Assembly (NCBI GenBank): GCA_037379345.1
Contig: CM074515.1
Location: 3,596,001-3,660,000 of the forward strand
Length of the DNA stretch: 64,000 bases
Source of the DNA: Perna viridis
Taxonomy: Eukaryota
Direction: 5' to 3'
Part shown: positions 1 to 64,000 of the stretch, one piece after another
Layout: the number at the start of each line of letters is the position of its first letter
Numbering within the stretch: position 1 is the first letter of the stretch
Notes under the pieces: generated by a model
The model's input: the letters and a program-made list of their open reading frames with translations, nothing else
The model's database searches: none
What the model was told of the DNA's origin: nothing
Program-made: the position numbers and the translations under genes

Positions 1-60
1 TTGTCCCAGGATTACATTCTTTTGATTACCGCTATAACCTTGGTTCCCTTAATTATTCTT
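1..60 (+). mobile_element. 3' end of Naiad-type Penelope-like element
   Basis: ggattacattcttttgattaccgctataaccttggttccctt matches the 3' end of the copies at 19934 and 31505. Confidence 0.7.
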
Positions 61-465
61 TATCAGACTCACTTAGCTTTTCCACCATAACTGTTACATT
101 ATTTCTAGCAAACAAGAGATATTGCAATGCTTAGAATATTAGGAAGAGGTGTTTCAATGAAAGCAGTACCTAATTTTGAAGTTTTTACATTTCAAGTAGT
201 GTGGTCTGGCTAGACTGTCAGGAAAAGTATTGCCATCTCTAAGAAATATCATATAAACAGAATAACAATGTGTCACTTTACTTAGTCTATGGCAGCATAA
301 AAATAGAACTGTTCAGCATGAAATATTTAGATTTCTAAAGTCACTGCAAGTGCACAGCTGTTGGTTGTGTGTAAACTGAATGAGCAGGAATAACCTAGAC
401 TAGTAGTCAAGATAATATAAAGTAGACTAGAGGGTAATAAAATAGGACAGTCACACATAGCCAAC

Positions 466-679
466 CTGTTTGGATGAGGTATGCTTAAATCTGATTGTTC
501 TAGTTACAGTCTGGATATCACTCCCTTCATCATCTGATGCCCCTTCCTCAGAGGAGGATTCATGGTTACTGGGGTCATTGGTGTCAAGGTCATCCGAATT
601 TGACCCAGTTTCAAGGCTTATAATACTGTCATCACTGTCATAACTTTTTTGAAATAGAAGAGCATCATCACCTGTCAGT
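466..679 (-). CDS. URI1: URI1 exon 7 (acidic region)
   Basis: LTGDDALLFQKSYDSDDS...ESSSEEGASDDEGSDIQTVTRTIRFKHTSSKQ; the 3' boundary (gttggc donor) is less certain. Confidence 0.8.
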
Positions 680-3600
680 CTGTAATAATATAATTGAAGA
701 TGAACATAATATTACCAGTGACCTGTCTTGTTTACATTGTAAAATGAGGACTTGAGCCAAATATAACAATAAATTTGTTCATGTAGGTTTCCTGTAAGTT
801 GTTAATCAACATAAGTAATTATCCTTTTTTCCAAATATATAAGAGATGAAATAAGGTTTCCATGGCTTATATCCAACATCTTAAATCTTGTTTGGTTAAT
901 TTTCATTTTTGTCAAACCACAACAAGGCCCTGTATTGTAGATTTTGCATAACTTTCATAATGAGGGAAATATAAGAATACAGGGCCACAGATATAAGGCA
1001 GATATAATTAGCTCATGTATTACACAAAAATTAAACATTCTGAATTTTGACCTACTTGCTGAACTCTTGTCTTTCTGCTTCTATTTTCTCAAGCTGATTT
1101 AATCTTTCCCATATCTCTTCATTACTTATTTCTTTCCCTTGACACTTTTCTCTCTTTTTCTTTTCACTTTTTCTGTATTCTTGTACATTTTTCTTGTGTT
1201 GTTCTATATAAAAATGACAAAAGTAAATTCAATTAGACCAAACCTGTCACAAAGAAACATGAACTTAACTTTAAAAGCAGATGAAAAAAAAAATAATGTT
1301 ATACCTATAATGAAAGATGTCAAAGCAATAAAACCACATGCATTTTTTGTAAATTGTGATGTGCACCTCATCTGCATATTACAGCCATATGATTAAATGA
1401 GTCATTTTTACAAAAAGAAACTTCTATTCAATCCTGATGAATGGATGGACAGTCTCGAAAAGAAACATCCATCAGACAACAACCAAATTATCAGTAATGA
1501 TAAAAAACTGCCAATGTTACACATGTGTACCAGTCAGAGGGCTGAGTGTCTTACATTCATATTTATATAAGTACCAAGTAAACTTCTGATTTTTTTCTTT
1601 GTGTTAAAAAGATGCAAAACTTTTAACACTCTTTCTAATGTAAAAAAAAATACACCTTTAACTGGAAAAAATTAAGATTTAAGGTAGTAAGTTGCTAAAG
1701 TCACAGCTTTTTTTTTTAAGAAAACAAATATACTGAATCCATTTCAATGTAATCTGTTTTAATCCTCATTAAACTGAGTCAACATAATTATCCCCACTCC
1801 TTAGTAGACCACTCACACATTCTTTTCTGATGTTCCAAAATTCTAAATGAAAATATTTCAAAGCATTATCTCAAAACAAACCAACATACATGGAGACAGC
1901 TTGGGTATAAGGATTATCTGCCCTTGATAATGACTATCCAATTAGTGGGTTTGACTGAGGGATTAAAGGTGGTGTTATAAAGTAGCCCACTTAATCAGTG
2001 TTACTACACCCATTATCTTATTATTGTCTAATTACCTCACACAGGTGACCCATGTAAAATACTATTTATTCATATAAAATTGCCAAAATGTTTATATAGC
2101 CTTGATAATCTTTATCTTACCATTCTGTGAAAACATTATATTGTGAATTAAGGGACATAATGGCTTTCTTAAACAAGAGGCATTTGTTTAAATTGGAACT
2201 TGTTTTTACACTCAAGACTCGTATGTAGAATATAAACAGGTTTTTCAAAACATGCTTATAAATTTGCCTTTAGTTTTTTTGTACTTCAAGAAGGCACACA
2301 ACCAGCTAATTATAATAACAGAGGAACTTGACAATTTTAACACTGAGGCAGGTGTTTGGGCTATTACATTCACACCAACATTATAATAGCTCATGCATTT
2401 ACATAATCCATCTAGCTAATGTTGATATTAAAGTGAAACAATTAAATAATTGGACAAAATCTCCAGCTTTACTGATAACATTGTAAAGCTTATACTTCAT
2501 AAAATACACTCCAAAACATAAGAGAGCTACTTTACTAAAGATTTTATATTTCTATTTAATATACAGCACAAGTACATAAATAAATTTTTTAAAAAATGCT
2601 TCATAGGATGCAGCTTGATATGACCACAGCTGCCAAACCCTGAACACAATTGGCACAGTATAGACACACCATTCAAGCTTGAATTTTGATTGCAATAAGA
2701 CATCTGACACAGAAAAACAGAATCTAGATGTGCACCTATTTGGATCATAATTCCTAATTAGTTCAAGTTGCAATGTCTAAAATAAATCACAATTCCTTTG
2801 GGAATCCATTCCCTTTCACTCATTTTATCATCAAGACTCCTGGAAAATACCCTCTTTTTGGCACGTAACTCCTAAAATAAATCACTGCCTTCCTTTGGTG
2901 GAATTGCACCTTTTAGTACAATTTCAAAGTGATCCATTTACATTATGTACTTAAAAGTCAAGTTCTTGTCCAGACCTTAGAAAAATGTTGGTTTCTGGCC
3001 CTTTTTAGCCCCTCATTCCTAAACAACTCAAGTTTCAACCACTAAAATCCTTACTAGTCTGACTTTTAAGGTATAGGTCTGTGGGGCAATATCATAAAAA
3101 ATCATTTGCTTTGACTACAGTTTTATAGTTTATGAGATGATTGCTTATGGACACTCAATTCAAATGAGGTTGAGTCATAATACTAAACATAATTCCATCC
3201 TTTCATTTGTGGTTTTGGGCCATGTTTTATAAAGGTCAGCAAACAAATATTCAAATTATCACATGAAACCCAAGTGCTTACAGACAAAGACATGGACAAC
3301 AGCAGCCCTATAAAATGTTTACTACCAAATTATAAGTACCATATTTCTTTTAGAAATTACATTTTATCACGCCAGTTTTAATGTTAAATAAATTGAAAAA
3401 TAGTATGAAAACTATGGCAGCTTCAGTTAAATATTTAAAGAAATTACGGGGTGCTATCTTACTTTCAATAATGTTCATGATTGATTGTCGGTGTTTAATG
3501 CCAAAGCAGCAATATTTCAGCTATATCCAGGCTATGAACATGAAATGGATGATAAAATGAACATGAAATGATGATGAAATGAAAAATGGGATGGGACACA

Positions 3601-6600
3601 AGGATAATATGGTAGACAAATTTTGATTGCCACTTGAAATAGAGAGAAGTGGGTAGGGTTGGACAATTTAGCCTCCTGTGGTGGAGCACACCAGGGTTCT
3701 CTAAGGTGCGACAAATATGGCATCTTTACCAACACGGTGCACCACTATGATTTGTGTTCAGGTTTTCCATATAATGGCCTGACGACCCCGGCATGTAACA
3801 TGCTGGGGCTCGGGTACCCCATTCCACATCCTTCGGCACACACCCCCGGCCAGGGTTCTAAGCACTATTAAGTCGCCTTTAACAACAAGCTTAGCACTGC
3901 TGCAGGCCTATTCTTTTGACATCCAGACCCAAATAGTGCTCAATAATGTTCATTAATTGCTTAACACTGATATATCATGGTTTTCTATTAAAATAAGCTA
4001 CATTCTCCCAGGTAAGACAAAGTTTGATGGTTAACAATATAAGGTCTGTATCAATAATGTTTATTACTACAGACCTAAAATTGTTAGCCATTAAAGTTTT
4101 TCTTTCCTAAGAGAATGTACCTTGTTTAAACAGAAAACCATGATATATCAGTGTTAAGCAATAACCTCTCCAAATCTTCTCTTTTTCCTCATCATATGGT
4201 TCAGCTATTTCAAAAGTGCCAGACTAAAGAACAAAAATGTACAAATGAAACAAATAATAAAAAAAAAAACACAAAATTTTGATGAAATTGTACAGCTATT
4301 CACATTAGGATAGATTTTACATTATTAAGCAAATTAGAAAATCTAACACCATGCATATGTTCTGTTAATATTATACCATAGGTGAAAAAATCCTTTTATT
4401 ACTTCAATGGCTATTTCATCATATTTCCAATTCATTATTATTATAATTTCAACTTTATAAAAATGTAAATTATCGATAGTTGTTTTTATTTTCATATTGT
4501 ACTGATTTATTAAATCATAATTAACAATTTCCAGCTCTTTCCAATGGACACATCTGGTAAGGTGATAATTACTTACCTGTGAAAAGTTTTCAGCTGCATC
4601 TAATCTGGGCTTAAGTAGTTCTTTTTGCTTCTCCAAATTATTGATTTCAGTATTTATTGCTAAAATACAGGTATTAAATATGGTATATTAGCATAAATAT
4701 CCAGTCTTTATTATACGTTCATAATGTGACCAAAGGGGCATTACTCTTGTTCAGTGTAAGTTACTAAAATAGAATAAATCAAAATTATGAAGTTTTAATT
4801 GCAGCACATTGCACAAATATTTAAATGTTCATACTGCAAATAAAAACTTCAACTTCTTTGCAGGAACATTGAAGGTTTAATTTTAATGTATATGTAAAGA
4901 ATACCCAAAACTCAGGCCTAACAAAAATGCTTCAACAGGGTATGATGTAAAATTTAGTGAACCTTGTCCTAGCAGGCCAGTAAATGAAAATTCGACTTGG
5001 TCTCAGTGTTGTATTAATATTCCCATAGATTTCTATAGTGAAGTGCATATTTTTAGGATTTAAAAAAAATATGTAAATTGATTCAATAAAACTTTCACTT
5101 ATGTAGAAATTCTAAAGACATGTGAAAAAAAAAATTTCCGAAAAAAAGTAGGACGAGTCAGATTGGACAGAAGAGTATTTTTGAACTATAAATAGTCATT
5201 CTCTCTACTTTTGCTATCGTTTTGCACTCATCAAACCAACCTTTTCAGTGGATCATTTTTATGTTGTAATTTAAATTTTCTTAATAAAAAGTTTGTCATC
5301 TAATAGTGTTATGTTTGCTTTATTTTATAAGTCATTGTTCATATCTTTTGACAAAACATTAGTTTGTAAAGAGACAAAAAGAAAATACACTATATTTTAA
5401 TACCCTCCATTTTTTGACATATACTTACTGAGGGATACCCAATGCAATACTAGAACCACTTGCCTTATTCATAAACTAGGTTGTCCTGAAGTCCAGAAAA
5501 ATTATTTGTATTTTTGAAAGTGTAATATGACTTTTACTTGTCTGAATTGTAGGTTAACTTGTCCTAGGAACTAGAACAACTTTAATGTCAGACCCTGTTT
5601 TAAAGGTGGTCTGCTTGAAAATAAGTAAAGACTCCAAGTTTTAGTGTATATATTGAAATATGATATACATACACAATGAAGAGTATCAAACCTTTAACTC
5701 TTCTGTCAACAATTTCACAGGCTTGTTTCGCCGATCGCTCCACAAACCAGTTATCTCCAAGCAGAACCAAAATCTCATTTGTGTGAACCAATTTTCCAGG
5801 CATAAAGGCCAATGTCCCAAAAGGTACCTATAAATATCAACAAACTATTTTAATATTCGTTCAATTAATGCTTGAAAAACATCATTCTGTCCATTTGAAG
5901 ATACAAGGAATTTTAAAAATGTTTCTCAGGGGGCAGCTAGACACACCCACAGAGGTAAAATCCAGAACAAATAGGCAAATATAGACTTTAAATTCAACCT
6001 TAAAAATAGCATTAAGAAATTTTAAACAACTGAAAAAAGTAGAAATAAATAAGCAGAATACATGAAAGCTGATGAAGTCTTTCAGAGGCAACTTTTAACA
6101 GCCGAGGCAGCCAACAATGCCAGAGTAACCCCACCAAATTGAATTGTTTGGAGAGATCACTACTGTCAACATTTACATCACGTTTCAATAACTGGAGCTT
6201 GGGGTTCATGTTTTAAGTGTTTTGAGAACCTTCAGCAAGGTTTACATAAAACTACCAACTTATCATACCATAACATCATGAGTAAGTTTGTCTGGTAATG
6301 TTTTTAATCTTCCCTTTAGAGACTTATAGTCACTTCTGAACTTTTCCCTGAAAATATAGTAAACAATTTGGTGATGAATTCTTTAATACTTATCTGGACA
6401 GAAGCAGCTATGAAAATCAGCTAAAGGACAAAGTTGTGAGTTTGAAAGGCAATAATATAGTCAGTTGATGAAACACACTCTCCTCCCAGAAAGAAAGCCA
6501 AGACCAAACTGTTTTCCTTTCTTGACTCTCCTGCTACACCAAGAAAGCATTATGATTCTGTAGTTGGTTGTCATGTAGCAGACTACTTAAATGAGCAACT

Positions 6601-9161
6601 GGAAGACACAGATTGGGAAATCTAAACAGAGTGTTTATCCTCAACTGTCCAATCTAGCTTTGGGGTTCATGCAAAGAACATCAAAGCAACTGACGCTATA
6701 TTATAGCCTTTCAAATTCATTGAGGCATCTTCTGCTGCAATAGAAAGACTTTTCGTCCTAGAAGGGAAAACATTCAGACCAGTCCGATGCTGCCTTAAAT
6801 TTAAAACATTTCAGAGATTGATGATGATCAAGTGCAATGGTTCTTAAAAATTCAAGTGAAAGTCACAAATTGTTATATTGTACTTGCATATATTTTATAG
6901 ATCTATGTGGTTTAATAAATTAGTGAAGATTGATGTTCTACTATACTTTTAAAAATAACATTACCTGTTGAATTCAAAGAATTTAAGGACTTATGAAAAA
7001 TACAAATAGCATAAACAAAATGTTCCAGACCTTTCAAATAATTCATAGTTATTTCCAAATTCTTTGTAATCAGAAGTTATTATGATTATTTGCCAATGTA
7101 ATCATTAATTTAATCAATTACTTTCAGAAATGCTGTAATTGTTAATTTAATTCAATCATATATTTGACAAAGTAATTTTAATTTAATCAATTACATTTAG
7201 AGTAATCGGACCCATCTCTGGTATACACTAGCAACAATTTGCCAATATTAGGCTAGTATGAGCATGTGGTACACACTAGCAACAATTTGTCAATGTTAGG
7301 CTAGTATAAGCATGTGGTACATACTAGTAACAATTTGTCAATGTTGGGCAAGTATAAGCATGTGGTATACACTACCAACAATTTATCAATGTTAGGCTAG
7401 TATAAGCATGTGGTTGACACAACCAACAATTTATCAATATTAGGTTTGTATGAGCATGTGGTATACACTAACAACAATTTATCAATGTTAGGCTAGTATG
7501 AGCATGCAGTTGACACTGCCTCAAATGTTAGGTAAGTCCCATAACTCCTATAAAATTTGTCAAATCAAATTAGCGGGATAGTATGGACAGCTTCATCTTA
7601 TAAAAAATACATCCTACAAGTAAGTGATGACAGACATAATGGAGGATGGATGGATGGACCAGTCAAAAACATACCATCCGCAACTTTGTCGCATATGTTA
7701 TAAAATGAATTTTTTGTAATGGATGTGATATCATATTTTGATAGGAAAATTAAAGTGGCAGTGTGTAAGGTAGGTTTGACATCCATGATTTCAGCTGGAA
7801 AGCAGTGTTTTTCTAGTGCTTGTCATTTTGCTCATAGATGAAAGACTTTTTTTAAAAAGATGAAAATATTCTGGCCCCATTTCATCATCTGAAATCTTGT
7901 AAAGTTAAAAAATAATGATGGTTGTAAGCCCACAAAGGGTTTAAAGACGAATCACACTATTGTTTATGCACATTGTATTTTGCAAACTATTATATCATAG
8001 TCAATTTGTGATGTCGCTTTTTGCGTGAAATTTGCGATTTATCTCCCTTTGACTGTAGAAGCAATATGATTGTTTGTTTGTTGGGGTTTACCGCCCGAGC
8101 AGCAATATTTCAGCTATATTCAGGCGATGAACATGAAATGCATGATAAAATGAACATGAAATGAAAATATGGATGGGACACAAGGATAGAAAGGTCGACA
8201 AATTTTGATTGCCACAAGACAAAGGTAGGGAAGATGGGTTCTAAAAATCCCAATTGTGGGTTGTAAAATTCCCAATTGTCAATAGACGTCTGGTAGCCTC
8301 GAGATTGTGATCGTGTTGTTTTTTTTTCTTCTGTATCATACTTCGTTTATGTACATTTGGATCGTCTTTCGGGATGTTTCGTTAGTTTTCCTCATACTAT
8401 CAATGCCATTATGATTGCATTGCAATCTATTCGATTCTATATCATCACTGCGCTTGAAGGCAACTAAAAAAGTTAATCAGAACGGACAAGCCGAAAAATG
8501 ACCCATACCATACGTCAAAAGAACAATATAATATTTCAACTGCTGGGGCGGCTATGTCTCATAATTCCAAATTCTATTAAAAAAACTGAGCTCAGCTGAT
8601 AGTGTTAAATGTCGGAAATTAGATTCATTTGGCTTAAAAAAAATCAACATGAAAGAAAACTTGAATTTTAATATACTATTAAATGATTCAAATGATTAAT
8701 GTTTAATTAATGTTTGAAACTAATGAAAAAGGAAAACAATAGGCATTATTAAGAGGAATTTTTGATAAAAGTTGTAAATGTACAAACTATTCTCCAGTCT
8801 CTGTAGTATCCAAATTGTCTTCCAAAGGAGATCTACACTCTTCAATACTGAGGGAACTGTAGTGTTTCTCATTTATATACCATTTCCCAAATTAGCGATT
8901 TTACACGCTTTTTTCCCAATTGCATGGGCCCCGGGCCCCTTCCCAAAAACAGTAGGAAAATCACTGGTACATGTAATCTCAAAAGGATTACAGAAATAGT
9001 TAAGATGGAAAAGATCAAGAACAGGACAAAATAGAAAAAGACAGTATAAAAACGATAAACATTCCTTTTCTCTCTACTTACCACTGTTTAATGTTGGCAT
9101 TAGTCTCTTCAAATGCTTTCTGCTGCTCTATTTTGAGTCTGTCAAGCTGTTGTAAATCCAT
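466..9161 (-). CDS. URI1: Unconventional prefoldin RPB5 interactor 1 (URI1/RMP/Bud27); 5' part, gene probably continues past the left edge
   Basis: Seven GT-AG exons in consistent phase: 9161-9082, 6347-6269, 5827-5692, 4659-4577, 4223-4166, 1203-1056, 679-466. Spliced product MDLQQLDRLKIEQQKAFEETNANIKQWEKFRSDYKSLKGRLKTLPDKLTHDVMVPFGTLAFMPGKLVHTNEILVLLGDNWFVERSAKQACEIVDRR... is the alpha-prefoldin domain of URI. It is followed by EEIWERLNQLEK (RPB5-binding region), an Asp/Ser-rich tract and RTIRFKHT. Confidence 0.95.
1056..1203 (-). CDS. URI1: URI1 exon 6
   Basis: QHKKNVQEYRK...EEIWERLNQLEKIEAER, matching the URI EELWARLEELE motif. Confidence 0.88.
3479..3939 (-). mobile_element. SINE-like retroelement with 14-bp target-site duplication
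   Basis: TSD tcaataatgttcat at 3465-3478 and 3940-3953. 3' end gatatagctgaaatattgctg...ttaaacacc followed by a (CAAT)n tail. Shorter copies at ~8067-8230 and ~20838-20900. Confidence 0.8.
3955..4163. mobile_element. MITE with ~60-bp terminal inverted repeats
   Basis: attgcttaacactgatatatcatggttttct(a/g)tt... at 3956 is inverted at 4103-4162. Confidence 0.8.
4166..4223 (-). CDS. URI1: URI1 exon 5
   Basis: SGTFEIAEPYDEEKEKIWR; phase 0 in, phase 1 out; donor gttatt abuts a MITE. Confidence 0.82.
4577..4659 (-). CDS. URI1: URI1 exon 4
   Basis: INTEINNLEKQKELLKPRLDAAENFSQ coiled coil; phases match; gtaagt donor. Confidence 0.88.
5692..5827 (-). CDS. URI1: URI1 exon 3
   Basis: VPFGTLAFMPGKLVHTNEILVLLGDNWFVERSAKQA, the URI prefoldin signature. 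Confidence 0.96.
6269..6347 (-). CDS. URI1: URI1 exon 2
   Basis: EKFRSDYKSLKGRLKTLPDKLTHDVM; ttttcag acceptor, gtatga donor. Confidence 0.93.
6400..7220 (+). mobile_element. Degraded hAT DNA transposon, 3' end
   Basis: YPQLSNLAL...ASSAAIERLF..GKTFRPVRCCLKFKTFQRLMMIKCN* (6635-6847) is the hAT C-terminal dimerisation domain. Subterminal gtaatc/aattac repeats and terminus ggacccatctctg. Confidence 0.8.
7219..7530. repeat. 48-bp tandem repeat, ~6.3 copies
   Basis: tggtacacactagcaacaatttgtcaatgttaggctagtataagcatg at 7219, 7267, 7315, 7363, 7411, 7459. Confidence 0.95.
8067..8230 (-). mobile_element. 5'-truncated copy of the SINE at 3479
   Basis: Shares gcagcaatatttcagctatat...gatgggacacaaggata...aattttgattgccac. 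Confidence 0.75.
9082..9161 (-). CDS. URI1: URI1 coding exon 1
   Basis: ATG at 9161-9159; MDLQQLDRLKIEQQKAFEETNANIKQ(W); donor gtaagt. Confidence 0.9.
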
Positions 9162-9556
9162 CACTCCATGCTCAAAACCACTAGCTAATAATAATGTTGA
9201 CCTTGACCGCCAAAAGTACGGGAAAATTATAAAAATAAAAGTGAAGCTGGTAAAAACAGTATTCCGGAATATCGATAATTGTAAGATCAGCTTTTCAGAT
9301 ACAAAAATGAACTGTATTAAATCATTTTAAGTGTAAATTAAATTAACAGTAAGATATGCTTTCTAAAACTGTTCATGCATTTGTTAATTGTCCGTATATT
9401 CATCTGTGAAAGCAGAGAAATCCGGAATGCTTTTCTATCCGACATTGAATCGTTTGTTATTGTAACTTTACTGAAAAAGTCTGAGGATGAAAGAAAAAAA
9501 AAGTCAGTATATTCATTATTTCTTATTGCATTTATAGGAAAAATATAAAGTCAATA
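9162..9556. promoter_or_regulatory. Putative bidirectional promoter and 5'UTRs shared by URI1 and PHKB
   Basis: Only 395 bp between the divergent start codons. Palindrome ATTCCGGAAT at 9261-9270 (back-to-back ETS cores), second CCGGAA at ~9422, locally CpG-enriched. Possible PHKB 5'UTR intron acceptor tttatag at 9531-9537. Confidence 0.6.
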
Positions 9557-9746
9557 ATGGGTGACAACAGACGAGGTACGCTGAGTGATCTTAGAAAAGG
9601 CAGCTTTGACAAATCAGCTCGAAGATTTTCAAGGCTGGACAGCAGAACTGGAATTCATAGTTTCATACCAAAAGGTGTTATGGTCAATACAAATGCTGAT
9701 GTTCAAGAGGAAATAGAAAGAAATCTCAATGCTCAGTACATTACCT
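9557..9746 (+). CDS. PHKB: PHKB exon 1
   Basis: [17 protein letters not shown]...[10 protein letters not shown]; donor gtaaga, phase 1. Confidence 0.85.
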
Positions 9747-12700
9747 GTAAGAAAATATCACTATTGTAGATTATATCATTTACATGTAATAACAGCAGAA
9801 ATTATTGTTGCATGCCTACATATGTAAGTCTATGACCACTGCCTTCCAATGTACATGTATCATACATTTTATGACATGATTTCTATTTACTTTTACTCTA
9901 ATATGAGGAAGGTGTAACCTTAAGCACTCCCAATGGAAGCATTAATTCAAACACTTTTAATAAAATTTTTGTCAGCCCTGATCAATACTTAATAACTAAT
10001 AACATATTTCTGTTTACTCCAAAATGGTAAAATTTATTATGATATATGGTTTTTGTTGTCCTAATGCATTCTTCTAATCGTCATGATCTGAAATCCTATG
10101 GGCCAAAATTTTTGGCATTGGTAAACCATAAGGAACTAAGAGTTGTCGTGATTCCAAATGTCTTTGGGTTGAATTGTCCGGCATTGAAAATTTGAAATTC
10201 AAGTTAGCTTCAGGATGTTGCAATTTTGACTGAAGTATATTCATTATTCATTATTTTTCCACACATAGAAAAAGACAAATTAATCATTTAGGACAATTTG
10301 CTTACACTATTAACATCACAATCAGACCTTATCTTTTAGGTGATAGAAGTAAATATATGGATGTTTAATGATTTCTAAATAAACCACCCCCATCGTCAGT
10401 CTAAACATATCTTTAATACAAGTACATAATGTACTGGTAAAAAAATTTCAATAAATGCAGGTGACTATATGGTTTTCAATGAAATTTCTTATAAAAACCA
10501 TACTATCTGAACGAAATTAATTTGAGGCCATGCAGGGAGAGTTTGAACTCTAAATTAGTTTTTCAGCCTCCCATTTTAATGGGTATAGGTGGGCTTAAAA
10601 AGGTAATTGGGGTGATCTCATTAACCTTAAAAAATGATGAAGTAGGGATTTTGTTTTGTCTTACAGTAGGTATTTCACTAAAAACAGGTATATTCAAAAA
10701 CTCTTCACGCAATGCATCCAAAACTATGACTTACATGTAATATACTAATGCTAGTTCCAAAAGCTGAACTGATGAAAAATTCCTCCGTTCAATCAACCGT
10801 GGAGCATCGTTTTTGAATTGCATTATGGGTAATCTTGTGTGTTCTCCCCTCCCAACATATTTTCACGCAATCTGTATGAAATTATGCGTTATTCCAATCC
10901 TGTCTACTATAAAAATCCTTGCCAGTACAAAGTCTGTATCTTCAACTTTAAAAAAGCAAACTTTTATCTGGTTATATTTTATAACAAGTACATGTTTTAG
11001 CTACCAAGTGACTTGAAGTGTGATTGTGCATGATTTGTTAAAAGACAATAATAAAAATGCTTTACATGTACATGAAGAAATATATGTGTACCTTTTAGTA
11101 TACTGGTTTTCTTCCTCTTTCAGTGAAGAAGCAGATCCTATGTTATCAAAGCAGTACACTTGGCATGTTTCCTAGTATTGGAAACAATGCAAAACCATCA
11201 AAGATAGCCAGAGTCAGGGAAAGCATTTATTGTGCTGTTGCTTCATGGGCTTTGTCACAAGCTTACAGGTATTGTGTACTTTTCTCTTTTGTTTCTTGAG
11301 ATAGAATGCGTAGAGGAGAAGGCACATTAAAGAATCAAGTGTTAAAAGTCTGAAAATTCTTGCAATTAAAAGGACAAAAGAATAGCTTGAAGTTTATTGA
11401 AATTCAGAAATTTTGGCAAGTTTGTACTCTTTGGTCATTTTCTGATTATATTTCCGGCAAGAAAATGGTGTTCATGCCAAAGAAACAATTTCATATTTAG
11501 TAAAAACATTCATTAGTATATCATAATATGTTAAAATGTACTGTTGTTTCCTAATATTAATATATTTTTCTATGTTTCAAATAGTTTTTATGTTAATACA
11601 AGAGAGTTAATATATTGGGCCATATTCATAGCCTAATGCCCTTACAACTTCAATGTATTTTATATAAAAAAAAAAAGAATTTGAATTATCCAGTACCCAT
11701 TACTTTAAATGTAACTTGTCTTTAAAATAAAATTTTATTTTTTAATATTAATTAAAAATTAGTAATTAATATTAGTTTTAAATGTGACAGAATTTCATAT
11801 TACAATATTTTAACTTTTATCATTTTTGTCCTTTTGAATAGTTATTACTCTGAATCACACCATTTCTTTTGAGACAAGAGACTGATTTCTTCTATTTTTA
11901 AGCATAAGTCTCAACCAATTTTGACAAAACACACATACGAAAAGAGTACAAGCTGAGAAGGAAATAGATAATTATCCAGTATAAATTCTTCATCCATAAT
12001 TTGTCGATTCCTTGCAGAAAAATTGATGATGACATGGGGAGAACTTCAGAGCTTGCACAGACTGCAGTTAAGTGTATGAGAGGAATTCTGTTCTGTTGGT
12101 TTCGACAATCTGATAAGGTGTGTATTTTCCTTCGTAATCGTGTACTCACCTTTGAGTATCTTAACACTGACCATGCTGAATTGTTTGAAAAAAAAAATGT
12201 CTAGATTTCAGTATTTTTCCAAACTTATGCAAATTAGTTGCATTATGGTGCTGATGCTGATTGTTTTTTTATAAGTTAAAAGTAGGTGATCACGGGATGG
12301 GGTTGATGGGAGGGTGGCTGGGCATGCAGGGGAAAATGGATCTGTTGTCCGAAAATGGTAATTTTTGTGATTTTTGGTCATTTTTCATCAGACGTGATGC
12401 TCACCATGTGTAAGACAGTGTCCAAAGTGCAATTTTTCCAAAGCTTGTTCCCTCAGATGGTAATTTAAGCCAAAAATTGTTCATTATAGTCCTAAGTGGA
12501 AGGTCAGGAGTTCCCAGAGAAGTCACTCATTAGAAAAAAAATTAGATTTTTTGCAATTTTGGCTTCAGATTGGTCTAAAACCTGGAGTGGTTAGTATATG
12601 GGGTTGACATCGTGGGAGTGGTATAGAAACTAGTTGAAATGAAGCACTATGGATCCATTCTGCTGTTGTTAGAGGCCGAGAATTTAGCCTTACCCCTAAA

Positions 12701-15700
12701 AAGATTCTTAACTCATGTCCTCTTGTTCAGCTGTCAAGTCCCTATTTTTGATAAAGCTCTGTATGAGATAGTCTCATTTTAAAGCACATTCACTCTCCTT
12801 GCATGTGAAATCAAATTGTTGTTACCAAAGCTAAAAATAAAATTGCCAGATCCCAAAAATCAGAAAACAGGCCATGACCATATATATACGGTTCCCGCAT
12901 GGTAAGGGTTAATACAAACCAAAAATATATGCATTGATTTGTCTTCTACTTTGTCAATGGCATTTCAAGGTAAGGGTTGTCCTTGTTTTTTGATGATGAT
13001 GTTAACTTCTTCATGGAATTCAGTGCAATTGTACACCATAATAAACTAATAAGCTTTAGAAAATATTTCAATGAACAGTGTATATATAATTATTTATCCT
13101 GGTCCAATCAATTACCCTGAGTTCCTTTTACCCAAGGCTCATTGTATAAGTCTGATAAAAGGGATTAAAGTCCTGAATGCCAATCGCTTATTCAATTTTG
13201 ATTTTTTTATTTAAGGAATAAAACCATTCTTATTTTCATTCAATGCACCATATTTATTTCAGGTGGAGAAGTTCAAGTCTAACCAGAGCCCAGATTATGC
13301 CCTTCATTCATCATTTGACATGGTGACAGGGGACCCTGTGTATTCAGACCAGGAGTATCCACATTTACAGGTAAATATATAGATATGCTAACTTAGACAA
13401 GTTGAGTTAGCTATTGGAATTCATAAAGAGTATTGAACAAGATTCTTAGAAAAAGTTGTGTTTTTTTTAATAAGGGCTTGTAGAGAGTACTGATCTTTCC
13501 TTTCTGACATCCATTTCAAATTGAAAGTAGAACACAGTTCATTTCCACATTTGAATAAGTATCATTTCATGTACTAGTATTATATTTATGTTATTTCAAA
13601 TATTGAAAAGTGATCTGATATCAGTAAATGATAAACTGACAGTTTATGTTGAACACAACAGAGATATATATGTACATGTATGATGTACAATTTTTTTTCT
13701 AATTCCAAAGAAATTGGACTTACCCGGTAATTGAAAATTAAATTTCTTATCACAATCTGCCTGAAGTGCATTACACTGATATCTTTTTTTACTTCCTTTC
13801 AGATTGATGTTGTAGGCCTATATCTATTGTTTTTAGTTCAGATGATTTCTTCAGGCTTAAAGGTATAGTTTGGTAGTAATACAGGTTTTAGCATGATAGG
13901 TAATGACTACATGTAGTTATCAACCCCTGGTAGTAATGGTCGATTTTTTTCGGGTCCTGAAATAATCGTCTTTTTAAGGATGTTCTAATGCACTTTGGTG
14001 TTAAAAATTTTGTAAATATGTGGACTAATAGTTTTTTTGTATAATAACGAACCTTGTTTTGGTATTCCGTACCAGACTTAACGTAAACATAAGTATTGTG
14101 TATTGATTTGTTGTGATCCTTTGTTCTGGACTGACAAGAGTTTACTGTCCGATACGAGTGAAGTAAACAGAGATCTATCTATCCATTTTTCTAGGAGATT
14201 TTTTAATGGTTTAAATCACACAGAAATATTAGATGCTGTTAAGTCTGTAGTTTCGAGAGACAATATAAACGCTATACAGCTAACTGAGAAAAATTGTGTA
14301 GTTTCAATGAAGGAGAAATCTCAGAAGGATTTATTGTTGTCTGTGGGAATTACAATTTGAGACAGATCTGTCAGTTTTGTTGACGTTGATAAACAAGTAA
14401 CGAATGTCACAATTAAAGATATTCCTTATGAAATTAGCGACACGTTCATTGCAACTAACATGACAAAGTTTGGTCAAGTAATAGAAGGTTCTTTTAAACG
14501 AGGTGTTATCAAATACACTAACATTGAAAATGGTACAAGATATTTACAATTGCTCGACTGTGTACCTGTTTTGCCTGTAGCATGTAGTTAGACTATTTGT
14601 TGACAATAATAGAACCGCATGTAAATTCTATAAAGGAACAGACTACCCCTCTTTTAAGTGTAAAGACAAACCATTTACATTATTTGAGTGCTACAATTGT
14701 CACCAGACAGGCCATTTGGCAAAGGATTGTGTTGAGGCGGTCGTGTGTAATTATTGTAAATTGCCTGGACACATTAAAAGTGACTGTGAGGCTATGCACG
14801 ATGAACAAACCAGAAGAGAAATGGGCGAATATGCAGATAAGATAGTTGAAGGTGGGCGAAGCATGGGTATATCGCTGCATGGTGATAACGACTCAAATTC
14901 TGATGTAAATGTGTCTGTTACAAGTGGTAAAGCCTTACTTTTACGTGCTTCTAACTGTAAAAGGCTTGGTAATTTCAGCCCTAATGTCATTAATACTTCA
15001 GTTTCTGGTGCATCCTTTGAAAAATTGATGACTTGCTTGATAATGTGGAGTCTATTGTGGAAGATACAACAGTTGATAATATTGTTGTGTGTCTTGGAAC
15101 CAATGACATCATGTGTAACCGAAGTGAACCAGACGAGGTAAACCTGAGAGTAACATGTGTTGTCTTGTGTTTTAGATAAAAATTTTCACATTCAAATATG
15201 GGTTTGTGTACAGTGCTTCCCTGTAAAGGCAAAGGCCAACCTATAACTAAACTTAGTGAGACCACAAGAGCTGTAAATTCCTTTATTACAAAGTTATGTA
15301 AAAGAGACAAATCAGTGTCATTAGTTGACATTCATGGAGTTTTTTGTGACAATGGTAATACATTTTTGTATGATGTTAATAACCCTAGTAGTAAAGGTGT
15401 AGATAAAATTATTGATCAATTGTATAGTTTCATGTCAAACTCCCAGTCACTGACTGAAGCCATTGTACATACACTGGTTATGCAAACTAAATGCAACTTA
15501 AGTTCCACCACTACCCTGTCTTCTGCTGATAATTTTGATGTACTGAATATGCTTGACGGGTATAGCTATTTTGCTAAACACAGATCGAAATGTGATAAAA
15601 AGTCCGGTGGAATAATAATTTGCTATAAGAAAGTTTTAAACATTTTCTAAAATTTCTTAATTCTAAATCTGAATTTGTACAGTGGATAATTGTTGATAAC

Positions 15701-18700
15701 AAATTGATTGGTTTTGATAAAAGCCTGCGTATTGGGTGTATGTATTTACCACCAGAAAACACAAGGCATACAAGTAATGAAGCATTTAATGAGGTTGAGG
15801 TCGAAATGATTGATATATGTAACAAATTTGAGTGTATTCCAACAATTGTTGGAGATATGAATGCAAGAACGAAATTACTGGACAATGTAGTTATCTCTGA
15901 TGATAGTTTATTTGAAAATTTAGATGAATTTGAAGATGAAAATTTGATGTTGTATCTTTATGATTATCAAAATTTACTCGAAAATCACATACTTATAAAA
16001 CAATCTTCTAGAGATAGCTCGTCATCCAATAATTACGGATACATACTTATAGATTTTTGTAAACAAAATAATTTGTATATAGGTAATGATAGATTACCTG
16101 GAAATGATTACCAGGTATATGAAAGAATTTGTAACATGTAATAATGTATCCTTGGTGGATTATTTACTTTTGTCTTCTAAAGTGTTCCCTTAAATAAAAG
16201 AATACAGTGTATTGGATTTTAATCCCAATTTTTCCAATGTCCATTGCGATTTGTATTTTTGTTTTCACACTCAAGCAAACACACGTAGTACTACACATTC
16301 TGATGATAATTGTAATACTCCCACGCATGTTAGGTAGCGTTACGATAAGAAAGACCTATTCATTGAGCCAATTTTTAGTAATGTCACAAAACTAGATCAA
16401 ATATCGGCTTTGTTGTCCACTGAAGGTAATCTAGGTCAAGGTGATGATCTAAATATACGTATAAATACTGCTGTTGACAAAATTTGTGATCTTTTAACAA
16501 CTAATGCTGATAAAGTATATATATATATCCTAATAGATCAAAGGGGAGAAATAAAACAGACCAAGTCTGGTTCAATGCGGCATGTAAGGATAAGCGAAAA
16601 GCATTCCACAGGGCAAAAAATAGATATAGTTTTATAAAGAATAAAAAAAATTGGGATGCTATGAAACTATCTGGGAAGATATATAAAGTTGAATTAAATA
16701 AAAGTTTCAGAAGTTTCCAACATAAATTGGAATCTGATCTGCGGAATGTGTTGAAATCAGACTAAAAAAAAATTTTGAAAATTTTGAAACAATTAGATAA
16801 AGGGGGGTCTACAAACGATGTAAAAACTGTACGATTATTTTAAAGCCCTTAATAAAAGTGATGAAATTGGGGACGATAATATTGAGGATTTGTTGCAAAA
16901 TATTGATAATTAGGATATCACTGATATTTTATAGAGAAGAAATTTTGTCAGCAGTAAAACATTTATGTAATGGGAAAGTTCCGGGGGATGATGAAGTTGT
17001 TAATGAATATAATAAATGCATGGTAAATTAGTTTTTCCCTATTTATTTGAAACTTTTCAATTTGGTGTTTAATTCAGGAATTGCCCCCAATTCTTGGTTG
17101 ATTGGAATTATTAAACCGTTATACAAATACAAGGGTGACCCATATAACTTAGATAATTACCGTGCAATTTGTCTGACCTCGAACTTTGGGAAGGTGTTTA
17201 CGTCTATTTTAGATTCAAGGCTAAACAAGTTGTCGGACGAAATTGGTTTAATTACAGATGCCCAGGATGGTTTTCGCAAGGGCTGTTCAGTTCAAGATAG
17301 CATGTTTGTCATGCATGCATTAAATTCATTGTATTTGAGTTTGGGAAAAAATTATTTTGTGCTTTTGTGGATTTTAGAAAAGCGTTTGATACGGTATGCA
17401 GGGTGGGTTTATGGCGTAAACTGGTTAAAAATATGGTGGGAAAATGTTTAATGTTATACTAAACATGTATATGGACAGTAAGTCTTGTGTAAGAAATGGG
17501 GAATTAAAAACAGATTTTATCCCGTGTGAAATCGGTGTAAGGCAGGGAGAAAAGTTATCCCTCTTTCTCTTTGCCTTATACCTTAATGACTTGGGGGAAT
17601 ATCTGGATGATGAGAATTCCGTAGATGTCAATTTTAACTTTTTTATAGATGAATATTAAACAGCGTCTCCAAGACCAGATTATCCAAAATTGGTTCACTG
17701 ATATGAACAATGCATCTAGAGGGGAATATTACTCTAATATTAAACACGAATTTTGATTGGAACCTTATCTTTTAAAACTAAAATCGGGGCAATGGGTACA
17801 TATTTGTAAATTAAGGGTTTGTAATATTAATATTTCCTACCAAAACTGGTAGATGGCGGAATATACCAAGGGACGAAAGATAGTGTAGAGTATGTGGATC
17901 TGGTCTTGGGGACGAATATCATTATTTATTTCAATGTAATAACAATATAGTCTTAGATATCAGAAGAAAATTTATTCCGAGTTATTATATTAGGTATCCT
18001 AATAGAGAAAAAATATATGGTATGTTAAAATATTGTAATGTAAAAGTATTGATAAATTTATTAATTTGCATTAAAAAAATTCAAAAGTTGATTTATCATT
18101 GGTATGTTCATGTAATGATTCATTGTTTTGTCATTGTACATGTATGTGACTGATATTGTGTAATATTTATATGTATATTTATATACATTTACTCCTGTTA
18201 CGCAGTAATGTGCGGCTGAGTTTTCTTAATAATAAACAAACAGGAATATGGTATAGGATCCAGCTTTTAGTAGAGTAACATATACATGTACATGTAACAT
18301 TGCTAACTTTCTTCATAATACATTGTCAATAGTATACTTGTTTATGAAAATGTTTTTTATTGTTTGAAGTGGTCACCAAGTATATTTTCAAGGATGATTA
18401 TGTACTAATTTGAAGTTTTGGATGTGATTTTATGATAAAAGTATGAATAGAAAATTATTTTCATTGAAATAAGGCAATTCCTATTGAATTGATGTTAAAA
18501 ACGGTCGTATTTATTTTAAACTTTATCTGGTATGTATTGGTTGCTATGTTGTAAACCTTTATGGACATCACTTCTTCAGTGTTTCTATACATAAGCTCAT
18601 TATTTATGATTTATCAAATTGATCATTGCAGATAATATACACAACAGATGAAGTGAATTTTATCCAGAACCTTGTATTTTATGTGGAGAGAGCTTACAGG

Positions 18701-21700
18701 ACACCAGATTATGGAATGTGGGAAAGGGGAACTAAGTATTATAATGGATCAACTGAAGTTCATGCTAGGTAGTTAAAATTTATTAGGCATCACTAAGTAT
18801 CTTTTGGAGGATTTTCTACAATCAAAGTTTGGGTCATAGCTAATAACAAGGAAAAATGATTATTTTATGTGCCACGGATTTAAATAAAAGGCTGAATTTT
18901 TATGCTGATCCTCTCCTTTTTGTTAATGGGAAAAAATCGAGATTATTCCAGTATACTGATCTCCATTTTTATGCAAAACATGTATTAAACAAACTGTCAG
19001 TTTCCATAAAGGTTTCAGTGTAAACTCATATTATGTGTGGAATATTTCTGATGTACAGATTATTGGGCACTTGGTTTTTGATACTGGCTTCATCACATGA
19101 TTTCTCAGATCTAGCCTGTTAAGGTGAACCTAAAATACCCTGTGAAAAGCCATTATCAAAAACCAATTGCCTAATTTTCTGTTTATTGGTAATGTTAAAA
19201 AAATTACGAAATTCCTAATTTCACCTTAAGAATGAACATTTTCAACTTGCCTCTTTATCCAATAGTATTTTGATACTTCACTGTGACATATTGAATTGTC
19301 ATTGGATGTTTTGAAGCAGATTTCTGTGATCCGGCATGCCTGCTAATAAAATGACCTGTTATTTTTTATATTAGGGCCAGTATGCTGTGGCAAGCATTAT
19401 CCATCTCTGTACATTGAAGAAAAAAGCTTCATATTACCAATAATTCTCCATATATTTTCTCCACCTTCCTGTAATAGACAACCTTTTGTTTTATTTCCAC
19501 AGTTCTATTGGTATTGCTAAGGCAGCATTAGAAGCCATCAATGGTTTTAATTTGTTTGGAGATCAAGGTGCTTCATGGTCTGTGATTTATGTTGACATTG
19601 ATGCTCACAACAGAAACAGAACTATCTTTGAAAGTATTCTTCCCAGGGAGTCAAATTCTAAGGTAATATAGAGTTGTTTTTGTATCATTTGAGGGAAATG
19701 TTATGACTATTGAGTTGAAATGATGTATATGTTAACAGTTTTCTTTGTCCTTTCTATCACAAAAATAAATAGCTTTGAATGTTTTCGAAATGTGTATATA
19801 CAACTGTTTAAGCATTGAGTACATTACAGTACAATGCTAACAATAGGCATGTATAGGGTCCTTTCTTTGGTTACATTGCACTAGAGCTGAGTGTCATGAA
19901 AATCAATGCTACAATCTGCACCATCAGATATGGAAGAGTAATCAAGGGAACCAAGGTTATAGCGGTAATCAAAAGAATGTAATCCAGGGACAAAGACCAG
20001 ATATGGAAAACAGACATACACAACAAAGAACATAAAGTAAATAAAATCATACATACAAAGTAACAAAAGTAAATGAGCAACTCGGACTCCACTAAAAACT
20101 GGGAGCATGGACCAGGTGCACCGGTAGGGTAAGGATACAATATTATTACTATGTTTGGTCTAAGTAAGACATCTTAATAAAGGAGAATCTGAGGTTTGTG
20201 ATATGTTTTCAGGAGTTTTCTTTAAGTATATCCTCTGTCCAAAAAAAGTTTTGCAAAGTTAGTGTTCACTCTGAAGACTTGGGTATCAATGTATTTTTAG
20301 AATTTCCTGTATATAATAGAGATGTTTCACATACACAAAAAAAAAACTTTGTCATTCTTTAGGAATAAGAAGTCTTCACAGGATTTATTGCCACAGGAGC
20401 ATTCTTTGGCCTTATAGTCTATTTTACTGTATTTTTGCTTTAATGGCTCCTGTAAAACAAGGAACCAGACCAGTGATAGATGAAAAAAACACTTGTATTT
20501 TGATTCAAGACTGTAGATGTAAACGTCAATATGATGATGGAGTTGTTTTCGTTATACTCTTTATCGTAGAACACAGATGCTTCCCTGTTACCTACCATCT
20601 ATTGGCCTTCCTTTGCAATACATGAGGAACAAGTAACACATCGAACTGTTGATAAAGTATTGCGTAAACTGAAAGGTAAATTTGGTATCAAGAGGTTTCT
20701 GAGGGATGGTTATAGAACTGTTTTAGAAGATAAATCCAGAAGTTTTTACAGACCTGCTGAAATAAAGGTATTCTACTGCTCTATTGGTATTTACATTTAC
20801 AGATTTATATGAATTCTGTCAAATGATAAAAAGATTGTGTTTTGTTTGTTTGTTGGGGTTTAACGTCCGAGCAGCAATATTTCAGCTATATTCAGATGAG
20901 AAAAAGATTGTTCATTATCCTTTTATTAAACTGTATATATGTAGTAGTTTTATTTATTTAAAGATCTGCTGTTGCCGTGTTGGACTGGAAATCAAGTAAA
21001 TTTTGTACTGTTTCATTTAATTTTGTTGGTATCAGTTTTCATGGTTGTAGGAAAAAAGACATTTGGTCGGGTACTTGAATTCATGATTTGTGGGACTATA
21101 ATTTTTTAAATCGACTATTTCTCTACCTTTCCAGTAAAAGTATTATCAAAACAAAATCATTTTTGCTGGATATTAAAACAAACTTTTTGATAAGCATTTA
21201 TTTTTTTTTCAGTGCAGAGATATGTTTCACAAAACTGATAATTGAGATAAAAATAATTATAAATGACAAATGGAAGTTGCGTATATGACTCATCCATTCT
21301 GATAAAAATTATATCTTTAGTTTCTTCTCAACATGTAAATTAAATGTTCTGATAAGTAAAAATTATTTCGAATGAAAAACTCAGGAGCCCTTGCTAGGCT
21401 TAAGTTCTACAAAAAGTAAAACCCTGAGTGTACTGAATGACCTTTTTACAACAAATGTTAGTGGTGGAAGTATGGAAGTGACCGAGAAAAACAGACGTTA
21501 CTCTGACGATATGTTTTTGTTTACACTTACATTACACAGACTAAGGTATCCCCAAGGTTAATAAGTAAATAATGGATTATTGTTTGATTAAAGTTGGACA
21601 GGATGTGGCTTCTTCTCCAATGACATGTGTATGATGCCAAGATTTAATCAAACTCTTTTTGTCAGTTGTCTTTCATCCACGGACTACGACCGAAATATTT

Positions 21701-24700
21701 GCTTGTTTAATTCTTGATTTCTTGATTCCACAACACCCATGAAAGCCATGAAAATAACAACCCCACAAATAAAAATGAAACCACAGTATTTAATTTTACA
21801 TTACAAGCTCCATGTGTGACAGTTTTTTTTTTGTTTTTTTTTTCCAATTTATCTAAACATGGTAATTATTCTCATATTAAGCGTTGTTTTTGTGGTCTTT
21901 CCATAGAGTTTTTTTTATTTTTCAGACATTTGATGGTATTGAATGTGAATGGCCAATGTTTTATATTTATCTCATCATTACAAGTAAGTAGAATTCGATT
22001 TATGTTTACAGATATTTATTGTTAATAATCACTTTGACAGCATGGGAGTGGTGAGAGATATCACTATTCTATAGAAATAAAGCACTATGGATCGATTCTG
22101 CTGTAGTAAGAGGCTGAGAAATGAGCCATCTCCTAAAAAATCACAACTTTTTGTGGCCAAAGTAACTCCTGACCTCTTGCTCAGCTCTCAAGTCCCTATT
22201 TTTTTTTTTATAAAACTCTATAGGAGATAGTCTCATTTTAAAGCAGATTCAGTCTTCTTGCAGAAGAAATCAAATTGTGGTTTCAGAAGCTAAAAATAAT
22301 ATGCCATAACCCAAGAATGAGAAAACAGACCCAGACCATATATATATATATGGTTCCCACATGGTAAGGGTTAATATCTGGATTTGAATCCATTAGAAAT
22401 TAAATTATAAGGAATGTTTATATTTTTTGAACAGGTTATATGAAATAGCATGGTTTGGGCCAGTTTACACTTTTAAGTTGTTTTTAAGTGTAAACTGCTG
22501 CAAACCATGTTATTTCGTGTAACCTGTTGAAAATTAGAAACATTACTTTAAAAGAAAAAAAAAAACTATGAAATTTGATGATTGTTATCATTATTCAGTA
22601 AATATTAAATATGTACCTTTATAGGAATTTGGTCATGGAAATACAATTTATCCTGGCTTAAACTTGCTATATTTGGTCATGGAAATACAATTTATTCTGG
22701 CTTGAGCTTGCTTTATTGTTTTGTAATATAATGTTCATCTTTACTTGTAGGTATTATACAAGGGGATAAAAGTTTAGCTGAGAGGTATCAGAATGAGTTA
22801 AGACCATTGTTAATAAACAATGACAATGGTAGGTATCAATGTCATCATGTAATTGTTCAAAGATTTGGTGCTGCCTTTAAAAGCCTTCCTGTAAAATAAC
22901 TGGAATTGACTACAACACTCAGACACTGTCATTGATGGTCTTAACAGGATGTCTGGACACAACAAGAACATTTACTTCATTTAGACTTATATGTAAATCA
23001 TTCTATGGCATTTAAGGTAGAACATTTTTTTAGGAATGCCACAGGGTTTTGATCTTTTAGTTTAAACTTGGCATCTTTTTTTCAAATGACAAGATTCCAA
23101 ATTAGAAAAACAAGAAATTTGAATAACAGATATATAACTATATAATTGTAGACAAAAGCATTGATTTGTGTAACAGTATTTTATCAGTGAAATATAAAGA
23201 ATTTTTAGTTTAAGATGACTTCCGTTTCTCCACAAGTTCTGTCTCCATAGGTCCTCTTGTTCCAATGCTTTACTATGTACCAAAGGAGGAATTAGTAAGA
23301 AGAAACAAAGATAATATACACAAACTTGCCAGTGCTGAGGGTAACACTGATGGGGTATTCCTCTGGGGCCAGGCTCTCTACTTCATCTCTCAGCTACTAA
23401 GTAAGATTCATAGAATAATTATACTGAAAGTATTGTGTACAGTTTTACTCATTTATATATTCTTAAAGTCCATTACACTGACAGTCAGTCACATACATAT
23501 TTGTAAATGTTTAGTGTTGGATTACAGGTCAAGTTTACAATTGTTTCCAGTTTAAATACTATTTGTAAATTTCATGAAATAATATGTATCTTTAAGACCT
23601 TGAGATGTTCAATGTTTGGTCTTCTTCAATGATTTTTTAAATTAAAAACTGACAGCCTTTTATAAGGGAAATTCCTTAATATTTTGTTATCTGATATTTT
23701 GTATACAAGTGCACCTAGACAGGCTACAGATTGTTTTTTTTTAATAATGAACCTTTGAAATTCCAATTATAAAAGCTTCTTTCTATAAATTTTCTTTTGA
23801 TTCTTTTTTTGTAATTTTTTTTCTTTTATCATTTGAATTATTCAGTTCGATGGAATTGAAATTGATCTTTGATGGGTTAACTCTTGATACGGTTATAATC
23901 TGCTTATTTTTATTTTACAACTGGTAGAGAACTATGATGTATTGCTCTGATACTTCACATAATTTTTAACGTTTCATATTTTCCTTAGATACAAGCATTA
24001 CTTCAATTCATTAGAGAAATCTTCCAGAAAATACATAACTTTAAATACTTAAATACTCTGAAATAGAAAACTAAATCTGGGGCTTGATGTATGCTCAGTA
24101 TCATATAATTTAAAAAATAATTACAACATATAATTGAATGATAGCATATGTCTTGGTGCTCTGAAAAGTTAAAATAAATGTATGATAGGTTGAATTACAC
24201 AAATACACCTCAAATATTGACATATTCAGTGAACTGAGAAATTTTTTTTATTGTGTAAGATGTAAAATTCTCATAAGATAAAGATTTTGACTTAAAAAAA
24301 ATACTGTGTAAGTACTATTGTTCATGGGGTTCCAATTTTCATGGTTTTTGTGGGTAGGTCAAACAAATAGTAGATTTCGATTGATGTGTATACTGTAAAG
24401 TTCAAAACCACAAATTCAAGAATCCGCGAACTTGTGTTTCTTCCCTAAGTAAAAAACCAGATCAAATATTAAATAGAGAAATTGATGTCAATACATCGTA
24501 CAACAAGTTCATATTGTGTTAAAACTTTACAGCTAAAGATCTGTTGAAGCCTGGTGACCTTGATCCTGTTTTGAGACACATGCCTGCTTCAGAAAGACCT
24601 AAGTCTATGATTAACACTAGGTATTCAACGTTTCAGGTACAGTACTTTTTGCATTTATAATTGATTCAATAAATCTTTGTTCATGTTATTTTATTATTCT

Positions 24701-27700
24701 AGATCAATATGCAATACAATTATTGTAACCTCATTAAATGTGGTATTTTAAATCTTGCCAATTTATTCCTTCTTATAATTGAAAATTGGAATATTGATAA
24801 GTTAATAAATTGGAAGACCACCTATGAATGCTTTTAAAAGAACACCTATCAGGGTGAAGGCATTTGATAGTGTCTGGCATCCTGGTCTCTAGTATAAAGT
24901 TTTTGTCAAGGCATTTGATACAGTATGGCACCCTGTTCTCTGGTATAAAGTTTTGTGAAGGCATTTGATACAGTTGAGCACCCTGGTCTCAAGTGTGAAG
25001 TTTTTGTGAAGATGTTTGATACAGTTGGGGTCCTGGTCTCTAGTATAAAGTTTTTGTGAAGCCATTTGATTCAGTCTGGCACCTTGGTCTCTAGTATAAA
25101 GTTTTTGTGAAAGCATTTGATACAGTCTGGCACCCTGGTCTCTGGGATAAAGTTTTAAATCATACTGTGAATGGAAAAATGTATGACATAATTGTTAATA
25201 TTAGATCACATATATTAAATGGTAGTGAATTTTCAGGTCCCACATGGGTGATAGATATATTGGGAATCTTTCTCCTCTGGTATTTTCCTTATATATAAAT
25301 GTTTGGAAAATATCATGGTTTAAAATCGCCTTTCAAGTCTATCAGACAAGATTCAATAAGTCAATAAATGTTAGGATCTTTTTCCGTTATTGTATGGTGA
25401 AGATACTGCATTATTGTCTGAATTAGAAAATGATTTATCAAGACAGTCAAATACTGTTCAAGATTACTTTGTCTTATAGGCTAAAAACCACTAATTCCAC
25501 TTCCCATAGGCTTCTATGCTAATTTCACAATATTCAATGGCTTCTCTGGACTTTACCTTAACTTTAACCTGCAGAGGACTATATATCAGCATGATTCTAC
25601 ATATGTCAGCTCACAATCCTCAGAATGGCATGTGGGGTTAGCAGACTTGCAGTGCAGTACTGGTCACCGGAAGTGAAGGGTCTATAAATAGCATGGGAAA
25701 TCCCAGTGTTTTCACAAGATAGGGGTATATTTAAAAATCATTATGGAGATTAGGCTTCACATCACAAGAAGCAAAATGCACCTATAAAATGTACAGAAAT
25801 GGTTTTCCTTTCAGAAACTGTTTAAATTTTTTAAATAAGATGAGAACTTTTTTCACAGCACTATGAGGAACAGGGGTAATTTCTGCGTAGGACTATTTTT
25901 GCGTACGTTCCAAATGCTGATTGGTTGAATTGGTGGTCTGTAACCTAAAGAGTCACTTTTTGTCTTAGAAAAAATAAATAACTATACAGGTATCTTCCTA
26001 CACACATACTGAATGCATTTGCAAAGTTTCAGTGAAATGTGACAAGTACTTTTTTAAATATTTGATTTTTAAGTATAGGGTAACCAAGTTGTGCGAGCAA
26101 AAAAGTGACAATATTCTACCATACTTAAATGCATTAAATATTTGCAAAGAACTTTTTCTGACTTTTCAAATAAAAAATATCAATCACAACTTGTTTTTTA
26201 ACAATATTAATGAAGAAATAGTTTTAAAGTAATCATTTTCTGAGAAATTGGTCTATTTTTAAAAATTTATTTCTGACATGCCTCCCCCTTTTTCTTGATC
26301 ACATGTCAAAAATCCCAAATCTTTAAATTTTCACAAAAGGTGATATATTTGGCTTTAAATTTGTAAATACAGTGTTTTCACATTAAAACATGACCAGTAA
26401 AGGGCACCTAAAGCAAAAAAAGTACTCAATAATGGATTTTTCATGTTGCCATAGGGGAATGCTTATATGGCCTTAACCGCAGTAATGAAAGTGAGTTTTT
26501 CCTCATTTCTAACCTAATTTTTGCTCAAATCTACACAAAACTTGATTTCAAGTGCTTATTACCACCATATTTAGGTAAATATAGCCCTCAAAGTTTAATA
26601 TTTGATATTTTTACTAAATTTTCTACACTTTTTACAAGATAGGACATAAAAATCAGCCAAAAAGACCAATTTTCCATAATTTGGACCTATAACTTAAAAA
26701 AATGCATATTTTGAAGGATTTTTGTAGTGTATCTACAAGATCTTCAAGTAGTTTAAAGCTATTTCAAGGAACTTTTTATTTTGCCATGGCTTTAGCTTAA
26801 GGCTAAAAACCACTAATTCCACTTCCCATAGGCTTCTATGCTAATTTCACAATATTCAATGGCTTCTCTGGACTTTACCTTAACTTTAACCTGCAGAGGA
26901 CTATATATCAGCATGATTCTACATATGTCAGCTCACAATCCTCAGAATGGCATGTGGGGTTAGCAGACTTGCAGTGCAGTACTGGTCACCGGAAGTGAAG
27001 GGTCTATAAATAGCATGGGAAATCCCAGTGTTTTCACAAGATAGGGGTATATTTAAAAATCATTATGGAGATTAGGCTTCACATCACAAGAAGCAAAATG
27101 CACCTATAAAATGTACAGAAATGGTTTTCCTTTCAGAAACTGTTTAAATTTTTTAAATAAGATGAGAACTTTTTTCACAGCACTATGAGGAACAGGGGTA
27201 ATTTCTGCGTAGGACTATTTTTGCGTACGTTCCAAATGCTGATTGGTTGAATTGGTGGTCTGTAACCTAAAGAACCTCAAAGTAAAAAGATAAGAGTCAA
27301 ATATTTGTTTTTATTCAGTTTTAACATTTTCTCTTTCGTCTTTTGATATCTGTTACAGATTACTCCCCCTGATTTGGTGACCCAGGTGGTGCTGATAGCA
27401 GAGAGTGCTCGTCTTCAGCAATTGTTAGCTACATATGGTATTCAAACACAAACTCCTCACCAGGTGGAGCCTATGCAGATATGGTCACCAAAGGAATTGT
27501 CAAAAGCTTATGAATATTTAGGTGTCAATAAAAAACTGAAGTTGACTGGTAGACCCAAACGACCATTTGGTGTTTTAAGTACATCAAAGGTAAGCAGATG
27601 TTTAATCATACGATCATACATATGATAAATGTTTTATATATAGATTCTCCTTCAGTTATGAACGGTTTAAATTATTTCTCCATTCCGGATGGTCAAATTA

Positions 27701-30700
27701 AGATCTCAATCTGTTAGCCTTGACAAGCATTTTAAAATTTTAATTCAAATATGACGTCTTTAACAGATTTTGAGACCACAACTGTGGTCAATTTTCAATT
27801 GCCATGTGAGCAGCACATGACTGATTAGGCTTGGCAGTGGGCGTGGCTTGTGTTTGTGTAAATTACTGTCCAGTTTAATCATGTAAACAAAGACACATAA
27901 CATTCCAATGTGTATCGGCTGTTTTCATTCATTTCAGTATCGTGAATGAACCTCAAATTCATTTTTATTAATTAAATGTTATGTTTAGAAAAGTTATATT
28001 ATATTCCGTAAAAAACACAAACACATGTACTCGATAGCACTCGCAACATGCCATGTGAGCCATCATGTATGAAACCAAACAATGACAATTGTCAATGAAT
28101 TAAACATTGTGCCTTTCCATGTGTAAGATACAGCAATAGTTGTTTGTATTATATTGCGATATCTTACATCATGTACTTAATTTGCCCTTTACTTCATTAT
28201 AAAAAAAAACAAAGCAAAGTTTCACTAGCACCCATTTCAACTGACATATCTGGCATAAAGTGTACAGCCAAATATAGACAAATATGGCACATCTAAGGTG
28301 ACCGTAATAGGTCACGAAAATGTAAAAAAAGGTACCGTTGTTGTCCTATTAGAATCAAAATAAATCACAGAAACTCCATTTTATAATTGTTTTACCACGG
28401 GCTATCAGTCGAGTAAAATGATGTGGCATAAATGGTCAGCCCGTGGTAAAACACTGATAAAATGGAGTTGCCGTGATTTAATTCTTAATATTATCATAGG
28501 TAATGGAGAAATAGTTTAAGTCAAGAACAGGCTGAAGGAGAATCTGTTTCTCCCATAAAATCTGTAGAAAACAATCGTGACAAAATTTGTCTTACTGAAG
28601 GCAATGCCAGACATTATTTCATTCTGTCCAGCAGCAATTTTCTTGTTAAACATATAGGGAAAAAGTCAAAATATGCCACTTGGTAAGACATATCAAAATT
28701 ATATTTTGCTAAGACTGAGCAAACTTGGAAAATGTAAAATGACAGGAGTTTAATTACAGATATTTAATCACTAATTAGTGTTTAAAAAGTCATGTATGTT
28801 TTCAATCACTGGCTTAGAATGAAAAAAATCAACTGCAATTGGAATAACACTATTGATACTTAACTCTGTCTTTGTCCACCTATGAAAAGATGAATACAAT
28901 AACATAACAAAAATAGCATGAATCTAAAGCATAACAAGATATTAACTTAAAAAAAACGTATTTATCATTTAAAAAAATTAAAACTTGTTTTATCAAATTA
29001 TTAACATAATTGATGAAGGATTTAAATAAAATATGGAAAATGAAATAGCAGTTTTGACTAAAATAATGCAATCATGATTATTAAAGAATGCAATAATTTC
29101 TGAAGTTACAGTAATTAATTAGAGACTATTAATTGTTCACCTGAGAAGGGAACATCTACAATTTAATTTGTATTGTTGTTAAACCTTGCATTCTACAGCA
29201 CAATTTGGTTAGATATTTGATATTCAGGTTTTCTATATTTTTACTCTATAACTATAGGTATAATCCTTCAAGGTCAATTACATTTTGTTTTTTTTACTCT
29301 ATAGCTATTGGTATAATCCTTCAAGGTCAATTACATTTTGTTTTTTTTACTCTATAGCTATTGGTATAATCCTTCAAGGTCAATTACATTTTGTTTTTTT
29401 ACTCCATAACTATTGGTATAATCCTTCAAGGTCAATTACATTTTGTTTTTTTTTTTGTCATTGTTTTAGGTTTGCTAATTATATTATAATACAATAGTAC
29501 TGGTTAGATAAACATATTAAGGAGATTTTTCTGTCATGTAATGGTCATATTTTCTTCCAGCTATCAAACAGTCAAACCTCCATGTTTTACAGTGGTAAAT
29601 TGGAGCAGGGTTAAACTGGAAATCTGCTCACATTACCTTGGTTAAAATGTATTACTACACACTAAAAAAATTTTACCATAGCATTGTGAAATATTAATAT
29701 GATGATCCTTTGTTAATCATGTCTTTCCTAGATCTACAGAGTATGTGGACAGACTGTATTGTGTTATCCATTATTGTTTGAGGTCAGCGATTTCTACCTT
29801 GCACAAGATATGTCAGTTGTATTGGATGATCTCAAGGTAAGTTACCATAACATTTCTTTGAATGTTTATATGTGTTTTAGATTCTTGTTTTTTAATACTT
29901 TCCCTGATTAGTAGCTTTTGTCCAGCTTTTATAGGTATAGATCACATTGCTTATCCCTCAATATTGTATGCTGGGTTATTTTAGCGGGTGCTGAGTACTT
30001 AAGCCCAGAACAAATATGGCATAATAAGCACCATATGAAAATATCAAGTTGAAATATTTGATTTTTTTTTTTTTTTTTTTTTTGTGTACCAAGTGAGTGT
30101 CAACAGTTACAAATCAGAAGTGTTTTAAATCATGCACCAATGTTTTTTTTTTAAATTCAAAGTGTTGATGCTGAAACAAAACAGAATAAAAAAACCTTAT
30201 CATGCCTCTTGCAAAGTTTGGGGGTATATAGGAAGCACCCCATCTGTCCTTCTGTCTATCCATTGGTCTTTCCACATTCCTTGTAAGTACAACTACTTCT
30301 AAACTGCGTAAAAGATTTTGACGAAATTTTATAGGAAGGTTGAGTATCATATATAGATGTGCATGAAGGAATATTAATACTGGCAGACTCAAAAGGGAGA
30401 TAATCCAAATTATTGGTTTTTCATTTTAAAACCTTATAAGCACAACTTCTCCTAAACCGCTCCAGGGATTTTGAGGAAATTTTATAGGAAGTATGGGTAT
30501 GATATGTAAATGAGTTGATGAAGGAACATAATTACTGATGGAGGACTCCAAAAGGAAATAATCCAAATCATCAGTTTTATGTTACAACCTGGTAAGCACT
30601 TCAGTCCATTTGAAGCAGGGGTGTTCTCTTTGTGAGCTTGCTCACAGTATTTCTAGTTAAAATCATGTTTTAACATTTGTCTCCTTGTACTGCACCTTAC

Positions 30701-33700
30701 CGTCTCATACAACAATAGTTATAGGGTAGTTGACTGTAATTATGAAACTATGCTTACCATTATTTTATTTGCAAAGACTTGAAGGTTGTTGGAATGATAT
30801 ATACCTGTAGACATTTATAACATGTGATTGGTACAGTGCACAGAAATAAACATGTATGTTAATGTTTACACTTGTTTTATCAATATTTATAAAAAGAGGG
30901 TAAGCTATACACTGTAGTGGTATATATATATATATATATATATATAGATGTGTTTTGTTAATACCCTTTATAGATGTATTGCTTGCAAGTTATTGTTCTC
31001 ATGTGAACTCAAAAGGTGCTTTATTTGAATATCATTGTAGTCCTTCACTAACTGTACCATAGTGTTGTATATGTAATTATAAGAGTTTTTCCTGTAGGGA
31101 GTGTTTTGTTTGGACATCAATGGTTGTTTTCACAAAAAGTTGTACAATAAGTTGTAATTTATAATGATATCAAGACATCATTACTGACCATTAATTTTAC
31201 ACTTACAACTTTTAATGAAATCGACCACAGAACTTTAAGTGTTTTAAACCAATGTTAGAAAACAGATCTGGTATTTTAATATAATTATACCTGAAATATT
31301 CTACCTGTTCATCCATCACACCTCTAGTTTACCAGTAAGTTTGTGTTCTGCTTACGGAATGTTGGTTTACATCTTCATGAAACAAATTAATGCATATAAT
31401 ATGCTATGAAGTATTTAAGTTTCTGACTTGAAAATGCAAGGTAGGCATCAATGAAATACATTATAACTGCTTTTTGTGCATTGAGTTATACAATCACTAA
31501 GTTTCAGCATCTGGATATGTTACTACAAGATTGAAGTCATCACTACAGAAGTTTCATGGTCGCCATCCTGAACTCGTGGATCGTTATGGTGTATCCATCT
31601 GCACAGTGGAAACTGATTTATTCAACGTGTCATAGTTTTCCTTTTCTCTTTTGTCTACCCCGGACTTGACTTTTTATGAGCAACTCGGTGGTTGTTTCTA
31701 GAAAAGCAGAGGACACTTACCCTACTAGTGCACCTGGTCCATACTCCCAGTTTTTAGTGGAGTCAGAGTTTCTTATTTGCTTTTGCTAATTTGTATGTAT
31801 TATTTTAGTTACTTTATGTTCTTTGTTGTGTTTGTCTGTTTTCCATGTCTGGTCTTCGTTCTTGGATAACATTCTTTTGATTTCTGCAAGAATCTTGGTT
31901 CCATTGAATACTTTGTCCAATATTAAACAGATTTTTCATTTTTATAGGAAGGTTAAGAATCATTTGTAGGTCTGCAGGAAGGAATATTATTATTGTGCAA
32001 TCCTTAAAGGGAGATAATCCAACTTAAGGATTTATCATTTGAAGTACAGGGTATTCTTTTTGTGAGCTTGCTTGTAGGAATTTTAGGTTGTCTTTCATAT
32101 TATAGATATGTAAGGTGCATGAATTTTAAACTTTGTGTTTTTTTTCTATCTTTTAAAATCACTTGCACAATGCGTGCCTAATTAATTTCTTTATTTTGAA
32201 AAATCCAACATATCTTCTGTTTATTTACTAATTGTACCTGGACATATATCTGAATTGTTTATTATTTATGATTAAAATATCTACCAATAAAAATTTCTAT
32301 ATATTTAATATTAAAGTATTGAATAAGTTTCATTTGTTTGATGTTTTTTACATGTAAGTTTCTAAGCATTATTTTTAGTTTTTATTTGCTGGGCCAAGCC
32401 AGTTTGAAACACTTTTAGATAAGTACAAAATTAAATTTTCTGATGTTATATTCATTTCCAGAATGATTTAGCATTTTTATCTGGGTGTTGGAAGTTGGCA
32501 GGAAGGCCCACATTCTGTATGCTGATTAGGGAGAATAACATCAGGTAATGAACCATATGTCTGTGAATGCTTTTTGTGGACCTGTTAAAGTTAATGGCAA
32601 CTTAAATTTTACCATGAATAAGGCAATGTGTTTTAATGACACCATACACCATCATTATTTTCAGTGATGCATTGTCTTGGTTTATAGTTTGCATAGAAAT
32701 TAGCAAATAGTTCATGGTCATTGAATTTTTGGGGCAACTGACCGGTCCATATATTGCAATCATGAACTATTTCCTATATATAATACTTTTCATTGTAGTT
32801 TGCTCTGAATCATTTGTGTGAAAGAAAAGAGAAAAATATACACAACTTCTTAGATTATGATGTCAAGTTCTTCATTTGAAGGCGAGGAGGACCACATCAT
32901 TTCCTGCCAGTCAATATGATGTTATATGGACTGGCAGTTATATCTAAGAAAGTAAACAAATAAAACTCTTAAAAGTATAATGTTAGCAAATACATATATC
33001 ATTATATTGGCTTACAATATATGTTCAAGATATATATGAAAATCTTCTTTGTTTTCAGAGGTCCCAACTTTACAGAGTTTCTAGATTTATTGTCAATGTT
33101 TAAAAGAGGTGATGTAGATGGTGTCAGGGTCAGGGTTGGGAAGCTACAGGTATCTACTGATTCTAAACAAGATTTTAAAATTTAACTAGGCATGTGTTTC
33201 CTGATACATGTAATGTTCTGTGTGTTGTGGACAAATTTACTATCGTTTTATATTTTACTACACATTGCATTTAAATTCATGACTTCAAACATTTGAATAT
33301 TTGGTATTGATAAAACAAGAGACTTTTAAAATAACTGTGTCAAAAAAATAAGTAAGTGTCAGTACTGTAAAATCTCAGTATGATTTTAACTGTCACAGTT
33401 TTATGACAAAAGTTATCTGTGAATGTTTCAGTCGATGATATCGTCAGCCTGTATGGAACACTTAGATTTTCTTGATTCTGTTGGAGATGATGTATTCCAA
33501 AGATTTGAAGAGAAGAGTGTTACACAAAGTTTTAAGAGTTTAACAGAAATTCCAAAACTTCCAGAAATTATAGAAGAACATGGTTTAAGAGAAGAGGTAT
33601 ATACAACAATGTATTGACCTATGGATATGTTTTGTGGTGAGAACTCCACTAAAATGTGATTTTTTTGGTTCCTGTTTGAACAATAAAATATGTTTAAACT

Positions 33701-36700
33701 AAAAGACAAAGAACTTTGGATTTTAAATGCAAATGCGTCAACTTATTGATATTTTTAAAAGTCTTTCAATTGAAATTATTATTATACAATTGGGGGAAAA
33801 TGCTTATTAAGGTTTGTCATACCTATTATACAGTTGGGGGAAATGCTTATTAAGGTTTGTCATACCTATTATACAGAGCATTTTCTTTTCTGTCATCTTG
33901 CAAAATCATACAAACATATATTTTTTCAATGAACTAACAGTTTTTGAATTGATGTGAAAATAATATATTTCAGTTATTTACAGAGAATTTTTTACTTTAA
34001 TACTTGTATGGTGAAATTACAAACATTAAAGGTAAAAAAACCTTATTTAAGGGGAGATAATTAATGTGAAAATTCTTTCAAAAGGGTGATGATTGGAGGA
34101 TGTTCTATAGAAATGTAATGGGAATTTAAATTTTTTCTGTGTAAAAAAGAAAATATTTAGATCACCCCAGTTTTCTTTTTGAAATATAAAAAAGAATGCA
34201 TGTTAAGGATTTCTTTATTTAAAAACATAAACAATTCTATATACCAGTTTTTTAATAGTTTGCAAAATAGTGAAAATTCCTGACAGAATCCGTATAAAAT
34301 GTTGTAAAAATTGCTTTTACTAATGCTCAAATATCTCAAAATCATGTTTTGTGTCCTATGTTTATACATTAAAATTTTAAAGTATTTTCATTGGTTTAAA
34401 AATATTTTATTTTATTGTTCAAACAGGAACAAAAGGTATAAGACACAAGTTTCCCAAATTAGTGGATTCCTTTCTATATTGGAGTCTTCTCTATAGTGGA
34501 GTCCTCTCTATAGTGGAGTTTTCTCTGTAATGGAGTCCTCTTTATAGTATACTCCACTTTATAGTGAAGTCCTCTCTTTAGTGAAGTCCTCTCTGTAGTG
34601 GAGTCTTCTCTATAGTGGAGTCCTCTCTATAGTGGAGTCTTCTCTATAACACATATACATAGAGCAATATGAAAAAAAGATAATACTAATTGCTTTACAT
34701 CATTTACCTATGCACATACATACTGGGGAGAAGTGAATTAATATGAATAATGATAATAAAAAAGCAATATATATAGGTCATCTTTGGGAATTGTATATAA
34801 AGATTGTATTAAACATATTAACATTGTTATATCCATGGCTTGGAAGCAAATAGTGATTGGAATGTTTGTCCCTCAACTCCTGTAGATTTTAATGAAATTT
34901 TGAAGTTATGTGAATTAGCTGATTTTTAGTTTTAAATGTATTTGGATACTTAACTTTAACTTGACTGCTGATACAATAGTGGGGATATCATATTTCACTC
35001 CTTCAATACTATACAGTTTGAACTATTTGAGGTAAGACTTCCAGAAGTTAATTATACCCCTTACTAAGAAAGTTTAGGGGAATCCCCTTGTCTGTCTATT
35101 CATTTCTCCATCAATATGTCTGTCTTACATCATTTTCTTTATATGCAAACTTTCCCCTAAATGTTGTCACAGCCATGCAACAAAGTTGTAAAGGATAAAG
35201 TGTTATTGAAGTGTCCATTCATTCTTTAATCCATCTCTCAATAAGTTAGTCCTCTTTTTGAAAATTTCATCTCTTATAAAACTACTGAACTGAACTCCAC
35301 AAAACTTGGTAAGTTTGATCCCTAAAATTTTATGGGAGTTTGAACTAACTGATGTATCTTGTCATTGCAACTCCTCTTAAACTACAGAATAGAATTTCAC
35401 TAAACTTAGTAAAGACACAATAATTTAGAGAATTTTATTCTCTCAATTTTTGTGGAAGTTGTGTCTATTTGAGCTATATCTTGAAGTACACTTCTGATGA
35501 ATCTTGTCATTGCTACTATTAAATGGAATTTTTAATCACAATATTTAGGATTTTATTTGGCATACGAAAAATTTTCAGAGTGAGATAACTACTGTTGGAT
35601 CACCTCTTGTTTTCAGAATGAGATAACTACTGTTGGATCACCTCCTTGTTTTATCAATAACTTTAACTTATTGCTGATTAAATTCTTTCTCATACTACAG
35701 GAGGTGTACTAAGAAATATCGACAATTTCTAATGACAACATTACATCTGATTGATGGTGTTGTTGTTGATAAACATTATTTCTCAATATAATATCACATC
35801 CTATCTACTTCAATGGGATTTTGTTTGTCTGAACGGCAGTTATGCTGTATATGTTTGTTGTAATATAAATAAACTTTGAATCTCCAGCCAACACTGTAAT
35901 TTGTTCATTATATTTTATCATTTAAAAAAGTGTTAGGTTTGTAAATCTGTAATATTTGAGCAATGATTAATTTGTTTATAGGAATTATTGTATAAAGCCA
36001 CCTGGGACTTAGTGGAAAAATTTAAACATACCCAAGGGCTTCATTCTAGAAGTTTAATACTCAAAACACTGTACCAGAGAGAAGGTGCTAACTTTTATAT
36101 AGATGATCGACCAATAACACAGAGAATAGATAAGTTAATACACAAAGCTGGTGTATATAAGGAATGGAGAGTTGTACGGTTATGTTCTGCATTATTAGGT
36201 AAACTGGTGGATAGCTTAGCTCCTTCTATTACTACCATATTAGTGAGAGGGAAACATGTAAGTATACAGTACTATCAATTTAACTTCAAGTATAAAAAAA
36301 ATAGTATATGTATGCAGTAATGCAATTTCAATTTAACTTGATTGAAGGGTGCTCCTCTTATTTCACATTTTCTCTTGAAACACAGGGAAACTTATAAGGG
36401 ATGTCCATTTTTAAAGTGCAGCTGTTTGAAGTAAATAAAATATTAAAATACTTTTTATTTTATGCCTCCACATTTTGCATATAACTTACACACCCCAGAG
36501 CAGATTATTTACTCCCTGTACAAATAGTTTACATCCCTTTACAGATAACTTATTGCCGTGTACATATAACTATAATCTAATTAAAATTCAATCTTGCAAT
36601 CCGGTATTCTGTTATCTCACACACTACAGAACAGAAAACTGGGACCTGAGAGATTGGCAATTGATATTTAGGAGCAAAGAAACACTATGTTTCATACCTT

Positions 36701-39700
36701 GTATTAAAACATGGTGTCTTCATTAATATAACTCCTTTGACATACCTTGATAGAACTTATTTGTGCTTGATTTGGCTTCATATTTTGATAATTTGGTTTT
36801 GAGTATGTCTTGTGTATAATTTATTTTTGGAACTTGAACATCCAAAGTATTTGGTTCTAAGACTGCTGATGAGTGGTCACTCCTTTAAACACTTGTACAG
36901 CATACCTAAATCTGCAATATTTATATGATTGGTACATGTGTTTTTTTATATCATAGACAAGGCCACATATGATAATATGTATATCACATGTATTACAGAT
37001 AACAGTAGGAGTATTTGGTCATGAAGAAGAAGTTATAGACAAACCTATAAGTCCTGATGAAGTTAAGAATATTCTGTATAGTAGATGTGCTCCATATGAC
37101 ATGTTACAGTCAGTATTACAACAGGAACTGATACTAGGTATTGGTAAACTGATAGCAGCTTCACCAGAGTTGTTTGATGGTATCCTCAAGATAAGAATTG
37201 GGTAAGATACAGGCATGTTTAAATGTTATTTAGGTCTCACTAACCACTTCCGGGTCAAATGGCCATCCCCCTATGTAGTACTAAAACACACTGAACCTAG
37301 ACATATGCATTGTAAGTGCTTTATTTGTGTGTATTATGATTAAAAGTAGTCAAAATAAAGCTGAGAATGTGTACTTTAAAATCATATATGTAATTAACTA
37401 CAAAAGTGTATGAATATTGTTTACATGTGTGAGTAATATGCCTCCATGCTGTCAGTTAGCAGAACAGGTAAAAATGTGGATTTTCAGTATTATTTATTCA
37501 AGTAAATTTTGTGAAGAATTTCTACTATCATCGTACCATTAGCATAATGATTTTGGAAGCCTTATTTTCCAAGCTTTGCAACAGTATGCAGCTTTAAGAT
37601 GTCATTTGTCCTGGGAATTCACAGTGAGACTTTGAAAATTACTTTTTTAACATGTAAAGTAATGGAAACGTTAGAAGTGGTTAGTGAGACCTTATGGGAC
37701 ATATTTTTTCTAAAAATAGGGGAATTTTGACTTAAGATTGCTACCACCAATTTTCTTGACACTTTGATGATATGTTTATTCAAAATATTATAATAATATT
37801 TTGATTATTATGAATTCAAATATTTTCATTTTCAAGTTATGGGACTTATTCACTAAAAATGGATGATTTTCCTTTGGGACTATCATAATAAGCTTGAAGT
37901 AAGGCTTTTAGCTCACCTGGCGTCCGTCATTGTCGTCATTTCTTCAAACATCTTCTCCGCTGAAACTACTGAATAGGTTTGCATGAAACTTATAATGACT
38001 GTTCCTTAGAGTATCCTGCACAAAATGACCAGTTTGATTTTTGATCGGTTAAAAAAACATGGCCACTGTTACTAAAAATAAAACATAGGGGTCAGACAGT
38101 AAATTTTTGCATATATCTCCAAAACCGTTAGGTTTAGCCAACTTCTGATGGGGTTCAAGTATTCAGCATGATGAGATCTATCTGTGGTTAAATTTTGGTG
38201 AAAATCTATTGACCTATGTTGGAGTTATTGCCCTTTTTGGACATTTTTTGCTGTTTTTAATGATAATACTTTCAAAAATCTTCTTCTCAAAAACTGCCAT
38301 ACAGAATTCAATGAAAGTTTTTTTTTGTTTTGTAGGGTATCACTAACAAAATGACCGTTTGTATTTTTGATCAGTTAAAAAACATGGCCTGCATTACTAA
38401 AAATAGAATAGGGGTCAGACAGCAGATTTTTGCATATATATCCAAAACCGTTAGGTTTGGCCAATATCTTTCAATTGCTGAAATATCCTAATTATAAGGC
38501 CTACAAAAGTTTCCAGGGATCGAAGTTGTCAGATGACTCCATGTAAGGGTTATTGCCCTTGAGAGGTGATAAATTACTTTTTTTTTACAGTTTTCAGCTT
38601 ATATCTTGAAAACTATAATAGGTAGAATGAAACTTTCAATTGTTGAAATGATTCTTATTATAAGGCCTACAAAAGTCTCCTGGGATCAAAGTTGTCAAAT
38701 TACTCCATATAAGAGTTATTGTCCTTAAAAGGCAAAAAATTAAGTTTTTTGCAGTTATCAGTCAATATCTGCCTTATGATGCTAAACCACAGTCAATCAA
38801 TCAATCTATATACTATTCTTCATAAATTACTAACTGGACTTTCATGAAAACATTTTCTAGTGTAATTTCATTATATTGAGATACGCATTCATTTTGGCAA
38901 GTTTTTTTTTTTTATCCAAAAGATGATTTTTGGTGTTTGAGTGCAGAAGTGTTACCTAAACAATCAATATACTTCTTCCTTGATGAGGAGTTAATGTTGG
39001 CCATGAAAACTAGGTGTACTGGTTTGAGCTGCCATAGAATTGTACTATAACCAAGTTGTAATTGATTATACATGTTTTTATGCCCACCTCCACTTCCAAT
39101 TTCCATTTTTTGTGCGTGATCATAAGACAGTTCATTCATGACCTCTAAATGACCTTGATCTTTGAACTCAAGTGAACATTTTTGGATTTTTACTATATTT
39201 ATCATATTTGGCACCTGTGTGTATTACCATTCGCTGTGGTGTATATGTGTCTCTGTCAGTGCAGATTTATTTTTGGGCCATACCTTTTTCGATCTTCAAT
39301 ATATGCAAACCATATTTAGAATATTTCATGCTAGAATTTTTTTGCCTTTTGATGTAGGCTTTATATTTTTGGTGTGTGGGTGAATGACCATAAGACAATG
39401 TGTTGGCTACATTCTAAATGACCTTAACATTTGAACTCAAGTTAATGTTTTTGAATACCATATATCACTTGAGTTTGAGTTTGAATGGTTTTTCACCATA
39501 TTAACATTAAAATATTTAAGTTTCAGTGACTCTAGTCAGCATTTTCTTTGTGAGTTTTACTCTTAGTATATCTAGTTTATTCAGATTTAAGATCATTACT
39601 TTATGTAGTATACACATTTCATTGTCACTGGATTTTGCATCAACATCATATTGGCAAATCAGACATAATGAGGAAGGCAGTTCTCTAATTTCCATGATAT

Positions 39701-42700
39701 CATTCTGACATCAAATTGTCCTGACATGTGACCCAATGGATTAACAAGTAGACTTTTTACTTCCCGAGAATGAACTAATATCTGTTGACATTCTGATATT
39801 TACAGCTCAACAAACACCTCTTCGGTATATAGGAATCTACTTGTTGTCTGTCTATCCATCTGTATGTTAGTTTGTCAACTCATCCTGTAAATTTAACTCT
39901 TAATATACTGCTCAGTGAATAAAATTCAATAGGAATGTTAGTCAGTATATAGGGAGTTAAACATTGGTAGATCTCTGCCATGAGAGGTAACCAGGTTAAC
40001 ATGATGTAAGTCCTGGTGTATCGAGGAGAGCTATTCAGGCTCCTTATGGTACATGTAATTTTGACGTACATGTATGATATTCAGATTATACTGACTACAA
40101 AGTATTATGGAACACTGTATTACACTGAAAACATTTAGTTAGTAATTGATATGTTATTTTCAGATGGTTTATCCGGGCCATACAGATAGAGAAAGAACAA
40201 GAGGAACAAGAACATATAGATATCCATTGTTTATCTCCCAGTGATATCAAAGATATTCTACTTAACATCCTGCTACAGAACATGTATGAATCAGAGTTTC
40301 GTACTCCATTACAGCAGAGACAGATTGATGGAGCACTAAATAGGACTCCTAAGGACTTCTATGAACGAGTATGGGAGATTCTGGAGAAGACACCTAATGG
40401 TATAAAACTAGCTGGATATCATTTACCTCAGGTACACAATTCTTTGTTTATAAAAAACATTTCCACATCTATATATTGAATGAATTACTTATTTTCATAT
40501 CTCTTTCCAAATACAGTGAAATGGTTTCAAGTTTTTATACGCCCATTTTCACAGAATTACTCAAAAACACTTTCACTAACTTTTATGAAACTTTGGTGAA
40601 TTGTTCATATCTATTTAAGTAAGCTCCCATCAGACTTGTATAAATGTCAAATGTAATGTTTTCGTGTTATGAAGTTTTACTCTTTAAAAAAAGGCAGAAA
40701 TGGCCAGGGAAATTTTATTCATTGAAAAATCATTGAAAACAGATCTTTTGTTATGATGATGGACTGATAAATGTAAAAGGTACTTGGTAACCTTGTCAGA
40801 AAAGTTTGTTTTGAACAAGATAGAAATGTATGGGTGAAATATCAAGACAACAAACTTAGTTAAACTTGAGGTACCCTTGGTATTGCCAAATTTTTTGTGC
40901 ACTTTTTATTTACTTTTTTTGAGGGGAGGGTATTTGACAGGACTCACAGTATTTCTAGTTGGTCATAGTAATTTGTTAAAAGCATAAAGACAAGTTAAAA
41001 GGGTGTATCATGTGCCTAAGGCACAGCTCTTTTTTGTTTATACCAAGACCTAGAAATGAGATGCATGTAATCCAACTAAAGAAAGTTATACATTCAGTTC
41101 TGATTTTCAATTATTCCATGAATTTCAAAGAAATTTAATGGAAAAATTAGGTGTGTTTTTTTAACTAAAGGCATTGTTTTTCAAAAAGGAGAGTAGTTTA
41201 TTGGTAAACTGTAAACATTATCGTTGTTTAAGTGGCTAGTTTACATCTTATTTTTATTTTTCTGTTAGGTACTTACAAGAATGGTAGAACATTAATTTGC
41301 AGTATTGATTGTTGATGAAAAAAGTTTTTTTTATTGTGTTATTGTTTCTGATTTCAGCAACCAACTCTGTCAGACATGACTATGTATGAGCTGAATTTCT
41401 CCCTGCTTGTTGAGCAGATGTTAAGTAAGATAGTAGACCCTGCATATAGACAGATAATAGTTGAGGTATGTATGGCAAGGAGGAAAAAAATCTCCATATC
41501 TACGGATATGAACTTATATGACAAATTTATCAACAATATTAGTCTGATAATGTCTATTTTACACTCAGAGGGCTAGATAAAAGTTATCAGCATTAGTTTG
41601 AAATTGTTAAGAATTTAAAACATTGATTTGTTTTTTATTCAAGTGCAGGGATCTACTTTTGCTAGAACTGTACAGGTCATGAACATAAAATGTTTTATGA
41701 GTTGTTTCTCTGGAATTTTACAATGTTGATTTCGGCGCCATATTTCTCTATTAATGACATCATAATTACTTGATGTTATGAATAAAGCTCATTTGCTTAT
41801 AGCTGGGATAAACATAGAGTTTGCAAAAAAGCAAACCACATCTTCTGTGACAGCAGATTTAAGTAAAGGAATTTGAAAATACTTTTCTCATGTTGCTAGA
41901 AAATGTACCAAATGATTTTCTTCTACCCAAAGTCAACTTAAAAACCTAATTCTCTCTGAAATCAAGAATGTGGATGTTTTGTTAGTGCCTGTGACGTGAA
42001 AATGGTGTGATTTGTAGACATTATCTTAGCCGATCAAATTCCTTGAAATTTACTATCATTATGGGGTGAATAATTTATACCTACAACTTGTTTAGATATC
42101 AACTAGGTCCAGCATTTCGAAAGGTCATTATTGTGACGTTGCCATGTGAGCTATTGCCATCACTTGGCGTCCGTCGTCGACGTCGTTGTCGTTAACAATT
42201 TATCAGAACTCTTCTCCTTTGAAACTACTTGACCAATTGGAACCAAACTTGGTATGAATGTTCCTTTGGGTATTCTGCAAAGAACTGCTGTGGGGATTTT
42301 TGATCTGTTGAAAAACATGGTGGCTGTTACTAAAAATAGAACATAGGGGTCAGACAGTAGTTTTTCGCATATATCTCCAAAACGGTTAGGTTTAGCCAAA
42401 TTCTGACATTGGTAAAAGTGGTCAGCATGAAGAGATCTATCTGCGGTCAAATTTTCATTTTAATCTATTAAGCCATGTTGGAGTTATTGCCTTTTTTGCT
42501 ATTTTTAATGTTATTTCTTTCAAAATTCTTCTCCTCTAACACTACTTGACCGATTGGAACCAAACTTGGTATGAATGTACCTTGGGGTATCATGCATAGA
42601 ACTGATGTAGGGATTTTTGATCTGTCGAAAAGCATGGCCGCCGTTACTAAAAGTAGAATATAGCGGTCAGACAAATAGTGAAAAGCTTATTTTTAGGACT

Positions 42701-44021
42701 ACAAATAGTCTTCAGGCATAAAATTTGTCAGACGCTTTCTTATAAGAGTTATTGCCCTTGACAGGTTTTTTTTAAAGATTTCAGCCAATGTCTTGCAACC
42801 ATGATAGATTTAGTCTTTCATTTACTGAAATGATCCTTATGGTAAGTTCTATCGAAGTTTTCTTGAGTAAAAATTGTTGGACAACTTCTTGTTTAATTTA
42901 TTGCCCTTGAAAGGCAAAATTCAACCAAGTGAGCAATTCAGGCTCTTGGCAGCCTCTTGTTTTCAGTGGTTATATCACTGTAGTGTGGTGACCTTATCTA
43001 TGGGAGGCTGTGGGTAGCTGTCAATTGCAACCAATCTCTCAAAGTAAGCATCAGTTTTCAAATAAGGATCCAAAAATGGAAATAGTTAGGCCATGTTCTG
43101 AGGATGGACAACAACACACATCCAAGAATGGATATGGTTGTGCCATGTTCTGAGGATGAACAACAACATACATCCAAGAATGGATATGGTTAGGCCATGT
43201 TTTGAGGATGGACAACAACACACATCAAAGACATTGACACCAGAGGGAAAATATAAAGAGGTAGGCCAAAAGAAACCTGGCAGGGAACTGTGGAAAGAGA
43301 AAGAGACAGCTTGGGTTTAAGATATGGACAATGGCCACAGAATCAACCCAGGACAGGGAAAAATGGAGAGGACATGTTCATGGCCATATTCTCCTCAAGG
43401 AGGAAAGGAACTGAGTAAAAAGGTACTCTCAAAAAGGGGTTGGCCATTACAACAGTGCCTGTAAGAAATTCAATTATAATGATGATTTTTTTCAGGCATT
43501 TATGGTAGTATCTACAATGTTACAGAGAAATCCAGAAGTGACATTTGATCAGGCTGCCAATATGGATAAGGTAAGACAACTTAAACCTCTGTAACTTTGT
43601 CAAATCTTTGGTAAATATAATTAAGGTAATTTTGTAATTTATGGTAATGTTCACAAATGTTTCTCCCTATTGAACTTACATATTTTATTAAAGTTCCTAG
43701 TGGATTCTAGTGTCCCAAGTTACCATAGTTAAACCTTATTTCCAAATAAAAGAGTTCATTCATCAGATTAATATTAGGTTTAAATCTTGATGATAATGTC
43801 TCATCCAATTTATTTTTTAGATAATCCATGATTCTTTTGAGGAATTCCAACGAGACTTAAACAATGAAGGCCAAAACAAAGAAGAAGACATGAGATTTTT
43901 CTTCAACACTCCTCCGAATATAAAACATGGAACAACGAGCTACATCACTAAAGCAGTACTCAGGACCCTTCTTGATGGAGAGATTAAATTTGTCAATGAT
44001 GACATGTGTCACATCACCTAA
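9557..44021 (+). CDS. PHKB: Phosphorylase b kinase regulatory subunit beta, complete, 23 exons, 3294 nt / 1097 aa
   Basis: All exons are GT-AG and in phase: 9557-9746, 11124-11268, 12018-12117, 13263-13370, 13803-13862, 18632-18768, 19503-19662, 20570-20767, 21926-21983, 22751-22828, 23251-23400, 24533-24636, 27359-27589, 29732-29836, 32462-32544, 33059-33149, 33432-33596, 35982-36257, 36999-37201, 40164-40431, 41358-41465, 43496-43570, 43821-44021. Diagnostic peptides: [106 protein letters not shown]; C-terminal CaaX CHIT. Confidence 0.98.
11124..11268 (+). CDS. PHKB: PHKB exon 2
   Basis: [16 protein letters not shown]...[16 protein letters not shown]. Confidence 0.95.
12018..12117 (+). CDS. 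PHKB: PHKB exon 3
   Basis: [33 protein letters not shown]. Confidence 0.96.
12165..12908. mobile_element. Non-autonomous piggyBac-like element
   Basis: TTAA|CACTGACCATGC ... GCATGGTAAGGG|TTAA (TTAA TSD, 10/12 TIR). Right half repeated at ~22035-22370. Confidence 0.75.
13263..13370 (+). CDS. PHKB: PHKB exon 4
   Basis: [36 protein letters not shown]. Confidence 0.95.
13803..13862 (+). CDS. PHKB: PHKB exon 5
   Basis: [20 protein letters not shown]. Confidence 0.95.
13930..18240 (+). mobile_element. Degraded non-LTR retrotransposon (RTEX-like ORF2; ORF1 with RRM, CCHC knuckles and SGNH esterase) in PHKB intron 5
   Basis: ORF1 remnants [12 protein letters not shown]...[45 protein letters not shown] motifs [21 protein letters not shown] motifs [40 protein letters not shown]-terminal [24 protein letters not shown] and an aataaacaaac tail. 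Many stops and frameshifts. Confidence 0.92.
18632..18768 (+). CDS. PHKB: PHKB exon 6
   Basis: [45 protein letters not shown]. Confidence 0.97.
19503..19662 (+). CDS. PHKB: PHKB exon 7
   Basis: [53 protein letters not shown]. Confidence 0.97.
19934..20134 (-). mobile_element. Naiad-type Penelope-like element, 3'UTR fragment
   Basis: Reverse complement of 31716-31912. Confidence 0.75.
20570..20767 (+). CDS. PHKB: PHKB exon 8
   Basis: [16 protein letters not shown]...[18 protein letters not shown]...PAEIK. Confidence 0.96.
21006..21788. mobile_element. Tc1/mariner-type MITE (TACTGT...ACAGTA termini)
   Basis: Imperfect TIR tactgttttcatttaattttgttggt...ttttcatgg / ccatgaaaat...acaaataaaaatgaaaccacagta; related fragment at ~24302-24445. 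Confidence 0.55.
21926..21983 (+). CDS. PHKB: PHKB exon 9
   Basis: [19 protein letters not shown]. Confidence 0.95.
22035..22370. mobile_element. Partial copy of the piggyBac-like element at 12165
   Basis: Colinear with 12605-12908, ending atggtaaggg|ttaa. Confidence 0.75.
22407..22550. repeat. Long imperfect palindrome (foldback)
   Basis: aacaggttatatgaaatagcatggtttg..cagtttacactt / aagtgtaaactg..caaaccatgttatttcgtgtaacctgtt. Confidence 0.8.
22751..22828 (+). CDS. PHKB: PHKB exon 10
   Basis: [25 protein letters not shown]; phases match. Confidence 0.9.
23251..23400 (+). CDS. PHKB: PHKB exon 11
   Basis: [10 protein letters not shown]...[16 protein letters not shown]. Confidence 0.95.
24533..24636 (+). 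CDS. PHKB: PHKB exon 12
   Basis: [34 protein letters not shown]. Confidence 0.93.
24860..25478 (+). mobile_element. LINE RT fragment whose 5' end is a 50-51-bp tandem array (~6 copies)
   Basis: The unit encodes [12 protein letters not shown]. The last unit continues into ..[39 protein letters not shown] (a YADD remnant). Confidence 0.85.
25479..27267. mobile_element. Non-autonomous composite-like DNA transposon with 467-bp long terminal direct repeats (KolobokP-like)
   Basis: Identical repeats at 25479-25945 and 26801-27267. Each begins GGCTAAAAACCAC, ends GTGGTCTGTAACC (imperfect inverted pair) and is flanked by TWWA (TATA, TAAA, TTAA, TAAA). 855-bp non-coding spacer. Confidence 0.8.
27359..27589 (+). 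CDS. PHKB: PHKB exon 13
   Basis: [34 protein letters not shown]...[14 protein letters not shown]. Confidence 0.97.
27642..28545. mobile_element. MITE with TIR AGATTCTCCTTCAG and a nested hairpin element
   Basis: 14-bp perfect TIR at 27642-27655 and 28532-28545, with extended imperfect arms. Internal palindrome at ~28350-28490 (actccattttat..ttttaccacgggct / agcccgtggtaaaa..ataaaatggagt). Confidence 0.7.
29241..29456. repeat. 52-53-bp tandem repeat, 4 copies
   Basis: tactctatagctattggtataatccttcaaggtcaattacattttgttttttt. Confidence 0.95.
29732..29836 (+). CDS. PHKB: PHKB exon 14
   Basis: [35 protein letters not shown]. Confidence 0.96.
30197..30658 (+). mobile_element. Non-autonomous Helitron/Helentron-like element
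   Basis: (CTGT)n-like box near the 5' end, internal ~150-bp duplication, 3' hairpin tgtgagcttgctcaca then gtatttctagtt. Related pieces at ~31935-32090 and ~40530-40960. Confidence 0.55.
31505..31915 (+). mobile_element. Naiad-type Penelope-like retroelement 3' end (RT C-terminus and 3'UTR)
   Basis: [40 protein letters not shown] (stop 31633-31635), then a structured, T-rich 3'UTR shared with three other copies. Confidence 0.75.
32462..32544 (+). CDS. PHKB: PHKB exon 15
   Basis: [27 protein letters not shown]. Confidence 0.95.
33059..33149 (+). CDS. PHKB: PHKB exon 16
   Basis: [30 protein letters not shown]. Confidence 0.95.
33432..33596 (+). CDS. PHKB: PHKB exon 17
   Basis: [16 protein letters not shown]...EEHGLREE. 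Confidence 0.92.
34460..34650. repeat. ~17-19-bp minisatellite (tatagtggagtcctctc)n at the end of a foldback-like element (~33640-34650)
   Basis: ~10 units; tattttattgttcaaacaggaac at 34408-34430 is inverted at 33668-33690. Confidence 0.8.
35982..36257 (+). CDS. PHKB: PHKB exon 18
   Basis: [14 protein letters not shown]...QREGANF...[31 protein letters not shown]. Confidence 0.95.
36999..37201 (+). CDS. PHKB: PHKB exon 19
   Basis: [19 protein letters not shown]...[13 protein letters not shown]. Confidence 0.97.
37233..37691. mobile_element. 459-bp Kolobok-like MITE or solo LTDR
   Basis: Perfect 18-bp TIR GGTCTCACTAACCACTTC / GAAGTGGTTAGTGAGACC, flanked by TTTA and TTAT. Confidence 0.8.
37906..38770 (+). 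mobile_element. Helentron-associated non-autonomous element (HINE-like)
   Basis: Starts ttttagctcacctgg, then a (CGT)n box and internal tandem units; homologous to the 42140 and 56060 copies. Confidence 0.7.
40164..40431 (+). CDS. PHKB: PHKB exon 20
   Basis: WFIRAIQ...[11 protein letters not shown]...[38 protein letters not shown]. Confidence 0.97.
41358..41465 (+). CDS. PHKB: PHKB exon 21
   Basis: [36 protein letters not shown]. Confidence 0.97.
42140..42962 (+). mobile_element. Helentron-associated non-autonomous element (HINE-like)
   Basis: gtgagctattgccatcacttggcgtccgtcgtcg..., two ~310-bp internal units, 3' subTIR aagtgagca plus hairpin ggctcttggcagcc plus tcttgttt. Confidence 0.75.
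43068..43416 (+). mobile_element. 5'-truncated RTE-clade LINE 3' end with a triplicated 52-bp 5' segment
   Basis: [14 protein letters not shown] x3, then [27 protein letters not shown]...DREKWRGHV, and a tgagtaa tail. Confidence 0.85.
43496..43570 (+). CDS. PHKB: PHKB exon 22
   Basis: [25 protein letters not shown]. Confidence 0.95.
43821..44021 (+). CDS. PHKB: PHKB exon 23 (last coding exon)
   Basis: [12 protein letters not shown]...[20 protein letters not shown]...DDMCHIT*; CaaX end. Confidence 0.96.
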   Translation: MIHDSFEEFQRDLNNEGQNKEEDMRFFFNTPPNIKHGTTSYITKAVLRTLLDGEIKFVNDDMCHIT

Positions 44022-44899
44022 TCACAGGTGTACGACTAGTATGTTTTAGACTTCTGCTTAACCATCTATAGTCTGGAATGTTACAGTTATGATTCTGTGA
44101 ATCTTATGCTTCTGTTTGATTTTTTTGTTATTTTATAGAATGGTATATTTCCATATTGATGGAAGCTTATATATATGAATTAGATACAATCTTGTACAAA
44201 TGTGTTGTTAATTGTGGGAAGAATCTTTTTATAAGAAGTGCTTGTATCTTTGATGATAATGGAGCATATAAATAACATTTTATTTTTACTAAAAGTTACC
44301 TCATCATAACATCGAAGAACAAACTGTGTTATGAGTACTGTATCTGTCAAAAGTTCTCTGTTTGTACGAAAGATAATTTAAGGTCAGTTTGTAATCTGTA
44401 CAAGTACTTCAAACTTCTACTTTATGTCACTTTACTTATTATTATAAAATATTTTAAAATGATTTAAAACATTAAAACTAAAAATTAACAACGTATACCA
44501 GATTATACCAAAGAAAAACTTGTATTGTAACAAAGTGTTAATTATCAGGATAGCAGATTAGATTTAAATGTACAGTTGGATTATCTCCCATGTGGACATT
44601 TGGTATACCAGTACATTGTAATGTTATTATTATTACTAACAGTATTAGAGACAATCGGTACCACATAATTCAAACAAAAAATATGATATTATATGCATTT
44701 TAATGTTTTCTTCCTTATGGGAATATTTTTTTCTAAAAATGTCTTTTTTAGAAGAGTGCTTATGGTATTGAAATCAAAGAAAACTAATGCATAGGGTTAC
44801 AGGATCTACCTATATACAAGTACATTATTATATTTTTCTTGCATTTTTCACTTTAGGGTTAATGGTGAAAACGAAAATCTTTCCAAAGCATTTACCCAC

Positions 44900-45342
44900 C
44901 TTGATAGTTTCAGAGTAGCATGCTCACCTCTAGTGCAGGATGTTGCGGGTTTAATCCCTGATGAAGTCACACCAAAGACTTTAAAATTGGTAGTCACTGC
45001 TTCTCTGCCAAACTTGAAGTATTAAAGTGGTTAGAGGGACAAGTGGTTGACTCAGAATCAGAACAATGTGTCTGAGTGACATGTCTACCTGTGGGTCTGA
45101 GTGGCATGTCTACCTGTTGGTCTGAGTGACATGTCTACTTGTAGGTCTGAGTGGCATGTCTACATGTGGGTCTGAGTGGCATGTCAACCTGTGGGTTTTT
45201 GCTTCTGTGAGCTAGCACAATACAAATCTGACTCCGCATGTTGGGGTAACACAAAGCAGGGTCTATTTTATTGATCAATTGTTCTTGGCTTGAAATGCAT
45301 GAAATATTTGTCATAGCTTATCACACCATAATCAATAATCAA
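44900..45342 (+). mobile_element. tRNA-headed SINE with Meta-type core, downstream of the PHKB stop
   Basis: Degenerate tRNA head (gggtttaatccc, B-box-like), core accaaagactttaaaattggtagtcactgcttctctgc, internal 25-bp x5 array at 45071-45195, (caat)n tail. Confidence 0.75.
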
Positions 45343-48300
45343 TGAAAAGCATTCAAATTTGATGAACTTTATATGAAGGCAAATGCGCATGAAGCATGCT
45401 ATTTATTGCTGAGGTAATCCATCTAACTTTTAATATGATTTTTGCATTTATGACCTACTGTTAAATGGTTTCATTGACTAGTAAGTAAACTTTTAGGTAA
45501 TTGTTGGTATCTACTTACATATATGTGCATAAAAATACTGCTGGTTTGAAAGGGGAGTTAATCCAATTTAAACTTCCAAATACACTCAAAATCCATAGTA
45601 TTGTAACTGAGTGATGCCATTCTAGTTTATTATCCTCTTTATATAGAGCTTTTTTTGTCATAGCCTTGCCAACATTTCTTTTAATTAATCAACAGTATTA
45701 CTGTAAAAAAAAAAACCATTAAAGCTATCAAATATCTTTCATTATTAAACAGTACAGTAGTGTATGTAAGGTACCCTCAGCAAAATTTTTTGGTTGAAAT
45801 ATTATTTACACCCCTGTCTTTTTAGACAGAATACGTTTTGGTGTACTGTTTTCTGTCCATCTGTATTTCACACTCCACACAATGACTCAAAAACACTTCT
45901 ACCGATTTCCATGAAACTTGAGTGAATAGTTTGTTGTAATTGGTGTAAGCTCCCTGAATATCTGGTTTTATATTTTCCGGTTATTGAACTTTATTCATGA
46001 GAAAAAGGGGATTTTTGTTTCTTTGCTCATTCATTCAAAAACCTTCCAGTAATTTATATGAAACTTTAGTCATTTGTCTATTTCTATTGATGTAAGCACT
46101 CTTTTGAGTTGCACAAATTTCAGATCATAGATTTCGAGACATTGGACTATATTCGTAAAAAGTGATGTGAATTCCTATCTATACCTTCCTTATCATGTAC
46201 TTGAATCAATGCATTTTGTGCAGAGGGCCATTTTCCTTCCTTGTTTAATTTTCCTGTATTTACTACTGAGAGTTTTACTTGATAGTTAACTTCAGATTGC
46301 TATGATAGGTGTGACCCAGGAAAAATTCTATTGGTTGGGACAATTGTGTACACTTATTGTTTAGTGCTTATCCTGAATTATTTATTTTACATTTTTTGCC
46401 TTACCTCCAGTTCTGTAGGTGGATTGTCTATACATGTGTGATTTTAAATCATCCCTCTAATTGTGTTTTATACTTTTCTTTATGATATACACTGTTAACT
46501 TTTGGATTTGATGACTTGTAAACATAAGATTTTTTTAAGTTGATTAAATAGATTACATAATCTTTTAATGAAAGTCACACATTTGTTTTTGTTTATGTTT
46601 TGGTATATAAGAATTACTGCATTATGAGTATACATGCAACAAATGTAGAAATGACTGTTTGAACTTGCCAGAAATCAGTTCCAAGGTCTGGTATGTCAGC
46701 CATGTAACTCTTTGTACTTGAAGGCGTTAAGTCAGACATAATTTAGTGAAATAATTATGGGATGTATATTTATAAGTGACTGGTCATGCAGGTTAATGGC
46801 CTTTTACATGTTGTAATATTACATGTACATGTATTAGAGTGTGATTAAACCTTGTCATGATATAAAGTCAGTAGGTTTTATGTTTTTACTGTTTACACAG
46901 GTCACATTCATTGTTATTTTGAAATTTATTTTTGATGTAGAAGATATTTTTTTTCTGGTTCCTAGTTGAAGCTATGATTAATAGATAGAAATAGTACATG
47001 TTCAGATAAGATGTCATAGAAATTTAAGCTACAGTAAAAACAACTTACCCGTTTTTTTGTTTTTTTTTATTACAAAATACCTATGAAGCTGTGTAGTTAT
47101 AATAATGTATATTTGTATCTTATTGTGTCACAGTTTCCTTGTCAGTTGTCTCTGGTACCAGTATTTTCTACCTGTAACAAAGTAGAATTAAATACTCAGT
47201 ATACAGTGTAGTATGTTTCTCCTTATGTCTGAGTTTCCTGTTAAACCCAGATAATTAACTTGTATGTGCAAGTATCTATGCAACATACATTTTTTTAAAG
47301 TGTTTCTTACATGAGTGAGATTTAAGTGCTCTTTCAAACCATCAGCTAAGAGTTCAATGAATCACTGAAATATTTGTTTTTAATATATATTTTTCCTCAG
47401 GCTTCCTTGTAAAGTGTTTAGACTACTTGTATTTTTGTCCCTGATGTCATCATGTTTTGTTATCTGTATTTTTGTTTTGCCATTTGACAGTTAGTAATCC
47501 TGATAAACTGTCATTATAGATTGTTTTGTTTGTTATTTATTGAATAAAAATCTATAATAATCTGTCTATATTTAGAAACTTATTGAAATATAGATAATCA
47601 TAAAATAATTAAGATCTATAGATTGAGATAATTATCAGCTATTGTCCTCTCTGTGGAATCTGGACACTGAATAGACTGTAATTATATATGGTGATTTAAA
47701 CATGGGAAGGGAAGAAGTGAAAGGTGTCAAAGCCAACTAATGAATTATTTATCTGTTAAAATACTTGACATTTTTATAGAAATATTGAATGCTAATTTTG
47801 AGTTGAAACAATTCAATTTATCTAATTAAATTAAATTTTGAGTATGGTTGTATATTTAGAGAGGTTCCGAATCAAATGCAAGTGGTGATAATTTAAAGAT
47901 ATTATTGAAGTTATTTTTTTTAACCAGAAAGAAGTAGAAATTCATTTTTTCTGGTTTGCTACATTTTCTTGTCTCAATATAATGCTTCAGTATTAAGAAG
48001 TAACAGCAATTGTTACTAAAACCCATTGCACAACTTTGCATCCCAGTTGTCTGAGATTGGTACAGTGTCAGGTCTTATTGGAATTTTGTTACAGTTCTTG
48101 GTTCCTTCCTTGTACAAATGAGGCAAACTAAATAGAATTATATGTAGGTCAGAGGAGATAAATAATGTCTCTTTAATGGATACAATATTATTGCCTTATT
48201 TGTAGTGATTGCATTTGCGTATGTTGTTAAGACGGCTGTTAACGTCATTTTTACACAATAAAAATATTGACGTTACTCTACATCCAGATTATATTTATAT

Positions 48301-51300
48301 CCTGTTTGTTTATAGATTCAGGATGCAGTCAGTACATTTAACACAAGACTTCCCCTTCTGCTTTTTATAGACATTAGCAAGGATATTGAACTTTAAGAAT
48401 GTGGCTCACTCTATTTTCCAAAAGCCTTTTCATAAAGAACTGGCAAGTCAATGTTTGTCAGTCTGTTTCATACCCCAGCCCCTATTGATATTTTGTTTGT
48501 TTTTTTTGTAAATATTTTTCATGTAATCTGTTGTGACAGAGCAGTTCTTAGTCCCATTGTCATTGCCAAGACTGATCAGGTGATTTGGTAGTGGCATCAC
48601 TCTACTACATTTGATTGACTTTTTAACATCAGAGTCTAGAATTGTTCACTACTTAGCCAATAAATATGTTAATGAACTAAAACTGGTCAAACATAGGATT
48701 AATTGTAGTTCAAGTTAGAATTCATCATAATGACAGCTCACATCACTGGTTTTCTGTGCAATAACTTCACCAACAACAATAAAACAAAGAAATAAAACTG
48801 CAACAATTTATTGTTATGGTAACACAAATTTCTACATCTCTCTCACAACATCAGTTACATTTACATCATTTCTTACACATTGATTTCTCCTATAAATATT
48901 AAACATTTTGGACAAAGAATTTTCTTCACTGACATTGCCAGCTGTTCACACAGCTCGCCTTAACTTTAAATCAATGTAGTGCAAGTCTTTGAATGAAAGA
49001 ATCAGACAGAAGAACTCAATATTTCAATATGCGTACCATCCAATTGAAGAATAAAAAGAATTTTCTACTTTTGCAAGTGAGAATTTTTAAATAAATGCAT
49101 CAGAAATGATCAATCCAGAGCCAGATATCTATTTTTTTCCAACACTATGGAAATGTCTCCCAATTCCTGAAGAATTGCTGAGATCAAATGACCATCTGAA
49201 GGTTAATAGTTCACTTCTTACAAAGACTTGCACTTCAGCTGGTTTATTATTTATAATACAATGTCTTAGAATTAGCACTTAAAGTTATTAGGATTTACTT
49301 TTATAAACATTTAAACAATAAACAGTACAATTGAGAGAGATAGATGTTTTAGAAAAGAAATTAAGTGCAAGACTAAATGTTTATCTATTAAATAAGAACT
49401 GTTTCAAAATTGTAAATAAATCAAATTAAGAATTTTATGGAAAACATATACGATATACATATGGTATATTTTTTTGTGAACATTTTTTTTTATTTTCATA
49501 TTTTTTAGACCAACAAATTTCAGTATTTTTTTTTGCATTTTTTTAATTCTTTTCATAGAATTTTTGCTCTTTTTTTAATTAAGAAAAAAAGGACACATTA
49601 TTTGTTTTTTTATACATATTTTTGGTGGAATTATCATGCAAAGCAATATTCATTATTAACACATGACTGAAATCAAACATACAATAAATTTGATTATTCC
49701 CCTTGTTCACATAAATTCTCACAGATATTTTCTGACCACATAAATAACTTTTTCTCTCAACTCTTGATCTCACTCTGGAATTAGAAATTTGCACCAAAAA
49801 TAAATAAAGAGATCTTAAAAAACTGTTTCCATACTATAAATTGAAAAAAAGATGCTCTGGTTGTTTTACAGAAATAACTAGATGGCATCTAATTCTTTTT
49901 CATTTCATAGTATGAAAACTGTTTTTGAAAAGGATTCATTTAATAATCGTTCAGAATCCAGACATGACTGGCGTAGTTAGCATATAACATGTTCTAATAG
50001 ACAATTTATTTACAAAAAGACCCGCATTTATTATGGCAGAACTATATTTATTAGCTGTATTTGACTTCATATCATATTATCACAGATATTTTTCTAATTT
50101 ATCAATTATGATGTCTCTTGCATAGATGATTATTTACAAGCATTTCATATTTCATATGAGTATTTATACAGTTGACTTCATATGGTTAGAAAACATGTGG
50201 AAAGAACCAGACAAGTCATTTATTTTACAATGTAATGGAAAAACTGGAAGGTAATATGAAAATGATTCTTTTTAAAATTCTGATTCTGTTTACTCTTCAT
50301 GCAAATTTATTTGAAGCTAAGGGCTTTAAACACCCAACTTTAACTATGTCATAAAAAATTCAGGTGTGAGGCTTAAAGTTGATCTGTAACAATTGAATAT
50401 GTCTTAAATCCTTTTGACAATTTGGTCATTTATACAAAATGATATGAAGCGCAACAATCTATAAGGAATCGACAATGTTTATCAATACTTCAAAAAGACC
50501 TTATTTGACTTCCTGTGTGAAAATTTCGAAAATAATTCAATCAGCCTTTAACTTAAAAGAAATACAAAATATGTATGATTCACACACACGGTTGATCTGT
50601 ACACTACAACTTGCAGAAATTTCAAAATAAATACTTACACATGTATTAGTATCCTTGTATACATGTATTTCATAAGTAACCAGTTACTTGTATAGATATA
50701 AAACTTTCTTAAAATAAATCATTCTATTGTATTGCACACAATTTAAGCATCAAAAATTACCATCCATATTATATTGTTATGATTCTTGTTAATTGTCAGA
50801 AACACTTTTGTTACAAACTAAAATATCATTAAACTAAATCCTAATCTAATGAGATTTATTTATACAAGTACTTGCACCACACCATATTTTTCTCACATTA
50901 ATTACAATCATGATACTAGCATTTGCATTTTAAGAGATAACTCACAGCTTTTATTTCTCCTATGAAAATTACTCCCCAACATCTTGAGCTTAAAAATCTT
51001 ATTGTTCTCACTTAATGCTTATAGTACTGGAAGCACAACTCATTTACATATTACAATATACTTGTAGAGAGCAATGCAATGGTAAACTGATACAAAATGG
51101 AAAAATGCAAGCTTAATATACCTGATAAAATGTTGATGCTATTTTGTTAAAAGGATAAACATCAAATTTTACTAAAAATTACCACAATTGATTAAAACAG
51201 TTGGTATAATAAAACAAATTCTTTTTAACGGAAGTTTTGAATGGACATCAACAAGTTTTAACTTATAAACTGGAATAAAATATTTTAAAACACCTTAAAA

Positions 51301-51336
51301 AACTACAAATAAAACATTTATTGCTATTATCAGTTA

Positions 51337-51950
51337 TTAGTGACTGCTGCCTCTGTTTGATGGGGTATGGATACGTCCTGACTTGTTATAAGGTTTACCA
51401 CCTCCCATCTGATGGTTCAGAGTTCTGTTAAGTCGTTGTAAATTACGGCGAGAAAGTTTTTTACTTTCTGAATGTTTGAGAGACTTTTGAGAACTTTTCA
51501 CAGTACTTATTTGTGCTTCCATGCCAGCTCTAGAAGCTATTGCATTAGGTTTCCTTGGAGCCTGTCTCACCACAGCATGTTTTGCTTGCCTTGGAGGGTT
51601 TTTCCTTGTTGCTGCCATTTCAGAATCATTGGAAGATTCAGATAAGTCACTTGCATCACCTGTGCTCCCAGAGCATCGACTGTTGTAGACGGACATGCTT
51701 GGATGTTCTATTAGTAAATTTTCCATAGGTGACATCTCAATGTTTGTTGGGCTAGTTCCCCCTGCTAGAAAACATGGTGGAGGTGTAATTATCCAACATT
51801 CATTATAACAACCTTTTTTTGAATGTAAACAGAATCGTGAAACAGGTGTTCCCTGAGAACACGGAGAACCATTGTTTGAGCTTCCCTGGTTGTCTGATTC
51901 ACTATCACTACATGTTGGTGTTTGTATTAGTGAAGGTACAGGTGAGCTCT
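51337..51950 (-). CDS. TP53INP2: TP53INP/DOR coding exon 2
   Basis: Acceptor ttgcag; WIITPPPCF and SPMENLLIEHPSMSVY; stop TAA at 51339-51337. Confidence 0.94.
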
Positions 51951-52489
51951 CTGCAAGCAGTTAAATCAAATTTTGTAGTCCAAATTTAAAGTTAAAGAAC
52001 CAAAATCAACCGAAAAATAGAAAACAAACGTAGCAGTTAACATACATGTATGTTTATGTATAACCAGTTTTCTATGTTTTGTCGGTGATGCATGCTTAAA
52101 GTCTAAATTTTCAAAATATATAAATCATTTACTATTAAATTATATTTACACAAAAAAATTTTAATGAACAATGTGTATACAGATGATTTTCTATTATTTT
52201 GTTTTCCAGCAACTGTATCTTTGATTATATATGCACCTTTTAGTTTCCTTCAGTGTGAACATTGATTGTGCTTGAATTCATATTTTTGTTTTATTCTGAT
52301 TCTTACATATCAGTCAAATTTGAAATGCAAAAACAGAATGTACTACATTGTGTGTGAATTACCTGGTACATCCACCATTATCCATTCTTGATCCTCCTCT
52401 GGTGCTGGCTTTGTTTGTAGATCAACCTCATTGTTTGGCTCGGGCTCAGTTGGTCCACCAAATAAAAAGTTTGTAACACTGCTAAGCAT
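51337..52489 (-). CDS. TP53INP2: Tumor protein p53-inducible nuclear protein (TP53INP1/2, DOR family) autophagy adaptor, 246 aa, 2 coding exons
   Basis: Exons 52489-52363 and 51950-51337, in phase. MLSSVTNFLFGG...EEDQEWIMVDV contains the LIR motif W-x-x-V. ECWIITPPPCFLAGG...EMSPMENLLIEHPSMSVY is the DOR-family core; C-terminal KKLSRRNLQRLN. Likely a single co-ortholog of TP53INP1/2, so the symbol is approximate. Confidence 0.93.
52363..52489 (-). CDS. TP53INP2: TP53INP/DOR coding exon 1
   Basis: MLSSVTNFLFGGPTEPEPNNEVDLQTKPAPEEDQEWIMVDVP; acceptor taacag 5 nt upstream of ATG, donor gtaatt. Confidence 0.92.
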
Positions 52490-53252
52490 TTCAACTGTTA
52501 CAAAAAAATATGAATCTTACAATCTCATATATTACAAGTATATAATATAGGTATGAATATATTTATGTAAATATGCTTTCATTACATTCCATTGTGCAAT
52601 GATTTTAAAAGCTTTAGTTTTCATGCTTTGATTCTTATGTATGTACTAAGATGAAAATATTTTCAAAGGAAATTACTTCTTTGATTGATGCGAAAATGAA
52701 ATTAATTTAATTAACACACAAGTTACATTGGTTAAAATAAAGAAATCATGAATATTGATGATGAATAAATTAGTTAATTTTAGTAACACAGAAGTCTGAC
52801 CTTGAGAAGGAAATCAGAGGCTTACATTTTGCCAATTCATCAATAATTTTGAAAATAACCAACCGAATACAATGCTTCTTATATTTTGAACCATGAGATT
52901 TCATTCAAATTGGAAATCAATAACGAACGCGTTACGCCCTTTTAGAGGTATAATCCTTCGTTGTAAACAAAGGATTTTATACTTAAAGCTGGTTAAGTTA
53001 AAAAAAAAATCATCGAATATAAAACACACACTTGAAACTTTCAAGCAAATAATGTCATACATCAATGTAATTTCCAAGTCTTTATAAAAAAATCATTTTG
53101 CTGTAAACTAGTTTTTCATTCGTAAACGATCATAGGATTTGTTGACATATTTTGCTGGAAGCCATTATATATAAAACAAGGTCACAGCTGTCAAAATGAA
53201 AATTTGCTGAAAATGCAAGAAAAATGGGTTCTTGGTATTAATTTTGACTTAC

Positions 53253-53560
53253 CGAATATTTCTTAATAGTAACCAAATTAATCTGCACCTGTTTTGTTCA
53301 AAAAGTTTCCGTTTCTAATCAGCAGGATCTGACCAAAGTTACTGCGTCACCTTCTGCTCAGCTGTTCAATCCAAACACCAGTCACGACGCCTTCACTTGT
53401 TCACAAGGCAGCTGTGTTTACGTTCGCATTCTTGCTTTTGATTGGTCAAATTAATATCATTGTTTCCTTATATGGGATATTATGCATATTCATCTATATA
53501 ATTTAGGACGTATATGGCAACCAATATGCGCGCGCAAAACTTTTATCACGTGCTTGTGTT
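53253..53560 (-). promoter_or_regulatory. TP53INP/DOR non-coding first exon and proximal promoter
   Basis: Donor gtaagt on minus at 53252-53247. Motif cluster: TGACGCA (53349-53343), TGTTTAC (53415-53421), CCAAT (53445-53441 and 53521-53525), CArG CCTTATATGG (53466-53475), TGCGCGCGCA (53527-53536), CACGTG (53547-53552). Confidence 0.6.
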
Positions 53561-54044
53561 TTGATCAATAATTGATTTAAGTCCATAGCTAAGGGCCTAC
53601 GTAAATAGTCGTTTAAAATTATGTGGGATGAAGATGCAGACAGAACAAACACATTAATCCAATAGAAAAATGCTTCTGAGGGAAAGTTTCAATTGCAATA
53701 TTAAACCATTTTGAAAAATATCAGTGGTAATATTAAGAATACCATCAATTGTCACCAAGAAGTTTTGTCGGCCCCTCTCAAGGCTATTTTTATCAAATAT
53801 GCAGAACAGGTGTTACAGGTTAAGAAATATTCTATTTAAAGTTACAAATTGAAAACAACAACAAGAGCCTGTCACAGCAGTGATCATCACATGTCTAATT
53901 CGTGAAATCTAAATTTGTTTGAAATTTATTCGAACTTTAATGGGCCTCGAAGGTATATGGCTATAATCATATGTCAATGGAAAAATATCAGTATAGTTTT
54001 CGAATATCATTCTTTTCTAACTGAAAAGTAGTGAAGTTTTCTTG

Positions 54045-54161
54045 TGGCAAGCCAAAGTGGACAAAAATCAATATTTTTGTAATAATAGAAAATGAAATTA
54101 TAATATTAAAAAATCATTTTTAATATTAGAAAATGCTCTTTTTTGTCCACTTTGGCTTGCC
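54045..54161. repeat. Inverted repeat / small foldback
   Basis: tggcaagccaaagtggacaaaaa ... tttttgtccactttggcttgcca (23-bp perfect arms). Confidence 0.85.
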
Positions 54162-55599
54162 ATTTTTTTCCTGCTATTTTGCATTAATCAGAGGAGGGGG
54201 TCAAAGATCAATCGACCTCAAGACACTTTGATAAGTAATTTAAGTGGTATTTATTGTAGGTATTACAAGTAACTTATTTTAGGTATTATAAGTAACATGT
54301 AAAGATCACATGTATAGAATTTCAAGAATATAAAAAAAGAACTTTTCCGATAAAAGTTGACTATATTTAATCACCGAACAAAAATGCCCATAAAATTGGT
54401 TGCAGACATCGCAGAATATTACAATGAATATCTAAGTATTCTTTACAGAATAACAAAGAAGATAAATACAATCTTCTCGTCGATTCGATCTGCAGTGCAT
54501 GAGCTTTACAAAATGGCCCGTTCATTGGAATAAACATCTTTCTTCCTTATACTCCTAGTCCAAATAATCATGCCGTCTTAATTGGGAGGCTAATTTTTAT
54601 TTTGTTTGGTCGCCTCCCTGAGGCACGTCAGATAACAAAAAACAAAACAAAAAACAAAAAACAAGTAGTATCTTTAAAAAAGAAGATAGCCGAAGCATAT
54701 CCTCGCTTTGTTAATATCCAGTTCTGGTTAAGATTTTATTTGGTGAACTGTGTGATCACTGTCATCACTGTGCTATGTTTCGTATTTCAATTATATTAAT
54801 TATTGGTTCAACAAATAAACTATTTCCAATTATCGCCTCAGCGAAATTCACGATTATCTGGTCTAATATACTCCCTTGAATACAACCCTCAAAAATATGG
54901 CATACTTGTGTTATCTTGGTGGTATAAAAATATTTTCATTTTACATTGTATTTATATTTCCTGTAGAAATTGATGATTTGCCAACTTGAATTATTCCCCT
55001 TTAAATTATTAAAGGATTGCACAATATGTCCAATGCAGGCATAGAAAATCTAGAAATTTCTGTTCGTCGTAAGCCGTAATAATACATATTAATCACATTA
55101 TAAGAGCTTACTGTATATGTTCATTTAGTGTCAAAGGCAATACATGTGCAGCATTTACAGATGTACAGGTACATATAATTTTCTGTTGAATCAGTTTAAT
55201 ATCTCAGCTCTGACATACAGCTGTATAGAGTGAGTTGCATTTTATACAATATACCTAGGGAATAATGTTTAATATTTCATGATTATTTAATACCTGCTTT
55301 ACAGTTTTCTTTTTTAAAGAGAAGAAAGTGAAAATCTAAACATTCTTATAAAAATATATGATTAATTACAGGTCTATGGTAAACTTTTCCCCTATGAGAG
55401 AATCTCCTTTTGACAGTATGGTACATATATATATATATATTAAAGCTTCATATTATAGCACTTATTGGAGAGGTTTCAATCTCTAGCTGTGATATATCAT
55501 GTAAGCAAGGATATGAAATGAAGTACTACAAAAAAGGAGACTGCTAAGTTATATACGTAATTTACTATATTTACACAGGTACCATAGATCAGAGAAAAA

Positions 55600-56060
55600 T
55601 ATTGTCTATGGTGTTGTAAGTAAATTCTTAAGATGAATAATTATTTTAAATTTATCATTATACATTTGTAAAATATCAGTGAGATAATTTTCAAGTTTGA
55701 GAATATTTTTGTATGTTCTATATGTTCTCAGTTTCTTACTGCTTTAAAGTTGTTTTTGTTTCAAACTCACTCTTCATAGATTTTACTGTTTTTGAATGTC
55801 ACATTTTTCAAAGATATATTAAATTGATTTGATTCTTGATTATTAGAGTTAAGTATATTAAATTTCTTAAGAATGTTTTGAGATGAGCTTAACCAGCAGT
55901 TTTGACTATTTTCAACCATTAGTAAATTTTCTGCAAGTGCATGGGATAAAAGGTTATCACCAGTTTTATCCTTTTTATGTCTGGTCCAATATTTTAACAG
56001 AGACGAAACAATGTCAATATTCATTGGATCTACCTTACCCACCATACAAGGCCAATGTGC
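55600..56060 (-). mobile_element. LINE ORF2 C-terminal remnant
   Basis: GRVDPMNIDIVSSLLKYWTR...NCWLSSSQNILKKFN, typical of the post-RT region of RTEX/CR1-group LINEs. Confidence 0.6.
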
Positions 56061-56064
56061 TTGT

Positions 56065-56984
56065 CAAGTAAGCAATTACCATCACTTGGCATCCATTTCG
56101 TTGTTCTCATCTCTTGTTGTACGTCCTCATCGTCTTCTTTAACAATTTTTCAAAACTCTTCTCATCTGACACTACTTGACCAAGTAGATTCCCAAACTTG
56201 GTATGAATGTTCATTGGGGTATCCTGCATAGAACAATGATGGGGAATTTTGATTCATCAAAAAATATGGCTACAATTATAAAGAATAGAACTAAGAGGTC
56301 AGATATAAGTTTTTTGCACATATCTCCCAAAACCATGAAGCCAAATTTTGACAGGGTAAAAGCGTTCAGCAGGTGAGATCCATCTGTTGTTAAAATTTTC
56401 ATTTTAATCAGTTAATCATGTTCAAGTTATTGCCCTTTTTGACATTTTATCCCTAAATTAATGTTATTTCTTTAAAAAATCTTCTCCCCTAAAACTACTA
56501 GACCAATAAGAACCAAACTAAATATGAACATTCCTTAGGGTATTTGTCATAGATCTGATATGGGGATTTTTGATAAAAAAAACCCAAAAAAACACTGTTA
56601 CCAAAAATGGAACAAAGGGGTCAGTCAGAAGTTTTTCTCATATACATGTATCTCCAAAATCATTAGGTGGAGCCAAATTCTTTCAATTGCTGAAATGATC
56701 CTTATTATAAGGCCTACAAAAGTCTGCATGGGATCAAAGTTGTCGGGCAACTCCTTGTTAGAGTTTTTGCCCTTGAAAGGTGAAAAATGATCTTTTTTTT
56801 TTTCTTTTTTTTTTTTACAGTTTTCAGCCAATATCTTGAAAACTATGATAGATAAAAAGAATGATAATTCATACCAAAGTTCTCTTTGAGTCGAATTGTC
56901 AGACAACACCTTGTTAGAGTTATTGCCCATGAAGGGCAAAAATTTAGCCAGGTGAATGATTCAGGCTCTCGGGAGCCACTTGTT
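56065..56984 (+). mobile_element. Helentron-associated non-autonomous element (HINE-like)
   Basis: Homologous to the 42140 copy; ends aggtgaatgattcaggctctcgggagccacttgtt. Confidence 0.75.
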
Positions 56985-57275
56985 AACAGATAAAATGTAT
57001 AGGCATAGTTTTAAGTTGCTCTTTTGTAAACTATTCATAAGTCTTACATGTATCTTTGATTCACTACATAAGAAATTATATTCAATTTGAATCTGTATAA
57101 ATTATGTCTGAAAGTTATACTGTACTTATTTCATTTTTAAATTGAACTCATGCTATAGAAATATACAGTTTGTAATACCAAATAATATTTCTGCTTTTAC
57201 AATATAGTACAGTTGATTTTGATATTACTGTATTCTTTCAGGTAATGGTAATAAGTTTTCTGGCTAGGAAACAAG

Positions 57276-57408
57276 ATGTCTGCTTGCCTGTACCACTCCA
57301 ATAAATGTGGATTTGACAATGTCACACGTGATATACAGAGGTCCAAGATCTTGCCTACCCCTCATTCAAAGAGACTTGCCATGTGTGTTTGCTCTTGTAG
57401 AATGAAAA
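57276..57408 (+). CDS. Candidate upstream coding exon of the uncharacterised gene
   Basis: Exon 57242-57408 is bounded by ttctttcag and gtaagc. ATG 57276 gives MSACLYHSNKCGFDNV...AMCVCSCRMK+A, phase 1, joining in frame to GG at 59711. Could instead be a 5'UTR exon. Confidence 0.4.
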
Positions 57409-58089
57409 GTAAGCATATTTATGGATTTAACACAGAAATAATGTGACATGTATCAGTTTATTCAAGTGTATTAGTACAAGCAAATATAGTAAACACATTT
57501 ACATACAAAACTAATGGTTGGATTTGGAAAGAAGCTAAATAGCTTATACAGAGTTCTGTTTCCTTCAGAGTAAACTTGCAGGAAAATGCTTGTAAGTCAA
57601 ATGCTGTGTAGAATAATTTGTTAACTGACTAGCGAAAAAAAAAATTAATAGAATGAATTAGTGAAGAGATGCAGTACATTAAAGTCAGGCATTTTTTGAT
57701 AATAAACTTCTGAACTTCTACGTAATAGGTACATCAATTGCGGTAGAAAATGTGGTTTCATTTCATAATAGAATTTGATTTATCAGTTTATTTGGATCTG
57801 TTTCATTTGTTTTTTCTTTTAGTTTTATCCTTGTATTCCTTGTATTCAATTTCAATTTCAAATATTTTATTGAATAAACAAAGGGATTGGATAACAGGCT
57901 ATTCCTATGCACTTCCTCTCCCAACATTACAAGATGGAACATAATGTTCAATTTTATATACATATAAAATATCAAGCTATTAACACAATTCGAAAAACAA
58001 AATGTGTGGAGAAGGAATACAACATACGGTATCATTGAAACTCAAGATACTTGTTAAATGTAAGAGAAAGTTGTGCCACTATTATACAA

Positions 58090-58745
58090 GTACATGTAGT
58101 ATTAAGAAATAGAGAATATGTGATTGTTTATTATATTCCATCATTTTTCTGATTATTTAAGATTGGCTAAAATATTTTTTGAAAATATGATAAGAAGGAA
58201 AAAAAACATAAGTTAAAAAAAATAGCCTGGAGAAAGTTCCCTAGTTTTTACAGCCTGGTATCTAAAACCGTGCAAAATTCTTCAGATCTAAAGTCGCTGC
58301 AGTGCACAGTTTGGACAAATCCAAAAATAATGATAGTTGTCTTCTATTTCCTTACCACATTCACACTGCGAGCTCTCATACAGATGTGCTTGAAATAAGT
58401 GATGCATTAGATCATGATAATCATCAGCAGTATTTATCTGGGATATGAAATGTTTCGAAATAAAACTTTGAAGGTACCCAATTAGAGCCTTGTGAACAAG
58501 AATATGCTTCTGTTTCCTATACATATTGTGCAGTGAGTCCCAACTAAAAAGTTCTTTATACAATTTAGATCTAGAGGTTCTTTTGCACATGCCAGATACA
58601 ATTCTAGCTGCTTCATATTGAACAGATCTAGAGGCTCTTCTGCACAATTCTAGCTGCTCCATATAATATTTCCATATTCTAATGTAGGTTGGATAAACCT
58701 GATTTAAAGTTGAGCAAAAATGACTTGTAATTTTTTCCAGGGCCA
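58090..58745 (-). mobile_element. CR1-group LINE 3' fragment
   Basis: SVQYEAARIVSGMCKRTSRSKLYKEL..W..L; HLFQAHLYESSQCECGKEIEDNYHYFWICPN zinc-finger-like end. Confidence 0.8.
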
Positions 58746-59710
58746 ATCAAAAGCAAAAAAAAAAATTTTGTCATCTCTGCATGGCACCTTACACATAATA
58801 GACAGCATGATTTATTTTTTTGTCGTTTTTTTTTTAAAGACAAACTTTTTTTTCCTCTCCGGTGATTAGTCAAATTATTTTTTCCCTCATTTTCCAGAAA
58901 CAAATTTTGTTTCCAAAAAATCCATAGCCCCCCTCCCCCAGAAAATCAAATGGTTGTTGCCTTAGCATTCACAATATATTGAGGAGAGAGAAAGGCTTTT
59001 GAGTACATCTCACCGATGTGATCTTTCTGCAGACCTCTGGCATTATGGCTTGTGACAATTAGTCTCCTCAAGTGGAGTATTGTTCATATGTATGAAGTTG
59101 GACAGTCAATATCAGTGTATTAATGGATAGAAGACAATTATCCATCTATAGGCATGGCCAGTCACTTTTTTGACTTCAGGCCTTTTTCAGCCTTTTACAT
59201 AGTAGCAATAGATTGATACAATGCAGAACATATTTAAAAAAATCTTCATGGTTTGTCTTTGAAAAGTCTGATTCTAATATGATGTCCTATAAACATCAAA
59301 TGATATATTACCTGATACATGGCAATTCAGAATTTCAGATACAGAAATAATCTTTTTTTAATATCAGTATAGAAATAGGTATGGTGTAGGACTGATATAC
59401 ACATGGTTGGCCTTATATTAGTAGTGTATACCTCGCTTACCATGGTATAAAATAACTGATTATAAAGACCCAGCCCATGTGTAAATAAGTACAACAAAAT
59501 ACCCCATGAATGTTTCTTGATCAATTCACCTCATCAAATGTTTTGATGGAAGTCTAAAATTTCTAAGTCAATTTTCCAAAAAGTGAATCTATGTTAGTCA
59601 GTCACAGTAGAATTGGAAAATTGTTGTTAGTATGGACAAAATTTGGGCAAAAAAATGACATATTTGTCTGAAAAATCTCTGGATAGATCTCTGTGTATGT
59701 TTGCTTACAG

Positions 59711-60315
59711 GGTTTAATATGTCAAATGAAACAACACAAGAAGAACTTCAGAATATGGCAGCTTTTCTTGATAGATGTACACAAACAGAGAACTGGCCAG
59801 TATCTCTTAATAACTTACTACGATCTGAGCTGAATGATGTCTGTTTAGATAAATACAGTGCTTGTGTACTCACTGTGGTGCTTTACAGAGCTGTTAAACA
59901 TAAGCATTATGGTTTACTGGAATCACTTATGAGAAAGAAACAAAATACACCCAAGAAAGGAGTACCAGATAGAATGACCTCAGTCCAGTTCAACTATATG
60001 ATAAACAAAAAATGGAAAAATAGTACCTATAAGATTGAACTGATTGTACCATTGTTTGCTGGCAATTTAAAGAAATTTGAGAATGATGAAAGAATTAAGC
60101 AGCTTAGAAATGAGCATAAAGATGTCGTTCTCAGAATCTGTCATACAGAAAACGGACAGTATATGGAACAGAATATGAAGAAAATGAAGATCAAATTAGG
60201 TGGAAAAGATGAGCATGAAGTGAAAAGAGTTGGACAGGAGATGATCAAGATTGGTGGTTGTATCCAGAAAGAATTAGATATGAAACGCATGGTATTTATT
60301 CAAGATCTGAATTAG
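59711..60315 (+). CDS. Uncharacterised protein (main exon; 198 aa from ATG 59719, or 245 aa if spliced to 57276-57408)
   Basis: Longest ORF in the window, with coding-like composition, preceded by acceptor tttgcttacag at 59710. No family recognised. Confidence 0.7.
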
Positions 60316-60889
60316 TTGATAGCGCTGATACAAGTAGCTTTTGTCCATTCATGAAAACTTTGAGAACACTATATCCATTCATAAAGCCCTTGAGAACACT
60401 ATAGAATTGAAATCTTCAATCCAGATACATACATATATGTTCTTAGCTCCTAGAAAAGTCTAGAACTTTATTGCTTTTCAAGGTCAATTGTTAAAGTTTA
60501 TTCAGAATCAAATATTTACATAGTGAGGGGATGACACTTTTTGTAACCTTTGGTATTAATCTTTTCCTAATTGGATGCATGTCAAAATGTTTGAAATTTT
60601 TTTATTTTTTTTCAAAGTTAGCCATTCTGCAGTTTCTTTAAAATCCAAAGGATACTTATTTCTTTTAAAATGTAAAATTATTTTTCTTTAACAGGTAAAA
60701 TATGTTAGTGCAATTTTTTTTTTTATATAAATCTTAAGTGTCTGGAAACAATACAGACATGCAAGAATTGTGAAAAGTATCCTTCATCATGGTTAAATCA
60801 AGCTACATGTATATATAGTGATTATTGTTTGGATCGAATGGTTTCACTTTCTTGAAAAGCAGTAGATTTATAGTGATCATGCTGTCTAA

Positions 60890-61015
60890 ACATTCATTTG
60901 TCCACCCATTCATTTGTCCACCCATTCATTCATCCACCCATTCATTCGTCCACCCATTCATTCATCCACACATTGATTCGTTCACCCATTCATTCGTCCA
61001 CCCATTCATTCATCT
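60890..61015. repeat. 16-bp (cacccattcattcgtc)n tandem repeat
   Basis: ~8 degenerate units. Confidence 0.9.
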
Positions 61016-62043
61016 GCCCTCCGTTATTTTTATATGCCTGTATGTTTAGACAGGATGTATTATAATACTCAGGTCTCTACTTTCATTTTCACACTTTCGC
61101 ATAATACATGTAATTCCAAAAACCTGCTAACAAACTTTGATGAATTGTTTCCTTCTATTGATGTGGCATCAGTACCGTTTTGATTTTTCTAAAAATTTCT
61201 TATTTTTCTGTTATGAGTTATTGGACTTTATTCATAAAATAGCGGATTAATTATCCGTTTTTAGACTATAAATCAAAAACCTTTCAAGCAATGTCAATGG
61301 AACTTTAGTGGATCATCTAAGCTCACTTTCAATTTTTTTGAAAGTTTTCCTGTTTACAGTTTAGAATTAAGGGTGTGTTATTGTATAATGTTTGTTTTTC
61401 TTCTGATTTTGATTATTCCTTTTTTGATTTGTTCCTTATTTAATTCTTGTAAATTACTGTATCAGCAGATTTGATGCATTTTGGACTATTTTTTGCATTA
61501 TTAGGGGTCAAAGGGGCCACACCCAAAAAAATAGACTTTCTTATTTTTGGTCCGATTTAAAAAAATAACTTTTTATTGGATTCCTTATGAAAATCCCTGC
61601 TTGTATTTTTCAACCAGATTTAAAATATCTCTTACAGCTTTTGAGTTATAAGGGGTTAAAGGGGCCACACTGCAAAACATTGACTTTTTATTTTTGATCT
61701 GATTTTGAAAATATTTATTTGAATTTCAAATTTTGTTCAATATAGTGTCCAACCCAGTTGTAGTATCCATAATGAATTGTAAGACCCTATGCTTAAGTAT
61801 GTCAAAAACCAATAATTGTGTCTACACTTGCCCCATTTATTCAGGGTTTGACCACTGTGGTTGTATCATGCTATGCTCTGTGAAACTTTTTATTATATAT
61901 TTGTGTCTAACATTAAATCACAATCAAAATACAGAGCTGTAACGAGTTTGTGTCCATATTTGCCCAATCTTTGTAGGGTTTCAATCTATTTAGCCATATC
62001 TAGCAGTGCTTCAAAAAGCACTTTATTCCATCTGAGTGAGTTG

Positions 62044-62320
62044 AAAGAGTAATCAAGGGAACCAAGGTTATAGTGTTTTCTGGTGTAACATGTCAGTTGT
62101 GATATGAACACTCCATACGCAGGTGCTGAAGGGATGTTGCCACAGATGATAGGAAAGTTGACAATTTTGAATGAAAACAGACATACACAACAAAGAACAT
62201 AAAGTAACTAAAATCATACATACAAAGTAACAAAAGCAAATAAGAAACTCTGACTCCACTAAAAACTGGGAGCATGGACCAGGTGCACCAGTAGGGTAAG
62301 CGTCATCTACTTTTCTAGAA
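62044..62320 (-). mobile_element. Rearranged Naiad-type Penelope-like fragment
   Basis: 3'UTR sequence interrupted by an RT piece FKIVNFPIICGNIPSAPAYGVFISQLTCYTR (62172-62073). Confidence 0.8.
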
Positions 62321-63699
62321 GGGTTTCCTTTTGCAAACCATGGACTTTCTCATCTAACTTTCAGCACTTTAGCCCTCAAAATAATGTTAAAGTGTCTTTT
62401 CCTTATACTGTTACATTACATGTATCATTATGGTAATTATTGGATTTATTTTTTATTATTAATTCTATTCTGACCAACAAATTAAATTAAATTCTAAATC
62501 TTCAGACATTTAATGGTCAAAAATCAGTATAAAATATTTAGGCTTCCTATTCCTATTTGTCTGTAAAATGGAATTGAGTTATCTCCCTTCACTACTATCA
62601 TGTAATCATTGGTTAGATTATATTTTACCTACAGCTTGAGTATGGAAGAAGAAAAAGACAGTGGAATCGTTCACACATCATCACTGACAATTATGGCAAT
62701 GACAATTTAGAAGGAAATTTGACGCAAATATCATGTAAGTTTATACTTTAAGTGCTTTTTTGTTTATGAATCAGGCAAAATGTTGATAAGGTGTGGGACA
62801 TGAAGAAAATAATACACAGATTTTCTTGCAATATCCAAGTATTTATACCTTATAACCTCCAGAGTAACCATCAAAGTGTTTATAAAGTTTTCCTTGTTCA
62901 GATATTGATAGGTCAAATTTTGTTGAAAAATTTTCCACTCTTTTTCGCTATATTAGCAAAAAAAATACCTACATCTCAGATGCTTCAGTGTAAAAATAGC
63001 TTTTTGGTTGTTTTCTAGATGTATTGAATACATTTGAGGCAAAAATGACTAAATTGAGAAAGTTGATGTGCCACCCACTGCCTGATTCTTACACAGAATA
63101 GTATTTAAGTATTTTCCACCTTAATATTTTTATTTAGCTGCGAAAAATTGAGGTAAAATACATGTAATGGTATTGTGTTCATTATCTGTGTTGTCATCGT
63201 GCAAGATACATGTACTTGGTTTTCTTGCAATAACTTGAATATTAGTGTGTGTTTCTTGAAAAAAAAGTTTCTTACTACACAAGGAAGGTTGGTATTAATT
63301 TTGTAGGTATTTATCTTAACCCATTTCATAATAATGGCCAAACAGAGCAACTAAACAAGCCTTTTGTACAATTACATTTGTAAGTTACATGTATTTAACT
63401 CATGTACATTTGTATGGATCTCTATAAAATCTATACCTCTAAGGTCAGACTAATTTAAATGATATAAAACTTTGTATCACATTGGTTGTTTGAACTTTAA
63501 AAAGTCTTTAGTTTACAGGTTTTGTCAAATAAAGGGTGAATTCTAGACCAATATTTCTTATCCTTGAGTATGACAGGATTTCTTCGGTCATTTCAGTGGA
63601 TCATAAAAGTTCCTTAGAAGATTTTTACACGAGGAGGGTGGAGTCCAATCGGATAAGGTATGTACATCTAACTTGTCAAAACAGCTCTTTTAGAGGAGA

Positions 63700-64000
63700 A
63701 GGATACTGATACAACACCATAACTTGGGAGGTTAGTAGGGATACTGATACACCACCATAAATTGGGAGGTTAGGAGGGATACTGATACACCACCATAAGT
63801 TGGGAGGTTAGTAGGGATACTGATACACCATGATAATATTGGAGGTTAGGAAAGATATTGATACACCACCATAAGTTGGGAGGTTAGGAGGGATACTGAT
63901 ACACCACCATAAGTTGGGAGGTTAGTAGGGATACTGATACACCATGATAATATTGGAGTTTAGGAAAGATATTGATACACCACCATAAGTTGGGAGGTTA
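63700..64000. repeat. 38-bp tandem repeat with 114-bp higher-order structure, running off the window
   Basis: ggatactgatacaccaccataagttgggaggttagtag x ~8; the variant catgataatatt recurs at 63829 and 63943. Confidence 0.95.

Follow-up and report, generated by a model that had tools for sequence, protein, structure and literature searches.

A young, polymorphic non-autonomous KolobokP element in a PHKB intron of Perna viridis, and a side-specific flank signature in its family

The window, as we call the whole 64,000-nucleotide stretch of Perna viridis DNA analysed here (G000, C5:3,596,001-3,660,000; element positions are counted within it), carries at 25479-27267 a transposable element made of a pair of long terminal direct repeats (LTDRs) and an interior (INT). 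The features at and around it are as follows.

24858..25476, and on from about 27272, + strand: decayed LINE-like reverse-transcriptase fragment, split by the element
25475..25478, + strand: target tetramer TATA, found a single time in the empty allele
25479..25945, + strand: left LTDR, 467 bp, GG..CC, with an imperfect terminal inverted repeat (15/19)
25946..26800, + strand: interior (INT), non-coding, 855 bp, starting with TAAA and ending with TTAA
26801..27267, + strand: right LTDR, 467 bp, 0 mismatches against the left LTDR
27268..27271, + strand: TAAA where the second target copy is expected, the same as the first four INT bases
27359..27589, + strand: PHKB exon, 77 codons, matching human PHKB residues 492-564 (E 1.5e-24)

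The PHKB exon begins 91 bases past the end of the element, in agreement with the spacing of about 90 bp claimed from the sequence alone; the element is intronic. The pyrimidine tract and AG of this exon lie downstream of the element and are intact; a single insertion in a PHKB intron, with the splice signals uninterrupted, is an ordinary event. On the other side, KAFDTVWH and LYGED-type stretches are recognisable in the LINE-like fragment, but its match to Pfam RVT_1 (E 0.18) is under the cut-off. The KAFD..WH-coding stretch of the fragment occurs in 50-51-bp tandem copies (window 24854-25156).

The sequence-only reading had described two identical 467-bp repeats around a non-coding 855-bp spacer, an imperfect inverted pair in each repeat and the absence of TG..CA ends, and each of these points was borne out: the repeats are free of mismatches, 15 of the first 19 positions match in inverted orientation between the two LTDR ends, and the termini are GG..CC. 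It had also placed TWWA tetramers beside all ends. This is true of the window copy (outer TATA on the left and TAAA on the right, inner TAAA and TTAA) but not of the family, in which targets are mostly TNNA and duplications are of 4-6 bp. The window INT is some 18 bp short of most family copies (about 873 bp), and both window LTDRs carry two minority alleles, at positions 324 and 441, each of which is found in 9 of 134 LTDRs. Five ORF products from two autonomous families of KolobokP were compared with the INT, with no meaningful match (best E 0.68). The copy encodes neither a transposase nor a His-Me nuclease, as expected of a non-autonomous member.

KolobokP is known from sequence only; the describing study reports the layout LTDR-INT-LTDR, solo LTDRs, multimers and losses of 3-4 bp at INT-INT junctions, proposes a circle, and leaves open by which pathway the element moves, whether solo LTDRs are mobile and what the nuclease does (PMC9587614). 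The model for the nuclease is still termed unconfirmed in a later source (PMC13565253). The window element has the KolobokP layout (467-855-467, where LTDRs of about 450 or 660 bp are typical) and the short inverted ends with RR..YY termini (GG..CC, 15/19). Where KolobokP duplicates 3-5 bp of target, 36 of 51 unselected family members have duplications of 4-6 bp, and the window copy has a 4-bp target with its right copy replaced. The family also includes solo LTDRs, (LTDR-INT)n-LTDR multimers flanked by outer duplications and INT-INT junctions that have lost 3-4 bp, while the TG..CA ends of TRIM or LTR retrotransposons are absent from the window element and the strict TTAA target of the piggyBac superfamily is not that of the family. 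The earlier assignment to non-autonomous KolobokP is thereby upheld, and that the element at this site is a KolobokP we regard as virtually certain. It is a young, polymorphic, new non-autonomous family member of a known KolobokP type.

The polymorphism was established by aligning four sequencing runs to the site, a contig being counted as bridging only if it reached 31 bases into the element. Single contigs of X1 and of X3, which come from two studies, connect 25477 to 27271, and two contigs of X2 stop at the same breakpoints as the X1/X3 junction. The contigs of X16, which is perhaps the assembled animal itself, contain both junctions yet enter the repeat by only 20-21 bases, below the required 31, and no support was drawn from them. 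TATA is present once in the empty allele, whereas the filled allele reads TATA, element, TAAA. It follows that the TAAA on the right is added sequence and not a target copy, and that insertion contributed the element together with TAAA. The empty allele may instead stem from precise excision. The sequence-only reading had called the element very young, with identical repeats; LTDR identity alone gives no insertion date.

The reason for this lies in the behaviour of the family. Among 25 monomers, the two LTDRs differ at a median of 3 positions within a monomer as against 8 between elements, and in 24 of the 25 pairs they share minority alleles, which indicates that LTDRs are homogenised within a lineage and that their identity is no clean clock. 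The family is large: its 19-base right end is matched exactly 6,942 times (3,451 + 3,491) in the 723-Mb genome, a reversed control never, and there are 2,147 exact LTDR-INT junctions genome-wide. If the matches are full length, they take up about 5 Mb, which is 0.7% of the genome. A search for solo repeats and for the same layout elsewhere found that the arrangement recurs throughout the genome and is not unique; solo LTDRs, monomers, multimers and INT-INT junctions are all seen among the fetched loci. The largest array (C4:23,626,451-23,693,969; 67.5 kb) has an outer TAGA duplication and, judged by its ends and the inner units listed, is a single insertion, as is one of 25.5 kb with an outer TATA duplication (C11:9,241,691-9,267,148). 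Partial LTDR ends, inspected by eye, had no obvious shared breakpoint, and a nuclease cut site gains no support from them.

Some loci depart from these forms. At C1:0.58-0.62 Mb (L094, L095) a solo LTDR lies within a 1,299-bp tandem unit that is unrelated to it and has been co-amplified with this unit, some units being without the LTDR. A 1,767-bp array on C1 was considered as a longer INT and rejected, since it is an LTDR inside another tandem unit. At L160 and L337, LTDRs or parts of them are joined in inverted orientation.

Flanks were classified at 145 distinct insertions, each with both full-length outer ends in one fetched locus; truncated copies and arrays with ends in separate loci were excluded. 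An unselected set of 51 comprises 20 top-identity matches and 31 insertions from C1 0-6.6 Mb. The remaining 94, mostly from C1, were chosen by flank tetramer, and rates are therefore taken from the 51 only. In these, 36 insertions have clean 4-6-bp duplications and 15 do not, nine of the latter with TAAA on the right. Targets in the family are mostly TNNA (TATA, TTAA, TTTA, TCTA, TGTA, TACA and others). Four of the 51 are 3-bp cases, all with TTAA on the left and TAAA on the right.

The departures from clean duplication are specific to one side and one tetramer. In the set of 145, sites with right TAAA were clean in 29 cases and not clean in 45 (45 of 74), those with right TTAA were clean in 24 and not clean in none, those with left TAAA were clean in 29 and not clean in two, and those with left TTAA were clean in 25 and not clean in 24. 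When right-TAAA sites are dropped, 6 of 31 left-TTAA sites are not clean, which points to a weaker carry-over on the left. Fisher tests of right TAAA against two controls gave p 2e-8 and 1e-7. Fifteen of the 45 not-clean right-TAAA sites have TAAA followed by a duplication of at least 4 bases. The left 4-mer is found again at offset 4 at 13 of the 45 sites, but never at offsets 1-3 and at most twice at each of offsets 5-12; in 20,000 permutations the recurrence at offset 4 had a mean of 2.8 and a maximum of 10 (p 5e-5). By form, the 45 are 31 solo LTDRs, 11 monomers and 3 multimers, and the solo LTDRs with right TAAA differ from the majority sequence at a median of 7 positions, as against 5 for clean ones. 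INT-like tracts at the flanks mostly end after four bases.

On the left, extra bases equal to the INT end were found at L004, L025 and L287, and left TAAA with other right flanks at L195 and L196; no case of a duplication with TAAA on the left was found among the 145. Paralogous empty sites were obtained for 17 of the 145 insertions, just one of them in the informative class (L241, where insertion added 8 bases), and this search yielded no empty allele for a TTAA|TAAA site. L263 and L278 have TAAA on both sides, nested in an outer 4-bp duplication (TGTA and TTTA, respectively), which is perhaps the result of re-insertion into a carried tetramer.

A second family, resembling KolobokP-3_PeVi and with an INT of TATT..ATTA, has six insertions with both ends seen. 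Three are clean; of the others, one has right TATT and a duplication, one has a duplication and left TATTA, and one is ambiguous. This family likewise shows its own interior bases, the replicate resting on two cases.

INT-INT junctions were collected by a pattern that matches only where the two INT ends are almost complete and that counts overlapping loci repeatedly; among the 62 strings so obtained, TTAA is kept in 17, TAAA in 8 and both in 1, and 36 show a 3-bp loss. There are 65 head-to-tail junctions between LTDRs, spread over 14 loci. By locus, their spacer is TAAA at five, TTAA at two, TAAATTAA in one array and something else at six. TAAATTAA, which consists of both interior ends, joins the LTDRs in 41 of the 65 junctions, all in that one array. 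C6:9.058-9.087 Mb holds LTDRs in a satellite-like run that repeats every 475 bp, with TAAATTAA between units and a few gaps of full INT size.

The sequence-only reading had also called for an autonomous partner elsewhere in the genome, and an intact element of the kind was found using a distant database protein (P0085) as query, the best 87 of 661 candidates being scored. This element (L373, C4:22,802,973-22,807,137) is 4,165 bp long, with identical 471-bp LTDRs and an INT of TAAAGA..TTAA. It has a transposase frame of 650 codons (PF20700, E 2.8e-48), in which the invariant residues D261, D364, H389 and E531 have putative roles, and on the opposite strand a frame of 134 codons (PF05551, His-Me nuclease, E 4.5e-13). 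The DDD/E and C/DxxH transposase and the opposite His-Me nuclease of KolobokP are thus present in an element that shares its ends with the window family. Monomers on C8 and C3 differ from L373 and from each other at 3-8 positions in 4,165 bp, and a 45-kb partner array on C15 has a TAGA duplication. Two of three partner monomers have right TAAA, in place of the duplication at L374 and beside it at L375.

The LTDRs of partner and window element are identical in 299 of 481 alignment columns, among them the outermost 19 bases on the left and 18 on the right. Further in, blocks of about 21, 21 and 31 bases are nearly or fully identical as well, and these three are candidate sites for the transposase or the nuclease; they lie at LTDR positions of about 74-94, 154-176 and 407-437, the first holding TTAA, while the centre of the LTDR has drifted. 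From the shared ends we infer that the partner moves the window family, and an L373-type element is quite probably the mover. Against this assignment stand an LTDR centre that is only about 62% identical, an unaligned INT and the other autonomous families in the genome. As the partner INT gave no alignment with the window INT above shuffles, the window INT was rejected as a simple deletion derivative of it.

Other candidates for the partner were set aside. Families from searches with PF05551 and PF20700 (best 150 of 574 and 114 of 661 scored) have LTDRs that differ from the window LTDR, and two genome transposases used as queries (best 120 of 594 and 72 of 826 scored) led to other families. 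The KolobokP-3_PeVi-like family, which has similar ends, was dropped once another family had identical ones, and a weak match of the window INT to it disappeared under stricter gap costs.

The window family is missing from the tables of PMC9587614 (2022), and the three PeVi families given there are others. KolobokP-1_PeVi and KolobokP-3_PeVi are intact in this genome (L136 and L138 match the published starts), and their LTDRs gave no alignment with the window LTDR above shuffles. In the accessible portions of the supplements to that study, the left-end and INT-start motifs of the window family are absent and its right-end 13-mer occurs once, in KolobokP-8DR01_CorFlu. This element, from another species, matches the ends of the window LTDR by eye at 16 of 18 positions on the left and 17 of 18 on the right, but its LTDR centre differs; the LTDR of KolobokP-4_MoPh, also from another species, has sub-terminal stretches in common with the window LTDR and again a different centre. 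As far as the same portions go, the nearest published element by eye is KolobokP-1_BaPl of Bathymodiolus platifrons (autonomous, 4,169 bp, LTDR 470; PMC9587614). It resembles the window element in the right part of the LTDR, the INT start and an INT of TAAA..TTAA, but has other terminal bases, and the window element is gene-less; to the partner it is nearly equal in size, with a transposase N-terminus that is similar by eye. Non-autonomous KolobokP-5N1_OwFu (1,797 bp, LTDR 468) is like the window family in size, LTDR class and its solo, monomer, multimer and INT-INT forms. KolobokP-N1_CorFlu has 2,693 LTDR copies, the maximum of Table S1, as against the 6,942 exact ends of the window family, which were counted differently. 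From the published non-autonomous families the window family differs in having arrays of up to 67.5 kb.

How might the interior tetramer come to lie at a new site? The reading that we prefer, with a probability of roughly 0.6, is that the family is moved by the intact 4,165-bp partner, whose transposase would leave each end, once excised, with about four bases from the donor flank. The partner transposase would bind the ends common to the partner and the window family, nick each 3' end and cut the opposite strand some 4 nt out in the flanking DNA, either through a hairpin or directly. The excised ends would then bear about four flank bases as 5' flaps, a piggyBac-like overhang. After strand transfer into a target staggered by 4-6 bp, the flap would usually be trimmed to give a clean duplication; sealed into the gap, it would replace a target copy, as in the window element; and were the gap filled before sealing, TAAA and the duplication would both be kept. 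At the donor site, closure would leave a single tetramer, as seen at INT-INT junctions. Carry-over of the overhang at insertion, taken as a step by itself, has in our estimate somewhat better than an even chance of being correct.

The carried bases being INT ends, each donor would be a monomer's left LTDR or a unit within an array; with such donors, solo LTDRs would be real transposition products and the window monomer would have come from a multimer. Loose TNNA targeting means that donor and target would often mismatch, so that an overhang would become visible. The footprints (INT-INT junctions, flank tetramers and the second family) appear to fit piggyBac-like excision. The enzymes of hAT and Mutator elements, which are relatives of Kolobok, form hairpins on the flank, in contrast to what carry-over supposes. 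For piggyBac, the source (PMC7351741) gives a TTAA-like 4-bp target, a 4-nt flank overhang and one tetramer left at the donor, as proposed here, although piggyBac, a member of a different superfamily, accepts TTAA strictly, whereas the targets of the window family are loose. The excess of TAAA on the right fits the published counts of INT-LTDR over LTDR-INT (40 to 6), which amount to preferential loss of the left LTDR (PMC9587614 Table 3).

An alternative that we consider unlikely is deletion in place, in which staggered cuts at two like ends in a monomer or multimer (say, the two right ends) remove INT-LTDR and leave an LTDR, TAAA and the old duplication, the solo LTDR never having moved. With the same 4-nt stagger it covers both the extra-TAAA and the replaced-copy classes, and it is favoured by the 31 solo LTDRs among the 45 right-TAAA cases and by their slightly greater divergence (median 7 against 5). 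The 11 monomers and 3 multimers would, however, each need an earlier and larger array at their own site, and the signature is also present in two autonomous monomers that are very young (3-8 differences in 4,165 bp). The pairing of two like-oriented ends is, moreover, an unusual synapse.

Less probable again is copy-out-paste-in through a circle in which the ends abut across a flank spacer that is sometimes kept, like the IS3/IS256 pathway (PMC9587614). The 65 head-to-tail junctions at 14 loci, with TAAA as spacer at five and TTAA at two, speak for a circle; homogenisation of LTDRs within monomers suits a circle with one LTDR, and L195 and L196 fit as well. A circle should nevertheless put the spacer on either side, and not-clean TAAA is found at 45 of 74 sites on the right but 2 of 31 on the left, with no duplication accompanied by TAAA on the left; INT-INT junctions with a single tetramer are better suited by cutting out and rejoining.

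Point mutation, 3-bp duplication or short gene-conversion tracts copied from array members, none of which would bear on the cutting chemistry, seem to us a very improbable source of the imperfect flanks, even though TATA or TTAA becomes TAAA by one change, templates are plentiful (2,147 exact LTDR-INT junctions) and TTAA|TAAA sites can be read as the 3-bp duplications given for some families (PMC9587614 Table S1). Such events cannot yield four extra bases before a full duplication (15 cases, 13 of them exact, p 5e-5); right TTAA is clean in 24 of 24, all four unselected 3-bp cases are TTAA|TAAA, and most INT-like tracts run no further than four bases. The twin direct repeats, the short non-coding interior and the lack of a long read spanning the site might suggest a TRIM-type LTR retrotransposon or a duplication made in assembly, but the GG..CC inverted ends and the homology to the LTDR of an element with a DDE transposase refute a TRIM, and termini near those of published KolobokP LTDRs, many loci alike and an empty allele make either extremely improbable.

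Returning to carry-over by the partner transposase, we give an even chance to its widest form, namely that Kolobok transposases carry about four donor bases per end, visible in about one-fifth of insertions, that solo LTDRs are mini-transposons excised from the left side of composite units, that long arrays (up to 140 kb of intact autonomous units) are launch pads of new monomers, and that this scheme replaces the circle. The element type is known; what is added here is a donor footprint that is side-specific and has been counted in two families, and it makes the open question of the KolobokP pathway directly testable. In the text of PMC9587614 available, no mention of donor bases at new sites was found, and its Figures S2-S5 may show such flanks; among the openly available literature listed, no study of Kolobok cutting chemistry was found. 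If the reading is true, the carried bases serve as birth marks, and the superfamily gains a first mechanistic handle. The genome itself is a test system, with intact and near-identical partner copies, thousands of substrates, sites that are polymorphic and, in the flanks, a signature from which the cut can be predicted.

Further KolobokP elements were seen in the course of the searches. The autonomous KolobokP-3_PeVi-like element forms tandem arrays at C8:44,288,587-44,430,406 and at C15:26.48-26.65 Mb and 25.73-25.89 Mb; in 113 of the best 114 of 661 PF20700 matches the frame is open over 695-696 codons. From one TGCA copy to the other, the C8 array measures 141.8 kb, its right LTDR aligning over 33 bases only. 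Another autonomous family (L378-L384; for example at C1:66.543-66.547 Mb, C11:0.14-0.16 Mb, C13:36.03-36.09 Mb) has a 706-codon PF20700 frame, an opposite His-Me frame, LTDRs of about 470 bp and an array period near 3.7 kb. A partly decayed KolobokP family has 17 of its best 20 matches on C13, which suggests local spread. Finally, at C2:60.46-60.53 Mb, His-Me nuclease matches recur every 920 bases or so, too tightly for an intervening transposase, as though amplification had affected only the nuclease gene.
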